A stretch of DNA of 64,000 bases from an uncultured Actinomycetes bacterium (GTDB lineage Bacteria > Actinomycetota > Thermoleophilia > UBA2241), in assembly GCA_963709345.1 (NCBI GenBank), contig CAVPVX010000007.1:416001-480000 (forward strand), given 5' to 3'. The notes under the pieces were generated by a model. It did not search any database and was not told the DNA's origin. It saw only the letters and a program-made list of their open reading frames with translations. Position numbers and translations under genes: made by a program. How positions within the stretch are numbered: position 1 is the first letter of the stretch; each line of letters begins with the position of its first letter. Shown here piece after piece: positions 1 to 64,000 of the stretch.

Positions 1-783
1 CAGGTCCGGGTCGTCGACGAGAAGCCGGACCAGCTCCTCGGACGAGCCGTCGATCACCAGCGGGAGCTCGTGCGCGACCAGCGCCTCGACGACCCGCGCC
101 GCGGAGACGACGGCGTTGCCGTGGCGCAGCGGCACCGAGGCGTGGCCGGCCGCGCCGCGCACGACGAGGCGGAATTGCGCGGTGCCCTTCTCCCCGCTCT
201 CGAGCAGGTAGACGCGGCGATCGCCACGGCGGATGAACCCGCCGCCGCCCTCGTTGATGACGTAGTCGGTACGGATGAGGTCCGGGCGGTGCTCGACGAG
301 CCAGCGGGCGCCGCCGACACTCCCCTCCTCCTCGTCGGCGGTGCACGCGTAGACGACCGTCCCGGCGAAGTCCGCGCCGGCGGCCGCCAGACGCGCCGTG
401 GCGACGGCGTGCGCGGCCACCAGGTTCTTGATGTCGAGCGCGCCGCGGCCCCAGACGTAGCCGTCCCTGATCAGCCCGGAGAACGGCGGCATCTGCCAAT
501 CCTCGGCGGTCGCCGGCACGACGTCCTCGTGTGCGAGCAGCAGCAGTGAAGGACCGGGGCGCCGGCCCTGCAGGCGCAGCACGAAGCTGCGCCTGTCCGC
601 CGGCTCGCCCACGATCTGCCCCTCGAGGCCGCGCTCCGCGAACCACGCGGCCATGAAGACGGCGACCTCGGTCTCGTTGCCGGGAGGGTTGGTGGTGTCG
701 ATGCGGATGAGCCGGCTGAGCAGCTCGCTCGTCTCGCGCTCGACCTCGGCCACCACGGCAGGGTCCACACCGGCGATTTCCAC
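1..783 (-). CDS. M20/M25/M40 family metallopeptidase/deacylase (3' end runs off window)
   Basis: Manual translation from GTG at 783 (GGAGGG upstream) gives LIRIDTTNPPGNETEVA...LLLAHEDVVPA...WGRGALDIK...ADEE, typical M20 motifs. Confidence 0.85.
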   Translation of the reverse strand, partial: MEIAGVDPAVVAEVERETSELLSRLIRIDTTNPPGNETEVAVFMAAWFAERGLEGQIVGEPADRRSFVLRLQGRRPGPSLLLLAHEDVVPATAEDWQMPPFSGLIRDGYVWGRGALDIKNLVAAHAVATARLAAAGADFAGTVVYACTADEEEGSVGGARWLVEHRPDLIRTDYVINEGGGGFIRRGDRRVYLLESGEKGTAQFRLVVRGAAGHASVPLRHGNAVVSAARVVEALVAHELPLVIDGSSEELVRLLVDDPDL

Positions 784-902
784 TCCAGCCCCTCCCTCGC
801 GTCGACGCCCGGACTCACGACGAGCATCATAACGGGCCGCCGGCGACCGCGCTCCCCAGCTTTCCGGGCTCCGGGGGGTGCGGTATAGTGTGTCTCCCGC
901 GC

Positions 903-995
903 GGAGAAGTGGCCGAGTGGCTGAAGGCAACCGCCTGCTAAGCGGTTAAGGGGGCTTAACCTCCTTCCCGGGTTCGAATCCCGGCTTCTCCGCCA
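903..995 (+). tRNA. tRNA-Ser(GCT)
   Basis: GGAGAAG acceptor stem pairs with CTTCTCC, anticodon arm CCGC-CT GCT AA-GCGG, long variable arm, GGTTCGAATCC T-arm, encoded CCA; TATAGT -10 upstream. Confidence 0.97.
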
Positions 996-1020
996 GTCTC
1001 ATCGACCTTCCGGAGCCCGC

Positions 1021-1473
1021 ATGACCCCGCTCATCCAGCTTCGCGACGTCACCGCGGAGAACTGGCGTGCCTGCGCCGACCTGGAAGTCACGGACGACCA
1101 GGCGGCCTTCGTCTCTCCGGTGACCCGCTACCTCTGCCTCTGCCAGTACGGCGGCGTGTGGAAGCCGCTGGCCGTATACGCCGGCGAGGACGTCGTGGGC
1201 TTCGCGATGTGGGCCGTCGACCCGGACGACTCCAGCGGCTGGATCGGCGGCCTCGCGATCGACGAGTCGCGGCAGCGACAGGGCTACGGCCGCGCCGCCG
1301 TGCTCGCCGTGCTCGAGCGGCTGCGCCGCGAGCACGCCTGCCCTTCGGCGGCGCTGAGCTACTCCCCGGACAACGAGGCCGCTCGCGGGCTGTACCGTTC
1401 GCTCGGCTTCATCGAGACCGGCGAGCGCGAGGACGACGAGCTCGTCGCGCGCCTCACCTTCGCCGTCGACTGA
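1021..1473 (+). CDS. GNAT family N-acetyltransferase (spermidine/diamine acetyltransferase-like)
   Basis: QRQGYG acetyl-CoA motif and N..A..LY.SLGF motif; GGAG RBS. Confidence 0.88.
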   Translation: MTPLIQLRDVTAENWRACADLEVTDDQAAFVSPVTRYLCLCQYGGVWKPLAVYAGEDVVGFAMWAVDPDDSSGWIGGLAIDESRQRQGYGRAAVLAVLERLRREHACPSAALSYSPDNEAARGLYRSLGFIETGEREDDELVARLTFAVD

Positions 1474-1578
1474 CGACTGCCGGGCCGACGGCGAGCCGAA
1501 GGCCCGGCGCCTGACGGCCGTCGGACGCTCCGGCGTTGTTCCCCGCCGGGGCTTTCGGGTATACTCTCGGTTCCTCGT

Positions 1579-1656
1579 GCGCACGTAGCTCAGTTGGATT
1601 AGAGCGTCGGTCTACGGAACCGAAGGCCGCAGGTTCGAGTCCTGCCGTGCGCGCCA
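1579..1656 (+). tRNA. tRNA-Arg(ACG)
   Basis: GCGCACG/CGTGCGC acceptor stem, TCGGT-CT ACG GA-ACCGA anticodon arm, GGTTCGAGTCC, CCA; TATACT -10 upstream. Confidence 0.97.
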
Positions 1657-1761
1657 GCTTCTTCTTCCCCTCCCCTCCGTCCCATCGACGCCCTTCGGCA
1701 CGGACTCCCTGCGGCCCGGGATGAAGCGCCGCCCCGTGTGCTCTACCATGGAGCGGGATCA

Positions 1762-2997
1762 ATGAGGCACGAGCTCACAGGCGGGAGACCCTCGACCATC
1801 GTGCGTGCGGCCGCGGCCGCGACGCTCGCGCTGTCGCTCGCGGCCGTCGCGACGGCCTGCGGCACCGCGGAGGTCATCAGCCGCCCCACGCCGCCACCCG
1901 TGCGCATCGGAGCGCTCTACAACCTCACCGGCTCGCAGGCCGTGCTCGACGCCCCATCGCTCGACGGCGCCCGGCTGGCGGTCGACCGCATCAATGCGAA
2001 CGGCGGCCTGCTCGGCCGTCGCGTCGAGCTGCTCGAGCGTGACGGCCAGACCCACACCGCCGACGTGCGCCGCGCCGCCCAAAGCCTGGTCGCGGCGGAC
2101 GTCTCCGCGATCATCGGGCTCTCCGACACCGAGCAGGTGCTGGCGGCCGCGCCCATCGCGGCGGCCGCCGGCATCCCCTTCGTGACCAGCGGAGCCACCT
2201 CCCCGCGCCTCCCGGCGCAGGTGCCGGACTGGCTGTTCCTCGCCTGCTTCGGCGACAACACCCAGGCGGCGGCCGGCGCCGAGTACGCCTACCGGCGGCT
2301 CGGGGCCCGCACCGCCGTCGTCGTCTACGACCGCGAGATGGAGTACACGCGGCTCCTGGCGCGCTACTTCTCGCAGACGTTCCGCTCCCTGGGCGGCAGC
2401 GTAGGCGTCTCGCGCGGGTTCGACGACGGCGACGAGGACGTCACAAGGCTGCTCGCCGCGCCCGGACGCTCCGGCGGCTCCCGCGACGCGGCCTCCGCGG
2501 ACATGGTGTTCCTTGCAGCAGGGCCGGAGGACGCCGGGCCGGTCGTGCGACGGCTGCGCGCCGCCGGCTACCGGCAGCCGATCATGGGCGGCGACAGCTT
2601 CGACAGCGTCGCGCTGGCGAAGGCCGCCAAGGCAACGGGCGGCGGCGTCTACTACACGACGCACGCGGCGCCCGGCCTCCCGTCGGCGAACGCCGCCATG
2701 CGGCGCTTCGATGCCTCGTACACCTCCGCCTACGGGCGGCCGCCGCAGAACGCCTTCGCCTGCCTCGGCTACGACGCCGTCGACCTCGTGGCGTCGGCCA
2801 TCGAGAGCGCCGGCTCGGTGCGGCCGGCGGCCGTGCGCGACGCCTTGCAGGCGACGCGGCGCTTTGTCGGCGTCAGCGGCACGCTGAGCTACGAGGACGA
2901 CGAACGCGTGCCGCGTAAACGCGTCACGGTCGTCCTCGTGGACCGGAGACCCGAAGTGGTGGCGCAGTTCACGCCACGCTTCGTGCCCGAGCCCTGA
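1762..2997 (+). CDS. Branched-chain amino acid ABC substrate-binding lipoprotein (LivK-like)
   Basis: Lipobox ATAC, RIGALYNLTG, INANGGLLGRRVEL, GYDAV motifs. Confidence 0.88.
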   Translation: MRHELTGGRPSTIVRAAAAATLALSLAAVATACGTAEVISRPTPPPVRIGALYNLTGSQAVLDAPSLDGARLAVDRINANGGLLGRRVELLERDGQTHTADVRRAAQSLVAADVSAIIGLSDTEQVLAAAPIAAAAGIPFVTSGATSPRLPAQVPDWLFLACFGDNTQAAAGAEYAYRRLGARTAVVVYDREMEYTRLLARYFSQTFRSLGGSVGVSRGFDDGDEDVTRLLAAPGRSGGSRDAASADMVFLAAGPEDAGPVVRRLRAAGYRQPIMGGDSFDSVALAKAAKATGGGVYYTTHAAPGLPSANAAMRRFDASYTSAYGRPPQNAFACLGYDAVDLVASAIESAGSVRPAAVRDALQATRRFVGVSGTLSYEDDERVPRKRVTVVLVDRRPEVVAQFTPRFVPEP

Positions 2998-3044
2998 CGG
3001 CGCCGGCCGGGTGAGCCCCGGCCGGCCGGCGCAGCCCCGCCGGC

Positions 3045-3731
3045 TCAGTCGCGTCCGCCGCCGAACAACAGCAGGAAGTAGAGCAACTGCGAGATCGAGG
3101 CGAGGGCGCCGGCGACGTACGTCATGGCGGCAGCCGTCAGTGTCTGCCGCGCCGCCACGGCCTCACCCGCGTTGACCAGGCCGTACTCCCGGATGTTGGC
3201 CATGGCTCGCCGCGAGGCGTTGAACTCCACCGGCAGCGTGACGAGCTGGAAGATGATCACCGCTGCGAAGACGATCAGCGCCAGCTGGACGAGCCCGAAG
3301 GCGCCGAAGATCATGCCGGCTATGAGGATGAAGAACCAGGCCTGCGAGCCGAAGGCGGCGACCGGCCAGATCGCCGAACGAATGGCCATCGGCGTGTACG
3401 CCTTGGCGTGCTGGATGGCGTGCCCGACCTCGTGCGCGGCCACCGCCGTCGCCGCCACCGACCGCCCCGAGTAGACGGCCTCCGAGAGGAACACCCCGCG
3501 CGTGCGCGGGTCGTAGTGGTCGCTGAGCGGTCCGGCCTTGGACGGCTGGACGGGCACGTTCTGCAGCCCGTTGCGGTCAAGGATCTCGCGGGCGACGTCG
3601 GCGCCGCTCCTGCCGCTGGAGACCGGCACGCGGCTGTTCTTCGAGAACGTGCTGCGCAGCCAGCCTTGGACGGCGAGGCCGAGGATGAGCGGGATTCCGA
3701 AGAAGATCAGATACAGAGAAAGGCTGTTCAT
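3045..3731 (-). CDS. Putative neutral zinc metallopeptidase (YugP-like membrane protein)
   Basis: DHYDP, AAHEVGHAIQH, TLPVEFNASRRA, AAMTYVA motifs. Confidence 0.92.
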   Translation of the reverse strand: MNSLSLYLIFFGIPLILGLAVQGWLRSTFSKNSRVPVSSGRSGADVAREILDRNGLQNVPVQPSKAGPLSDHYDPRTRGVFLSEAVYSGRSVAATAVAAHEVGHAIQHAKAYTPMAIRSAIWPVAAFGSQAWFFILIAGMIFGAFGLVQLALIVFAAVIIFQLVTLPVEFNASRRAMANIREYGLVNAGEAVAARQTLTAAAMTYVAGALASISQLLYFLLLFGGGRD

Positions 3732-3894
3732 CGATCGGGTCCACCTCTTGCGTGTAGAAGATCCGGTCAGAAACGTACAGCTACTCTACCCAGAACAGCC
3801 GGCGCCCGAGTCGCGGCGCTCGTGAAGAAGTGTGAAGACGGCGGCGCGGGTCGCCGGGGTTCTCACGCAGCCCGGATTCGGGCATGATGCGGCC

Positions 3895-4359
3895 ATGGGT
3901 GACCTGCACTTCCCGAGGCACGAGTACTACATGCGCCTGGCGCTGCGCGAGGCGCAGCGCGCGACCACGCACGGCGACGTCCCCATCGGCGCCGTCGTCG
4001 TGCTCGACGGCGAGGTCATCGCCGCGGCCGGCAACGAGCGCGAGCTGCGCAAGAGCCCCGTCGCTCACGCCGAGATCATCGCCATCGAGGAGGCCGCCGC
4101 CCGCATGGGCAGCTGGCGGCTCCTCAACACCGTCATCTACGTGACCCTCGAGCCCTGCCCCATGTGCGCCGGCGCCATCGTGCAGGCGCGCATCCCCCAC
4201 CTCGTCTACGGCGCCACCGACGAGAAGGCCGGCGCCGCCGGCACGCTGTACAACGTCTGCCAGGACGACCGGCTCAACCACTGCCTGGAGATCACCAGCG
4301 GCGTGCTCGCCGACGACTCGGCGGCGCTGCTGCGGCGGTTCTTCCAGGCGCGTCGCTAG
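3895..4359 (+). CDS. tadA: tRNA adenosine(34) deaminase
   Basis: HAE and TLEPCPMCAGA zinc motifs, FFQARR C-terminus. Confidence 0.93.
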   Translation: MGDLHFPRHEYYMRLALREAQRATTHGDVPIGAVVVLDGEVIAAAGNERELRKSPVAHAEIIAIEEAAARMGSWRLLNTVIYVTLEPCPMCAGAIVQARIPHLVYGATDEKAGAAGTLYNVCQDDRLNHCLEITSGVLADDSAALLRRFFQARR

Positions 4360-4495
4360 CGCCGAGTACCACCTGCGCGCCTACATCGGCTCCGGTCGCG
4401 GCGACGGCAGGTTCCGCGCCGGCCGCCGTGAACATAGCTCAAGGTGCGCCGGCCGCGCACCGAGATGAGGTGGAGAGCCGAGCGAAGGGGGACGC

Positions 4496-5959
4496 ATGGC
4501 AAGCACCGAGGCGGCGCTGGACACGGCCGCACGACCGGCGAAGACGAAGGCCCTGCCCTCACCCAGGACGATCACCTGGCTGACGATGTGCTTCATGACG
4601 GTGTCGGCCGTGGCGAGCATCCGCAACACACCCAGCATGGCCGTCTACGGCCTCGCCTGCGTCTTCCTCTACGTGCTGCCGGCGCTCGTCTTTCTGCTGC
4701 CCACCTCGCTGATCGCTGCCGAGCTGGCCTCCGGCTGGGACGGCGGCGTCTACAACTGGGTCAGCGAAGGCATCGGGCCCCGGGCAGGGTTCATCGCCAT
4801 CTGGACCCAGTTCGCGATGACGCTCACCTACTACCCGAGCCTCCTCGCTTACGTCGCCAGCACGCTCGCCTACGTCTTCATGCCGAGCCTCGCCAGCAAC
4901 GGTGTGTACACGGCCGCGGTGATCATCGTCGTCTACTGGGTCTCGACGCTGGTCAGCATGCGCGGTGTGGGGCTCGTCGCCAAGCTCTCGAGCAGTTCGA
5001 TGCTCCTCGGCACCGCCATCCCCGGCGCGGCGCTCGCGCTCCTCGGCGTCATCTACCTGGTCCAGGGCAACCCGAGCGCCGCGCCCATCGCGGCCTCGGC
5101 GCTCCTCCCGCAGATCGCCGGCATCGCCGGCCTCGTGCTCATTGTCAACAACTTCCTGTCGTACGCGGGCATGGAAGTGAACGCCGTCCACGTCAAGAAC
5201 ATGGCGAACCCCGCCAAGGAGTTCCCCAAGGCCATGTTCCTGGCCATGGGGCTCGTCGTCGTGATCTTCGTGGTGCCCGCCCTGGCCATCAGCTGGGTCG
5301 TGCCGTCCAGCCAGCTCACGCTCACCGGCGGCGTCATGCAGGCCTTCACCGCCTTCTTCGACCACTTCCGCGTCTCGTGGCTGACCCCGATCCTCGGCAT
5401 CATGCTCATCACCGCGTCTCTCGGCGGCATGATGGCGTGGCTGGCCGGACCGTCCAAGGGTCTGCTGCTCATCGGGCGCAAGGAGGGCTACCTGCCACCG
5501 TTCTTCCAGAAGGTGAACCCGGCGGGGATCCAGGTGAACATCCTGTTCGCGCAGGGCGCGATCGTCACCGTGATCGCCCTGCTCTTCGCCCTGATCCCGA
5601 ACGTCTCGAGCGTCTACTGGATCTTCTCGGTGATCACGACGCAGGTGTACCTGATCATGTACTTCCTGATGTTCATCTCGGCGATGCGGCTCCGCAAGTC
5701 GCAGCCCGACCACCCGCGCGGCTACCGGGCGCCGATCCTGCCGGTGCTCGCCACGGTCGGCCTCGTGAGCGCCGCCGCGGCCTTCCTCATCGGCTTCGTG
5801 CCGTCCAGCCAGTTCGGCGGCGGCAGCACCGCCCTCTACATGCTGATCATCGGCGGGGGGCTCCTGGTGATCGGCCTGCTGATCCCGTTCCTGTTCCTGT
5901 GGCTGCGCAAGCCGGCCTGGAAGAACGCCGTGCCGGCGCCGGCCGACGATCAAGCATGA
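4496..5959 (+). CDS. APC family amino acid permease (GadC-like antiporter)
   Basis: About 12 TM segments; AAELAS, YAGME, GPSKG, RGYRAP motifs. Confidence 0.88.
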   Translation: MASTEAALDTAARPAKTKALPSPRTITWLTMCFMTVSAVASIRNTPSMAVYGLACVFLYVLPALVFLLPTSLIAAELASGWDGGVYNWVSEGIGPRAGFIAIWTQFAMTLTYYPSLLAYVASTLAYVFMPSLASNGVYTAAVIIVVYWVSTLVSMRGVGLVAKLSSSSMLLGTAIPGAALALLGVIYLVQGNPSAAPIAASALLPQIAGIAGLVLIVNNFLSYAGMEVNAVHVKNMANPAKEFPKAMFLAMGLVVVIFVVPALAISWVVPSSQLTLTGGVMQAFTAFFDHFRVSWLTPILGIMLITASLGGMMAWLAGPSKGLLLIGRKEGYLPPFFQKVNPAGIQVNILFAQGAIVTVIALLFALIPNVSSVYWIFSVITTQVYLIMYFLMFISAMRLRKSQPDHPRGYRAPILPVLATVGLVSAAAAFLIGFVPSSQFGGGSTALYMLIIGGGLLVIGLLIPFLFLWLRKPAWKNAVPAPADDQA

Positions 5960-5972
5960 GGGGGTGATCGCG

Positions 5973-6389
5973 ATGGAGGAGAAGTCACACAAGTGGGTCT
6001 ACGTCACGCTCATCGTCGTCATCGTCGCCCTGATGGTCGTGGGGGCCGTGCTCTACCGCGACCAGAAGCAGACCGAGGAGGCGCGTGCCAAGGCGAAGGA
6101 GTTCATCGCCAAGCTGAACGCCGCCGGGATGCAAGCCCCGAGCGAAGAGGCCGCCGTCCGGCTCTTCGGCGGCGACGGCGGCCCCTTCGCCCAAGACCCG
6201 GACAAGACCCTGCTGCAGTCGCAGTACGCCTGGCAGCTGGGCACGTCCGGGCCGGCGAGCCGGCCCGTGATCCTCGACCCGGACTTCGTCAAGGCGGCCG
6301 AGATCTTCGTCTCGGTCTACGCCCCGGACAAGCTGGCCGAGTTCCAGGAGTTCGTGAACGGCCTGGAGCTCGAAGAGACCACCGAATGA
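5973..6389 (+). CDS. Hypothetical protein with one N-terminal TM anchor
   Basis: GAGGGG RBS, good codon usage, tightly spaced between permease and dipeptidase. Confidence 0.75.
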   Translation: MEEKSHKWVYVTLIVVIVALMVVGAVLYRDQKQTEEARAKAKEFIAKLNAAGMQAPSEEAAVRLFGGDGGPFAQDPDKTLLQSQYAWQLGTSGPASRPVILDPDFVKAAEIFVSVYAPDKLAEFQEFVNGLELEETTE

Positions 6390-6402
6390 CGAGGAGGGCA
6401 CG

Positions 6403-7746
6403 ATGCCCGCTGACGACCTGAAGCAGAAGACCGGCGACCTGATGCCGCAGCTGCGGGCCGAGCTCGAGAAGCTCGTGCGCCTGCCCTCCGTGGCCTTCCC
6501 TGACTTCCCTGAAGAGCCGGTGACGCAGGCCGGTGCGGCAGTCGCGCAGCTCCTGAGAGATGCCGGCCTGCCCGAGGTGCGCATGGTAGACGTGGCGCGC
6601 GCGCCGCAGGCGGTGTTCGGGCAGCGGCCGGCGCAGCCGGGCGCGCCCACCGTCCTGCTCTACGCGCACTACGACGTGCAGCCGGCGGGTCCGGCCGAAG
6701 CCTGGGCGAGCCCGCCCTTCGAGCCCACCGAGCGCGCCGGTCGCCTCTACGGCCGCGGCGCGGCCGACGACAAGAGCGGCGTCGTCATGCACGCCGGCGC
6801 GATCCTCGCGCTCGGCCCGGACTGCCCCGTGGGCATCAAGGTCCTGATCGAGGGCCAGGAGGAGAACGGCCAGGGCGGCATGGAGGAATTCGCGAGGGCG
6901 AATGCCGAGTTGCTCGCCGCCGACGTGATCGTCATCGCCGACGTCGGCAACTACGCCCTCGGCGTGCCCACGCTGACCACGTCGCTGCGGGGCATGGCCG
7001 CCCTCGACGTCGAGGTCGAGACCCTCGAGGGCGCCGTGCACAGCGGCATGTTCGGCGGTCCCGGCCCGGATGCGCTCATCGCCCTCACGCGCATGATCGC
7101 GACGCTGCACGACGACGCCGGCAACGCGGTCGTCCCCGGTCTCGACATCATCGAATACGACGGCGCCGACTACGACGAGTCCGCCTACCGCACCGACGCC
7201 GGCGTGCTGCCCGGCGTGGATCTCATCGGCAGCGGCACCGTCGCCCAGCGGCTCTACGGCAAGCCGTCGATCAGCGTGATCGGCATCGACACTCCGGCCG
7301 TCGACGGCGCCGCCAACGCGCTGATCCCGAAGGCCCGGGCGCGCGTCAGCGTGCGCCTCGCGCCCGGGCAACAGCCAGACGACGCCCAGGCGGCCATGAA
7401 GATACACCTTGAGGCGGCCGCCCCGTGGCACGTCCGGGTCAAGGTCACGCCGCAAGGCACCGGCGAGGGCTTCCTGGCTGCGACCGGCGGGCCCGGCTAC
7501 GCCGCCGCCGGCCGCGCCCTGGAGGCGGCCTTCGGCAGGCCGGTCGTCCACTACGGCCAAGGCGGCTCGATCCCGCTGGTCGCCGCGTTCCTCGAGGGCC
7601 AGCCGGGCACCGAGATGATCCTCTGGGGCTGTGAAGAGCCCCAGTGCAGAATCCACGCCCCCGACGAGAGCGTCGACCTCGCCGAGCTCGAGCGCTGCGT
7701 GCTCGCCGAGACGCTTTTCATCGCGGGGTTGGCCGAGACAGCTTGA
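6403..7746 (+). CDS. M20 family dipeptidase
   Basis: YAHYDVQP, YGRGAADDK, EGQEE, HSGMFGG, GGSIP, IHAPDES motifs. Confidence 0.92.
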   Translation: MPADDLKQKTGDLMPQLRAELEKLVRLPSVAFPDFPEEPVTQAGAAVAQLLRDAGLPEVRMVDVARAPQAVFGQRPAQPGAPTVLLYAHYDVQPAGPAEAWASPPFEPTERAGRLYGRGAADDKSGVVMHAGAILALGPDCPVGIKVLIEGQEENGQGGMEEFARANAELLAADVIVIADVGNYALGVPTLTTSLRGMAALDVEVETLEGAVHSGMFGGPGPDALIALTRMIATLHDDAGNAVVPGLDIIEYDGADYDESAYRTDAGVLPGVDLIGSGTVAQRLYGKPSISVIGIDTPAVDGAANALIPKARARVSVRLAPGQQPDDAQAAMKIHLEAAAPWHVRVKVTPQGTGEGFLAATGGPGYAAAGRALEAAFGRPVVHYGQGGSIPLVAAFLEGQPGTEMILWGCEEPQCRIHAPDESVDLAELERCVLAETLFIAGLAETA

Positions 7747-9359
7747 CCGGCAAGCGGAAAGACCGGCACGCCGCGCGCGACCGGCAGGCAGACCCGGGAG
7801 CTGCGGAGAAGCGACCGGTGGCGAGCGCCGCGGCCGCCGGCTCTCTGCGCTGGTGGTCGCTCGCCGGCCTGACGGCGGCGGCGGCGATCGTCTGGTTCGC
7901 CGCCGCCGGCATGCCCGTGGCGACCCCGCTGATCGCCGAGGACCTCGGCGGCTCGGTCACCGCTCTGCAGTGGGCGAACACCGCCTTCACGCTGATGTGC
8001 GGTGCGCTGGTCATCGCCGGCGGCCGCTTCGGCGACATCTTCGGCCGGCGGCGCGTGCTCGTCCTGGGGCTCGCCTTCTTCGCCGCCGCGTCGCTGATCG
8101 CAGCGCTGGCCCGCAGCCCGGAGATGCTGATCGCCGGCCGCGCCCTCATGGGCGTCGCCGCAGCCGCGATCCTCCCGGCGACGCTCGCCATCATCCCCAT
8201 CGAGTTCAGCGGCAAGGAGGAGGTGACGGCCTTCAGCGTGTGGATGGCCGTCGCGGGGGCGGGCCAGGCGCTGGCCCCCGCCGTCTCCGGCGCCCTGACC
8301 CAGGTCTTCGCCTGGCAGGCGATCTTCTGGGTCAACGTGCCGCTCTGCCTCGCCGCCTTCCTGCTCGTCCGGTCGACGACGCCGGAATCCCGCGACGAGG
8401 CCGCTCCGCACTCCATCGACGTGCCCGGCCTCCTGACGGTCGGCGGCGGGCTCATCGCGCTGATCTACGCGCTGAACGAGGGACCGGGCCGCGGATGGGC
8501 CTCTCCAGAGGTGCTGGGCGCGCTCGTGCTCGCCGCCGTGCTCCTGACCGCGTGCCTCCTCATCGAGCGCCATGTGCGCAACCCGCTGATCGACTTCGGC
8601 CTCTTCCGCCGCCGCTCCTTCAACGGCGCCCTCGCCGACAACTTCGTCTACAACTTCACGCTCGCCGGCACGATGTACGTGCTCGCACTGTATCTCGTGG
8701 AGGTGCGCCACTACGCCCCGTTCACCGCCGGTCTGCTCCTGCTGCCCTCCACCGTCGGGATGCTGCTGCTGCTACCCCTCGGCGCCCGGATGCAGTTGCG
8801 GACGGGTCCGCGCCTCCCCCTCGCCGCCGGCACGCTGATCATGGGCGCCGGCACCTTCATGGTGGGCTTTCTGACCACCTCGACGCCCTACTGGTGGTTC
8901 GCCGCCGGTCTGCTCATCCAGGGCATCGGCATCGGTCTCTTCTCCACGCCGCTCAGCGACACGGCGGTCGGCCTGGCGCCGCCGGCCGAGTCGGGAGCGG
9001 CTTCCGGCGTCTTCAAGATGAGCAGTATGGTCGGCGGGGCGTTCGGCATCGCCGTGCTCGCCGCACTCTACCGCGGGCTCCAGATCGCAATCGTGAAGGC
9101 CGACGTCGCCGCGGCCCACCTCACGCCGGCCCAGCAGTCGCAGGTGGACGACGCGTTCGGGAGCACCAGCCAGGCCGATGCGCTGTTCGCCAAGCTGCCA
9201 CCCGACGCTCAGACACGGGTCCTCGAAGCGGTGCGTGATGCCTTGGCCGGCGGCATCGGCGACTCGCTCAAGATCGCTGCCGTCTTCTCGCTGCTGGCGT
9301 TCGCCGCGGTGCTGTGGCTCGTGCCCAAGGGCATCCTGCACGCCGATCGCCACCGCTGA
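7743..9359 (+). CDS. MFS transporter, DHA2 (EmrB/QacA-like)
   Basis: GRFGDIFGRRR motif A, WQAIFWVNVP, about 14 TM; start uncertain (TTG 7743 or GTG 7818). Confidence 0.87.
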   Translation: MTGKRKDRHAARDRQADPGAAEKRPVASAAAAGSLRWWSLAGLTAAAAIVWFAAAGMPVATPLIAEDLGGSVTALQWANTAFTLMCGALVIAGGRFGDIFGRRRVLVLGLAFFAAASLIAALARSPEMLIAGRALMGVAAAAILPATLAIIPIEFSGKEEVTAFSVWMAVAGAGQALAPAVSGALTQVFAWQAIFWVNVPLCLAAFLLVRSTTPESRDEAAPHSIDVPGLLTVGGGLIALIYALNEGPGRGWASPEVLGALVLAAVLLTACLLIERHVRNPLIDFGLFRRRSFNGALADNFVYNFTLAGTMYVLALYLVEVRHYAPFTAGLLLLPSTVGMLLLLPLGARMQLRTGPRLPLAAGTLIMGAGTFMVGFLTTSTPYWWFAAGLLIQGIGIGLFSTPLSDTAVGLAPPAESGAASGVFKMSSMVGGAFGIAVLAALYRGLQIAIVKADVAAAHLTPAQQSQVDDAFGSTSQADALFAKLPPDAQTRVLEAVRDALAGGIGDSLKIAAVFSLLAFAAVLWLVPKGILHADRHR

Positions 9360-9429
9360 GCGGTACCTCGCCGCCCGCGCCCTGTCGTATACTGTTCGTC
9401 CGCTTCGGGCGCACGCCCTGAGGCTTCGC

Positions 9430-9522
9430 GGAGAGGTGTCCGAGTTGGCTTAAGGAGCGCGACTGGAAATCGCGTGGGCGGGGTTACCTGCCTCGAGGGT
9501 TCGAATCCCTCCCTCTCCGCCA
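9430..9522 (+). tRNA. tRNA-Ser(GGA)
   Basis: GGAGAGG/CCTCTCC stem, CGCGA-CT GGA AA-TCGCG anticodon arm, long variable arm, CCA. Confidence 0.97.
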
Positions 9523-9615
9523 CATCCACCAGCGCAGATGCAGCGGCCCCCACGACGCTTCAGAAGTCCTTCACAACTCCCCCGTATCCTTGCCTGACGG
9601 TGATGTCGGCGACCC

Positions 9616-10857
9616 ATGGGTCGCCTCGCGAAGGGAGCGGGCGTGGCATGCGAACGAGCGAACGAGGCGGCGCAGCAGCGCGCGCGCTGGATACGCTGGG
9701 GTATCCTGGGCGGCGTCCTCGTCGCCGTCACGGCGATCGTCACCGCCCATCGAATGGCCGTGGGGCCCGGCAAGCCGCCCGGCGTCGACGCCCTCTGCCC
9801 GCTCGGCGGCGTGGAGACGCTCTACTCACTGCTGACCGGCGCCGGGTTCATCCGGCAGACGGCCGCCAGCGCCGTGATCCTGCTCGTCGGCATGCTGCTC
9901 ATGGCCGTCGTCTACCGGCGCTCCTTCTGCGGGCACCTGTGCCCGCTGGGAGCGCTGCAGGGCATCTTCGGGGCGCTCGGGCGCAAGCTGATCAAGCGTC
10001 GTCGGACGATCCCGCCAGCCGTCGACCGCGTCGCCCGCTGGCTCAAATACGTCGTGCTCGTCTTCTTCGCCGTCTGGTCGTGGCAGGCGGCCGCGCTCGT
10101 GATGCGGCCCTACGACCCGTGGGTGGCCTGGGCGCACCTCACATCCGCCACGCTGTTCACCGAGTTCGGGATCGGGCTCGCGGTGCTGGTCGTGTCGCTC
10201 GCCGGCTCGCTGGTCTACGAGCGCTTCTTCTGCAAGTACCTCTGCCCCACCGGCGCCTTGCTCGGGCTGCTGGCCGGGATCAGCCTGTTCCGTATCCGCC
10301 GCGACCCCGCAACCTGCATCGACTGCGGTCTCTGCGACCGCGCCTGCCCCATGAACGTCGACGTCGCCACCGCCGCGACCGTCACCTCGTCCGAGTGCAT
10401 CTCCTGCAACGAGTGCGTCAACGTGTGTCCCGCCGCCGGCGCCCTCGAGGTCGTCACCGCCGGCAGCCGCAAGCCCTCGACCGTTCTGGCCGCCGGCATC
10501 GTGGTGGCGCTGATGGCCGGCATCATCGGCCTGACCACCCTGACCGGCGACTTCGAGTGGCAGAAGGAGAGAAACGGCGAAGGTCGCGGCGCAGGGCACG
10601 CCGGCCAGGGGGAAGGCCAAGGTCAGGGCGAGGGCCAGGGCCAGGGCGAGGGCCAGGGCGGAAGCGAGTCGGCCGTCAAGGGCTGGATGTCCTTCGCCGA
10701 CATCGCCGCGATGACGGGCATACCCCTCGCGGACTTCAGCGCCGAGTGGGGCGTGCCGGACGCGGACCTCGGCCTGCCGATGAAGGACATCAAGGACAGG
10801 TACGGCTTCACGCCGGAGGCCGTCCGCGCCTGGGTGGAGGAACGCCTTACGGAGTGA
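9616..10857 (+). CDS. Membrane 4Fe-4S binding protein (NapH/YccM-like polyferredoxin) with Gly/Gln linker and small C-terminal domain
   Basis: FCGHLCP and FCKYLCP motifs, CIDCGLCDRACP and CISCNECVNVCP, several TM segments. Confidence 0.88.
   Translation: MGRLAKGAGVACERANEAAQQRARWIRWGILGGVLVAVTAIVTAHRMAVGPGKPPGVDALCPLGGVETLYSLLTGAGFIRQTAASAVILLVGMLLMAVVYRRSFCGHLCPLGALQGIFGALGRKLIKRRRTIPPAVDRVARWLKYVVLVFFAVWSWQAAALVMRPYDPWVAWAHLTSATLFTEFGIGLAVLVVSLAGSLVYERFFCKYLCPTGALLGLLAGISLFRIRRDPATCIDCGLCDRACPMNVDVATAATVTSSECISCNECVNVCPAAGALEVVTAGSRKPSTVLAAGIVVALMAGIIGLTTLTGDFEWQKERNGEGRGAGHAGQGEGQGQGEGQGQGEGQGGSESAVKGWMSFADIAAMTGIPLADFSAEWGVPDADLGLPMKDIKDRYGFTPEAVRAWVEERLTE
10602..10661 (+). repeat. Short tandem repeat encoding a GQGEGQ linker
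   Basis: Repeated GGCCAGGGCGAG-like units in frame. Confidence 0.75.
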
Positions 10858-11024
10858 GGCGGCGGAGCGGTTGCATGCGGCGGTCTCGGCAATCCTTGAT
10901 CCGGCCAACCGGGCTCGGAGGCGCATGTTCAAGTCCCGGGGCGGCGCCGTCGGCACGGTAGAGCGGCTGCGCTTACTCGGGTAGTGTAGAGACCGACCCC
11001 TTGAGACTACCCCAGGAGTGGACC

Positions 11025-11444
11025 GTGACTACTCTCATGAACGTCGTCGCCGTCGTTCTCGTCGTGCTGGTCGTCCTCTTGACGGTGCCGAAGCTGATGA
11101 TGGCATCCAAGGCGCGGAGGATGAGGGGCAAGCCGGCGCCGGCGCCGCACAAAGCATCCGCCAAGAGGATCAAGTCGGGCGCCCGGACGATCCTGTACTT
11201 CCACACGACGACGTGCCGTGCGTGCAAGACCCAGGACCCCATCATGCGCAAGGTCCAGAAGCGCTATCCGGATGCCGTGTTCAAGATCGACACGGCGGCG
11301 AACCGGCCGGCCGCGTCCGCATACGGCGTCATGGGTGTGCCCTATCTCGCATTCATCGAGGGCGGGAAGCTGGTCTCGGCGCGATCGGGCGTGCAGCGGG
11401 AGGACGCGCTCGTCGGCTTTCTCTCCGGCAAGGGGAAGGCATAG
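11025..11444 (+). CDS. Membrane-anchored thioredoxin family protein
   Basis: N-terminal TM, CRAC motif, YGVMGVP cis-Pro loop; AGGAG RBS. Confidence 0.85.
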   Translation: MTTLMNVVAVVLVVLVVLLTVPKLMMASKARRMRGKPAPAPHKASAKRIKSGARTILYFHTTTCRACKTQDPIMRKVQKRYPDAVFKIDTAANRPAASAYGVMGVPYLAFIEGGKLVSARSGVQREDALVGFLSGKGKA

Positions 11445-11492
11445 GAGCGGTCCACCCGGCGTGCTGCGACCGAGGTCCGCATCGCGTGCGGC

Positions 11493-11625
11493 GACATCGC
11501 CGCGATGACCGGCTTCCCCTCGCCGACTTCGGCCTGCTGATGACGGACAACTGGAACCGGTACGGCTTCACGCGAGAGGTCGACCGCGCCTGGGTGGAGG
11601 AGCGCATGGCGGAGTGAGGCGGCGG
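11493..11625 (+). pseudogene. Degenerate duplicate of the 3' end of the 4Fe-4S protein gene (10699-10865)
   Basis: Shares GACATCGCCGCGATGAC, GGTACGGCTTCACGC, CGCGCCTGGGTGGAGGA and GGAGTGAGGCGGCGG with the intact gene; has an internal deletion. Confidence 0.8.
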
Positions 11626-11690
11626 GGGGCCGCGTGCTACACTACGCGTCCGCGGCCCCTGCCTCGCGCGCACGGCGGCCGCCGCCTCGC

Positions 11691-11785
<95 letters not shown>

Positions 11786-12002
11786 GCAGGTAAAAGACCC
11801 GCCCGAGCTACTCCTGAGCGGGTCTATCTTCAGCCTGAGCCGGAGCCATCTGGAGCCATCTCCAGAGGTGACGGCGGCCGACGGTGGTCGCCAGACGCGC
11901 TGCGAACGGGCGCCGCTATGGGTCCGCGAGTCATAGAGTTTCGGCACTGGTGCCTGATCTCGCCCTGCTTTCGATGAAGCTCGACAGGCCGATCGCTGGC
12001 TC

Positions 12003-13067
12003 GTGCCGCAGCCCTTCCGTCCCCCGCCACCGCCACACTGGTGCGCCGCCCAGCGACCCACGGAGCACCGCAGGTCAGAGCTGCTCACGCAGATGCGCGC
12101 CGGCCTCACGGCTCGCCACTACAGCCGCCGCACCGAAGAGGTCTACTGCCACTGGGTGCGCCGGTACGTGCGCTTCCACCAGCTGCGCCACCCGGCGGAG
12201 CTCGGCGACGAGGAGATCAACGCCTTCCTCACGCACCTCGCCGTCACCGAGCACGTCAGCGCCTCGACCCAGACGCAGGCGCTCAGCGCGCTGCTCTTCC
12301 TCTACCGCCAGGTGCTCGGGCGCGAGGTCGGCGAGCTCGACCTGGTGCGCGCGAACAAGCCGCGGCACCTGCCGGTCGTGCTCACGCGCGAGGAGGTGCG
12401 CCGGCTGCTCGCTGGGCTCGAGGGCGACCCGCGGCTGGTGGCCGCGCTGCTCTACGGCTCCGGCCTGCGCCTCATGGAGGCGCTGCGCCTGCGCGTCTGC
12501 GACCTCGAGCCGGGGCGCGGCGAGCTCCTCGTGCGCAGCGGCAAGGGCGGCCGCGACCGCGTCACCATGCTGCCACGCTCGCTGCAGCCGGCCCTCGAAG
12601 CCCAGCTCGCGCGAGGGCGCGCCCTGCACGAACGCGATCTCGCCGCGGGCTGGGGGCGCGTCGAGCTCCCCGGAGCCCTGGCGCGCAAGTACCCCAAGGC
12701 GCCCTGGGAGTGGCGCTGGCAGTGGGTCTTCCCGCAGCAGCGCCGCTGGCGCAACCGGGAGAACGGCGAGGAGGGGCGCCACCACATCCACGAGACCATC
12801 GTGCAGCGCGCCGTGACCGCCGCCGTGCGCCGCGCCGAGATCGACAAGCACGCCACCTGCCACACCCTGCGCCACTCGTTCGCGACCCACCTGCTCGAGG
12901 ACGGCTACGACATCCGCACGATCCAGGAGTTGCTCGGCCACAAGGACGTGCGCACGACGATGATCTACGCGCACGTGCTGAACCGTGGCGGCCAGGGCGT
13001 GCGCAGCCCGATCGACGACCTCGTCGGGGAAAGGCGGTCTGCCTTTCGCGCACCTTCAGGCTCGTGA
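12003..13067 (+). CDS. intI: Integron integrase (tyrosine recombinase, IntI family)
   Basis: RHYSRRTE..Y..W, SASTQ.QA, LLYGSGLRLME, GKGGRDR, integron-specific insertion (LPGALARKYP...WQWVFP...RHHIHE), HTLRHSFATHLLE, LGH, TTMIY; all catalytic residues present; start uncertain. Confidence 0.96.
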   Translation: MPQPFRPPPPPHWCAAQRPTEHRRSELLTQMRAGLTARHYSRRTEEVYCHWVRRYVRFHQLRHPAELGDEEINAFLTHLAVTEHVSASTQTQALSALLFLYRQVLGREVGELDLVRANKPRHLPVVLTREEVRRLLAGLEGDPRLVAALLYGSGLRLMEALRLRVCDLEPGRGELLVRSGKGGRDRVTMLPRSLQPALEAQLARGRALHERDLAAGWGRVELPGALARKYPKAPWEWRWQWVFPQQRRWRNRENGEEGRHHIHETIVQRAVTAAVRRAEIDKHATCHTLRHSFATHLLEDGYDIRTIQELLGHKDVRTTMIYAHVLNRGGQGVRSPIDDLVGERRSAFRAPSGS

Positions 13068-13117
13068 TAGCGTCATATACAGAAAGGGAGAGTCTGTGTC
13101 GATGACAAACGCAGACT

Positions 13118-13135
13118 GTCTAATAGTAGTTAGCC
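13118..13135 (+). other. attI-like recombination site
   Basis: GTCTAAT-AGTA-GTTAGCC simple site directly before the first cassette; GTTAGCCCGA is complementary to TCGGGCTAAC at the end of cassette 1. Confidence 0.75.
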
Positions 13136-13148
13136 CGAACTCCGGGGT

Positions 13149-13778
13149 GTGATTGCTGTGTACCTCGCCAAACCTGAGATCCCGACCGGCCAGGGAGTCT
13201 TGGTCTTGCACTCGTGGTGGGGCTTGAACGGGTTCTTCCGCGACCTGTGCGACCGGCTGGCATCTGACGGCTTCGTCGCACTCGCGGCGGACCTCTACGA
13301 CGGCAAGACCGCGAGCACGATCGGGGACGCAAAGGCCCTACGTGCCGAGGCCGGCGCCTCCAGGAGGGAGTCCGCCTACCGCTACCTCATCCGCATGATC
13401 GGCGAGCTCGAGTCGCAGGCCTCTGGAGACGTTGCCCTGCTCGGCTTCTCGATGGGTGGACACTGGGCCTACTGGCTCTCTCGGCGCCCTGAGCTTCCCA
13501 TCTCCAAGACGGCGACGTTCTACGCCGCACGCGACGGGGACTACTCGACAAGCCGCTCGGCCTTTCTTGCTCACTTCGCCGAGACCGATGAATGGGTGTC
13601 AGACGCCGGCGTGCTGAGACTCGAGCGTAGCTTGGAGAAGGCGGGTCGCGAGCATACGTTCCATACCTACGAAGGCACCGGGCACTGGTTCTTCGAGTCC
13701 GACAGGCCGGAGTACGACCCTGAGGCCGCGGCGCTCGCATGGGAGAGGACGGTTGCCTTCCTGCGGCGGTCGGGCTAA
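13149..13778 (+). CDS. Dienelactone hydrolase family protein (cassette 1)
   Basis: HSWWGL, GFSMGG, HFAETD, GHWFFE motifs; stop codon lies inside the attC R'' box. Confidence 0.88.
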   Translation: MIAVYLAKPEIPTGQGVLVLHSWWGLNGFFRDLCDRLASDGFVALAADLYDGKTASTIGDAKALRAEAGASRRESAYRYLIRMIGELESQASGDVALLGFSMGGHWAYWLSRRPELPISKTATFYAARDGDYSTSRSAFLAHFAETDEWVSDAGVLRLERSLEKAGREHTFHTYEGTGHWFFESDRPEYDPEAAALAWERTVAFLRRSG

Positions 13779-13859
13779 CAAGCACATCAACCTGATGCGC
13801 CGAAGGGCCGAGATGGACTGGGAGCGCACTTCGCACAGGTTATGTGCCGAGCGTTCGGC
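13773..13859 (+). other. attC site 1
   Basis: R'' GGCTAAC, L arm CACAT(C)AACCTG(A)TGCG pairs with CGCACAGGTTATGTG leaving two extrahelical bases, R' GTTCGGC. Confidence 0.9.
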
Positions 13860-13930
13860 GTAGCAGGTTCGCAGCGTCTTCCGTAGGCGAGGCGGGGTAG
13901 AATCCTTGTCGTGATGTCTCAGGGATGTGA

Positions 13931-14146
13931 GTGATGTCGGTCGTGTTTCGCATCGAGCTCGAGCGCGAGGCTGACGGGCGCTGGATCGCCGAGGTGGTCG
14001 AGTTGCCCGGAGTGCTCGCCTACGGCTCGAGCCAGGACGACGCCATCGCTCGCGTGCAGGCCCTTGCCCTGCGCGTCGTCGCCGACCGGCTCGAGAACGA
14101 AGAGGCCGGCCGCGAGTACCTGAACATCTCCTTTGCCGCTGCGTGA
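13931..14146 (+). CDS. HicB-family antitoxin (cassette 2)
   Basis: IELEREADGRWIAEVVELPGVLAYG is typical of short HicB; own TAGAAT -10 at 13898-13903. Confidence 0.87.
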   Translation: MMSVVFRIELEREADGRWIAEVVELPGVLAYGSSQDDAIARVQALALRVVADRLENEEAGREYLNISFAAA

Positions 14147-14355
14147 GCGACTGGCCCAGCACCCGCACCAAGCTCGTTCTCGCGGCTCTCCTGCGCATCG
14201 GCTGGACGGTCGAGCGCCAGACCGGTTCCCACAAGATCCTCTCGCGCCCCGGCTGGCCCAACCTCGTCTTCGCCTTCCACGACCGCGAGGAGATCGGCCC
14301 GCGGATGCTCGCGCGCATCGCCAAGCACAGCGGCCTGAGGCCCGAGGACCTGTGA
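14143..14355 (+). CDS. HicA-family mRNA interferase toxin (cassette 2)
   Basis: GW.VERQTGSH motif, FHDREEIGPRMLARIAK; GTGA overlap with the antitoxin. Confidence 0.9.
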   Translation: MSDWPSTRTKLVLAALLRIGWTVERQTGSHKILSRPGWPNLVFAFHDREEIGPRMLARIAKHSGLRPEDL

Positions 14356-14365
14356 TGTTGGGCAC

Positions 14366-14455
14366 GCCGAACAAGCGGATCAAGCTGGCTCGCCGCGGCG
14401 CCGGCGACCTCACGGGAGGTCGGCGCGCTCGCAGCTTATCGGCGGTGCGTTGAGC
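14366..14455 (+). other. attC site 2
   Basis: R'' GCCGAAC, GAT(C)AAGCTG pairs with CAGCTTATC, inner GC hairpin, R' GTTGAGC. Confidence 0.87.
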
Positions 14456-14482
14456 GTACTCGTTGCACGTAGTCGGGGGGCA

Positions 14483-14857
14483 ATGATGAACCAGGCGCTG
14501 CTCTATGTTGCATCCGGCCTCACCGGCATATGGGGTGTGGCGCATCTGTTCGCCACCAAAGGGGCGGTTGCGGACTTCGGCGATATCATGCCTGACAACC
14601 GTCGCATCATCACCATGGAATGGATCGCTGAGGGCGTAGCCCTGATCTCCACGGCCGCGTTCGTTGCAGTGGCAGCCGCGATCCAGCCGGGATCCGACGT
14701 CTCGTCGGCGGTGTTCGCCGTGGCAATCGGCACCCTCACCACACTCGCCGTTGTCTCAATGTTTACGGGATTCCGCGTCCACTTCTTGCCCTATCGGCTC
14801 TGCCCGTTCATCTTCGGGCTGTCGGCGGTACTGATTGCATGGGGCGCGTGGTTCTAG
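14483..14857 (+). CDS. Hypothetical 4-TM membrane protein (cassette 3)
   Basis: Hydrophobic ORF filling the space between attC2 and attC3; GGGGG RBS. Confidence 0.75.
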   Translation: MMNQALLYVASGLTGIWGVAHLFATKGAVADFGDIMPDNRRIITMEWIAEGVALISTAAFVAVAAAIQPGSDVSSAVFAVAIGTLTTLAVVSMFTGFRVHFLPYRLCPFIFGLSAVLIAWGAWF

Positions 14858-14883
14858 GAGTCTAGATCCGCCGCTCGGGAGAC

Positions 14884-14987
14884 GCCCAACAAGCGTTTCG
14901 ACACTGACAAGACTCGGCGTTCGAGCTACGCTCGACCAGACGAGGCCAAACGCCTCGCCCTGCAGGTCAAACGCAAACACGTTAGGC
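14884..14987 (+). other. attC site 3
   Basis: R'' GCCCAAC, GCGTTT(C)GAC(A)CTG pairs with CAGGTCAAACGC, R' GTTAGGC. Confidence 0.87.
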
Positions 14988-15049
14988 ACAACCCTGCCAC
15001 CCTCACTGCGGGCCTCGCCCCTTGCCGTCGCGTCGTGGCGCATCCGGAT

Positions 15050-15108
15050 GTAAAGCGTCCTTGACTTCTCTCAATCCCGTGTGCATTATGGTGTCAAGCG
15101 AGCTTTAC
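15050..15108 (+). promoter_or_regulatory. Sigma70-type promoter with two flanking operator palindromes (cassette 4)
   Basis: TTGACT-17 bp-CATTAT with TG extension; operators GTAAAG-N4-CTTGAC (15050-15065) and GTCAAG-N4-CTTTAC (15093-15108). Confidence 0.75.
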
Positions 15109-15122
15109 ACCAAGGGGTTTCG

Positions 15123-15323
15123 ATGCAGAACCGTGTGCGTGAGCTTCGTCTGGTCGCCAACCTTCGGCAGGAGGATCTCGCCGAACGCGTTGGTGTCAGC
15201 CGCCAGACGATCATCTCCATAGAGGGCGGGCGCTACAACCCATCGCTCGAGCTCGCTTGGAAGCTGTCCCGGACTCTGTCGGTGTCCATCGAGGATCTGT
15301 TCCAGTTTGGGGAGGTGAAGTAG
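15123..15323 (+). CDS. XRE-family HTH transcriptional regulator (cassette 4)
   Basis: QEDLAERVGVSRQTIISIEGGRYNPSLELA. Confidence 0.92.
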   Translation: MQNRVRELRLVANLRQEDLAERVGVSRQTIISIEGGRYNPSLELAWKLSRTLSVSIEDLFQFGEVK

Positions 15324-15704
15324 GTGCGAACTGTGCGCAACACCATGCTCCTTGCGATTGCGCTGGCCGCTCCATACGTCTTGGTCGGTCTTCTCTCGAA
15401 TGGCCCCTACGCGTCTCGCGTTCTCCAAGGCGGGCTGGTCCTCTTGATAGTGGTTGCCGCGGTCTCGGTTTGGATGTGGCGGCAAGGGCCACGCATCGAC
15501 CGCGAGCAAGATGAGCGGGAGCGGCTGATCCTCTATCGCTCCGCGAGCTTCACGCTCTTGGTAACGGCCGTTGCACTGCAGACCTACTGGGCTATGCGCT
15601 TTGCCGCCGATGGGAACGCTGGAGACGATGTCTTCTGGCTGCTCGTGGTCTTCTGGGGCACCTTCGGGGGTTCGTACGCGTACAACCGGATTCGCGTCAG
15701 GTGA
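15324..15704 (+). CDS. Hypothetical membrane protein (DUF2178-like, cassette 4)
   Basis: 4 TM segments with a central DERE motif, typical partner of small XRE regulators. Confidence 0.7.
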   Translation: MRTVRNTMLLAIALAAPYVLVGLLSNGPYASRVLQGGLVLLIVVAAVSVWMWRQGPRIDREQDERERLILYRSASFTLLVTAVALQTYWAMRFAADGNAGDDVFWLLVVFWGTFGGSYAYNRIRVR

Positions 15705-15707
15705 GGG

Positions 15708-15923
15708 GTGAATGTGATGTCTGAGAAGCGCTCGGACGCAGACGAGTCGAAGTCAGCTGACTCGATGGGCAACTGGATCGGCATCGGGGCGGGCTTGGGA
15801 GTCGCCATTGGGGTGATCTACGGCAACATTGGCCTTGGTACGGCGCTCGGGGCATGCCTCGGGGCGATCATCGGCGCAGCGGAACAGGCACGCGTCTCGA
15901 AGCGCGATCCGGGGGACAAGTAG
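15708..15923 (+). CDS. Small glycine-zipper membrane protein (cassette 4)
   Basis: GIGAGLGVAIG...GLGTALGACLGAIIG; GAGGGG RBS. Confidence 0.65.
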   Translation: MNVMSEKRSDADESKSADSMGNWIGIGAGLGVAIGVIYGNIGLGTALGACLGAIIGAAEQARVSKRDPGDK

Positions 15924-15936
15924 TAGTGACTGGTGT

Positions 15937-15996
15937 GCCTGACAATGAGATCAACCCGACTCACTTCGCTCGCGGGTTATCTCAAACACGTTAGCC
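15937..15996 (+). other. attC site 4 (short, variant R'')
   Basis: R'' GCCTGAC, TGAGAT(C)AACCCG pairs with CGGGTTATCTCA, R' GTTAGCC. Confidence 0.85.
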
Positions 15997-16002
15997 GGAC
16001 GC

Positions 16003-16638
16003 TCAACCAGCCGAAGCGGTCCTCGTCCTCACCCAGGCGGCAAGTTGCTCTTCGCTCAGCTCACCAGCAGCCAGGCCCAGCATCACCGTGACGACCTCGC
16101 CCTCGTCTGCCTCCAGTTCCACTCCGTTGAGCTCCAGGAACACGGCCATGGTGATGAAGGCGATGCGCTTGTTGCCGTCTTGGAACAGATGCCCGGTCAC
16201 GAGGCCGTGACCGTGGGCTGCCGCCAGCTCGGCGAGGTCGGCGTCAGGCCGGTAGGCTCTGCGCTGCAGGGGCCGGGCCAAGGCCGCCTCGAGCCCGTGC
16301 TCGTTGCGCAGGCCGGGCATGCCGCCTTGCTCGCGGATGAGGTCGAACTGCACCGCCTCCACGACCAGGCGGTCGATCCAGCGCGGCGCTTCGCCTCGCG
16401 GCTCCACCGGCTGCTTGGCCAGTTCTCGCAGGGCGCTGCGGTAGCGCCCTGCCACCTTGCCGGCGATGGCGAGCGCCTCCTCGACCGCAGGGTCGTAGGG
16501 CGTGAGCAGGATGCCGCGCTCGGTCTCGGCGGCGAGCACCGTGTCGCCCGCCGCGAGGTGCAGGCGCTCGGCCATGTCCTTGGGGAGCGTGGCGCTGATC
16601 GAGCCGCCGGCCTGGCGGAGCTTCAGTCCGCGGGTCAT
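16003..16638 (-). CDS. AbrB/MazE-type antitoxin fused in frame to Doc (Fic) toxin (cassette 5, antisense)
   Basis: N-part LKLRQAGGSISATLPK...LTPYDP...ALRELAK; C-part HLFQDGNKR Doc motif; CAG at 16413-16411 where a stop is expected. Confidence 0.82.
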   Translation of the reverse strand: MTRGLKLRQAGGSISATLPKDMAERLHLAAGDTVLAAETERGILLTPYDPAVEEALAIAGKVAGRYRSALRELAKQPVEPRGEAPRWIDRLVVEAVQFDLIREQGGMPGLRNEHGLEAALARPLQRRAYRPDADLAELAAAHGHGLVTGHLFQDGNKRIAFITMAVFLELNGVELEADEGEVVTVMLGLAAGELSEEQLAAWVRTRTASAG

Positions 16639-17194
16639 GGTGCTGAACAGGCTCAACATGATCATCGGCGCCTTCTTCAGCGAGTGCGGCACCGACCTCC
16701 TCGGACGCATCGCGCAGCTGGACTCGCGACTCGGTGAGGTGAGAGGCGACCTCGTGGCGACGTCCGCGTGGCGGCCCGCTGCCTGCGCGCGCGCCAAACG
16801 CGCCTTTCGTGCGCACGCACCGGTCATCGATCTGAGTGCCGACGACCTTACCGGCCTGCGTGACCGCCTCGACGGCGAGAAGTCCTACCTGCTCGGTCTG
16901 ATCGGCAACCAGGCGTTGCTGGAGCACGAGACGTTCACGGACCTGCTTTGGGCCGTGACCCACGTGGCCGAGGAGCTGGAGGCGCGGGACGACCTCGAGA
17001 CACTGCCGGCGGCCGATGCCGAACACCTCGCCGGCGACGTCGAACGAGTCTACACGCTGCTCGGCGTGCAGTGGCTCGACTACCTGCGCCACCTGCAGAC
17101 GCAGTACCCGTTCCTGTTCTCGTTGGCCGTGCGGACCGATCCGCTGGACCCCGATGCCAGCGTGACCGTCTCCGGTGAGGCCGCACTCCCGTAG
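16637..17194 (+). pseudogene. Probably 5'-truncated conserved hypothetical protein
   Basis: LNMIIGAFFSE...NQALLEHETFTDLLWAV...YPFLFSLAVR resembles the C-terminal part of a conserved anaerobe protein; ATG overlaps the antitoxin ATG head to head. Confidence 0.55.
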
Positions 17195-17206
17195 GGAGGT
17201 CCTGCG

Positions 17207-17410
17207 GTGGTCGGGCTGCTCACACTGCTCGTGATCCCGCCGAAAGCGCCGATGCCCGCCAAGTCGGCGAAGATGAAGGGCAAGCCGGCAGGCCGCGTCC
17301 GCCTACGGCGTCATGGGTGTGCCCTATCTCGCAGTCATCGAGGGCGGGAAGCTCGTCTCGGCGACGTCCGGCGTACGGCGCGAAGCGACGATCACGGGCT
17401 TCCCGCCCGG
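17207..17410 (+). pseudogene. Internally deleted copy of the thioredoxin gene at 11025-11444
   Basis: Near-identical GGCCGCGTCCGC.TACGGCGTCATGGGTGTGCCCTATCTCGCA.TCATCGAGGGCGGGAAGCT; the CxxC segment is deleted. Confidence 0.82.
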
Positions 17411-17453
17411 GAGCGCTCACGGCGCCTGACCGGTCGCTCGGGTCGCCACGCTC

Positions 17454-18695
17454 TCACAGCCCGACCTGCAGCCTCCGCTCGCCGTCTGGGGGCGTCGCCG
17501 TCGCGGGCCCGCCACCCGGCTTCGCGCGGCCCAGGAGCAACTGCGCCGCGAACGGGAAGATGAGGGCGGAGACCATGCCGGCCGCGATCAGCGCTTCGCC
17601 GCCCTTGGGCGTGATCAGCTGGAGGCTGTCACCGACGCTGACCGCGACCACGATGAACGAGAGGTTGGTCGCCTGCAGCAGGCCGGCCGCGAGCAGCTCA
17701 TGCCGGCTCAGGTACTTGCGGTAGAGCAGAGCCGGCAGCCCGCGGGCCGCGAGCAGTACCAGGACGAGGACGAGGACGGTCCCGATCTCGTACCAGCCGA
17801 ACAGCCGGCTGACCTGGAAGCTCATGCCGCTGGCGACGAAGAACACCGGGACGAACACACCGAAGCCCACCGCGTCGAGCTTGCTGCGCAGCCCCTCTTC
17901 GTCGTGCCACGTACGCACGATGGCGCCCAGGATACCGCCGGCCAGAAAGGCACCGAGCACCGCCTCGAAGCCGACGCCCACGGCGAGCACCACGGAGGCG
18001 AAGAGCACGGCGACGGCGAGCCGCACACGTATCTGTGACGACGACCGGTCGAGCCGCGCGAACACATCACGGGCCGAACGGGAGCGGGAGAAGCGGGCGA
18101 GGCCGAACAGGAGGCCGACGCTCGCCACCGCGATGAGCAGCAGCGTCGCCGCGTCCGTCCACACCGAGGCGTCGGGCTTGGCGAAGAAGAGGCCGAGCAG
18201 CACGATCGTGCCGAACTCGGCCACCGTGCCGCCGGCCACCGCAAAGCGACCGAGCTCGCTCTGCAGACGACCCGAGTCACGCAATATGGGGATTATGATG
18301 CCGACGGAGGTGGCCGAGAGCGCCACGGCGACGAGCAGAGGCGTGAGCACCAGGCTCTCGGCGGAGAAGACGAGCTCCACCCCGAGGGCGATGACCAGTG
18401 TGAGCCCGAAGCCGATCGCTCCAAGAACCAGCGGCGGTCCCTTGAGCGAGTCGAGGTCGAGTTCCATGCCGGCGAGGAAGAGGAGAAAGACCACACCGAT
18501 CTCGCTGAGCACCTCCACAGGGGCGTCGATCTTGACCAAGCCAAGTACGAAGGGCCCGAGGACGATGCCGGCGATCAGCTCAGCGACCGCCGGGGGAATG
18601 CGCACCTTGGGAAACAGCCCGAGGATGTAGGGGACCGCGAACGCGGCCGCGCCGACGATCGCCAGGTTCACCAGAGTCGTCTGCGTGCCCTCCAT
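17454..18695 (-). CDS. Cation:proton antiporter (CPA2/Kef-like)
   Basis: LLFLAGME, ATSVG, LGAFLAG, PVFFV motifs; about 12 TM. Confidence 0.88.
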   Translation of the reverse strand: MEGTQTTLVNLAIVGAAAFAVPYILGLFPKVRIPPAVAELIAGIVLGPFVLGLVKIDAPVEVLSEIGVVFLLFLAGMELDLDSLKGPPLVLGAIGFGLTLVIALGVELVFSAESLVLTPLLVAVALSATSVGIIIPILRDSGRLQSELGRFAVAGGTVAEFGTIVLLGLFFAKPDASVWTDAATLLLIAVASVGLLFGLARFSRSRSARDVFARLDRSSSQIRVRLAVAVLFASVVLAVGVGFEAVLGAFLAGGILGAIVRTWHDEEGLRSKLDAVGFGVFVPVFFVASGMSFQVSRLFGWYEIGTVLVLVLVLLAARGLPALLYRKYLSRHELLAAGLLQATNLSFIVVAVSVGDSLQLITPKGGEALIAAGMVSALIFPFAAQLLLGRAKPGGGPATATPPDGERRLQVGL

Positions 18696-18909
18696 CTCAG
18701 CCTCCATCGCGATCTCGGCCGCCGCCACGGACACGCTCCGTACTGTCGGCAACGAGCCGGTCTGACTCAAGCGGGCCGATGTCTGCCCTGCGACCCGGCG
18801 CCCGTGCTTCCGCCGCAACGGCGCGACTTGCAGCCGGGACAGGATCCATCATAGTATGCAATTGTATTATTTGAACCTTCCGTTTCATGCAATCAACTGA
18901 GGTGACTCC

Positions 18910-19626
18910 ATGACGCAGCCGGAGACCGTGCCCGCCTTGCTCGCCGAGCTTGAGGGCGCCTCCGCCGAACATGTGCTCGCCGACGCCGCCAAACGCTTCG
19001 CTGGGCGCGTGGCCTTCGCCTCCTCCCTGGGGCTTGAGGATCAGGTCCTCACACACATGATCGCCGAGGCCGAGCTTGAGATCCCGATCTTCACACTCGA
19101 CACCGGTCGCCTCTACCCCGAGACCTACGACCTCATCGACCGCACCAGCAAGCGGTACGGCCTGCGGATCGACGTGCACTTCCCCGACGCTGCCGAGGTC
19201 GAGGAGATGGTGGCGCAGAACGGCATCAACCTCTTCCGAGACAGCATCGAGGCGCGCAAGCTCTGTTGCGGCCTGCGCAAGGTGAAGCCGCTGCGGCGCG
19301 CCCAGGCGGAGCTCGACGCCTGGATCTGCGGTCTGCGCAGCGGCCAGGGCGCAACGCGCCAGAAGGTCGAGCCGGCCGAGTGGGACGACGGCGCCGGCAT
19401 CGTCAAGATCAACCCGCTGGCAGCTTGGGACGAAGCGGGCGTATGGGACTACGTCCGCGCCCACGACGTGCCCTACAACCCGCTGCACGACGCCGGCTTC
19501 CCGAGCATCGGCTGCGCGCCCTGCACGCGTGCCGTCCCCGAGGGCGAGGACGCGCGCTCCGGGCGCTGGTGGTGGGAGAGCGCCGAGCACCGCGAGTGCG
19601 GACTGCATCACAGGAGCGCCTCATGA
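18910..19626 (+). CDS. cysH: Adenylylsulfate (APS) reductase, thioredoxin-dependent
   Basis: [31 protein letters not shown]; Fe-S cysteines indicate APS rather than PAPS reductase. Confidence 0.92.
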
Positions 19627-20504
19627 ACCAGATCGAGACCCTCGAAGCCAAGAGCGTCCACATCCTGCGCGAGGCGTACCGCTCGCTCGGCAACGTCTGC
19701 ATGCTCTGGTCGATCGGCAAAGACAGCACCGTGCTCCTGCACCTCGCGCGCAAGGCCTTCTTCGGCCACGTGCCGATCCCGCTGGTCCACATCGACACGG
19801 CCTACAAGATGCCGGAGATGATCGAGTACCGTGACAGGCTGGCGCTCGAGTGGCGCCTCAACCTGGTGGTCGGCCAGAACCGCAAGGCGCTCGAGGAGAA
19901 GGCGACCTTCCCCGACGGCAACGTCGACCGCATCACCTGCTGCCGCAACCTCAAGACGATGGCGCTCAAGCACACCCTCTCAGGCGAGTGGCCGCGGCTG
20001 CGCATGGACCACACACTCGGCAAGCTCGTCGAGGACGAGGATCTCTCACCGTACACCGGCGTGATCGTCGGCGTGCGCGCGGACGAAGAGGGTTCGCGCT
20101 CCAAGGAGCGCTACTTCTCGCCACGCGACGTGGAGAACGACTGGAACGTCGATGACCAGCCGCCGGAGCTCTGGCGGTACTTCAAGACCGACTTCGAGCC
20201 CGGCACGCACGTGCGCGTACACCCGCTGCTCGACTGGACCGAGCTCAACGTGTGGGAGTACATCGAGCGCGAGAGCATCCCGGTGACGTCGCTCTACTTC
20301 GACGACGGCACCGGCACCCGCTGCCGCTCCCTGGGCTGCGAGCCGTGCACGACTCCAGTGCAGTCGACGGCGACCAACGTCGCCGAGATCATCGAAGAGC
20401 TGCGCACCGGCAAGTTCAGCAACATCGCCGAGCGCAGCGGCCGCGCCCAGGACAAGGACGACGGCGGTGGCCTGGAGTCACTGCGTCGCGGGGGGTACAT
20501 GTGA
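19623..20504 (+). CDS. cysD: Sulfate adenylyltransferase subunit 2
   Basis: [39 protein letters not shown]. Confidence 0.93.
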
Positions 20505-22315
20505 TCCCGTCAGCCGAGAACATCCCCGCAGGGAAGCCGGCACCGGTCTTCGTCTCTCCCGACCTGGAGCGCATGGACATCGTCGCCGTCGGTCACGTCG
20601 ACCACGGCAAGAGCACCGTCATCGGCCGGCTCATGGCCGACACCGGGTCGCTGCCCGACGGCAAGCTCGACCAGGTCAAGGCGATGTGCAAGATCAACGC
20701 CCGCCCGTTCGAGTACGCCTTCCTGCTCGACGCGCTCAAGAACGAGCAGGCGCAGGGCATCACCATCGACACGGCGCGCTGCTTCTTCAACACACCCAAG
20801 CGCCACTACATCATCCACGACGCCCCCGGCCACGTGGAGTTCCTCAAGAACATGATCACCGGCGCCTCGCGCGCCCAGGCCGCGCTGCTCGTGATCGACG
20901 CCAAGGAGGGGGTGCGCGAGAACTCCAAGCGCCACGGCTACATCCTCTCGATGCTCGGCATCCGCCAGATCTCGGTGCTGGTCAACAAGATGGACCTGCT
21001 GGACTGGGACCAGGCGGCGTTCGATGCGATCAGGCACGAGTACGCCGACTTCCTCGGCCGCCTCGGCGTACACCCGCTCAGCTTCGTCCCGGTCAGCGCG
21101 CGCGACGGCGCCAACATCGTGCACAGGGCCGTCGAGGCGCCGTGGTACGACGGCCCCACCGTGCTTGAGCAGGTCGAGGACTTCAAGCGTCTCGACGACG
21201 ACCTCGACAGGCCGTTCCGCATGCCGCTCCAGGACGTCTACAAGTTCACCGCGGCGGGCGACGACCGGCGCATCTTCGTCGGCACCGTCGAGACCGGCCG
21301 CATCCGGCCCGGCGACAACGTCGTCTTCTTGCCGTCGGGCAAACACTCGACGGTGAGGACGATCGAGGCCCTCTCCGGGCCACGACCGGACGAAGCGTAT
21401 TCCGGCCAGGCAGCGGGCCTGACCCTCGACACGCAGGTCTACGCGAAGCCGGGCGAGATGATGGTCCGCGCCGACGAGCCCGCGCCGTTGATCGCCACAC
21501 GCCTGCGCGCCAACGTCTTCTGGATGGGGACGGCGCCGCTGATCCGCGGCCGGCGCTACGTGCTGCGCATGGGCGCCGCCCGCGTGCCCGTCGAGCTCGA
21601 GTCCGTGATGAGCGTGCTCGACGAGCAGGAACTGCAGTCGGTGACCGGCGCGGCGCAAGTCGAGCGCCACGCCGTCGCCGAGGTGATCTTCCGCGCCACG
21701 CGCCCGGTGGCCTTCGACGCCGCCGACACGCTCGAGCCGACCTCGCGCTTCGTGATCGTCCACGGCTGGGACACGGCCGGCTGCGGCATCGCCCTCGAGG
21801 CGCTGCCCGAGGCGGCCGCGAGCGGCGAGGGAGAGCGGCGCTTCGGCGGCGGCGATGTGACCGAAGAGCAGCGCGCCGCGCGCTACGGCCACGGCGGCAA
21901 GGCGATCGTCTTCGTCGGCGAGTCCGGCGCGGACGCGCGCGACGTCGCCGCGGCACTCGAGCGCCGCGCGTTCGACCGCGGCGTGCACTCGTACTGCCTC
22001 ACCGCCACGGACCTGGGTGAGGACGAGGACGTCCTCGGCCGCGACGCGCAGCTCGGCCGCCTCGGCGAGATCGCCTGGGCGATGACCGACGCCGGCATCG
22101 TCCTGGTGGCGGCCCTCGGCGACATGGACCGCTTCGACCTCGAGCGCCTGCGCACTCTGGCCGCGCCGCACGAGGTCTTCGTGATCGGGCGCGGCGACGG
22201 CGGCGACCTCGGCGCGGACCTGGATCTGCCCGCCGGCCTGGGCGTCGAGGCGGCGGCGGAGGAGGCGCTCCGCGCCCTGACCACCGCCGGCGTGCTGCCG
22301 CAGCCCGGGCGCTAG
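20501..22315 (+). CDS. cysN: Sulfate adenylyltransferase subunit 1 with degenerate C-terminal APS-kinase-like domain
   Basis: [23 protein letters not shown] GTPase motifs. Confidence 0.92.
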
Positions 22316-22467
22316 AGCGCGACGACTTCACCGTCCGCGTCGAGCGGCCAGCCGGCTGGATACCGCCGGCTGGCCGCAGAACGTGCCCTGACTCAGGTCA
22401 CCACACGACGTCGTGGCCGGCGGCGAGAGGTGCGCATCGGCGCCCTCTCCCGCTCGCCACGTTATCG

Positions 22468-24022
22468 TCAGGGACGCATGGCGTCGTACATGATCGTCAG
22501 CAGCTCGGGAGTCGTGTACGGCCTCCAGCTATGCCCGCCGTTCGGCCCGTACCAGAACTCCGCGTTCGCGAGGGGGTCTGTTCTCCTCGAAGAAGATGCG
22601 AAGGTCCATGGGCCGCCATGCCTCGGCCACGGTCTTGTCGATCTGCCCGGTGACCTTGTCCCAGATCGGAGCAGGGTAGCCGTCCGGCCCCTGCGGGCCG
22701 TAGACGGCCTGCCAGATGTCCCACTGGCCCCACCCTGAGCGCCCGTGTGTGCCCAGGGCCAGCTCGAAATGGTTCTCCTGCGCCATCGTCAACCGGACGT
22801 CCCCAGATATGTCTCTCGAGGCCGGCCTCGGCACATCCACCCAGTCGCTCTGAGTGAAGTACGCGTTCTCGTCCTCGTACACGTTGATGAGCTGGTGGAA
22901 CCTGAAGTCCACCGAGTCCGGCGCGAACGCCCACGTCCCCTGGTACATGTCCGGGTAGAACGCCATCTGGGCGAGTGCCTCCCACCCGCCGGTGGAGCCC
23001 CCGGTGAGGGTCCGTGCCCAGCGCTCCGGGATGATCCGGAAGGCGGCCTCTATGGCCGGGATCAGCTCCTGCGTGATGGCGTCCCCATACGGCCCCAGGT
23101 TCGCCGAGTTCACCGCATAGGAGTCGTCGTAGTACGGGTTCTCGTGGCGGATGGTGATCGCCATCATCCGCGGCGTCTCCTCCGCGACCCACCACGCGGA
23201 GAAGCTGTTGCTCAGATCCTCCTTGAACCCGAACGGATTGCTGAACGGGAAGTGGCCGTGAGAGTAGACCACCGGGTAGTTGGTGATGGAGCTGTCGTAG
23301 CCCTCGGGCAGGAGGATGTTCGCCCCGATGTACATCGGCGTCCCCCAGAAGGCTGTCAGCAGATCGCTCTGGATCTTGATGTGCTTCACGTGAGCGGAAT
23401 CGCTCGGGTTGCCCTGCTGGGTCGTGCCACCCGGCGGCACCGGGTCGGCCGGCTCGATGACCTGGTCGAGGAGGAGCTTGACGGTCATCGCACGCGCAGG
23501 ATTGAGGCGGACCTTGATCACCTTGCTGTACAGGTTGCCCGGCGAGCTGAACGGGTCCTGACCATCGCCGCCCGGCATGTGGAGCCGCACGGTCGAGCCG
23601 TCGGAGCGCTCGAACTTCGTGTAGACGTTGAAGAACGCCTGCACGTAGTACACCCCCGCAGGGATCTTGCGGATCGACGTCAGTGGATAGCCATAGACGT
23701 TCGCCCCACGTGACATCGTCACCGTACGGCCCGGCCGGACTGTGAAGACGTCCATCCCGAAGAAGGGCACTCCGGTCGTGTCGATCTGGAAGCGCGGCTC
23801 GGATTCGCCGTCCTTGGTGATGATGACGTAGGCGCGTCCAGTGACCCGGGCGCTGACAGCGCTCTTCGCAACCTTGATCTGGAACCCCAGGGTCCCCTGC
23901 TTCGAATCCTTGAGCCCCGCCGCGGGCTCCGCCGGCCTCCTGGCGCCGGCGCCGCCGGCCAGGCCGGCGAACACGGCGAGGACCGCCGCCACGGCGACGA
24001 CCACGAACAACCGCCTTCTCAT
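22468..24022 (-). pseudogene. Secreted esterase-family (alpha/beta hydrolase) protein, disrupted near the C-terminus
   Basis: Signal peptide, GGSTGG nucleophile elbow, NSANLGPYGDA; frame breaks near 22580 and a plausible C-terminus (TDPLANAEFWYGPNGGHSW...AMRP*) lies in another frame. Confidence 0.7.
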
Positions 24023-24318
24023 GATGCACTCCCTTCGCTCTCCTGGATGGACGACGCGCCGGTCGTACGCCGGATCGCGGCAGGTGCCCCCCGCGCGAAC
24101 GTACCACTCGTTCGTTTTCTGTCAGGAGGGTCCAGCTCTGCCAACAGGGCGAGCGACGCGATCTGCCCCCATGTGCGCCCGGTATCTGACCGCCGCAGGC
24201 AGCCTGATGGGACCGCCGCCCGGCCGCTCGGCCGCTCGCGCACGTGCGCGCAGGCGGGCGGCGGGGAACACTCTGGTCGGGGCGCGCCGTGCCCACCGCG
24301 CCGCACGAACGGGGGATC

Positions 24319-25665
24319 ATGGACGACCGGCTCGTTCACTACAACCGCTACGCCTGGAGAGGCGTCGTCCTGCGCGGCCCCGGCGCCGGCGTCTCGCGCC
24401 TGGCGACGACGGCGCTGCGCCGTTGGCTGGTCGGTGCCGAGCAGAGCTGGGCCTTCTCCCCGCCGACGCCGGCCTGGCGGCCGCCGCGGGTCGCCCGCAC
24501 GTCCCTCTACCTGCACGTCCCCTTCTGCCGCAACGCCTGCCCGTACTGCCCGTACACAAAGCTGCCGTACGACCCCCGCCTCGTCCCGACGTACGAGCGA
24601 GCCGCCCTCACGGAGGTCGACTGGTGGGCCGGGGCGATCGGCCCCGCGGAGGTGACCAGCATCTACATCGGCGGCGGGACGCCGACCCTGGCGCTGGAGA
24701 GCGTGGCGCGCGTCCTCACGCGGATGCGCGCCCGCTTCCGGGTCACCGGCGACATCTGCGTCGAGACCAGCCCGCCGGAGGTGGACGCCATGCTCGTCAC
24801 GCGACTCCACGAAGCCGGCGTCGACATGGTGTCGCTCGGCGTGCAATCGTTCCAGGCAGCGCGCCTGTTGGCCGCCGGCCGCCGGTACACCCCCGAAGTC
24901 GCAGCCGATGCCCTCGCGCGCCTCGCGGCGGGCGGCTTCGCCGCGGTCAACGCCGATATCATGTTCGCCCTGCCCGGCCAGACCGCCGCCGACGTCGTCG
25001 CCGACCTGGAGCGCGCCGACCGCTTGGGTGCCGACCAGGTCACCGCCTACCCCCTCTTCACGTTCCCATACTCGGAGGTGGGCGAGTACCTGCGACTCTC
25101 GGGCGTCGGGATGCCCCGCCTCGCGATCCGGCGGGAGCACTATCGGGCGATCACGAGGTGGGCTCGCGAGGCGGGCTTCGAGCGCGTGTCGGTCTGGGGC
25201 TTCCGCCGCGGCGACGCACCGCGCTACTCATCCGTCACGCGCGACGGCTACATCGGTATCGGCCCCGGCGCAGGCTCGCACCTGCCGGACGGTTTCACCC
25301 TGAACACGTTCGACCTCGACGCCTGGGAGGGCGCCGTCGCCGCCGGCCGTTCGCCGATCGCTCTGCGCCTCCCGTTCGCCGCGCAGATGAGCGGCTGGTG
25401 GTGGCTCTACTGGCGCTTCTACGATACGCGCATCCCACTGGCGGTCCTGGACGAGCAACTCGGTCCGGATGCGGCAAAGGCGCGCCGGTGGCTTCGCGGT
25501 ATCGCCGCCGTCGGCCTCGCCCGGTTAGACGACGGCGACATCACGCTCACCGACGCCGGTGCCTTCTGGCTGCACCTGGCACAGAACCACTTCGCGCTCG
25601 CCTCCGTGGACAGGCTGTGGGCCGCCGGCCGCCGGGAGCCGTGGCCGCTCGAGGTACGCGTGTGA
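24319..25665 (+). CDS. Radical SAM protein, HemN/coproporphyrinogen III oxidase-like family
   Basis: YLHVPFCRNACPYC, YIGGGTP, SLGVQSF, YIGIGPGA. Confidence 0.88.
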   Translation: MDDRLVHYNRYAWRGVVLRGPGAGVSRLATTALRRWLVGAEQSWAFSPPTPAWRPPRVARTSLYLHVPFCRNACPYCPYTKLPYDPRLVPTYERAALTEVDWWAGAIGPAEVTSIYIGGGTPTLALESVARVLTRMRARFRVTGDICVETSPPEVDAMLVTRLHEAGVDMVSLGVQSFQAARLLAAGRRYTPEVAADALARLAAGGFAAVNADIMFALPGQTAADVVADLERADRLGADQVTAYPLFTFPYSEVGEYLRLSGVGMPRLAIRREHYRAITRWAREAGFERVSVWGFRRGDAPRYSSVTRDGYIGIGPGAGSHLPDGFTLNTFDLDAWEGAVAAGRSPIALRLPFAAQMSGWWWLYWRFYDTRIPLAVLDEQLGPDAAKARRWLRGIAAVGLARLDDGDITLTDAGAFWLHLAQNHFALASVDRLWAAGRREPWPLEVRV

Positions 25666-25842
25666 CCACAGGCGGCGCGGGACTTCCTTGACAAGATGAT
25701 GTAGACTGCACGCACGGGTCAGAATGAGACCCGAGGTTTGGCGGCGTGACCACTTGCTTCTCCGCCGGCACAAGCAGCGGAATAAGGCAAATGGTCACGC
25801 CGCTTTGTTTAAGCCCCCAGGGGCTGGAAAAGGATGCGTCAG

Positions 25843-26046
25843 ATGGCAGAAGGCACAGTCAAGTGGTTCAACGCGGCTAAGGGTTACGGCTTCATCTCCC
25901 GTGAAGATGGCGACGATCTGTTCGTCCACTTCCGCGAGATCCAGTCCGAGGGCTTCAAGACCCTCGACGAGGGCGACAAGGTCTCCTTCGACGTGACCGA
26001 AGGCCAGAACGGCAAGATGCAGGCGAGCAACGTCCGCAAGGTCTGA
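25843..26046 (+). CDS. Cold-shock protein
   Basis: [19 protein letters not shown]; long AT-richer leader. Confidence 0.96.
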
Positions 26047-26069
26047 CGCACGCGCGGGCAGCCGAAGCC

Positions 26070-26108
26070 GCACCGAGGGCGGTCCCGTTTCGGGGCCGCC
26101 CTCGGTGC
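26070..26108 (+). terminator. Hairpin terminator after the csp gene
   Basis: GCACCGAGGGCGG...CCGCCCTCGGTGC inverted repeat. Confidence 0.7.
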
Positions 26109-26201
26109 GTACGGACATCCCTCCTGGCGCACAGGACCCCCACCGCGGATCGGGCGGTGACGCCGGATCCCGCCATGGACCCCCGCTCACGATGCGCTAG
26201 G

Positions 26202-26930
26202 ATGCCCGCCGTGAAGCTCCGCCGCCCCCCGATCGAATCGCTCACCGTGGACGGCCTGACCTTCGCCGTGCGCTGGAGCCGGCGCCGGCGTACGGTGGGC
26301 ATCACCGTGGCGCGCGACGGCCGTCTCGTCGTGGCGGCGCCGGCAGGCGTTCCGGCGCGCAAACTCGAAGGCTTCGTGCGCGCCAAGCTCCCATGGGTAC
26401 GCCGCAAGCTCGACGAGTTCGAGGCGCTCGGCCCCGCACCCGAGCCGACACGTTTCGTCGCCGGCGAGCACCTCCCCTACCTGGGGCGCGCATACCAGAT
26501 CGCGCTCGTCGACGATCCACCGGCGCCCGTCGCCCTGCGCCGAGGCCGTTTCGAGATCGCGCACGGGCTCGACGGCGCGGCCCGCACCGAGGTCGTCGGC
26601 TGGTACACGTCGCGTGCCCGGCCCCACATCGACCGCTCGGTGGCGCGGTTCACCCCCCTCATCGGCGCCGCTCCGCGCACCGTCGTCGTGCGCGACCTGG
26701 GCAAGCGGCGTTGGGGCGTCTGCGACCACCGTGCTGCAAAGGTGAGCTTTCACTGGCAGCTCGTCACCCAGCCGCCGGACCTCGTCGACTACGTGGTCGT
26801 GCACGAGCTGGCACATCTCCTCGAACCGCACCACGGCCCGGCGTTCTGGGCCCGCGTCGCCGCCGTACTGCCCGACTGGAAGACTCGGCGACAGCGGCTC
26901 AGAGACCGAGGGCAGGGTCTCCTCCTCTGA
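26202..26930 (+). CDS. M48/YgjP (DUF45) family metal-dependent hydrolase
   Basis: SRRRRT, RWGVC, DYVVVHELAHL, HGPAFW. Confidence 0.88.
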   Translation: MPAVKLRRPPIESLTVDGLTFAVRWSRRRRTVGITVARDGRLVVAAPAGVPARKLEGFVRAKLPWVRRKLDEFEALGPAPEPTRFVAGEHLPYLGRAYQIALVDDPPAPVALRRGRFEIAHGLDGAARTEVVGWYTSRARPHIDRSVARFTPLIGAAPRTVVVRDLGKRRWGVCDHRAAKVSFHWQLVTQPPDLVDYVVVHELAHLLEPHHGPAFWARVAAVLPDWKTRRQRLRDRGQGLLL

Positions 26931-26999
26931 CGAAACGCCCGCGTGAGAGCACGACCCTGCGCGGGTAGCTACAGGACGACATCCCGCGGAGGAGGCCCC

Positions 27000-27467
27000 A
27001 TGCAGACACTGCACGCAGACATCGAGATCGACGCGCCCGCCGACCTTGTCTGGCGCGTCGTGAGCGACCTGCCGAACTACGAGGAGTGGAACCCCTTCAT
27101 CATCCGCGCTGCGGGCGACCTGCGCGTCGGCGCACACCTCGACGTCGCGATCCGGGCGCCCGGCATGAAGCCGGTCGGTTTCAAGCCCCGGGTCCTCGAC
27201 CTCGAGCCGGGGCGGCTGATCCGCTGGAAGGGGCGGCTCTGGGTACCCGGCCTCTTCGACGGACGTCACGCGCTCAGCGTGGAGCCTCTCGGCGCCGAGC
27301 GCTCTCGATTCACGAGCCACGAAGAAGTGAGCGGCGTACTGACGCCCCTCCTCAAGAAGACGATGCGCGCCTCGCAGCAGGGCTTCGAGGAAATGGCCCG
27401 CGCGCTGGCAGAGCGTGTGCTGCAGCTGACGACCGACGAGGCGGCGGACGTGACGACGGCGCCATGA
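27000..27467 (+). CDS. SRPBCC (polyketide cyclase/START-like) family protein
   Basis: IEIDAP..VW, Y.EWNPF, GLFDGRH; GGAGG RBS. Confidence 0.85.
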   Translation: MQTLHADIEIDAPADLVWRVVSDLPNYEEWNPFIIRAAGDLRVGAHLDVAIRAPGMKPVGFKPRVLDLEPGRLIRWKGRLWVPGLFDGRHALSVEPLGAERSRFTSHEEVSGVLTPLLKKTMRASQQGFEEMARALAERVLQLTTDEAADVTTAP

Positions 27468-27799
27468 GGAACCCCCGTCGCGCCTCGACCGACGGACTGC
27501 AGCGCATCCCCGGCGTGGGGCCGTCCATGGCCACCGACCTGCGTCGCGTCGGTGTCGAACGGCTCGAGGACCTGGCCGGGCGCGACCCACGGCAGCTCTA
27601 CGAACAGCTCGAGGACCTCGCCGGCGAGCACGTCGACCGTTGCGTGCTCTACGTTTTTCGCGCGGCGGTCTACTTCGCGAGCACCGCCGACCTCGAGCCC
27701 GAGCTCACGAAATGGTGGAGCTGGAAGGATGGCGGTCTCGCCGAGCGCCGTGGGCTCGTGGCCCCGCCAGACACCCGACCGCGGCGCGAAACCGCGTAG
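27464..27799 (+). CDS. Helix-hairpin-helix domain protein (Cdd1/pathogenicity-locus-like)
   Basis: LQRIPGVGPSMA, DRCVLYVFR, KWWSWKD. Confidence 0.82.
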   Translation: MRNPRRASTDGLQRIPGVGPSMATDLRRVGVERLEDLAGRDPRQLYEQLEDLAGEHVDRCVLYVFRAAVYFASTADLEPELTKWWSWKDGGLAERRGLVAPPDTRPRRETA

Positions 27800-28095
27800 C
27801 ATGAGGTAGTCCGTGGCCGATTCGACCTGATCGCCCGCGAACCTCCAGATGTGAATGAACGGCACGGGGATGACCTCCCAGGTGCCGCGCGACCGGGGGC
27901 GATACCGGCCCCCGACGACGAGCCGGGCGCGGCGCTCGTCGCAGTCCCACGGGCAGAGCTCCACGCCGACGAGCTCGAAGCGAGCGGGCATGGCGCCGAA
28001 CAGAGCCACGGCGACGATCCTCCCGGAGACGCGCATGCGCCCCGCGTCGACCAGGTCACGGACAACCCCCTGCGGATCTGTTCCAGCACGTCCAT
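27800..28095 (-). pseudogene. Possible SnoaL/NTF2-like gene fragment
   Basis: LVVGGRYR...VPFIHIWRF...DY resembles the NTF2-like C-terminal strands; frame is broken. Confidence 0.3.
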
Positions 28096-28177
28096 ACCAT
28101 CGTTTTCCCCGCTGCAGGGCCTGTGGTATCCTCTGCCTCCCGCGGGGCCGACACGGCGTCCGTCACCCCGCACCCGT

Positions 28178-28252
28178 GGGCGATTAGCTCAGCGGGAGAG
28201 CGCCCGCCTCACACGCGGGAGGTCGTTGGTTCAAATCCAACATCGCCCACCA
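28178..28252 (+). tRNA. tRNA-Val(CAC)
   Basis: GGGCGAT/ATCGCCC stem, CCCGC-CT CAC AC-GCGGG anticodon arm, GGTTCAAATCC, CCA. Confidence 0.96.
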
Positions 28253-28608
28253 CTCTCGCCATAGCCGCATCGTGGATGCTGCCTCCACGCAGCGGAAATC
28301 TTGTCCAGCCTGCACGCTCACGGCCTGCCAGATATCGCCCGCGAAGGGCTTGCTTTTGGCCCGTTGCCGCTCTAGTGTGTGCGATTGGTCAAGCCCGAGG
28401 AGCGCGACGCAAGCCGCCGTCGTCCAGCCCGACCGGTCCAGGACCACGGGGCGCGATGGATCGACACCTGCGAACGCCGCGCTGGCTGGTCGCGCCGCGT
28501 GGGAACCTGGTAGCCCGCCGGCCGCGGACGAGCCTCCCCCAGGCACGAGCGCAGGAGAAGATCCTGCCGACAATCGAACCAGTGAAAGGTTCATGGGAGG
28601 TGAACAGG

Positions 28609-30561
28609 GTGGCTGACGAGCCCAAGCTGTTCCCAGCGTCGCCCGAGTTCTCGCAGCACGCGTACTTCAAGTCGATGGACGAGTACGAGGCCGCGTACAA
28701 GCGGTCTGTCGAGGACCCCGAAGGCTATTGGTCCGAGCGCGCCAAGGATGCGCTGGTCTGGACGAAGGACTGGGACACGACGCTCGACTGGAGCTTCGAC
28801 CCTACCCCGTACGTCAAGTGGTTCCAGGGCGGCGAGCTCAACGCGTCCTACAACTGCCTCGACCGCCACGTCGAGGCCGGCAGGGGCGACAAGCCGGCGA
28901 TCATCTTCGAAGGCGACCCCGGCGACACCAGGACGCGCACCTACAAGGAGCTCCTCGACGAGGTCAGCCGGTTCGCCAACGTCCTCAAGAAGCACGGCGT
29001 GCAGAAGGGCGACCGCGTCGCCGTCTACCTGCCGATGATCGGCGAGCTGCCGGTCGTGCTCCTCGCCTGCGCGCGTCTGGGCGCCATCCACATGGTCGTC
29101 TTCGGCGGCTTCAGCGCCGAGGCCCTCAAGGCGCGCATCGACAACTGCGGCGCCAAGGTCCTCGTCTGCGCGGACAAGGGTCACCGCGGCGCCAAGAACA
29201 CGCCGTCCAAGACCAACGCCGACGTCGCCATCAGCGGCGAGACGACGGTCGAGACGGTCATCGTCGTCAAGCGCGTCGACGGCGATGTGCCGATGCAGGA
29301 TGGCCGCGACGTCTGGTACCACGACGAGATCGCGGCTCCCGACATCACCGCCGACTGTCCGCCCGTACCGGTCGATGCCGAGCATCCGCTCTTCATCCTC
29401 TATACGTCCGGCTCCACGGGAACGCCCAAGGGCGTGCTCCACAGCACCGGCGGCTATTTGCTCTACGCGCACGACACGGCCAAGTACGTGTTCAACCTGC
29501 ATGACGACGACATCCACTTCTGCACCGCCGACATCGGCTGGATCACGGGCCACAGCTACATCGTGTACGGTCCCCTGGCCGCCGGCGCCACCAGCATCCT
29601 CTTCGAGGGTCTGCCCACCTATCCGAAGCCGGACCGCTACTGGGAGGTCGTCGAGAAGCACAAGGCGACCACGATCTACACGGCGCCGACGGTGATCCGC
29701 AGCCTCATCGGCCAGGGCGACGAGTGGCCGGACGCGCACGACATGCCGTCGCTGCGCGTCATGGGCTCGGTCGGCGAGCCGATCGATGCCGGCAGCTGGC
29801 TCTGGTACTACGAGAAGATCGGCAAGGGCCGCATCCCGCTCTGCGACACGTGGTGGCAGACCGAGACCGGCGGCCTCATGATCACGCCGCTGCCCGGCGC
29901 CTCCACGCTGAAGCCCGCCTCTGCGAACCGCCCCTTCTTCGGCGTGCAGACTGCGGTGCTCACGGACAAGGGCGAGCCCGCCGGTGTCGGTGAGGACGGC
30001 CATCTCGTCATCACCGCCCCGTGGCCCGGCATGATCCGCGGCACGTGGGGTGACGTCGACGGCAAACGCTTCAAGGACGTCTACTTCTCGATGTTCAAGG
30101 GTTACTTCACCACCGGTGACGGCTGCGCCATCGACGCCGACGGCGACCACTGGCTCAAGGGCCGCATCGACGACGTGCTCAACGTCTCCGGCCACCGCAT
30201 CGGCACCTCCGACGTCGAGGGCGCGCTGGTCAGCTATCCCAAGGTGGCCGAGGCCGCCGTGGTCGGCTACCCGCACCCCATCAAGGGCACCGGCATCTAC
30301 GCCTACGTGACCCTCAACGACGGCGTCGAGCCGAGCGACGAACTCAAGAAGGAGCTCGTCGTGCACGTCCGCAAGGTCGTCGGACCCATCGCAACGCCGG
30401 ACAAGATGCAGTTCTCCTCCGGCCTGCCGAAGACCCGTTCCGGCAAGATCATGCGCCGCATCCTGCGCAAGATCGCCGAGGGCGAGTTCGACTCTCTGGG
30501 CGACACCTCCACCCTGGCCGACCCGGCCGTGGTCGAGGAGCTCAAGGAGCACAAGCAGTAG
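28609..30561 (+). CDS. acs: Acetyl-CoA synthetase (AMP-forming)
   Basis: YTSGSTGTPKG, DTWWQTETG, GRIDD, PKTRSGKIMRR. Confidence 0.95.
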   Translation: MADEPKLFPASPEFSQHAYFKSMDEYEAAYKRSVEDPEGYWSERAKDALVWTKDWDTTLDWSFDPTPYVKWFQGGELNASYNCLDRHVEAGRGDKPAIIFEGDPGDTRTRTYKELLDEVSRFANVLKKHGVQKGDRVAVYLPMIGELPVVLLACARLGAIHMVVFGGFSAEALKARIDNCGAKVLVCADKGHRGAKNTPSKTNADVAISGETTVETVIVVKRVDGDVPMQDGRDVWYHDEIAAPDITADCPPVPVDAEHPLFILYTSGSTGTPKGVLHSTGGYLLYAHDTAKYVFNLHDDDIHFCTADIGWITGHSYIVYGPLAAGATSILFEGLPTYPKPDRYWEVVEKHKATTIYTAPTVIRSLIGQGDEWPDAHDMPSLRVMGSVGEPIDAGSWLWYYEKIGKGRIPLCDTWWQTETGGLMITPLPGASTLKPASANRPFFGVQTAVLTDKGEPAGVGEDGHLVITAPWPGMIRGTWGDVDGKRFKDVYFSMFKGYFTTGDGCAIDADGDHWLKGRIDDVLNVSGHRIGTSDVEGALVSYPKVAEAAVVGYPHPIKGTGIYAYVTLNDGVEPSDELKKELVVHVRKVVGPIATPDKMQFSSGLPKTRSGKIMRRILRKIAEGEFDSLGDTSTLADPAVVEELKEHKQ

Positions 30562-30592
30562 CAGGCGCGTCTTCGAGGGAACGAACGCTCTC

Positions 30593-30631
30593 AAAGAGGG
30601 CGGGCGGCCGAAAAGGCCGCCCGCCCTCTTT
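30593..30631. terminator. Bidirectional intrinsic terminator
   Basis: AAAGAGGGCGGGCGGCC-GAAAA-GGCCGCCCGCCCTCTTT between convergent genes. Confidence 0.85.
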
Positions 30632-30685
30632 GACCTTCTGGTGCGCCGCCGGTCGCCCCGCGGGGCGACCGGCGGCGCTACCGGG

Positions 30686-32053
30686 TCACGGGCTCGGTGA
30701 AGCCGTCGGCGTGGGCGCACCCGTGGAGATGAGGATGCGCACCTTGCTGCCGGTGGCGGCCATGACTCCCTCGGACGGATCCTGCGCGATCACGACACCG
30801 GCGGCGACCGTCTCACTCGCCTCGTCGCCGGCAACGACGACGAAGCCGACGGCCGTGAGAGCCGACGTCGCGGCGCTCTCGGACTGCCCGACCACCCCCG
30901 GAACGGCCACGCTCGCCGGAGCCGTCGGCGACGGGGTCGCGGCGATGTCCAGATCTACGGCGGATCCCTCGTCCGCCTCGGCGCCAGCGGCGGGAGACTG
31001 CTTCACGACCGTGCCCTGCGGCGCCTCGTCACTGGGCACGTCGGTGACCTTGCCGGCCTTGAGTCCGGCCTGCTCGAGCGCCTTGCCCGCCCCGGCGGCG
31101 GTCATACCGCTCACGTCTGGCACCTCGACCTGCTTGGTCGACGAGTCCGAGGCGAAGGCGCCGAGCGCCCAGGCGGCGGCCAGCGCCGCGGCCGCGACGA
31201 TCAGGACGGCGACCACCCAGATCCAGGCCTTGCTGCGCGGCTTCTCGGGTGCCGGCTGCACCTGGGCTGATCCCAGCACGCGTTCGATGGATTCCTGGTA
31301 CTGCACCGCCGTGCCGCGCGCCCCCGGGTCCTTCTCGAGCGCGCGCATCACGATCTGGGCGAGTGCCGGAGGCACGGCCGGGTTGAGCAACTGTGGCGGC
31401 TGCACGACGCCGTCGAGCTGCTCCTGCGCGACGACGCGGCCGTCGGCGCCGTCAAAGGCGTGGCGCCCTGTGAGCAGCAGGTAGGTGACGAGGCCGAGCC
31501 GGTACACGTCGGAGGCGGGCGACGCGGCGCGCCCCGCCACCTCTTCCGGACTCAGATAGCGGGCCACGGCGGCGTCGGTGCCCGGCGCCAGGTCCGGTGG
31601 CGGGTAGGCGACGCCGAGGCCGGCACCCGTGAGCTTGACGGCACCGTCGCTGCCCCTGACGACGCTCGCCGGATCGACGCCTCCGTGGACGACACCGCGC
31701 TCATGCAACGCAGCCAGTCCGGCGGCGGCCTCGGCGGCCACGAGCGCCGCGTCCGCCGGGGTCAACGGGCCGCGAGCGGCGAGCCCCGCCGCGTCGGCGC
31801 CACCCGGGTCCTCGGTGACGACGAAGCAGTCGGCCCCGTCGCGCCCCGCTTCGACCACAGGAGCCACATCGAGGTGGCGCACGGCGGCCACGAGGCCCAT
31901 GGTGCGCAGAAAGCCGTCGGCATCCCGGGGCCGCACCACGGTCACGACGACCGGGCGCCCCTGCTCGTCGCGGCCCCGATACGCGGCCTCGGCTCGGCCT
32001 GGCGGAAGACGCTTGAGGTGCCGATACCGCTGGGCGTAGATGGGTTCGGCCAT
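30686..32053 (-). CDS. PknB-like Ser/Thr kinase fold + TM + 2 PASTA domains (catalytic motifs degenerate)
   Basis: YLSPE and SDVYRLG kinase C-lobe motifs; VPDVSG/VPGVVG PASTA repeats; HRD, DFG and VAIK are replaced. Confidence 0.85.
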   Translation of the reverse strand: MAEPIYAQRYRHLKRLPPGRAEAAYRGRDEQGRPVVVTVVRPRDADGFLRTMGLVAAVRHLDVAPVVEAGRDGADCFVVTEDPGGADAAGLAARGPLTPADAALVAAEAAAGLAALHERGVVHGGVDPASVVRGSDGAVKLTGAGLGVAYPPPDLAPGTDAAVARYLSPEEVAGRAASPASDVYRLGLVTYLLLTGRHAFDGADGRVVAQEQLDGVVQPPQLLNPAVPPALAQIVMRALEKDPGARGTAVQYQESIERVLGSAQVQPAPEKPRSKAWIWVVAVLIVAAAALAAAWALGAFASDSSTKQVEVPDVSGMTAAGAGKALEQAGLKAGKVTDVPSDEAPQGTVVKQSPAAGAEADEGSAVDLDIAATPSPTAPASVAVPGVVGQSESAATSALTAVGFVVVAGDEASETVAAGVVIAQDPSEGVMAATGSKVRILISTGAPTPTASPSP

Positions 32054-32327
32054 GGGTCCTCCTGCGATCCGGGTGCCGTCGCCCCGATTCCTTCCCACTC
32101 CCAGGGTCGCGAAACCGGCCTCGCCGCACATTCTGAGGGTGAACCGCCGGGCCGCACGGTCTAGAGTAGGCGCGGAGTCCCGCGCAGGACCACCATGATG
32201 ACGGGCAGACGTGCAGCCAGGGCCCGGCATCCATGCGCGGCGACACCCCTCGAGTCAGCGCGATGACTCGTCGTGGAAGCGCACGACGCGGCGGAACAGA
32301 GCAACCACGAAAGACGGGAACAACGAC

Positions 32328-35012
32328 ATGAGCACACGCAATCTCGACAAGCTCTTCGCGCCCACGAGTATCGCCGTCATCGGCGCCAGCAACAAGAAGG
32401 GCTCCGTCGGCTACATCCTGTTGCGCAACCTGATCGGCGCCGAGTATGAGGGGATCGTCTACCCCGTCAACGTCGCGGCGCAGTCGGTCCAGGGCATCCA
32501 GGCGTACGCGACCATCAGCCAGGTGCCGCGCAAGATCGACCTCGCCATCATCGCCGTGCCGGCCAAGGTCGTGCCGCAGACGATGCGCGAATGCGGCGAG
32601 GCCGGTGTCTCCGGCGCAGTGATCGTGAGCTCCGGCTTCAAGGAGGTCGGCAAAGAGGGCAAGCACCTCGAGGACGAGGTCAAGTCCATCGCCGAGAGCT
32701 ACGGGGTGCGCATCGTCGGCCCGAACTGCCTTGGCTACATCCGTCCGGCGGTGAACCTCAACGCCACCTTCGCACACGTCATCCCGCCGGCCGGACGCGT
32801 CGCGTTCTTCAGCCAGAGCGGCGCGCTGGGCACGGCCATCCTCGACTGGGCGGCGGCGAACAACATCGGCTTCAGCGCCTTCGTCAGCGTCGGATCGATG
32901 TGCGACGTCGATTTCGGCGACCTCATCGACTACTTCGGCGCGGACCCGCACACGAGCAGCATCATCCTGTACATCGAGGCGATCACCGACGCACGCAAGT
33001 TCATGAGTGCAGCGCGCCACTTCGCCAAGAGCAAGCCGATCATCGTCGTGAAGAGCGGCCGCACGGCGCGCAGTGCGCTTGCGGCTGCCAGCCACACCGG
33101 CGCGATTGCCGGCGATGACACGCTCTACAGCGCTGTCTTCCGCCGCGCCGGCGTAGTACGCGTCGACGAGATCGAAGACCTGTTCGACGCCAGCGAGGCG
33201 CTCAGTCGCGTCTCGAGTCCGCGCGGTCCGAACCTCGGCATCGTCACCAACGCCGGCGGCCCCGGCGTCATGGCCTGCGACCGGCTGCTCCACCTCGGCG
33301 GCGAACTCGCCGAGCTGAGCCCCGAGACCGACGAGAAGCTGCTTGCCACGCTGCCCGGCTTCGCCGCGCGCGGCAATCCCGTCGACGTCGGCGGGGACGC
33401 CGATGCACAACGCTACGCCGTGGCGGCACAGGCGCTCATCGACGACCCCAATTGCGACGGCGTACTCGCGATACTCACGCCCCAGGCGATGAGCGATCCC
33501 ACGGGCTCGGCCAAGGCGCTGATCGAGGTCTCGCGCAGCCACCAGCTCAAGCCGCTGCTCACATCGTTCATGGGCGAGATCAAGGTGGCCGAGGCCCAGC
33601 GCATGCTTCGCAACGCTCACGTTCCCACCTTCGACACGCCCGAAGACGCCGTGCGCGCGTACATGTACATGTACCAATACACACGGAACCTGGCGAACCT
33701 GTACGAGACACCCGACGACATCCTGCCGGACTTCGAACCCCACCGGGACGCGGTCAAGAAGATCTTCCTGGAGGTAGCGCGCGACGGGCGCAGCATCCTC
33801 AGCGAGCCCGAGGCCAAGATGGTGCTCGACGCCTATCGCATCCCAGCCGTGAAGACCGTGGTCGCGACGTCGGCGAAGGAGTGCGCCACGATGGCCGAGG
33901 AGATCGGCTTCCCCGTCGCCATCAAGATCCTGAGCCACAACATCACGCACAAGAGCGATGTGGGCGGCATCGCCCTCAACGTGCGCTCCGCCCCCGAGGC
34001 CGCCAATCAGTTCGTCAAGATCACCGAGCGCGTACACGAGGCCCAACCCGAAGCGACCATCATCGGCGTCACCGTACAGGCGATGAGCCGCGGCGGCTAC
34101 GAGGTCATCCTCGGCTCCAAGAAGGACCCCACCTTCGGCCCCGCCATGATGTTCGGCATGGGCGGGACCGGTGTCGAACTCTACCGCGACGTCGCCGTCG
34201 ACTTCCCGCCCGTCAACCAGGCACTCGCCAAATCGATGATCCAGAGCACCAAGGTCAGCCGACTGCTGGGCGGCTACCGCGGTAAGGCGCCCGTCGACAT
34301 GATCGCGCTCGAGCAGGCGCTCGTGAAGATGAGCTACCTGCTGGTCGACTTTCCCGAGATCCTCGAGATGGACATCAACCCGCTGCAGGTGCGGCCGGAC
34401 GGCATCTGCGCGCTGGACGCGCGCATCGTCATCGAGCCCAAAGACGTGCGCAAGATCCAGCTGCCGGGCGCCCATCTGATGATCTCCATGTACCCCAGCA
34501 AGTACCGCTGGGAGGTCCCGATGGACGGTGAGACCGTCGTCATGCGCGCCATCAGGCCGGAGGACGAACCGATGTGGAGCGACATGATCGAGTCGCTCTC
34601 GCCTGCGACCGCCGAGTACCGCTTCTTCGGGCCTATCAAAGAGGTCACGAAGTCGATGCTCGTGCGCTACTGTCACAACGACTACGACCGCGAGATCGCG
34701 CTGGTCGCCATCCGCGAACCCAAGGGCAGGAAGAAGCCCATGATGCTCGGCGTCGCCCGTCTGACGATCGAGACCTCCAACGTGGAGGAAGCGGAATTCG
34801 CGATCGTCATCCGCGACGCCTACCAGCGCAAGGGCATCGGCAGCAAGCTCATGGACGCGCTCATCCAGGCGGCCCGCGACCGCCACGTGCGCGAGATCAG
34901 AGGCCACGTGCTCACCGCAAACCCGGGGATGCGGCACTTCGCCGAAGACCTCGGGTTCGACATACGCCCGAGCGACGAGCCGAACGTGCGGGAGCTGGTG
35001 CTCAGACTCTAG
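32328..35012 (+). CDS. Acetate--CoA ligase (NDP-forming) family / GNAT acetyltransferase fusion (Pat-like)
   Basis: SIAVIGAS, GPNCLG, SQSG, ASHTG, NPVD, HKSDVGG, C-terminal GNAT (YQRKGIG). Confidence 0.92.
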   Translation: MSTRNLDKLFAPTSIAVIGASNKKGSVGYILLRNLIGAEYEGIVYPVNVAAQSVQGIQAYATISQVPRKIDLAIIAVPAKVVPQTMRECGEAGVSGAVIVSSGFKEVGKEGKHLEDEVKSIAESYGVRIVGPNCLGYIRPAVNLNATFAHVIPPAGRVAFFSQSGALGTAILDWAAANNIGFSAFVSVGSMCDVDFGDLIDYFGADPHTSSIILYIEAITDARKFMSAARHFAKSKPIIVVKSGRTARSALAAASHTGAIAGDDTLYSAVFRRAGVVRVDEIEDLFDASEALSRVSSPRGPNLGIVTNAGGPGVMACDRLLHLGGELAELSPETDEKLLATLPGFAARGNPVDVGGDADAQRYAVAAQALIDDPNCDGVLAILTPQAMSDPTGSAKALIEVSRSHQLKPLLTSFMGEIKVAEAQRMLRNAHVPTFDTPEDAVRAYMYMYQYTRNLANLYETPDDILPDFEPHRDAVKKIFLEVARDGRSILSEPEAKMVLDAYRIPAVKTVVATSAKECATMAEEIGFPVAIKILSHNITHKSDVGGIALNVRSAPEAANQFVKITERVHEAQPEATIIGVTVQAMSRGGYEVILGSKKDPTFGPAMMFGMGGTGVELYRDVAVDFPPVNQALAKSMIQSTKVSRLLGGYRGKAPVDMIALEQALVKMSYLLVDFPEILEMDINPLQVRPDGICALDARIVIEPKDVRKIQLPGAHLMISMYPSKYRWEVPMDGETVVMRAIRPEDEPMWSDMIESLSPATAEYRFFGPIKEVTKSMLVRYCHNDYDREIALVAIREPKGRKKPMMLGVARLTIETSNVEEAEFAIVIRDAYQRKGIGSKLMDALIQAARDRHVREIRGHVLTANPGMRHFAEDLGFDIRPSDEPNVRELVLRL

Positions 35013-37318
35013 TCGTCCCTGGTGGCCGGCAGGCGGAGGGTCGTCTCCGTCATCGTCCCGTCGCCGATGTGCCCGGGGAGCATGCCGGCCGGCCGGGCCG
35101 GGTAGAGCCCGGCGGCGCCGGATGGTAAGCCGTACGTGAAGTCGACGACGCGCAGCAGGACCGACGGGCCGGCGGCGAAGCGCAGCACCACGACGACGCC
35201 TTCCGGCGGAGGCGCATAGTAGTCGAACGACCAGCGCACCGTGGTGCCGTCGAGCAGCGTCGTGTCGCGGCCACCCAGGCGCTGCCCCTCGACGGCGGCG
35301 GTCAGATTGCCGACCACCGTGTGCACGAGCAGGCTGACGACCGCGGCGCCGCGGAACGAACGCAGCCGCAGGCGCACGGTGCGCCGGTCGCCGTCGGTCG
35401 TGTCCGAGAGTACGCGCAGTGAAGGCGAACGGAGTCCGAAGCGAGGCGCGGCGCCGATCAGCGTGTCCTGGGTGCCGAGTTGCGGGAAGTACGCTGCCAG
35501 GAACGGCGCCCGCAGCCGCTCGCGGAGAAAGCCGCGCGTGTAGTCGTCGAGCGGGTCGAGCGTCTGCCACACGGTCTCGCCGCCGGGTAGAGCCCGGTAG
35601 TAGACGCTGGTGAACTTCGGGTGTTCGCTGTCGAAAGCCACCGCCGACCCCACGGCGAAAAGGACGACGACGCCGGCCAGCGCAAGCGCCGCCGGCAGCC
35701 AGAGCCGGAAGGCGCGGACCACCGCCGCGAGCGGCAGCATCAGTAGCCCGGCCACCAGCCAGACGGCGATCACCGTGACCACCTGCTTGAGCCCCGCGGA
35801 AAGCAGGAGCAGGTGGGTCGCGGAACCGACGAGCAGCAACCCGGGCACCGCACCCGTCAGCGCGACCAGCACGGCGACATACGCCTGCGTTGCGCGCTCC
35901 CCGACCAGCGCGGCGCCGGTCAGGCCGAGCGCGCCGCCGGCAAGCGGCCAGACAAGGAGGTAGCTGGCGCCCGGGACGAGCACGCTCACCGCGACGGCGC
36001 CGGCCAGCCACCAGGCCAGCGCCACCGCTGCGAGATCCCAGACGCGCACCCGGCGTAGCAGTACCGCATACGCGGCGAGAACCGCCGCCGAGGCGAGCAG
36101 GACCAGACCCAGCCGATAGAGATCGCTGATCACCACGCCGGTATCGCTCCAGGCACGCTCCTCGTACGCCGTCCGGTACATCGCCCACACGACGCCCATC
36201 ACGCCGAGGGACGCCACCAGCGTGGCCCCGGTGCCGAGAGCCGACCAAGCGACGCCCGTGCGCGTGAGAAGGCGGCGGCGCACCGCGACCACGACCGAAG
36301 CGGCGTACAGCACGGCGGCAAGCGCCAGGAGCGGGAGCACCAGTCGGCGCGGATAGACCACTGCCAGTCCGTCGACGATGTCGAAGTACACAACGTCCTC
36401 ACGTCGCAGCCGCCAGAGGTCGAGGTCGCCGAGCCGGCGGCTGACCGCGAGCGCGGTCTCACCGGTATGCTGGAGTCCCGCCACGTCGAAATTGGCGAGG
36501 GAGTCATACGCGGTGTGATTGTGCGCCGGTCCGTCGAGCATCCCGAAGCTCATGCCGGGGATACCGCGCGCCACGAAGGGCCGAAAGTCACTGACGATCG
36601 GCTGCCGCCGTGACACTTCGTACATCAGCGACGACGTGTACGGCCTGGCCGCCGTGAGGTACTCACGTACCAACAACCCGTTGCCCGGGCTCGTCTCGTA
36701 CATGAGTGCCGGCGAGGACGACCCGGCGCTGTCGAAGTTGAGCACGACGCCCGCGGCGAATGCCCAGGAGTCGTCACGGAGAAAAGCCTGCGCGCCCAGG
36801 AGCCCGCGCTCTTCGCCATCGGTGAACAGCAAGATGATGTCGTTACGCGGCGGCGGACCCGAGCGGAGGGCGCGCGCCGTCTCGAGAAGTGCGGCCACGC
36901 CGCTGCCGTCGTCGGCCGCGCCCGGGGCGGTCGGCACGGAGTCGTAGTGCGCGATCAACAGGACCGCGCGCGAGGGATCACGCCCGGGCAGGCGCCCCGC
37001 CACGTTGTGCACGGTGCCGGCCACTCGCGGGTCGCGGGCGGAGACGACGGCCGCCGTCTGGATGTGGGGCCCCAGGCCGAGGCGCGACAGGCGGTCGTAG
37101 ATCGAGTCCCGCACCTCGGCCGCGTGGGCCGATCCCAGCGGGCGCGGCTCGGCGGCGATCTCCTCGAGCACCTCGAGGGCCCGCTCCGCCGAGAAGTCCG
37201 CGGCCGGCGCCGACGCCGGCTGAGGCCGTGGCGCGCCGAACGGCGTGACGGCGACCGCGACGACGCCGGCGACGGATCCCACGACGAGGACCGCGAGCAG
37301 GTACTTCCGCGCCTTCAT
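35009..37318 (-). CDS. Membrane M28 family metallopeptidase
   Basis: AHYDSV, GAADDGSG, FTDGEERGLLGA, HT..D followed by many TM segments. Confidence 0.9.
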   Translation of the reverse strand: MKARKYLLAVLVVGSVAGVVAVAVTPFGAPRPQPASAPAADFSAERALEVLEEIAAEPRPLGSAHAAEVRDSIYDRLSRLGLGPHIQTAAVVSARDPRVAGTVHNVAGRLPGRDPSRAVLLIAHYDSVPTAPGAADDGSGVAALLETARALRSGPPPRNDIILLFTDGEERGLLGAQAFLRDDSWAFAAGVVLNFDSAGSSSPALMYETSPGNGLLVREYLTAARPYTSSLMYEVSRRQPIVSDFRPFVARGIPGMSFGMLDGPAHNHTAYDSLANFDVAGLQHTGETALAVSRRLGDLDLWRLRREDVVYFDIVDGLAVVYPRRLVLPLLALAAVLYAASVVVAVRRRLLTRTGVAWSALGTGATLVASLGVMGVVWAMYRTAYEERAWSDTGVVISDLYRLGLVLLASAAVLAAYAVLLRRVRVWDLAAVALAWWLAGAVAVSVLVPGASYLLVWPLAGGALGLTGAALVGERATQAYVAVLVALTGAVPGLLLVGSATHLLLLSAGLKQVVTVIAVWLVAGLLMLPLAAVVRAFRLWLPAALALAGVVVLFAVGSAVAFDSEHPKFTSVYYRALPGGETVWQTLDPLDDYTRGFLRERLRAPFLAAYFPQLGTQDTLIGAAPRFGLRSPSLRVLSDTTDGDRRTVRLRLRSFRGAAVVSLLVHTVVGNLTAAVEGQRLGGRDTTLLDGTTVRWSFDYYAPPPEGVVVVLRFAAGPSVLLRVVDFTYGLPSGAAGLYPARPAGMLPGHIGDGTMTETTLRLPATRDD

Positions 37319-37379
37319 GCTCTCAATGTAGCCGCGAGCGGGCGGTTTGCAACTGCGCCCGGCGGCTCACACTCCCATC

Positions 37380-38261
37380 ATGACTCGCCCGCCCCGCAGT
37401 CCGTGGCCAACCGCTCCGCTCGCGCCTCCGGGAGACACGGTCATGGTCAGTGGCATGCGTCTCCACTTCGTGCGCTCGGGCGACGGCCCGCCGGTGGTCT
37501 ACATCCACGGCGCCAAGAGCTCCGTGTACGACCTCGTGCTCTCGATCGGCGACCGACTGGCCGAACGGTACACGGCGGTCGCCATCGACCGTCCCGGGTC
37601 GGGATTCAGCGACCGCGCGCCGACCGGCGACGCCACGCCGCAGGCACAGGCCGCGATCCTCCGCGCCGCCGCCGCGGAACTCGGACTCGAGCGGCCGATC
37701 CTCCTGGGGCACTCCTTCGGCGCCGCGGTGGCGCTCGCCTGGGCACTCGACGCGCCGGGCGAGGTCGCCGCGGTCGTGACGCTGGGGGGCTACGTCATCC
37801 CTCTCGGGGGCCCACCGCCCTGGGTGGTGGCCATGATGCGCTCGCGCACGACGCTGCGAGCCGTGGGCCGCCTCGGGCGGTCGCGCCTCGGGCGCCCGCT
37901 CGTCGACGCGGCGCTGCGACGCGCCTTCTACCCCGGGCCCGTGCCCGAGCGTTACGCCCGCCTTGCCCCGGCGCTCGCCCTCGACGACTCCCGGCTGATC
38001 AGCGACGGCGCCGACCGCAAGGGTGCGGAGGCGGGACTGCGCGCCCTCCTTCCGCGCTACGCAACACTGGACGTGCCGGTCGTCGTCGTGGTCGGCGACC
38101 AGGACCGCATGGTGCCGCCCTCGAGCTCGCTTGCGCTGAACGACACGCTGCCACGCTCCGAACTGGTCCGGCTCCCCGGCGCCGGGCACATGCCGCAGTT
38201 CACCGCGCCGGACGCGGTGCTCGCCGCCGTGGACCGCGCCGCGGAACTCGGCGGCCGCTGA
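37380..38261 (+). CDS. Alpha/beta fold hydrolase
   Basis: IHGA, DRPGSGFS, GHSFG, GDQD, GAGH. Confidence 0.88.
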   Translation: MTRPPRSPWPTAPLAPPGDTVMVSGMRLHFVRSGDGPPVVYIHGAKSSVYDLVLSIGDRLAERYTAVAIDRPGSGFSDRAPTGDATPQAQAAILRAAAAELGLERPILLGHSFGAAVALAWALDAPGEVAAVVTLGGYVIPLGGPPPWVVAMMRSRTTLRAVGRLGRSRLGRPLVDAALRRAFYPGPVPERYARLAPALALDDSRLISDGADRKGAEAGLRALLPRYATLDVPVVVVVGDQDRMVPPSSSLALNDTLPRSELVRLPGAGHMPQFTAPDAVLAAVDRAAELGGR

Positions 38262-38364
38262 CGCGGCCACAGGCGGCGAAGAACCCTGCGGCCGGTCGCC
38301 GGGCGGCGGCCGGAGCTGCGCCGCCGCGTTTGCTTCTGGCGACCGCCCGGCGTAGCATCCTAGC

Positions 38365-38636
38365 CGGTCGCGCTAGGCGGGGAGCCAGCGGTGCCCTGTA
38401 CCCGCAATCCGCTACAGCGGGGCTGAATCCCCGCCCGAGGGGCCGTTCCGCGAGGCTGTCAGCCGTGTCGCGGCGTTGAAGGTCGGGTCCTACGCAATGG
38501 AACCCTGCGAACCCCGTCAGGTCCGGGAGGAAGCAGCGGTAAGCAGGCCATTCCATGTGCCGCAGGGTCGCCTGACCGGAGCTTGCGCACGGCGAGGACG
38601 CTCGGAGAACGCGCTTCGACGGCGGGTGCGCGACCG
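38365..38636 (+). ncRNA. ffs: Signal recognition particle RNA, large (Alu-domain) type
   Basis: Helix 8 core TCAGGTCCGGGAGGAAGCAGC; 5' Alu-like segment GCGGTGCCCTGTACCCGCAATCCGC; terminal pairing CGGTCGCGC/GCGCGACCG; lies upstream of dnaX. Confidence 0.9.
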
Positions 38637-38675
38637 CTACTTTCTCATCTCACACCGGGGTAGACTAGCCGTCCG

Positions 38676-40490
38676 ATGAAGCGCTCCCTCTACCGCGAGT
38701 ATCGCCCGCAGACCTTCGCCGAACTGGTCGGGCAGGACCACGTGGCGCGCACGCTGCGCAACGCGGTCGAGACCGACCAGGTCGCCCACGCCTACATCTT
38801 CGCGGGGCCGCGCGGCACCGGCAAGACGAGCACCGCGCGCATCCTCGCCAAGGCGCTGAACTGTGTGGGCGCGGATGGCTCCCAGGAGCGGCCCACGGCC
38901 ACCCCCTGCGGCGTCTGCCGCCACTGCGTGGCCATCGCCGACGGCGTCTCGCTCGACGTGGTCGAGATGGACGCCGCCTCTCACAACGGGGTCGAAGACG
39001 TGCGCGAGCTGCGCGACACGATCGCCTTCGCGCCCATAGACGGACGCTTCAAGGTCTATATCGTGGACGAGGTCCACATGATGTCGAACGCGGCATTCAA
39101 TGCGCTGCTGAAGACCCTCGAGGAGCCGCCGCAAAACGTGATCTTCGTGCTCGCCACCACCGAGCCGCACAAGATCCCGGAGACCATCATCTCGCGCTGT
39201 CAGATGTTCGACTTCCACCGGCCGCGGGTCACCGACATCGTGCGCCTGCTGGAGAGCATCGTGCAAGGCGAGAACGAGCGGCCGGAAGAGGAGCGTGGCG
39301 GCGCGCCCATCGCGATCCAGGACGAGGCGCTGCACATCATCGCGCGCCACTCCCAGGGAGGGTTCCGCGACGCCATCGGCACGCTCGACAAGCTGGTGAC
39401 CTACTCGGAGGGGACGATCGCCGCCGTGGACGTGCTCGAGGCGCTCGGCGTGACCAGCAGCGAGCTCCTCTTCGAGATCACCGACATCGTCACCGAGCGG
39501 CGCACCGCCGAGGCGCTCCAGTTCGTCCAGCGCCTCGCCAACGAGGGCGCCGACTACTCCCAGTTCATCCGCGACCTCCTGCGCCACCTGCGGCAGCTCT
39601 TCCTGCTCCAGCACATCGAAGAGGCGGCAGGCGACGCGTCGGCGCTGCGCACGCTGGGCCAGACCGTCGAACTGGACGGCGAGCTGCTCCGCGAGCACGA
39701 GCAGCGCGCCAACCAGGTGTCCCCGCGCGAAGTCGTGTTCTTCATCGAAGCACTCGGACAGGCCCAGCGCGAGATCCGCGACGGTCTCGATCCGCGGCTG
39801 CAGCTCGAGCTGGCGCTCGTCAAGGTCACGCGCCCCGAGCTCGATCACTCGGCCGCCGCCCTCGAGGAGCGCCTGCGGCGCCTCGAGGCCGGTGGCGTTC
39901 CCGCGCCGCCGCGGCCCACGCGCGACGCACCGGCGCGTCCGGCCGGCGCGGCCCCCGAAGAAGCCGCGACGACGCCCGACGACGCGCCGCGGGCGAAGAT
40001 CCCGGCGCCCGACGCGACTCCGCAGACGGCTCCTTCAGCGGCCGCGGCACAGAGCGCCGCGCCCTCGCCTGCTCCCGACGCTCCCGCGAGCGATGCGCCC
40101 CAGGAGCTCACTCTGGAGCGCGTGCGCCGTGCCTGGGAGCTCGTCTTGCAGCGCGTCCAGGCCGCGCGCGTCCCGCTCTACGGCTTTCTTCGCGACGCGC
40201 GCCCGGGCGCCCTCGACGGGGAGACGCTCACCGTCGTCTTCCCCTCGGACTTCGCGCTCCGCAACGCGTCCATGGGAGACAACGCCGCCGTGCTCGCCGA
40301 CGCCGTCCACGGCGTCCTCGGGAGCCGCGTGACGCCGCGCTTCGAGCTCGCCGCGGGCTCGACTGAGCCCTCCGCGCCTCCGGCGCCGGCCGCCGCGTCG
40401 CCCGCCCCGGCGGCCCTCCCCGACTTCACCGACCAGATCCGCGCCGCACAGACCAAGCTCGATGCCGAGCTGCTGCCCGACGACTCCTAA
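38676..40490 (+). CDS. dnaX: DNA polymerase III subunit gamma/tau
   Basis: LYREYRPQTF, GPRGTGKTS, DEVH, NALLKTLEEPP, SRC. Confidence 0.96.
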   Translation: MKRSLYREYRPQTFAELVGQDHVARTLRNAVETDQVAHAYIFAGPRGTGKTSTARILAKALNCVGADGSQERPTATPCGVCRHCVAIADGVSLDVVEMDAASHNGVEDVRELRDTIAFAPIDGRFKVYIVDEVHMMSNAAFNALLKTLEEPPQNVIFVLATTEPHKIPETIISRCQMFDFHRPRVTDIVRLLESIVQGENERPEEERGGAPIAIQDEALHIIARHSQGGFRDAIGTLDKLVTYSEGTIAAVDVLEALGVTSSELLFEITDIVTERRTAEALQFVQRLANEGADYSQFIRDLLRHLRQLFLLQHIEEAAGDASALRTLGQTVELDGELLREHEQRANQVSPREVVFFIEALGQAQREIRDGLDPRLQLELALVKVTRPELDHSAAALEERLRRLEAGGVPAPPRPTRDAPARPAGAAPEEAATTPDDAPRAKIPAPDATPQTAPSAAAAQSAAPSPAPDAPASDAPQELTLERVRRAWELVLQRVQAARVPLYGFLRDARPGALDGETLTVVFPSDFALRNASMGDNAAVLADAVHGVLGSRVTPRFELAAGSTEPSAPPAPAAASPAPAALPDFTDQIRAAQTKLDAELLPDDS

Positions 40491-40500
40491 GGAGAACGCC

Positions 40501-40827
40501 TTGGCGAACCCCCAGTACAACAAGATGATGAAGCAGGTCCAGGAGATGCAGCGCAAGATGGCGCAGGCTCAGGAAGAGCTCGCCGACGAGACCGTCGAGG
40601 CGAGCGCCGGCGGTGGCATCGTCACCGTCGTCATCACCGGCGCCCTCGAGGTCAAAGAAGTCCGCATCAAGCCCGAGGCCGTCGACCCCGAAGACGTCGA
40701 GATGCTGCAGGACCTCGTGGTCGCCGCGACAAACGAGGCGCTGCGCGCCGCGCAGGACGTCGCCAGCACCAAGCTCGGCGGCGCCACCGGCGGCATCGAC
40801 CTGCCGAACATCCCCGGTCTGTTCTGA
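40501..40827 (+). CDS. ybaB: YbaB/EbfC nucleoid-associated protein
   Basis: MMKQVQEMQ, AGGG.V.V, DPEDVEMLQDL; between dnaX and recR. Confidence 0.93.
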   Translation: MANPQYNKMMKQVQEMQRKMAQAQEELADETVEASAGGGIVTVVITGALEVKEVRIKPEAVDPEDVEMLQDLVVAATNEALRAAQDVASTKLGGATGGIDLPNIPGLF

Positions 40828-41004
40828 CACGCGCCGCCGCCGACGAGCCGTGAGAGCGCGTCCCAGCGGCGGGGGTCACATCTCGATGGCAGTGGCCACG
40901 TGAAGCCGCTACAATTGGAAGTCGCGCCCGCGGGCTGCGTCACCGCCGGGTGCGCCTATTCATGGCACTGCATATCGACTCACGCTGCCGCGAGGAGAAC
41001 GAGA

Positions 41005-41607
41005 GTGTATTCACCGGCCGTCGAGCGTCTGATCACCGAGCTGGCCAAGCTCCCCGGCATCGGGCCCCGCACGGCGCAGCGCCTCGCCTTCCACATGCTG
41101 AGGCTGCGGCCTGACGAGATCCTTCCCCTGGCCGATGCGATCATGGAGGTCAAGGAGAAGATCGGCTTCTGCAGCCGCTGCTTCAACCTCGCCGAGGGAG
41201 ACCTCTGCGTCATCTGTGCCGATACCAGGCGCGACCCGCGGCTCCTCTGCGTGGTCGAGCAGCCGTTCGACATCGTGACCATCGAGCGCACGCGTGAGTT
41301 CCGCGGCTACTACCACGTGCTCGGTGGCGCGCTCAGCCCACTCGACGGCGTCGAGCCCGGCGACCTCCGCATCGCGGAGCTGGCCGAGCGCGTCGACGAC
41401 GACCTCGAAGAAGTCATCCTGGCGACCAACCCCACCATGACCGGTGAGGCGACCGCCATGTACATCGCCGACCTGCTGCCGAGCCGCGTGCGCGTGACCC
41501 GCCTCGCAAGCGGCCTGCCGGTCGGCGGCGACCTTGAATACGCGGACGAGCTCACGCTGGGCCGCGCCCTCTCCGGGCGGCGCAGCCTCAGGCGTGGAGA
41601 GGAGTGA
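41005..41607 (+). CDS. recR: Recombination mediator RecR
   Basis: LPGIGPRTAQRLA, C4 zinc finger, YHVLGG, GEATA, LEYADE. Confidence 0.96.
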   Translation: MYSPAVERLITELAKLPGIGPRTAQRLAFHMLRLRPDEILPLADAIMEVKEKIGFCSRCFNLAEGDLCVICADTRRDPRLLCVVEQPFDIVTIERTREFRGYYHVLGGALSPLDGVEPGDLRIAELAERVDDDLEEVILATNPTMTGEATAMYIADLLPSRVRVTRLASGLPVGGDLEYADELTLGRALSGRRSLRRGEE

Positions 41608-41609
41608 CC

Positions 41610-42221
41610 ATGGCGACCAAGAGTGGGGCCACGAAGCAGCCCAAGGCACCCAGCGGCCTCACGGAGATCCGCTGGCACGGCCGCGGCGGCCAGGGGGCCG
41701 TCACGGCGGCCAAGATGGTCGCCGAACTGGCGCTCGGCGAGAAGAAGTACTTCCAGGCGTTCCCCGAGTACGGGCCCGAGCGCTCGGGCGCGCCGATCGT
41801 CGCCTTCACGCGCGTCAGCGACGAGCCTATCCAGGTGTACGCCGGCGTCGAGCACCCGCAGATCGTCGTCGTGCTCGACCCGTCGCTGCTCGGCGTCGTC
41901 GACGTCACCAAGGGCGCGCCGGACGACGCCATCGTGCTCGTCAACAGCGAGATGACCCCCGCCGAGCTGCGCAAGCACTACAAGCTCGAGGGCTTCCGGT
42001 ACTGCACGATCGCGGCGACCCGCATCGCCACCGAGACGATCAAGCGGCCCATCCCCAACACCCCCATGGTCGGCGCCCTCACGCGCATCACGGGGCTCTT
42101 CCCGATCGACGACGTCGTCGCGTTCCTGCGCGAGGACTTCGGCAAGAAGTTCCCGCCCAAGGTGGTCGAAGGCAACATCAACGCGATCACCCGCAGCTAC
42201 GAGGAGGTCAAGGCCGAATGA
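41610..42221 (+). CDS. porC: Pyruvate:ferredoxin oxidoreductase gamma subunit
   Basis: EIRWHGRGGQGAVT, FPEYGPERSGAP, PNTPMVGAL. Confidence 0.93.
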   Translation: MATKSGATKQPKAPSGLTEIRWHGRGGQGAVTAAKMVAELALGEKKYFQAFPEYGPERSGAPIVAFTRVSDEPIQVYAGVEHPQIVVVLDPSLLGVVDVTKGAPDDAIVLVNSEMTPAELRKHYKLEGFRYCTIAATRIATETIKRPIPNTPMVGALTRITGLFPIDDVVAFLREDFGKKFPPKVVEGNINAITRSYEEVKAE

Positions 42222-42604
42222 CCGTCGACAAGAAGGCCGGGGCCAAGAAGCCGGTCCCCCTCAAGAAGCCCCGCGCCCGCAAGGCCGCGACGAAGAAGCC
42301 CGCGTGGGACATCAGCGATGTCGACTCGTGGGGCCCCGAGCGACACGAGCTCGGCGCGACGATCATCGAAGCCGGGAACTCCGTGTACAACGAGACCGGC
42401 GGCTGGCGCTCGATGGTCCCCGAGATCGACAGGGCGAAGTGCGACGGCTGCATGCTCTGCTACTTCTACTGCCCCGACGCCTCGATCGTGATCGAGGGCG
42501 GCAAGGCCGTCGGCGTCGACCTCGAGCACTGCAAGGGCTGCGGCATCTGCGCCAGGGAGTGCCCCACCGACGCCATCGTCATGAAGATCGACGCGAAGGA
42601 GTGA
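42218..42604 (+). CDS. porD: Pyruvate:ferredoxin oxidoreductase delta subunit
   Basis: TGGWRS, CDGCMLCYFYCP, CKGCGICARECP. Confidence 0.92.
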   Translation: MTVDKKAGAKKPVPLKKPRARKAATKKPAWDISDVDSWGPERHELGATIIEAGNSVYNETGGWRSMVPEIDRAKCDGCMLCYFYCPDASIVIEGGKAVGVDLEHCKGCGICARECPTDAIVMKIDAKE

Positions 42605-42606
42605 AC

Positions 42607-43810
42607 GTGGCCCCCACCGACACCGAGATCCTCGCGGTCACCGGGAACGAGGCGGCCGCCGAAGCCATGGGTCAGATCGACCCGGACGTGGTGTGCGCCT
42701 ACCCCATCACCCCGCAGACCGAGGTCGTCCAGCTGTTCGCCCAGATGGTCGCCGACGGCAAGGTCGAGAGCGAGTTCGTCACCGTCGAGAGTGAGCACTC
42801 GGCGATGAGCGCCGTGATCGGCTCGGCGGCCGGCGGCGCGCGGACGATGACTGCCACCTCCTCCCAGGGCTACGCCCTCATGTGGGAGGTCCTGTACGTC
42901 GCCGCGAGCTACCGGCTCCCGGTCGTCATGACCACCGTCAACCGCGCCCTCTCCGGCCCCATCAACATCCACTGCGACCACAGCGACACCATGGGCGGCC
43001 GCGACGCCGGCTGGATCCAGCTCTACGGCGAGAACCACCAGGAGGCCTACGACAACTGCATTCAGGCAGTCCGCATCGGCGAGCACGCCGACGTCCGTCT
43101 GCCGGTCACGCACATGTACGACGGCTACGTCATCAGCGGCGCCATCGGCCCGCTGCAGATGCTCACGAAGGAGCAGGTGCAGGAGTTCATCGGCCCGTAT
43201 CACGCGATCAACCCCATGCTCGACACCGAGCACCCCGGTGACGGTGGGTCCCTTCGACGGCCTGCACGGCTGGTACTTCGAGCATAAGGTGGCGCAGAAC
43301 CGCGCCATGGACCGAGCCCTCACGGTGATCCAGGACGTCGCCGACGAGTACGCGGAGCTCAGCGGCCGTCAGTACGGCCTGCTCGACCCGTACCGTCTGG
43401 AGGACGCCGAGGTCGCCATCGTCGTGGTCGGCTCCACCGCCGGCACGACGCGCATGACGGTCGACAAGTTGCGCGCCCAGGGCGTCAAGGCCGGCATGGT
43501 GCGCGTGCGCGCCTTCCGGCCCTTCCCGCACGAGGCATACGCCAAGGCGCTCGAGCACGTCAAGGTCGTGGGCGTCATGGACCGTGCCGATTCGTTCGGC
43601 GCCCAGGGCGGCCCCGTCTTCCTCGAGGTCCGCGCGGCCCTGTACGACAGCGACCCGCGGCCCCAGGTCCTCCCGTTGATCTACGGGCTCGGCGGCCGCG
43701 ACATCTTCCCCAACAACATCGAGCAGGCGTTCGCAGTGCTCCAGAACGCCGCGCAGAGCAAGACGCGGACCTCGACGGAGCGTCGGTACCTCAACCTGCG
43801 CAAGGACTGA
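42607..43810 (+). CDS. porA: Pyruvate:ferredoxin oxidoreductase alpha subunit (one frameshift near 43235)
   Basis: AYPITPQT, ESEHSAMS, TSSQG, NRALSGPINIHCDH, FRPFP, YGLGGRD. Confidence 0.92.
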
Positions 43811-43820
43811 GGTGACCAGC

Positions 43821-44646
43821 ATGCCCAGAGACAAGGCACGGAACGGCAAGACGAGGATCGAGCCCAAGGGTTCCGCCCTCTACGAAGTCCTCAAGGGCAT
43901 CGACTTCGAGCGCCGCGAGCTGGTCGACAAGAGCAAGGGCGTCGGCCTGTTCGACCTCGTCAAGGCCAGGGACGGCGGCTACCGCTGCTACTCCTGCACC
44001 CTGTGCGAGCGCACTTGCCCCGTCGACTGCATCGAGATCGACTACTGCCCGGAGTTCGAGGAACTGCCCTTCGACGTCGAGGCCGAGCGCGCCGCCGCGC
44101 TGGCGACGCTGCCCGGCGAGAGCTGCGGCGCGGGCGCCGCCTGCGTGATGGGCGAGAAGCCGGCCGGCTACATGCCCGAGATCGACATGAAGCTCTTCGA
44201 CCCCGTGATCGCCGGGCTGCGTGACGGCACCGGCCTCGTCGAGGCGCTGCACGCCACCCAGGACGCCTTCGGCTGGCTGCCGCGCGTGGCGCTCGAGGAG
44301 ATCGCCGGCGAGATGAACCTGCCGTTCTCGCGGGTCTTCGGCGTGGCCAGCTTCTACGCGCAGTTCCGCCTCCAGCCGGTGGGCAAGCACGTGATCGACG
44401 TGTGCATGGGCACCGCCTGCCACGTGGCCGGCGCGCCGCTCGTCGTCGGAGGCCTTCGCCCAGGAGCTCGATACTCCCGTCGGCACCACGACACCCGACG
44501 GCTGTTCACGCTGCAGACGGTGAACTGCATCGGCGCCTGCGCCCTGGCCCCGGCCGTGCGCATCGGCGACGACGACACCCACGGGCGCGTCACGCCCCAG
44601 CGAGGCGCGAAAGCTCATCCGTCAGCTCCGCAAGAAGGAGGCCTGA
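43821..44646 (+). CDS. NuoE/HydC-like 2Fe-2S subunit with an N-terminal single 4Fe-4S motif (frameshifts)
   Basis: CYSCTLCERTCP, then ASFYAQF, VCMGTACH, CIGACALAP. Confidence 0.85.
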
Positions 44647-44647
44647 G

Positions 44648-46577
44648 GTGGCGGCCGGCAAGACCAACGGGTCCGCCCGCCAGGCACGCATCGACGAAGC
44701 CCTCAAAGCCGCCCACCGGCCCGAGCTCGCGACCGGCGGCGAAGACACCGTCAAGATACGCGTCTGCGCCGGCTCGACCTGCCACGCCTGGGCCGGACGG
44801 CGCTGAGCCACGCCCTCACCAAGGCGATCGCGAAGCGTGGCCTCACCGACAGCGTCAGCCGTGGTGCTCACCGGCTGTCACGGCCTGTGCCAGGAGGGCC
44901 CCATCGTGGTGGTCCACCCGCAGGGCATCTTCTACCCGAGGCTCAAGGCCAAGGACATCGCCGAGATCGTCGACACGAGCGTCGTCGGCGACGGCGTCGT
45001 CGAGCGCCTGCTCTACAAGGACCCCGCGACCGGTGAGGCCGTCCCGCTCGAGAAGGACGTACCCTTCTAGCGCTGGCCAGACACGCGTCGTGCTGCGCCC
45101 TCAACGGCTACGATCGACCCCTGTCGATCGACGACTACATCTCGCACGGCGGCTACGCCGCGCTGGCAAGCGTGCTCAAGCAGGCCGACCCCGAAGCCGT
45201 GATCGCCGAGGTCGAGAAGAGCGGCCTGCGCGGCCGCGGCGGCGCCGGCTTCCCCGACGGGCAGGAAGTGGCGCTTCTGCCGCGCCAATCCGGGCGAGAA
45301 GCACTACGTCATCTGCAACGGCGACGAGGGCGACCCCGGCGCGTTCATGGACCGCGTCGGTGCTCGAGGACGACCCGCACCGCGTGATCGAGGGCATGCT
45401 CATCGCCGCCTTCGCGATCGGCGCCGACGAGGGCTACGTGTACGTGCGCCACGAGTACCCGTTCGCCGTCGCGCGCCTGCGCGACGCGCTGGAGCAGGCG
45501 CGTGAGCGCGGCCTGCTCGACGACGACATCCTCGGCTACGGGCTTGGAGCTTCGACCTGCGCATCAACCAGGGCGCCGGCGCCTTCGTCTGCGGCGAGTC
45601 GACCGCCCTCACCGCCTCCATCGAGGGACATCGCGGCATGCCGCGCGGCAAGCACATCCGCACGGTCGGCCCGCGGCCTCTGGGGTCAGCCGACCAACCT
45701 CAACAACGTCGAGAGCTACGCCAACGGTGCCGTGGATCATCAACCACGGCGCCGACGCCTTCGCGGCGATGGGCACGGAGACGTGCAAAGGGCACCAAGA
45801 TCTTCTCGCTCACCGGCAAGGTACGGAACTCCGGCCTCGTCGAGGTCCCCATGGGCGCCACGCTGCGCGAAGTGATCTTCGACATCGGTGGCGGCATGCA
45901 GGAGGGCCACGAGTTCAAGGCCGTGCAGCTCGGCGGCCCGCAGCGGGGGCTGCCTGCCCGCCGAGCTCCTCGACACGCCCATCGACTTCGAGAACCTCAT
46001 GGCCAAGTACGGCTCGATGATGGGCTCCGGCGGCATGGTCGTCGTCGACGAGACCACCTGTATGGTCGACTTCGCCAAGTTCTTCTTCCGGTTCACCGCG
46101 GAGGAGAGCTGCGGCAAGTGCGTGCCGTGCCGCGTCGGCACCCAGCGCATGCTGGAGATCCTCGAGCGCATCACCGCGGGCATGGGCACCGTCGACGACA
46201 TCGACCTGCTCGAACGGCTCAGCGGCGACATCGTCGAGGGTTCGCTCTGCCAGCTCGGCGGCAGCGCTCCCAACCCCGTGCTCACCATGCTGCGGTACTT
46301 CCGCGACGAGGTCATGGCTCACGTGGTCGACCACCGCTGCCCGGCCAAGGTGTGCCGGCCGCTGATCCGCTACACCATCGACGCCGACGCCTGCACCGGC
46401 TGCCACGTCTGCGTTGACGCCTGCCCGACCAACGCCATCAGCGGCGAGCGCAAGCAGCTGCACCTCATCGACCAGAAGCTCTGCATCCAGTGCGACACCT
46501 GCCGCCAGGTCTGCAAATTCGACGCCATCCCCGTCGTCGACGCGGAACCGGCGCTGATCGAAGGGAGGCGGCAGTGA
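44648..46577 (+). CDS. NuoF/HydB-like FMN/NADH-binding subunit (multiple frameshifts)
   Basis: N-terminal 2Fe-2S ([11 protein letters not shown]), [44 protein letters not shown]-terminal 2x4Fe-4S. Confidence 0.88.
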
Positions 46578-49500
46578 GCACGCGTACCAAAGCCGCCGTG
46601 AGACTCACCATCAACGGCACGACGCTGAACGCCCGCGAGGGCGAGACCGTCCTGCAGGTCGCGCGCCGCGAAGGCATCGAGATCCCGGCGCTGTGCCACG
46701 AAGAGGGCACAGCGGCGTGGGGCGCCTGCCGCCTCTGCATGGTCGAGGTCGAAGGCCTCGACAAGCTGCAAGCGGCCTGCACCACATGGGTCAAGGACGG
46801 CCAGGTGGTCAAGACCGACACGCCGCGTGTCCGCGCCCGGCGCGAGAGCTACCTCAAGATGTACCTCTCGGACCACAACGCCTACTGCGAGGCGCCCTGC
46901 TCGGACGCCTGCCCGACGCACATCGACATCCCCGCGTACATGGCGGCGCTGGCCGGCGGCGACGCATCCGCGGCCGCCGCGATCGTGCGCGAGGAGCTGC
47001 CGTTCCCCGGCATCCTCGGGCGCGTCTGCCCGCGCTACTGCGAGCCGGTGTGCCGGCGCGGCGACATCGACGAGCCGATCGCCATCTGCGCCCTGCACCG
47101 GGCGGCCGCAGACCACAGCGACACGCTGCTCGTGCCCGGCATCCCGACCGGCAGACGCGTCGCCGTCATCGGCGCCGGCCCGGCCGGCCTCGCCGCAGCC
47201 TGGTTCCTGACCGAACGCGGCAACCAGGTCACGGTCTACGACGCGAACGAGAAGGCCGGCGGCTCGCTCCGCTACAGCATTCCCGAGTTCCGTCTCCCGG
47301 AGAAGGTCGTCGACAAGGAGCTCGCGCCGTTGTGGCAGGCGGGCGTGCGCTTCGCCGGCGAGTCGGAGCTCGGCTACGAGGTCGATCCCGACGGGCTCTT
47401 CGACGCCGGCTTCGACGCCGTCGTGATCAGCGTCGGCACGTGGGAGGAGCCCGAGCACATCCTCCCCGGCGACGACGTCGCGCTCCGCGGCCTCGAGCTG
47501 CTGCGCCGCGCCCGCGAGGGCCGCGCGGTCAAGTTCACACAGAAGGTCGCCGTGATCGGCGACGGCATCACCGCCCTCGACGTGGCGCGCACGGCGCGGC
47601 GCAAGGGGGCCAAGCAGGTCGTCGTCATCGCCCAGCACGACGCCGAGAGCATCCCGGCCGGCGCGCGCGAGCTCGCGGCCGCACTCGAGGAGGGCGTCAA
47701 GTTCGAGTTCGGCACCCTCGCCAAGAAGGTCAAGACCAGGTCCGGCAAGGCCCAAGGCGTGGAGTGCGTGCGCGTGGTGCGCGAAAAGGGCCGCACCAAG
47801 GAGGTCCGCGGCTCGCGCTTCGAGATGGCCGCCACGACCGTGGTGCTGGCCACCGGGTACGCACCCAAGCTCGGAGACAGCGCCGACTACCTACCGCTCT
47901 CGGACGGCGTCCGGCTGATGGCGAACCACTACACCGGGCGCACGCCCGAAGACGGCGTGTTCGCGGCCGGCGACGCCAGCACCGGCCCCCGGTCCGTCAT
48001 CCACGCCGTCGCCGGCGGCAAGCGCACGGCGCTCGCCGTGGACGCCTGGCTCCGCGGCGAGGACCTCGAGGAGCTCGAGGAGAACCTCGCCGTGTTCGCC
48101 GGCCTCCCCTACCTCGAGCAGCTCAAAGACGAGGAGCGGCTGGGCGAGCTCGGCCTGCGCCTCGCCGAGCGCAGCCCCGTGTGGCTCAAGATGGGCGCGA
48201 GCGCCGAACCTGCGGCTCGCGCCACCATGCCCAAGGTCGGCAAGGTCAAGCGCCTCTCGGCGACCGACGTCGAGGTCGAAAAGGGGTACAGCCTCGCCGC
48301 CGCCCGCTCCGAAGCCATGCGCTGCCTGCAGTGCGAGTGCCCGAGCAACGGCGCCTGCGACCTGCAGAGGCTCGGGGTGGAGTACGGCGTCTCCGACAAC
48401 GAGCTCATCGTCAAGGGCGGCCTCGTGCGCAAGGTCGAGGCGCAGTACGAGCACCCCTTCATCCGCCGCGACATGGATCGCTGCATCGCCTGCGGCAAGT
48501 GCGTGCGCGTGTGCCGGGACGTGGCCGGCCCGGCCTGCTACGACTTCACCGGGCGAGGCTTCGCGATCAACGTCGACACACCGTACGGCGAGGCCCTCCA
48601 GCTCGCCGATTGCATCTCCTGCGGGCGCTGCGTCACCTCGTGCCCGACCGGCGCGCTCACCTACAACGAGCGTGAGCTCAGCTCGTTCCGCGTCGACGAG
48701 AGCCGCTGCATCATGTGCCACGAGTGCGTGGACGTCTGCCCCGTCGACGCTCTCAAGGAGACCAATCACTTCGAGAACGCGCGCACGAAGTGGCTCGAGC
48801 TCGTGGCTCAGGGCAGCCAGCTCGCCGGCGGGCACCGCATGTGCGCCGGCTGCGGCGCGCCGATCGTCGTCCGCCAGGTCCTCATGGGCACGAGCGACCC
48901 GGTGGTCGTGAGCGCGGCGACCGGCTGCCTGGAGGTGAGCACGACGATCTATCCGTACACATCGTGGAAAGGCAGCTACATCCACACCGCCTTCGAGAAC
49001 GCGGCCGCCACGCTGAGCGGCGTTGAGACCGCCTACCGCGCCCTCAAGAAGAAGGGCAAGCTGGAGGAGAACGTCAAGTTCATCGCCTTCGGCGGCGACG
49101 GCGGCACCTACGACATCGGCCTGCAGTCGCTGTCGGGCGCCATGGAGCGCGGCCACGACATGCTCTACGTCTGCTACGACAACGGCGCCTACATGAACAC
49201 CGGTTTCCAGCGCTCCGGCGCCACCCCACATGGCGCCTGGACGACGACGAGCCCCGTGGGCAAGGAGACGGCGGGCAAACTCCAGAACCGCAAGAACCTC
49301 ACCGACATCATGATCGCTCACGAGCTAGGCTACGTGGCTCAGGCCTCGCCGCACGACCCGCGCGATCTCGTGCGCAAGGCGTCCAAGGCACTGGCGACTC
49401 CGGGCGCCTCGTTCCTCAACGTCCTGGCGCCCTGCCCCCGCGGCTGGCGCGCAGACGGAGCCGAGACCATCGACCTCGCCCGCGAGGCCGTCAACACCTG

Positions 49501-49756
49501 CTACTGGCCGCTTTTCGAGGTGGTGGACGGCGAGTACCGCCTCACCTATCGGCCGCACCACAAGATGCCGCTCATCCCCTGGCTCAAGCGCCAGGGCCGC
49601 TTCGCCCACCTGTTCAAGCCCGGGAACGAGGAGACGCTCCTCAACCTCGAGGCCTGGGTGGACAAGGAATGGGAGAAGCTGCTGCGCAAGTGCGACGAGC
49701 CCAGCGAGGCCGACTGGCAAGACTACCTGCAGTCCAACGGCTGCCTGCTGCGCTGA
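46574..49756 (+). CDS. Fusion: NuoG-type 2Fe-2S + GltD-like flavin domain + NuoG-type 4Fe-4S domains + PFOR beta (TPP-binding) subunit
   Basis: One uninterrupted ORF: IPALC..GACRLC..AACT; PCSDACP, GRVCPRYCE; GAGPAGL; CIACGKCVRVC, CISCGRCVTSCP, CIMCHECVDVCP; then GHRMCAGCG, GGDGGTYDIG, YDNGAYMNTG, PCPRGW. Confidence 0.92.
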   Translation: MSTRTKAAVRLTINGTTLNAREGETVLQVARREGIEIPALCHEEGTAAWGACRLCMVEVEGLDKLQAACTTWVKDGQVVKTDTPRVRARRESYLKMYLSDHNAYCEAPCSDACPTHIDIPAYMAALAGGDASAAAAIVREELPFPGILGRVCPRYCEPVCRRGDIDEPIAICALHRAAADHSDTLLVPGIPTGRRVAVIGAGPAGLAAAWFLTERGNQVTVYDANEKAGGSLRYSIPEFRLPEKVVDKELAPLWQAGVRFAGESELGYEVDPDGLFDAGFDAVVISVGTWEEPEHILPGDDVALRGLELLRRAREGRAVKFTQKVAVIGDGITALDVARTARRKGAKQVVVIAQHDAESIPAGARELAAALEEGVKFEFGTLAKKVKTRSGKAQGVECVRVVREKGRTKEVRGSRFEMAATTVVLATGYAPKLGDSADYLPLSDGVRLMANHYTGRTPEDGVFAAGDASTGPRSVIHAVAGGKRTALAVDAWLRGEDLEELEENLAVFAGLPYLEQLKDEERLGELGLRLAERSPVWLKMGASAEPAARATMPKVGKVKRLSATDVEVEKGYSLAAARSEAMRCLQCECPSNGACDLQRLGVEYGVSDNELIVKGGLVRKVEAQYEHPFIRRDMDRCIACGKCVRVCRDVAGPACYDFTGRGFAINVDTPYGEALQLADCISCGRCVTSCPTGALTYNERELSSFRVDESRCIMCHECVDVCPVDALKETNHFENARTKWLELVAQGSQLAGGHRMCAGCGAPIVVRQVLMGTSDPVVVSAATGCLEVSTTIYPYTSWKGSYIHTAFENAAATLSGVETAYRALKKKGKLEENVKFIAFGGDGGTYDIGLQSLSGAMERGHDMLYVCYDNGAYMNTGFQRSGATPHGAWTTTSPVGKETAGKLQNRKNLTDIMIAHELGYVAQASPHDPRDLVRKASKALATPGASFLNVLAPCPRGWRADGAETIDLAREAVNTCYWPLFEVVDGEYRLTYRPHHKMPLIPWLKRQGRFAHLFKPGNEETLLNLEAWVDKEWEKLLRKCDEPSEADWQDYLQSNGCLLR

Positions 49757-49763
49757 AGGAACG

Positions 49764-49807
49764 GCCGAGTCCACCGCGACCCTCACCCGGGTGGCGGTGG
49801 ACTCGGC
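49764..49807 (+). terminator. Hairpin after the por/hyd operon
   Basis: GCCGAGTCCACCGC...GCGGTGGACTCGGC perfect 14 bp stem. Confidence 0.7.
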
Positions 49808-49967
49808 GCCTATGACCTTCTGTTCGACGGAAGAGACCAGGGTGCATCCTGCGCCCTGGTCTCCTCCTTTGTCAGCTCGATGCGATGTTGCGCGTGCCTC
49901 GCAGGCCCGACGGCGAGCGTCACGTGTCACCGCTCGCGGAGCCAGTGGACCGTGAAAGGGAGGAAGC

Positions 49968-51854
49968 ATGTCAGAACTCACAGGCGAGGTCTGGTATCCG
50001 CCGTCGAGCGCACTGACCGGTGTGACCGGCGACGATCGCGAGGCGCTGCTGCGCCTCGCGGCGACCGATCCGCAGGCCTTCTGGGTGGCGTGGGCGGAGA
50101 AGCTCGACTGGTACGAGCCCTGGTCGCAGGTGCTTGACGCAAGCGAGGCGCCGTTCTATCGCTGGTTCTGCGACGGCAAGACCAACATCGTGCTCAACGC
50201 CCTGGACCGCCACCAGACGACCGCCACCCGCAACAAGCTTGCCCTGATCTGGCAGGGCGAGGCCGGAGAGGAGCGGACCTTCTCCTATCACGACCTGCAC
50301 CGGAAAGTCGGTCAGTTCGCGACCATCCTGAGGAGCATGGGGGTCGGCAAGGGAGACCGCGTCACGATCTACCTCCCGCGCATACCGGAGCTCGTCATCG
50401 CCATGCTCGCCTGCGCCAAGATAGGCGCCGTGCACTCGGCGGTCTACGGAGGGTTCTCGGTGGAGGCGCTGCACAGCCGGATCGAGCTCTCCGAGTCGCG
50501 TGTGATCGTGACCGCCGACGGCGGCTTCATACGAGGCAAGCTCGTGCCACTCAAGGCCATCGCCGACGAAGCCGTGAAGCGTGCCGGCGTTGTCGAGCAC
50601 GTGATCGTCATCCGCCACACCGGCGAGACCGTCCCCATGGAGCCCGACCGCGACTACTACTACGACGAGCTCAAAGCCCTCCCCATGGCCCGCACCCCCA
50701 TCGAGACGGTGGTCATGGATGCCGAGGACCCGCTGTTCCTGCTGTTCACCTCGGGCACCACGGGCCAACCCAAGGCGATCCTGCACACCCACGGCGGGTA
50801 TCAGGTCGGCATCACGGCGACGCTCCAGCTGGCCTTCGACCTGCGCCCCGAAGACCGCTGGTGGTGCACCGCCGATCCAGGCTGGATCACCGGTCACAGC
50901 TACGCTGTCTACGGCCCGCTCATCCTCGGCGCCACGTCGATCATGTACGAAGGCGCGCTCACCCATCCGTACCCCGACCGCTGGTGGCGCATCGTCGAGA
51001 AGTACGGCGTCAACATCCTCTACACGGCGCCCACGGCCGTGCGTGCCCTGATGCGGTTCGGCGATGCCTGGCCCAAACGCCGGGACCTGAGCTCGCTGCG
51101 CCTTCTGGGATCCGTGGGAGAGCCCATCAACCCGGACGCCTGGCGCTGGCTCAGCCACATAGTCGGAGGTGATCGCTGCTCCATCATCGACACATGGTGG
51201 CAGACGGAGACGGGGATGTTCATGATCACCCCACTGCCCGGCCAGCCGCTCAAGCCCGGGTCGGCAGGCAAACCGTTCCCGGGCATCACGATCGAGATCC
51301 TCGACGATGACGGTCAGCCCGTGAACGCCGGTGAGGAAGGCAATCTGGTGGTCACCTCTCCATGGCCTGCCATGATGCGCACCGTGTACGGCGATCCCGA
51401 GCGCTATAAGTCGCAGTACTGGGAGAAGTACCCCGGCAAGTACCAGTCCGGTGACTCGGCGCGTATGGACGAAGACGGCAATGTGTGGATCATCGGACGC
51501 ACAGACGAGGTCATCAAGGTCTCCGGCTACCGGCTGGGCACTGCCGAGATCGAAGCCGCTCTGGGCAGCCACCCGCTGGTCGGCGAGGCGGCCGCCATCG
51601 GCATCCCCGATGAGTTGCGCGGCAACGTGATCTACTGCTACGTCGTCTTGCGCGCGAGCGCCGAACCGACGCCGACTCTCGTGGAAGAGCTGATCCAGCA
51701 TGTCGGCAAGGAGGTCGGCCCCATCGCGCGGCCGGCGCGGCTGGAGATCGTCGACGAGCTGCCGCGCACACGCTCCGGCAAGATCGTGAGGCGGCTCTTG
51801 AAGGCGCGCGCACTCGGCCTGCCGGATGGTGACGTCTCTACCCTCGAGGACTGA
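49968..51854 (+). CDS. acs: Acetyl-CoA synthetase (AMP-forming), second paralog
   Basis: FTSGTTGQPK, DTWWQTETG, PRTRSGKIVRR; GGAGG RBS. Confidence 0.92.
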   Translation: MSELTGEVWYPPSSALTGVTGDDREALLRLAATDPQAFWVAWAEKLDWYEPWSQVLDASEAPFYRWFCDGKTNIVLNALDRHQTTATRNKLALIWQGEAGEERTFSYHDLHRKVGQFATILRSMGVGKGDRVTIYLPRIPELVIAMLACAKIGAVHSAVYGGFSVEALHSRIELSESRVIVTADGGFIRGKLVPLKAIADEAVKRAGVVEHVIVIRHTGETVPMEPDRDYYYDELKALPMARTPIETVVMDAEDPLFLLFTSGTTGQPKAILHTHGGYQVGITATLQLAFDLRPEDRWWCTADPGWITGHSYAVYGPLILGATSIMYEGALTHPYPDRWWRIVEKYGVNILYTAPTAVRALMRFGDAWPKRRDLSSLRLLGSVGEPINPDAWRWLSHIVGGDRCSIIDTWWQTETGMFMITPLPGQPLKPGSAGKPFPGITIEILDDDGQPVNAGEEGNLVVTSPWPAMMRTVYGDPERYKSQYWEKYPGKYQSGDSARMDEDGNVWIIGRTDEVIKVSGYRLGTAEIEAALGSHPLVGEAAAIGIPDELRGNVIYCYVVLRASAEPTPTLVEELIQHVGKEVGPIARPARLEIVDELPRTRSGKIVRRLLKARALGLPDGDVSTLED

Positions 51855-51995
51855 GCGGCACCTCGCCGTCGTGGCTCGGGTCGAGACCGAACGTGACGGA
51901 TGCTGCGTGCTGGCGAGTGTGCGACAAACCGAGCCAGGCCGACTGGCGGGGGTGATGCCGGTCGAGTACAGCCGCAGCGATCGCCCCGGGCGACG

Positions 51996-53112
51996 TCAGT
52001 CGAACACGGCCTCGAGGTAGTACACCCAGAAGGCCGGGATCTCGCGGGCCACCAGATAAGGCGTCTCCCGTACCGGCGACGATGGCGCCGCCGGTACGGT
52101 GAGCACGTCCCAGCCGAAACGCTGGTACGCCAGCTTGATACGCGGCAGGTGGTAGAACTGGCTCACGGCCAGGACGCGCTTCCAGCCGGCACCGCCGAAG
52201 AACGGCACCGTGTCGGTGACCGTCGCGGTGGTGCTGACTCCATTGGAGTCGATCGCGATCGCCTCAGTGGGCACACCGGCCTCGACTGCCATGTCACGCA
52301 TCACCAGCGCCTCGTTATAGCCGCTCTCCCCCACCCCGCCGGAGACGAACACGTACTTGACGAGCCCGTCCTTGTGGAGCCGCACGGCTGTGTCCACCCT
52401 GTCGCGCAGGGAGGTCGACGGCCGACCGTCGTCATGGACCTGGGCGCCGAACACGACAACGACGTCGGCGGGCCGCCGGTAGTCCGTCGTCCCGAAGAAG
52501 AAGATCTGCGCGAGCGGGAAGAGAAGCACGCACGCCGCCGTGGTCGCGAAGAGGACGCCGGCCGCGGCCCAGCGCCGGCGCCGTTGCGCCGGCCCCCGCA
52601 GCGCGGCCCAGGCGATGAAGACGAAGAGGGCACAGAACACGAATGACAACGGAACGGGCATACCGGGATCGATGTCGCCGGCGCGCCAGGTAAGGTAGAA
52701 GTCGGCTCCATTCCAGACGGTGACGGCCGCGAAGAACAGGCAGAGACCGACGGTGGGCCAGCGCCGCCAGGCGGGCATGTGGGGGAGAAAGGCGTACGCA
52801 AGCAGCGCGACGGCGAGAGCCGTGAGAAGCGTCACGGCGAGGAAGCCGCGGCGCGAAGCGCAGATCGACCCACCAGAGATTCTCGTCGAAAGCCGGGGTG
52901 CGCAGAGCGCCGGCCGCGTTGACGAGCGTGAAAGCACCGATGAAGAGGGCCAGTCCGCGGGCCACCGCGGCGGCGAGCCAGTGGCGGCGCTTCGGTCTGC
53001 CGGCCGGCCGGCCGGCAGACGGCGACGGCGCCGTCAGCGACTCAGCCGCTGGGGACGAAGCGGCCGCGCCTCCTGCCACCGGAGGCTCGGGGAGTGCCGC
53101 GTCGGCATTCAT
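51996..53112 (-). CDS. YdcF/SanA (DUF218) family membrane protein (frameshift near 52850)
   Basis: VVVFGA, SLRDR, VSGG, NEALVM, VSQFYHLPR, AREIPA. Confidence 0.8.
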
Positions 53113-53283
53113 GCGCGGGACTGTATCACGCGCCTCCGCTCGCGCGGGCGTGCGATCGGGCGCGAATACCTGACCGGCCGCGGGCCGTCCGCCGCCCCCC
53201 GCCGGCCCATAGTGGCGCCGGCGGGACAGCTGAGTGATGGAGCAGCACCGAGGCTCGGCCTCCCACGCGGCGAATTGAGAGAC

Positions 53284-54042
53284 ATGACACGAGCGACGCC
53301 AGACGCCGCACGCCGCGCACCGGTGCGCGCCACCATCCGCGGCGTCCTCGCCGCAGCCTTCGGCACCTATCGTCGCCGCTTCGGCCGCATCGTCATCGCC
53401 GCCGTCGCCGTCTTCGCGCCGATCGACATCGTGGTCACGCTGGCGACCCTGGCAGCGAAGCGGGTCGCCGAGAACGCCGATGCGCTGAGCCTGGCGGTGT
53501 GGCTCTCGAGCACGGCCGTCGGCGTCGCCGGCACCACGCTCTCCCTGGTCTTCTTCTCCGGAGTGATCGACCGCATCGTCGCCGTGGACCAGCACGGACA
53601 CGACGATCTGCCGCTGCTGCACATCGTGAGGCGCCTGCCGACGGCGCGGCTCATCCTGGCGAGCGCACTCGCCACGGTCCTCATCATCCTCGGCCTGCTG
53701 CTCCTGCTCGTCCCCGGCTTCATCCTCATGGTGCTGTTCGCCGTCGTGGGACCAGTGATCGTGATCGAGGACCTCCGGGTGTGGGCCGGCTTGCGCCGCT
53801 CCGCCGCGCTCGTCCGGCGGCACTTCTTCCTCACGTTCGTGGTCGTTCTGATACCGACCATGCTCGAGGAGGAGTGGACGTCGTGGCTTGAGCGATTCGT
53901 CCTTTATGACAACCCGGTCGCCCATCTGGCGATCGACGTGGCGTCGACGGTCTTCGTCGGAGGCCTGATCGGCGTCATCGAGGTGACCCTGGCACACGCC
54001 CTCATCCGCGACCATCGCCGACGCCGAGAGACGTCCGCCTGA
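53284..54042 (+). CDS. Hypothetical membrane protein
   Basis: Multi-TM, GLLLLLVPG...IED...GLRRS pattern. Confidence 0.7.
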   Translation: MTRATPDAARRAPVRATIRGVLAAAFGTYRRRFGRIVIAAVAVFAPIDIVVTLATLAAKRVAENADALSLAVWLSSTAVGVAGTTLSLVFFSGVIDRIVAVDQHGHDDLPLLHIVRRLPTARLILASALATVLIILGLLLLLVPGFILMVLFAVVGPVIVIEDLRVWAGLRRSAALVRRHFFLTFVVVLIPTMLEEEWTSWLERFVLYDNPVAHLAIDVASTVFVGGLIGVIEVTLAHALIRDHRRRRETSA

Positions 54043-54212
54043 CGGCCCGCGGTGCTCGCGACGGGGCGTCGAGACACACGTGACCGGGTCCGGGCGCGAC
54101 CCCGCGCCTCCGCGAGCAAGCCGTGGCATCATCGCCGCTCAAGAACAGGATTCCGCGCGCCGATTATGAATCAAGTAGTCGGAGGGCACGGGGGACTCGA
54201 ACGGGAGGGACC

Positions 54213-55920
54213 ATGGCGAAGGCAGCGCGTTCCACGACGGCCGCAGCCGGGACGGTCGCCGCAGGCGCGCCGGAGCTCCCCTTCAAGCTGATCCTGGTGG
54301 CCCTCTGCATGGCCCAGTTCATCAACGCCTATGACACCACGGCGATGAACGTCGCGGTGACGTCGGTGGTCAAGAGCCTCGACACCACCGTGTCCGGCGT
54401 GCAGTCGGCGCTGGTGCTCTACTCCCTCGTCATGGCGTCGTTCATGCTGATCGGCGGCAAGCTCGGCGACGTGTGGGGCCGCCGCGCGACCTTCACCATC
54501 GGCATCTCGATGTACGGCCTGGGCGCCCTGATCACCGCGTTCAGCGCCGCGCTGCCGATGATGATCGTCGGCTGGTCGCTGCTGGAGGGCCTGGGGTCGG
54601 CGCTCATGATCCCGGCGATCTTCGCCATCGTCGGCACCATCTTCCCCGCCGGCAAGCCGCGCGTCTCGGCGTTCGCCGCCGTCGGCGCCATGGCCGCCAT
54701 GGGCGCGGCCCTCGGCCCGCTCGTCTGCGGGTTCCTGACCACCTACCTCACCTGGCGCGTGTCGTTCCTGATGGAGGTCGCCATCGTCCTCATCACGCTG
54801 GCGCTCACGACGCGCATCAAGGTGCCCAGGCAGCCGCGGCCCAAGGCAAGGCTCGACTACCTCGGCGCCTTCCTCTCGGCGCTCGGCCTGGCGCTCGTCG
54901 TCCTCGGCGTCCTGCAGGCCGGCAGGTACGGCTGGACGGCCGCCCGGGTGCCGATGGTCGGATGGGGACGGACACTGGTTCCCGAAGGCGGCATTTCGCC
55001 GGTGATCCCGTTCGTCGTCGCCGGCGTCGTCGTGCTGATCTGCTTCGGGCTCTGGCAGCGCCACATGATCCGCGCCGGCAAGGACGCGCTGCTCAACATC
55101 GGCATGCTGAAGAACCGCGCCGTCCTGTTCGGGTTGCTGGCCATCATCGCGTTCATGTTCATGCAGGCAGGCTTCCTGTTCGTCACGCCGGTCTTCATGC
55201 AGATGGCTCTCGGCTACACTGCCTTCCACAGCGGCCTGCTCATCCTGCCGATGACGATCGCAATCATCCTCGTGGCCACGCGCGTGAGCAAGCTCACGCA
55301 GATCATCGCCCCCAAGCTGATCGTGCAGATCGGCATGCTCGTCGTCGTCGGCGGCATCTTCCTGATCGCGCTCGAACTGAAGGCCGACGCCGACCAGTGG
55401 GCCTTTCTCCCCGGCATGATCATCACCGGCATCGGCATCGGCCTGATCAACGCACCCCTGATGAACATCACCCAGGGCGCCGTGCCGGCGAAGGAGCAGA
55501 GCGAGATCTCCGGCCTCTCGCGCGCGATGAGCAACCTCGGCGGCGCCTTCGGCACCGCCGTGGCCGGCGCGGTGCTCATGAGCACCCTGATCGCGACCTT
55601 CTCGCGGCGCCGTCGAGCAGTACACCGGCATCCCGGCGAGCGAGAAGGCGCGGGTCGTCCACGACCTGCGCAAGGACGCCCAGACCGTGAGCAACGCCCA
55701 GGTCACGGTCTACCTCAAGGGCAAGAGCGAGCCGGCGCCGTTGGTCCAGAAGTTCGTCGAGTTCAATCAGGACGCGCGCAACAAGGGCCTGCAGAACGCG
55801 CTGATCGCCATCGGCGTCCTCGGCCTGTTCGGCTTCGCGACGAGCTGCTTCCTTCCCGGAGGCAAGACGAAGAAGCCGGCGGCCGAGCAGAAGGCGGACG
55901 CGCCGCCGGCGTCGGCGTAG
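54213..55920 (+). CDS. MFS transporter, DHA2 family (frameshift near 55605)
   Basis: GKLGDVWGRR, EGLGSAL, LGPLVCG; C-terminus continues in the 55687-55920 frame. Confidence 0.85.
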
Positions 55921-55936
55921 CCGCACCGGACGCGGC

Positions 55937-57289
55937 TCAGGCCGCCTCTCCGCCGTCCGCGGCCGGCCCGGCGCAGTCGGGGCCGAGACAGCCGGCGGCC
56001 ATCGCCTCGGGGCCGGGCGCCCCGATCGCGACCGCCTCCCCCGCACGGCCCACGCCCGCGGCCGGCGCGGCGGGCTCCGCCCGCTCCGCGCGCCGCGCCG
56101 CCGCCAGCAGCGGCACGCCGGCGAGCTGGACGGCGCCGCCGACCAGCCAGGCGAACGGGATCGACACGGCCCGCGACAGGTAGCCCAGGCCGAGCTGCCC
56201 GGCGGTCATGCCGCCGTCTCCGAACAGCGCGTCCAGCGAGATGATCGTCGCGCGCTGTGCAGAAGGAATGCGCGCGTTCAGCCAGCCCTGTTTGACAGGC
56301 ATGGAGATCCCGAAGGCCGCGGTGGAGACGAGGTAGAGCGGCACCGCCACCCAGAACTGCTGCACCAGCGCGGCGCCGACGACGGCGGCGGTCGAGACCG
56401 CCGTGCACGCCATCAGGATCCTGCCCCGGTCGGGGAACCGATTGGTGATCCGCCCGACCAGCGAGTTGCCGAGGATCTGCGTGAGGCCGACCAGAGCGGC
56501 GATGACACCCGTGACCCACACGAGGTCGCTGCCGAGCAGGTCCAGGAAGTACTTCTGCCACGAGTAGAAGCCGTAGATGAAGAAGACGCCCTGGACGAGT
56601 GTGGCCAGCATGATGAAGCGCACGACGCGGTCGCGCAGTCCGTACGTGATGCCGGCGGTCGCGATGCGCCGGGTCTCGTGGCCGAAGCTCCCCACGGTCA
56701 GCGCCCGGCCCTTGAACCCCAGGTCGCGCATAAGGAAGACGCCTATCAGGAACGCCGGCACCAGCACGACGGCGCGAACGACGTACGGTATCCAGAGATC
56801 GAGTTGCCCCAGCACCCCTCCCAGCGTGGTGCCGATGAGCATGGACGCGCCGAACGTCATCCCGTACCGCGCGAACACCGGCTCGAGTCGCCCCTCGTAG
56901 CCCACCGAGTCCAGAGCGTCGACCATCCAGGCGTCGACCGCACCGGTGTAGAACGTGTAGCCCAGGCCGAGCAGCGCCGAGGCGGCTGCGAACGGCCATA
57001 CGCCGAGGCCGGCGAGCCCGAACCACACGTAGAGCAGCGTCGACAAGAGGATGATGGCGACCGCCAGCAGATAGGAGGCGCGGCGGCCGACCGTGTCCGC
57101 GACCACCCCGGTCGGCACCTCGAAGACCATCTGGGCGACGGTGTAGGCGGCGTTCACGAGCATCACCTGGAAGATGTCCAGCCCGACCGACAGCAGGAAC
57201 AGCGTGTTGACGCCCCAGATCAGGGACTGCGCCAGCGTCGTGCTGGCGGCGACCCCAAGATACGTGCGGATGATGCGCTGCGCCGTCAT
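55937..57289 (-). CDS. MFS transporter
   Basis: FEVPTGVVADTVGRR, QRATIISL. Confidence 0.87.
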   Translation of the reverse strand: MTAQRIIRTYLGVAASTTLAQSLIWGVNTLFLLSVGLDIFQVMLVNAAYTVAQMVFEVPTGVVADTVGRRASYLLAVAIILLSTLLYVWFGLAGLGVWPFAAASALLGLGYTFYTGAVDAWMVDALDSVGYEGRLEPVFARYGMTFGASMLIGTTLGGVLGQLDLWIPYVVRAVVLVPAFLIGVFLMRDLGFKGRALTVGSFGHETRRIATAGITYGLRDRVVRFIMLATLVQGVFFIYGFYSWQKYFLDLLGSDLVWVTGVIAALVGLTQILGNSLVGRITNRFPDRGRILMACTAVSTAAVVGAALVQQFWVAVPLYLVSTAAFGISMPVKQGWLNARIPSAQRATIISLDALFGDGGMTAGQLGLGYLSRAVSIPFAWLVGGAVQLAGVPLLAAARRAERAEPAAPAAGVGRAGEAVAIGAPGPEAMAAGCLGPDCAGPAADGGEAA

Positions 57290-57471
57290 AGGCGGGCTGT
57301 TCCCGCATACGGACGATGCGATGCGCGAGACCCTCGACCGGACGCGGGAGCGCCGGCCGCCACTTGACGGCGGTCAATCACCGCGCATTGCCGCCGGAGT
57401 ATGATGGTCAAACCGACCAGCGGCGGCAAGACTCACCCGCGCCTCGGCCGACCGTCGTCGCGACCACGCCC

Positions 57472-57975
57472 GTGAAACGACGTACCCAGACACCCGGCAC
57501 GTGCTCAGCCCGCCGCCCCGTCCACCGGGCCGCCGCCCTCGTCCTGGCGTTGCTGCTCGGCGTTCTGGCCGGCGCCGGCCTCTTCACGCTCGCCTATGCC
57601 GAGGGCCTCTCCTACATGAGCAACGATCCCGAGGCCTGCATCAACTGTCACATCATGAACGAGCAGTACGACGGCTGGGTCAAGGGAACGCACAAGGACG
57701 TGGCCACGTGCAACGACTGCCACGTCCCCCACCGCCTGCTCTCCAAGTACCTCGGCAAGGCGCGCAACGGCTGGCACCACTCGTCGGCCTTCACGCTGCA
57801 GAACTTCGACGAACCCATCCGCATCAAACCCGGCAACGCCGCCACGCTCGAGCACAACTGCCGCGCCTGCCACCAGGAACTGACCGCCGACATCAGCGGC
57901 CACTACGGCAGCGACGGGGAAGGTCCGAGCTGCACCCACTGCCACCGCGACGTGGGCCACGGGCCCACACGGTAG
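57472..57975 (+). CDS. nrfH: Cytochrome c nitrite reductase small subunit (tetraheme)
   Basis: TM anchor, CINCH, CNDCH, CRACH, CTHCH; SYMSNDPEAC. Confidence 0.92.
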   Translation: MKRRTQTPGTCSARRPVHRAAALVLALLLGVLAGAGLFTLAYAEGLSYMSNDPEACINCHIMNEQYDGWVKGTHKDVATCNDCHVPHRLLSKYLGKARNGWHHSSAFTLQNFDEPIRIKPGNAATLEHNCRACHQELTADISGHYGSDGEGPSCTHCHRDVGHGPTR

Positions 57976-57987
57976 GAGGAGTCCCCG

Positions 57988-59438
57988 ATGAAGCAGACCT
58001 TGAGCCGCCTGCAGGCCAGCCCCTGGTTCTACGTCGTCACGATCGTCGTCGTCGCGCTGGCGACGGCCGGCGTCATGGCGCTGGGGCAGAACATCGTGGA
58101 GCGCAAGGCGGAGGGCGAGCGCGCCTACTACGAGATCGAGGAGCTCACCGAGAACTCCATCGACCCGGCGCTGTGGGGACGCAACTTCCCCCGGCAGTAC
58201 GACGGCTACCTGCGCACGGTGGACACCGAGCGCACGCGCTACGGGGGAAGCGAGGCGATCAGCAGGCTGGACGCCGATCCGCGCCTGCGCACGATCTTCG
58301 ACGGCTACGCCTTCGCCATCGAGTACGACGAGGAGCGCGGCCACTTCTACAGTCTCCAGGACCAGCGCGAGACGAAGCGGGTGACCGAGAAGGAGCAGCC
58401 CGGCGCCTGTCTGCACTGCCACGGTGCCATCACCAAGGCCTACTACGACGCCGGCGTCGCCGCGGGTGCCCACCGGCAGACGACGAGCCGCTGACCGACC
58501 CAACCCGTCGGGCGGCGGTGCAGAAGGGCTTCGAGATCGTCAACGCCATGCCGTACCTCGAGGCCACCGAACTCGTGGAGCACCCCGTGGCGTGCATCGA
58601 CTGCCACGACCCCGAGACGATGGACCTGCGCGTCACGCGACCCGGGTTCCTCGAGCGGCATCCAGCGGCTGGCCGAATCCGGCGAGGCCCTCCCGCATCT
58701 GCCGAGCATCGAGCGGTGGCGCGAGGGCGACCGCGACGAGCCGTACGACCCCAACACGCGAGGCCTCGCGCCAGGAGATGCGCACGTTCGTCTGCGGGCA
58801 GTGCCACGTGGAGTACTACTTCAAGGGCGAGCAGAAGCTGCTCACCTACCCCTGGCACGAACGGCCTGCAAGGGCGAGGAGATCGAGACCTACTACGACG
58901 AGGTGGGCTGGTCGGACTGGACGCACGCGCAGAGCCGGCGCCGCGGTGCTCAAGGCGCAGCACCCCGAGTTCGAGATGTGGAGCCAGGGCGTCCACGCGC
59001 GCAGCCGGCGTGGCCTGCGCCGACTGCCACATGCCGTACACACGCGAGGGCGCGATCAAGGTCAGCGACCACCACGTGCGCAGCCCGCTGCTCAACGTCG
59101 CGCCGCGCCTGCGGCAGCTGCCACCGCTGCGACCGGAGGAGATCGTGCGCGCGCGCCGAGACGATCCAGGACCGCACGCAGCGAACTGCTCGACGCGCGC
59201 CGAGACGCGCGACGGTCGACCTCATCGAGGCGATCACGGCCGCCAAGACCGCCGGGGCCACCGACGAGCAGCTTGGCGACCGCCCGCGAGCTTCCAGCGC
59301 AAGGCGCAGTGGCGCACGGACTTCGTCAACGCGGAGAACTCCATGGGCTTCCACGCGCCGCAGGAGACGGCGCGCATCCTCGGCGAGGCCATCGACTACG
59401 CACGGCAGGGCATGATCTCGCTGGCCGAGCTGAAGTAG
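57988..59438 (+). CDS. nrfA: Ammonia-forming cytochrome c nitrite reductase (pentaheme; multiple frameshifts)
   Basis: EERGH, CLHCH, CIDCH, CGQCHVEYYF, KAQHPEFE, CADCHMPY, CGSCH, AENSMGFHAPQE. Confidence 0.92.
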
Positions 59439-59600
59439 GGGCAGGGAGGCAGCTCCTCGTCGAGCAGGCCTTCGGCACCACTGGAGATGCCGGCACTGGT
59501 GCCGGCACTGGTGCCGCCAATGGGACCGCGGGTGGCGCCGCGTCACCGGCCACGTCCGGCCGTTGGACCGCCGGCCACGGCGCTGATACCGTGCGGGGGC

Positions 59601-62259
59601 ATGACGACCGCCCCCGACACTCTCCCGCCCGCCCTGCACGGCCTGAGCACCGCTGAGGCCGACCGCCGGCGTGCAGCCGGCCAGGGCAACGACGTCGAGA
59701 TCAAGGCCGGGCGCACCTACGGGCGCATCGTCCGCGACAACGTCTTCAACTTCATCAACAACCTCTTCTACTTCCTCGGCATCCTCCTGCTCATCCTGGG
59801 CAAGCCGCTCGACGCGTTCGCGGTGGTCTTCGTCATCGCCGCGAACACGATCATCAGCCTCGTACAGGAGATCCGCGCCAAGCGCGTGATGGACCGGATC
59901 GGCGATCCTGCCGCGGCCCAAGGCCGACGTGGTACGCGACGGCGAGGTGCGCGAGCTCGACCCGTCGCAGGTGGTGCTCGGCGACATCCTGTACGTGCAG
60001 CCGGGCGACCAGGTCGTGGTCGACGGGCCGATGGTCGGCGAGCGGCCGCATGGAGATGGACGAGTCGCTGCTCACCGGCGAGTCCGACCTCGTGACCAAG
60101 CACCCCGGCGACGAACTCATGTCGGGCAGCTTCTGCGTGACGGGCGGCGGCTACTACGAGGCCGCCAAGGTGGGTCTCGACAGCTTCGCCAACAAGCTCA
60201 CCGCCAAGGCCAAGGTCTTCAAGCGCGAGCTGACGCCGCTGCAGCGCCAGGTCGTGCAGATCGTCCGCGTTCTGCTGATCGTCGTGGTCGTCTTCGAGAC
60301 CCTCGTCTGGATCCGCAACATCGTCGGCGGCGTGCCCTTCGTCGAGAGCGTGCGCATGTCCACGGTGATCCTCGCGCTCATCCCCAACGGACTCGTGCTC
60401 TCGATCGCCCTGACCTACGCGCTCGGCGCCGTGCGCCTGCTGGGCAAGGACATGCTGGTGCAGCAGTTCAACGCCGTCGAGTCCTCAGCAACGTCGACGT
60501 GCTGTGCACCGACAAGACGGGCACGCTCACCTCGGGCGTGATCGCGTTCGAGGAGCTGGACGCGCTCGGGCGCCGACGAGGCGCGCGCAGCGCGCCTGCT
60601 CGGCGCCTTCGCCGCCGGCACGACCGACGCCAACCGCACCATCGAGGCGCTGCGCGCGGCGTTCCCGGCGGCCGCGGCGAGCCGGCGGCGCACGAAGCCT
60701 TCTTCTCGTCGGCAGCGCAAGTGGAGCGGCCTCGCCTTCGACGACGGCGAGCTCGCGCGGCACGTACGTGCTCGGCGCGCCCGAGATGCTGGCGCCGGCG
60801 CTTGCGCGCCGGCGCCGACTGGCGGCGGGCGCGCCGACGAGTGGGCCACGCGCGGCCTGCGCGTGGTGCTGTTCGCCGGGCTGGCCGAGCCGGTCTCCTT
60901 CGGCGACCCCGACGGCCGCGCCCGAGCTGCCGCCCGGCCTGGAGGCGCTGGCGCTCATCTGCTTCAGCGACGAGCTGCGCCCGGGCGTGCGCGCAGACGC
61001 TGGAGGAGTTCTCCGACGCCGGCATCGACGTCAAGATCATCTCGGGCGACAACCCGCGCACGGTCACCGCCCTGGCGACCCAGGCCGGCCTGCAGACGCT
61101 CCGCCGGCCCGAGGGCGTCGACTCCTACTGCGCGATGATCCTGGGCCACGAGCGGCGTGACGCGCTCCGCCGCTGACGAACGCGAGATCGTCGCCACCTC
61201 CGGCGCGGAGCTGGCCGAGCTCTCGGCCGAGCAGTTCGCCGCGACGGCCGACGAGGCCAGCGTGTTCGGCCGGGTGACCCCCGAGCAGAAGCAGGACCTG
61301 GTCGACGCCCTGCGCGACCACGGCCGCTACGTGGCGATGATCGGCGACGGCGTCAACGACGTCATCGCCCTCAAGCAGGCCAACGTCGCCGTCGCCATGC
61401 AGGGCGGCAGCCAGGCGGCGCGCGGCGTCGGCGACCTCATCCTGCATGAAGGACACCTTCCAGCCGCTCCCCTTCGCGTTCCGCGAGGGCCAGCGCATCA
61501 TCAACGGGATGAACGACATCCTGCGCATCTTCATGGTGCGCATCTTCTTCAAGGCGATCATGATCGCCGTCGTGACCACGCTCGGCGGCTTCCCCTTCGC
61601 GCCCGCGGCAGTCGGCTCTTCTCTCGTTCGTCGGCGCCACCGTCCCGGCCATCGCCTTCGCGCTGTGGGCGCAACCCGGGCCGACGCCCAAGGTGGGCCT
61701 CTTCAAGCTGCTGGCGCGATTCGTGCTACCCACGACGCTCCTGATGTCGGGCATGGCGACCGCCATCTATCTCGCCTGGGCGATCCCGGCCAAGAACAGC
61801 TACCTGGCCACGCATCCCGGCGCCGGCTCCAAGGAGCTCATCGAGTTCGCCTACCCGCCGGCGATGACGGCGCTCACGCTCTTCGCCTGCTTCGCCGCCA
61901 TCCTCCTGATCCTGCTCATCGTGCCGCCGAGCCCGTGGTGGGCCGGCGGCGCCCCGGTCGTGCGCAACGACTGGCGCATGGTGGGCGTCGTGGTGTTCCT
62001 GCTCGCCTGGATGGCCGCCGTCCTGGCCGTACCCCTGGGCCGCCTGCTCTTCGAGATCACGGCGTTGCCGGTGTGGCAGTACTTCGTGCTGTTCGGCCTG
62101 GCGGTGGTGTGGACACTGCTCTGCCGCCTCGTGTGGCGCAGCCGGGTCCTTGACCGCTGGCTCGGCACGGCGGAAGACCCGGGCAATCTGTGCGCGAAGG
62201 CCGCCGCCAAGGCGGCGACGGAGGCCGAGGCCGGCGCGGGAGCGATCAAGACCGCCTGA
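59601..62259 (+). CDS. Cation-transporting P-type ATPase (CtpE-like; multiple frameshifts)
   Basis: DESLLTGES, IPNGL, DKTGT, ISGDNP, GRVTPEQK, MIGDGVND. Confidence 0.88.
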
Positions 62260-62284
62260 CGGAGGGCGACGCGGCCGGACGCCG

Positions 62285-62962
62285 CTAGGCGATCCCGGCC
62301 GACGGGCACATTCCCGCCAGCGGGCACTCGCCGCACTTCGGTCGCCGGGCGTGGCAGATGCGGCGGCCGTGCCGCACGAAGTCCACGTGCACGGCGTAGA
62401 CCTGGGCCGCGTCGTCCGGCCCCGCCAGCTCGGTGAGCAGCGGGTGCGCCTGCTCGGCGCTCACCTTCTCAGCGATGATCCCGAGCCGCCGCGCGACACG
62501 GTGCACGTGCGTGTCGACCGGCATGACCGGACGCTCCAGAGCGAAGAGCAGCACGCAGGCGGCCGTCTTGGGGCCCACGCCGGGCAGCGCCACAAGGTAC
62601 GCCTGCGCCTCGCCGTCGGTCATCCCGTCGAGCACGCTCAGGTCAGGCGCGCCGGTACGTTCGCTGATCGCCTCGAGGATGCGCTTGATGCGCGGCGCCT
62701 TGGTGTGCGCGAGGCCGCCGAGGGCGATGGCCTCCTCGATCACCTCGACCGCAGCGTCGCGAGCAGCGGTCCACTCGGGAAACCGCTCCTTGAGCGACGC
62801 AAACGTGCGCTCGGTGTTGACGTCGGCGGTGTTCTGCGAGAGGACGGTGAAGACGAGCTCGTCGACCGGCGGGTAGCGCGGCGAGAGCACAGGGCGGCCG
62901 TAGAAGTCGTCCAGCAGGTCGGCCGCCTCACGCAGCCGCGATCCGGGTGACGATGCGTTCAC
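62285..62962 (-). CDS. nth: Endonuclease III
   Basis: LSQNT, LPGVGPKTA HhH, VDTHVHR, C-x6-C-x2-C-x5-C Fe-S motif. Confidence 0.9.
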   Translation of the reverse strand: MNASSPGSRLREAADLLDDFYGRPVLSPRYPPVDELVFTVLSQNTADVNTERTFASLKERFPEWTAARDAAVEVIEEAIALGGLAHTKAPRIKRILEAISERTGAPDLSVLDGMTDGEAQAYLVALPGVGPKTAACVLLFALERPVMPVDTHVHRVARRLGIIAEKVSAEQAHPLLTELAGPDDAAQVYAVHVDFVRHGRRICHARRPKCGECPLAGMCPSAGIA

Positions 62963-63157
62963 GGCGAGAGAGTATACCAATGCTCGGCCGGGCCCCGACC
63001 CGTCGCCGAAGCAGGGCCGCCCCGTCTGATGGCGATGATCATGCGTCACTCCGGGGTCGGCTCTCCACCTCTCCACCCGCGAGCGCGTGAGCCCAGCCGC
63101 ACGCGTCGCCGATGGCGCGCGTGGTAGCCTCGCCGGATGATGGGCGACGAGGAGCGA

Positions 63158-64000
63158 ATGCGACGCGCGAACCAAGCCGAGGGCTGGCGCTTCTGGGTCG
63201 ACCGCGGCGGCACATTCACCGATGTCGTCGCACGGCGGCCCGACGGCGGCCTGGTCACGCGTAAGCTGCTCTCGGAGGACCCGGCGCGGTACGCGGACGC
63301 CGCCGTCCAGGGGGTGCGCGAGCTGCTCGGGCTGAGCGACGATGAACTGGTGCCGGCGGAGCTCGTCGCCGAGGTGCGCATGGGCACGACGGTGGCGACC
63401 AACGCGCTGCTCGAGCGCGCCGGGACGCCGACGCTGTACGTGACCACACGCGGCTTCGGCGACGCCCTGCGCATCGGCTACCAGGACCGGCCGGACATCT
63501 TCGCACTCGACATCCGGCTGCCGGAGCCGGTGTACGCGCGAGTCCTCGAGGTGGACGAGCGCGTCGGCGCCGACGGCGACGTCGTACGCGCGCTCGACGA
63601 GGAGGGCGCGGCGCGCGGCCTTCGCGAGGCCCGCGGCGCCGGCTACGAAGCGGTCGCCATCGCCTTCATGCACGGCTACGCCCACCCGGAACACGAACGG
63701 CGCGTGGCGGAGCTGGCGCGCGCCGCCGGCTTCACCCAGGTCTCCGTCTCTCACGAGACGAGCCCGCTGATCAAGCTCGTCGGGCGCGGCGAGACGACCG
63801 TGGTCGACGCCTACCTCTCCCCCATCCTGCGCCGCTACGTCGACGCCCTCGCGGCGCAGTTGGGCGACGTGCGCCTGCGTTTCATGCAGTCGCACGGAGG
63901 ACTCACCGACGCCGGCCTGTTCCGCGGCAAGGACAGCATCCTCTCGGGCCCCGCCGGCGGTGTGGTCGGCGCGGTCGCCACCTGCCGCCGCGCCGGGTAC
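63158..64000 (+). CDS. 5-oxoprolinase / hydantoinase A (5' part, runs off window)
   Basis: WVDRGGTFTD, MGTTVATNALLER, FMQSHGGL, ILSGPAGG. Confidence 0.9.
   Translation, partial: MRRANQAEGWRFWVDRGGTFTDVVARRPDGGLVTRKLLSEDPARYADAAVQGVRELLGLSDDELVPAELVAEVRMGTTVATNALLERAGTPTLYVTTRGFGDALRIGYQDRPDIFALDIRLPEPVYARVLEVDERVGADGDVVRALDEEGAARGLREARGAGYEAVAIAFMHGYAHPEHERRVAELARAAGFTQVSVSHETSPLIKLVGRGETTVVDAYLSPILRRYVDALAAQLGDVRLRFMQSHGGLTDAGLFRGKDSILSGPAGGVVGAVATCRRAGY

Follow-up and report, generated by a model that had tools for sequence, protein, structure and literature searches.

A probable native chromosomal integron of the inverted-integrase type in an uncultured family of Thermoleophilia (Actinomycetota)

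Introduction

Inverted-integrase integrons were reportedly assigned by Boucher et al., in 2007, to the Treponema denticola type and to other non-proteobacterial lineages. In such elements intI and the cassettes lie on the same strand, intI being followed at its 3' end by attI and then by the array. This layout is described in PMC13323075. The sedentary chromosomal integrons of Vibrio (VchIntIA, PDB 2a3v) and the class 1 mobile integrons (IntI1, e.g. L105) both have intI divergent from the cassettes, the latter with a plasmid or transposon location and resistance genes. In the literature searched, Actinomycetota are nearly without integrons. Here, we report on positions 12003-16638 of a 64-kb stretch of DNA, the whole of which is referred to as the window. 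We are highly confident that this locus is a genuine chromosomal integron, complete and of the 'inverted integrase' type with co-oriented intI, and that it is native to an uncultured family of Thermoleophilia (Actinomycetota).

Results

At the locus, an intact intI is followed at its 3' end by a conserved attI and then by four attC sites, the fifth and last cassette being truncated; integrase and array are co-oriented as in the inverted-integrase layout. These parts, computed as present and intact, were each found where an earlier note on this DNA had placed an intact IntI, an attI-like site and four attC hairpins. Its reading of a complete integron is borne out by the agreement of the TIGR02249 match, the attC covariance model, covariation and the circle footprint, and the co-orientation and attI placement it described hold across the whole clade. 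The left neighbour is tRNA-Ser(cga) (11691-11782, + strand; ARAGORN, Rfam tRNA 58.5 bits). On the right, the fifth cassette is homologous to relatives only as far as 16638, with no attC beyond; the end previously set at 16640 was near this limit and off by two bases. No transposase was found among the scanned ORFs of 9-19.6 kb.

The apparently intact intI (12003-13067, + strand) encodes 354 aa that match the TIGR02249 'integron integrase' profile with 463.9 bits (cut-off 265) over positions 1-315 of 315, in addition to PF13495 and PF00589. Residues 25-338 align to residues 3-318 of the V. cholerae integron integrase 2a3v (E 6.8e-93), and the alignment runs through the integron-specific extra domain (...KYPKAPWEWRWQWVFPQQ...RHHIHET...). 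The motifs LRLME, GKGG, HTLRHSFATHLL, LGH and IYAHV are kept relative to 2a3v; these (HTLRHSF being the third), which we take to contain the catalytic residues of tyrosine recombinases, are identical or conservative. Identity to IntI1 is 53% over residues 23-340. The codon usage of intI had been called host-like, which fits a GC3 of 0.938, the host genes on either side having 0.89-0.92. A LexA-type box was looked for upstream of intI and not found. An IntI phylogeny, suggested earlier as a check, groups the window protein with its nearest relatives (70-91% identical, each from a genome with a Thermoleophilia or Actinomycetota label) with an SH-aLRT of 98; the tree comprised query relatives, IntI1, Gemmatirosa and a single, very long outgroup, and its root is unreliable. 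IntI proteins at a greater distance (57-66% identity) come from MAGs with the labels Desulfuromonadales, cyanobacteria and Gemmatimonadota, and plasmid records contained no relative above 57% identity.

The attI site (13065-13135, + strand), defined by aligning 22 loci over the stretch that follows intI, contains the direct repeats TCATATACAGA (13073-13083) and ACAAACGCAGA (13105-13115), followed by CTGTCTAATAGTA and the R box GTTAGCC (13129-13135), with the crossover G|TT at 13129|13130. The repeats and GTTAG are common to at least nine species and similarity among the 22 aligned loci ends after GTTAGS, while blastn similarity to the closest relatives, L020 and L021, stops at 13134 and 13133, respectively. 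A conserved TGnTAnnnT motif at 13065-13073, spotted by eye in the 22-locus alignment, is a candidate cassette promoter (-10 element); a promoter scan revealed no sigma-70-like promoter between intI and cassette 1. We know of no earlier description of an attI that combines a pair of direct repeats with this conserved motif.

Cassette 1 (13130-13853, 724 bp, + strand) encodes a dienelactone-hydrolase-family protein (13149-13778; PF01738, E 8.6e-36). Its start, GTTAGCCCGA, is complementary to its own end, TCGGGCTAAC, at 10/10 bases, and the corresponding figures for cassettes 2-4 are 9/9, 8/9 and 9/10, just as written in the earlier note, which had observed that the GTT-box start of each cassette complements its own AAC-box end. 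Cassette 2 (13854-14449, 596 bp, + strand) contains a HicA toxin gene (14143-14355; PF07927, E 2.6e-12) and an upstream ORF (13931-14146) that had no Pfam, NCBIfam or PDB match and whose HicB-like label we take from gene order only; each of the four metagenome runs compared had contigs that covered the cassette at ≥90% identity. Cassette 3 (14450-14981, 532 bp, + strand, GC3 0.776) encodes a predicted membrane protein (14483-14857, from the ORF list) with no Pfam, NCBIfam or PADLOC match. Cassette 4 (14982-15990, 1009 bp, + strand, GC3 0.75-0.79) holds genes for an XRE-type HTH regulator (15123-15323; PF01381, E 3.8e-15), a membrane protein (15324-15704) and a glycine-zipper protein (15708-15923), with a promoter-like site at 15061-15089 (one site in the promoter scan, 0.4 expected). 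The truncated cassette 5 (15991-16638, - strand) is without promoter region and attC. Its 211-aa ORF (16003-16638) is a fusion in one frame of an AbrB/MazE-type antitoxin and a Doc toxin (TIGR02609, TIGR01550, PF04014, PF02661), the stop codon that follows ...RELAK in relatives having been lost. It is 86% identical over 15990-16638 to the first cassette of L024, where an attC comes next.

Read from the sequence together with their crossover points (G|TT), the attC sites span 13773-13859 (attC1), 14366-14455 (attC2, of the common 90-nt type), 14884-14987 (attC3) and 15937-15996 (attC4, a short 60-nt site with GAC, not AAC, as R''). In each the recombining bottom strand is the - strand, and all four are within 3 kb of intI. 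Rfam gave no match to these sites, and the attC assignment rests on R1, a covariance model built from the same four sites and thus lineage-specific, which did not detect class 1 attC sites. On the 64-kb window with filters off, R1 recovered the four with 81.5, 88.7, 69.6 and 65.1 bits, the next best match having 15 bits (E 0.22). As a set, the sites close to intI show with R1 the R''/L''-L'/R' boxes and the imperfectly paired hairpin with extrahelical bases that are expected of attC. The model also found 175 untrained attC sites (E≤0.01) in 853,258 bases of 91 related intI loci, seven of which are the same DNA twice; the 150 best matches represent 140 distinct sequences. These 150 are all downstream of intI, none upstream, with the bottom strand opposite to intI, and a single one of the 175 is on the other strand (L043 8042-8126).

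The attC fold is backed by covariation. Of the cells in the alignment, 92.4% pair; sliding the partners by 1-3 columns lowers this to 26-39%. Changes on both sides were seen in nine of the 12 L-stem pairs. An extrahelical G is present in the L stem of attC1 and in 134 of the 140 distinct sequences, and in the minimum-energy fold of the attC3 bottom strand R pairs, the spacer is unpaired and the L stem has two bulged bases (T, G). The window sites are mutually 48-66% alike; attC2 is 90-92% identical to sites in L010/L044 and L062, and the best identity of attC1 among 150 other sites is 83%. In the large arrays of relatives, attC lengths are uniform, mostly 87 and 90 nt.

Across 94 cassettes with both ends known, the seven bases after GTT matched the complement of the R'' extension of the same cassette with a mean of 5.49/7 and with at least six matches in 69, whereas the control with the adjacent R' gave a mean of 3.34/7 and at least six in 4 of 143. 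This start-end complementarity is the footprint of cassette insertion as a circle. Cassettes hold different array positions in different genomes: the Doc cassette, fifth in the window, is first in L024 and recurs in the genome of the window on contig C2, in an array without integrase; a complete second copy of cassette 5 is located there at C2:220001-220651. Cassette content is wholly unlike that of L020 and L021, indicating turnover since the species split. In the metagenome comparison, for which assembled contigs were used, run X4 gave a 548-nt contig in which 13852 is joined to 13129, which is exactly cassette 1 (724 bp) closed at G|TT; on its shorter side the junction is covered by 76 bases. 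This contig stems not from the window's strain but from a relative with about 93% identity, and the junction could equally represent duplication of the cassette in tandem or an adjacent cassette whose attC is nearly identical.

The window corresponds to 416-480 kb of a 777-kb contig, and the flanks 6432-10865 and 18899-22306 are syntenic at 80-90% identity with the same-genus genome G027. Within the genus, the interval between tRNA-Ser(cga) and cysH (18910) is hypervariable. G027 has this tRNA behind the same ferredoxin-like gene and then other genes, flank and intI being about 900 kb apart, and only G021 shares the tRNA-intI junction, with 80% identity over a stretch spanning the tRNA, the spacer and the 5' end of intI. 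None of four flanking proteins was found within 8 kb of intI in the 91 related loci. The chromosomal position of the integron is therefore not conserved among species. Outside the window array, the genome contains 11 further attC sites which, together with attI copies, are spread over three other loci; the integrase-less attI copies are at C5:10988-11112 (91%) and C7:768345-768402 (83%). The data support the earlier assignment of the host to Actinomycetota. The host is an uncultured soil/sediment actinobacterium, its class name resting on the labels of eight same-genus genomes (six Thermoleophilia, one Actinomycetes, one Deltaproteobacteria). The WhiB family is an actinobacterial marker; it was not found in the host genome.

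IntI matches were obtained in 43 of 79 species of the host family (f1), 14/61 in f4 and 1/24 in f6, and in none of 236 genomes of nine other families sampled (f2, f3, f5, f7-f12). The distribution of genomes with an R1 match agrees (f1 21/25, f4 5/24, f6 2/17), with 0/71 in the integrase-free sister families f2, f3, f5 and f7 and 0/3 in f8-f10. Within the family, attC matches were present in 77 of the 88 species sampled, with up to at least 49 per genome. Most of the host family carries the integron system, against the usual picture of almost integron-free Actinobacteria. These proportions, with the further attC sites and two attI copies of the genome, make the element lineage-resident, and the earlier suggestion of a resident integron holds at family level, with the qualifications that its chromosomal position is not conserved and that the array is short and cut at its far end. 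In several relatives intI is split (G001, G008, G012, G018, G019) or contains stops, which reveals decay to be common in the lineage.

Discussion

The window integron is likened to the inverted-integrase group by its layout and differs from it in host phylum. With R1, the same layout was seen in the nearest non-actinobacterial relatives, namely cyanobacterial loci, the Neomarinimicrobiota-labelled L084 and a Gemmatirosa megaplasmid. The Vibrio integrons are similar in the full-length integrase alignment including the extra domain, in the chromosomal location and in their reversed toxin-antitoxin cassettes, and the relatives of the window integron share large arrays with uniform attC lengths with them. 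However, intI is co-oriented in the window and not divergent as in Vibrio, and its position varies among species where a sedentary integron occupies one chromosomal site. A chromosomal location off transposon or plasmid, another trait of sedentary integrons, is evident from the 777-kb contig and the syntenic host flanks. A large array of highly similar attC sites is found in relatives, such as G015 with at least 49 matches, but not in the window with its four dissimilar ones. Class 1 integrons share enzyme family and attI/attC logic with this locus, yet the transposon or plasmid linkage and short array of resistance cassettes that characterise mobile (class 1-5) integrons are not features of it.

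Could the locus be a real integron that is now frozen, with an IntI no longer expressed or active and an array that only decays? The missing attC and promoter of cassette 5 and its antitoxin-toxin fusion through stop-codon loss point in this direction, as do the four attC sites compared with the numbers reached in relatives, the two attI platforms left without intI, the split intI genes of five relatives and the lack of a promoter-like site before cassette 1. We nevertheless regard such a relic as unlikely, while giving it some weight, since the intI frame is whole with all motifs shared with 2a3v, its GC3 of 0.94 bears no sign of relaxed selection, the cassette boundaries in the window match almost base for base and cassette content has turned over since the split from L020 and L021.

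A recent arrival from another phylum, or on a mobile element, would mean that the integron is not native to Actinomycetota. The hypervariable interval beside a tRNA gene, the changing chromosomal position, the diverged duplicates of flanking host sequence that bracket the locus and the IntI relatives in MAGs of other phyla would all suit such an origin. It is very improbable, however, given that all IntI proteins 70-91% identical are in Thermoleophilia- or Actinomycetota-labelled genomes and form the well-supported clade, that IntI and attC are widespread in the family, that intI has host-like GC3 and that plasmid records hold nothing closer than 57%. The 81-84% similarity of the bracketing duplicates corresponds to the between-species divergence of the genus, and any transfer thus came from a congener. 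We give hardly any credence to a foreign integron-bearing piece having been joined into an actinobacterial contig during assembly or binning. The assembly does consist of 11 contigs with 1.45% estimated contamination, and no run was found with more than 12% of the sampled words of the stretch, but the window sits well inside its contig, both sides of the integron are syntenic with G027 in the same order, most family genomes have the same integron type, some on contigs of 1-2 Mb, and further attC and attI copies occupy three other loci of the same genome.

For the native chromosomal integron that we favour, a mechanism may be proposed. IntI, a tyrosine recombinase with the extra domain, would recognise attC sites as folded single-stranded bottom-strand hairpins, release circular cassettes through attC x attC recombination and insert them at attI, just past the G of GTTAGCC and directly downstream of intI. 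The mostly promoterless cassettes would be read from the intI side, by read-through or from the candidate -10 element in attI, and the toxin-antitoxin and regulator cassettes would bring their own promoters. The same IntI could serve the other arrays of the genome in trans, two of which keep attI and have lost intI. Present-day activity of IntI, cassette expression and action in trans are predictions from the genome sequence.

On a wider scale, the system may be old and largely lineage-inherited throughout the Thermoleophilia family and in several other uncultured actinobacterial families, with large arrays, several attI platforms per genome and a single integrase acting in trans, a reading we hold tentatively and to which we assign slightly less than an even chance. 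If true, Actinomycetota, far from lacking integrons, would constitute a major and unrecognised reservoir of their cassettes in soil and sediment.

The integrase gene

The genome carrying the window is a 3.11 Mb assembly of 11 contigs with 98% completeness and 1.45% contamination, and the window occupies positions 416001–480000 of its contig C7, of 777,446 bases. GC content is about 0.70 throughout the window and drops to 0.61–0.65 at 13–16 kb. The earlier note had described a complete integron with inverted architecture in the apparent chromosome of an actinomycetote, and both this observation and its interpretation hold. The integrase gene (intI, 12003–13067, + strand) matches PF13495 and PF00589. 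Its ORF scores 463.9 bits against the NCBIfam model TIGR02249 'integron integrase' (cut-off 265) over profile positions 1–315 of 315, and it is the sole match above cut-off in the genome. Among solved structures, 2a3v, the integron integrase of V. cholerae, matches best (E 6.8e-93, residues 25–338 to 3–318). This alignment is continuous through the integron-specific insertion and retains the motifs with the catalytic Arg, Lys, His-x-x-Arg, His and Tyr. Identity to IntI1 is 53%, and to the closest plasmid-borne relative, a protein of a Gemmatirosa megaplasmid, 57%. GC3 is 0.94 in intI, 0.89–0.92 in the flanking host genes and 0.75–0.79 in cassettes 3 and 4. A LexA-type box, GAACN4GTTC, was searched with at most one mismatch in the 300 nt upstream of intI; the window has none, and 8 loci out of 78 in all have one, which lends no support to SOS control of intI through this motif. 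In many congeners (G001, G008, G012, G018, G019, G021 and G023) intI is split or has an internal stop codon, and judging by these damaged genes integrase loss is frequent within the genus.

attC sites and a lineage-specific model

The G|TT crossovers predicted from the sequence lie at 13129|13130 in attI and then at 13853|13854, 14449|14450, 14981|14982 and 15990|15991, bounding cassettes 1 to 4, which are 724, 596, 532 and 1009 bp long. On the bottom (−) strand every attC site consists, in this order, of an R box with a terminal AAC, a spacer that is short and unpaired, the L stem, a variable loop and GTT; about 12 pairs make up the L stem, from which a single G bulges out, and attC3 has a bulged T in addition. 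A covariance model, R1, was built from the bottom strands of these four sites. With filters off it returned only the same four in the window, at 65–89 bits, an outcome inherent in its construction, and the next-best match there reached 15.2 bits (E 0.22). On 91 loci around related intI genes outside its training set, seven of which are identical DNA retrieved twice, it found 175 sites at E≤0.01 in 853,258 bases, and the best 150 of these represent 140 distinct sequences. In the attC alignment 92.4% of cells pair, versus 26–39% when the partners are slid by 1–3 columns; the alignment was fitted to R1, which favours the structure, and the slid controls carry an equal bias. In the same R1-fitted alignment the L stem is 97% paired, with changes on both sides in 9 of 12 pairs. 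The bulged G occurs in 134 of the 140 distinct sequences, and the prevailing site lengths are 90 nt (50 sites) and 87 nt (38 sites). An Rfam search matched no attC family and returned tRNAs and chance matches only. R1 is a lineage-specific model: it gave no match on a class 1 integron (L105) meant as a control for divergent orientation, and that control therefore failed.

Orientation, attI and a candidate promoter

All of the best 150 of the 175 attC matches lie downstream of the intI stop with their bottom strand opposite to intI, and none of them lies upstream, a region represented by about 8 kb in some 40 of the loci; a single lower-scoring match among the 175 is on the opposite strand (L043, 8042–8126). 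Co-orientation thus characterises the clade as a whole, including cyanobacterial loci, the locus L084 labelled Neomarinimicrobiota and the Gemmatirosa megaplasmid.

When the DNA 3′ of intI was aligned in 22 loci, a layout common to at least nine species emerged: a pair of direct repeats with the pattern TCWTAYRCAG(A), located in the window at 13073–13083 and 13105–13115, followed by ACTGYCTA-ATnnTw and then GTTAG. Past GTTAG the sequences diverge, and blastn likeness to the two closest relatives stops at 13134 and 13133. A motif TGnTAnnnT at 13065–13073 keeps a constant distance of about 60 nt before the crossover, whatever the position of the intI stop, and is found at the same place in L018, L020, L021, L023, L024, L026 and L046 and in the attI copies on contigs C5 and C7. 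It may promote cassette expression as an actinobacterial promoter of the '-10 only' type; a simple sigma-70 scan gave nothing at this site. In another related locus (L033, 9056–9699) the antitoxin-Doc module known from cassette 5 of the window recurs in intI orientation, placed after the intI stop and before the attI repeats. Owing to this position it is not a cassette there, and it might stabilise the platform.

Cassette content and further integron DNA in the genome

Cassette 1 encodes a protein of the dienelactone hydrolase family. Cassette 2 encodes HicA and a small upstream partner, which was named HicB-like on gene order alone and has no match in Pfam, NCBIfam or PDB. A membrane protein of no known family is found in cassette 3, and cassette 4 holds an XRE-type regulator, a membrane protein and a glycine-zipper protein, with the sole promoter-like site of the region in front. 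Cassette 5, which is truncated, encodes an AbrB/MazE-type antitoxin and a Doc toxin (16003–16638, − strand). It is 86% identical over 15990–16638 to the first cassette of a related locus (L024), where an attC comes next; in the window the likeness ends at the antitoxin start codon, no attC follows and the promoter is missing. The stop after ...RELAK that is present in relatives has been lost here, leaving one ORF of 211 aa. PADLOC, run on nine cassette proteins, gave generic HTH and Doc-like matches only and recognised no defence system.

Searched over the whole genome, R1 revealed 11 attC sites beyond the four in the window: five at C2:215713-219943, two at C5:11720-13150 and four at C7:764924-772517. 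Two of the three loci so defined (C5:10988-13150, C7:764924-772517 and C2:215713-220651) have an attI copy without intI. On C5, positions 10988–11112 duplicate attI and the final ~48 nt of intI at 91%; the remainder of that intI has been lost, and cassettes with toxin-antitoxin genes come next. The third attI-like site of the genome is at C7:768345-768402. The C2 locus has a second, complete copy of the Doc cassette, with antitoxin and toxin as two separate genes. By-eye reading of translations shows the extra loci to be rich in toxin-antitoxin cassettes (Phd/YefM-like, HigBA-like and ParE-like).

Signs of circular cassettes

The complementarity between the start of each cassette and its own end, which the earlier note had reported, was recovered in all four cassettes (10/10, 9/9, 8/9 and 9/10 bases). 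It was examined further in 94 cassettes whose start and end are both known, three of the window's cassettes among them. The 7 bases after GTT matched the complement of the cassette's own R″ extension with a mean of 5.49/7, and 69 of 94 scored at least 6; in the control, R″ against the physically adjacent R′, the mean was 3.34/7 and 4 of 143 scored at least 6. Such a footprint is what G|TT recombination of a circular cassette would predict.

Twenty sequencing runs, with no RNA run among them, share parts of the window, each at most 12% of the sampled words, and contigs of four soil or sediment metagenome runs were aligned to it at 90% likeness. In one run, X4, a 548-nt contig of depth 42.5 joins position 13852 back to 13129, a step back of 724 bases with 76 bases on the shorter side, and this junction corresponds precisely to cassette 1 joined end to start at its predicted crossover. 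Since attC1 is at most 83% identical to 150 other attC sites, the attC in front of cassette 1 in this contig is most likely the cassette's own. The junction would fit a relative, about 93% identical to the window, in which cassette 1 is either excised as a circle or duplicated in tandem. In each of the four runs, contigs cover the HicAB cassette (13928–14509) at ≥90% identity; cassettes 3 and 4 are covered by none of them, an absence that is uninformative in this comparison with contigs.

Chromosomal setting

Positions 6432–10865 and 18899–22306 of the window are collinear with one stretch of a congeneric genome (G027) at 80–90% identity. The integron hence sits between host genes of the genus, and a chimeric join is unlikely. 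Four flanking proteins had no match within 8 kb of intI in 91 related loci, and in G027 the ferredoxin-like flank is about 900 kb from intI. In a DNA comparison with 53 other genomes of the genus, the tRNA, spacer and intI 5′ end were covered in G021 only, at 80% identity; in the other congeners listed, the tRNA and intI matches are far apart or on separate contigs. In G021, moreover, tRNA-Ser is directly followed by 68 bp left over from the intI 3′ end. The interval from tRNA-Ser(cga) to cysH is thus a variable spot: it spans 7.1 kb in the window, and in G027 it has a length of 4.8 kb and a different set of genes. Diverged direct duplicates (71–84%) bracket the integron, pairing 10761–10921 with 11521–11759 and 11076–11428 with 17228–17410; they comprise the 3′ end of the ferredoxin-like gene (84%), a degenerate tRNA-Ser copy (74%) and a thioredoxin gene fragment (71–81%). 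The first flank duplication is present in G090 too, with the same 760-bp spacing. Tentatively, the duplicates could mean that the segment arrived with its flanks from a congener, or they could be an old duplication.

Thermoleophilia is a class of Actinomycetota. The WhiB family (PF02467), an actinobacterial marker, was not found in the 98%-complete genome, in a search whose control matched Corynebacterium only. WhiB is not known from some deep actinobacterial classes, and its absence is therefore not counted against the assignment to Actinomycetota, nor does it lend any support.

Spread among Actinomycetota

Spread was measured by matches to TIGR02249, with an E limit of 1e-30 in the same-genus sample and 1e-40 in the class and phylum samples, the latter two of 400 genomes each besides the genome of the window. 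Within the genus 20 of 36 species were positive, and none of 24 genomes from other families drawn alongside. In the class sample IntI was found in 43/79 genomes of the window's own family (f1), 14/61 of f4 and 1/24 of f6, and in none of f2 (0/79), f3 (0/76), f5 (0/28), f7 (0/44) and f8–f12 (0/9). The phylum sample had 24 positives among 400, concentrated in few families (f20 6/10, f22 7/21); two of them, G482 and G543, are unpublished, and without these the count is 22/398. attC sites were present in 77 of 88 other f1 genomes, with counts of up to at least 49 per genome, and in one genome (G015) attC runs of about 27 kb adjoin intI. In a specificity check on genomes of the same class at least 90% complete, attC matches occurred in 21/25 of f1, 5/24 of f4 and 2/17 of f6, and in none of f2 (0/25), f3 (0/23), f5 (0/12), f7 (0/11) and f8–f10 (0/3).

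The possibility raised in the earlier note, that the integron is resident in this lineage, agrees with a quick IntI tree, which places the window's integrase inside a clade labelled Thermoleophilia or Actinomycetota (SH-aLRT 98). Sequences labelled Coriobacteriia group apart. The tree has 85 rows, 19 of them trimmed at the terminal stop; L044, L051 and L078 were removed for internal stops and duplicate loci were excluded. Rooting on the genome's own Xer protein was rejected: the outgroup branch had a length of 10, the root is unreliable and no basal lineage was inferred from it. Three loci (L044, L036 and L069) have titles naming Deltaproteobacteria or Eubacteriales, yet their IntI fall inside actinobacterial clades, and L044 is the same DNA as G023:C279, a contig of a genome placed in the window's genus; these titles look like label errors.

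Discussion

As read from its sequence, the element is an inverted-integrase integron, an already known kind, and its layout is described in the available text of PMC13323075 (2026). The same text speaks of a 'virtual absence' of integrons in Actinomycetota, and PMC9024848, in the part available, reports no complete integron among Actinobacteria in complete RefSeq genomes. Actinobacteriota are among the phyla with detected integrons in the accessible portion of PMC8618304, and are not named among the phyla listed in that of 10.1101/2022.02.06.479319. No account of native integrons in Thermoleophilia or Coriobacteriia was found in the literature searched, whose supplementary tables may list such integrons from MAGs.

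An often-stated, unexplained pattern is that Actinobacteria almost lack integrons. The interest of the element lies in its host: the system is common in an uncultured actinobacterial family, contrary to the usual statement on the phylum. Given a complete integron here and its spread in f1 (IntI and attC), in f4 and across the phylum sample, the gap seems to come from the selection of Actinobacteria brought into culture and sequenced to completion, and not from a property of the phylum. R1, as a lineage-specific attC model, is usable for linking cassettes from soil and sediment to their hosts, and the family is a natural system in which to study why integrons are missing from other Actinobacteria.
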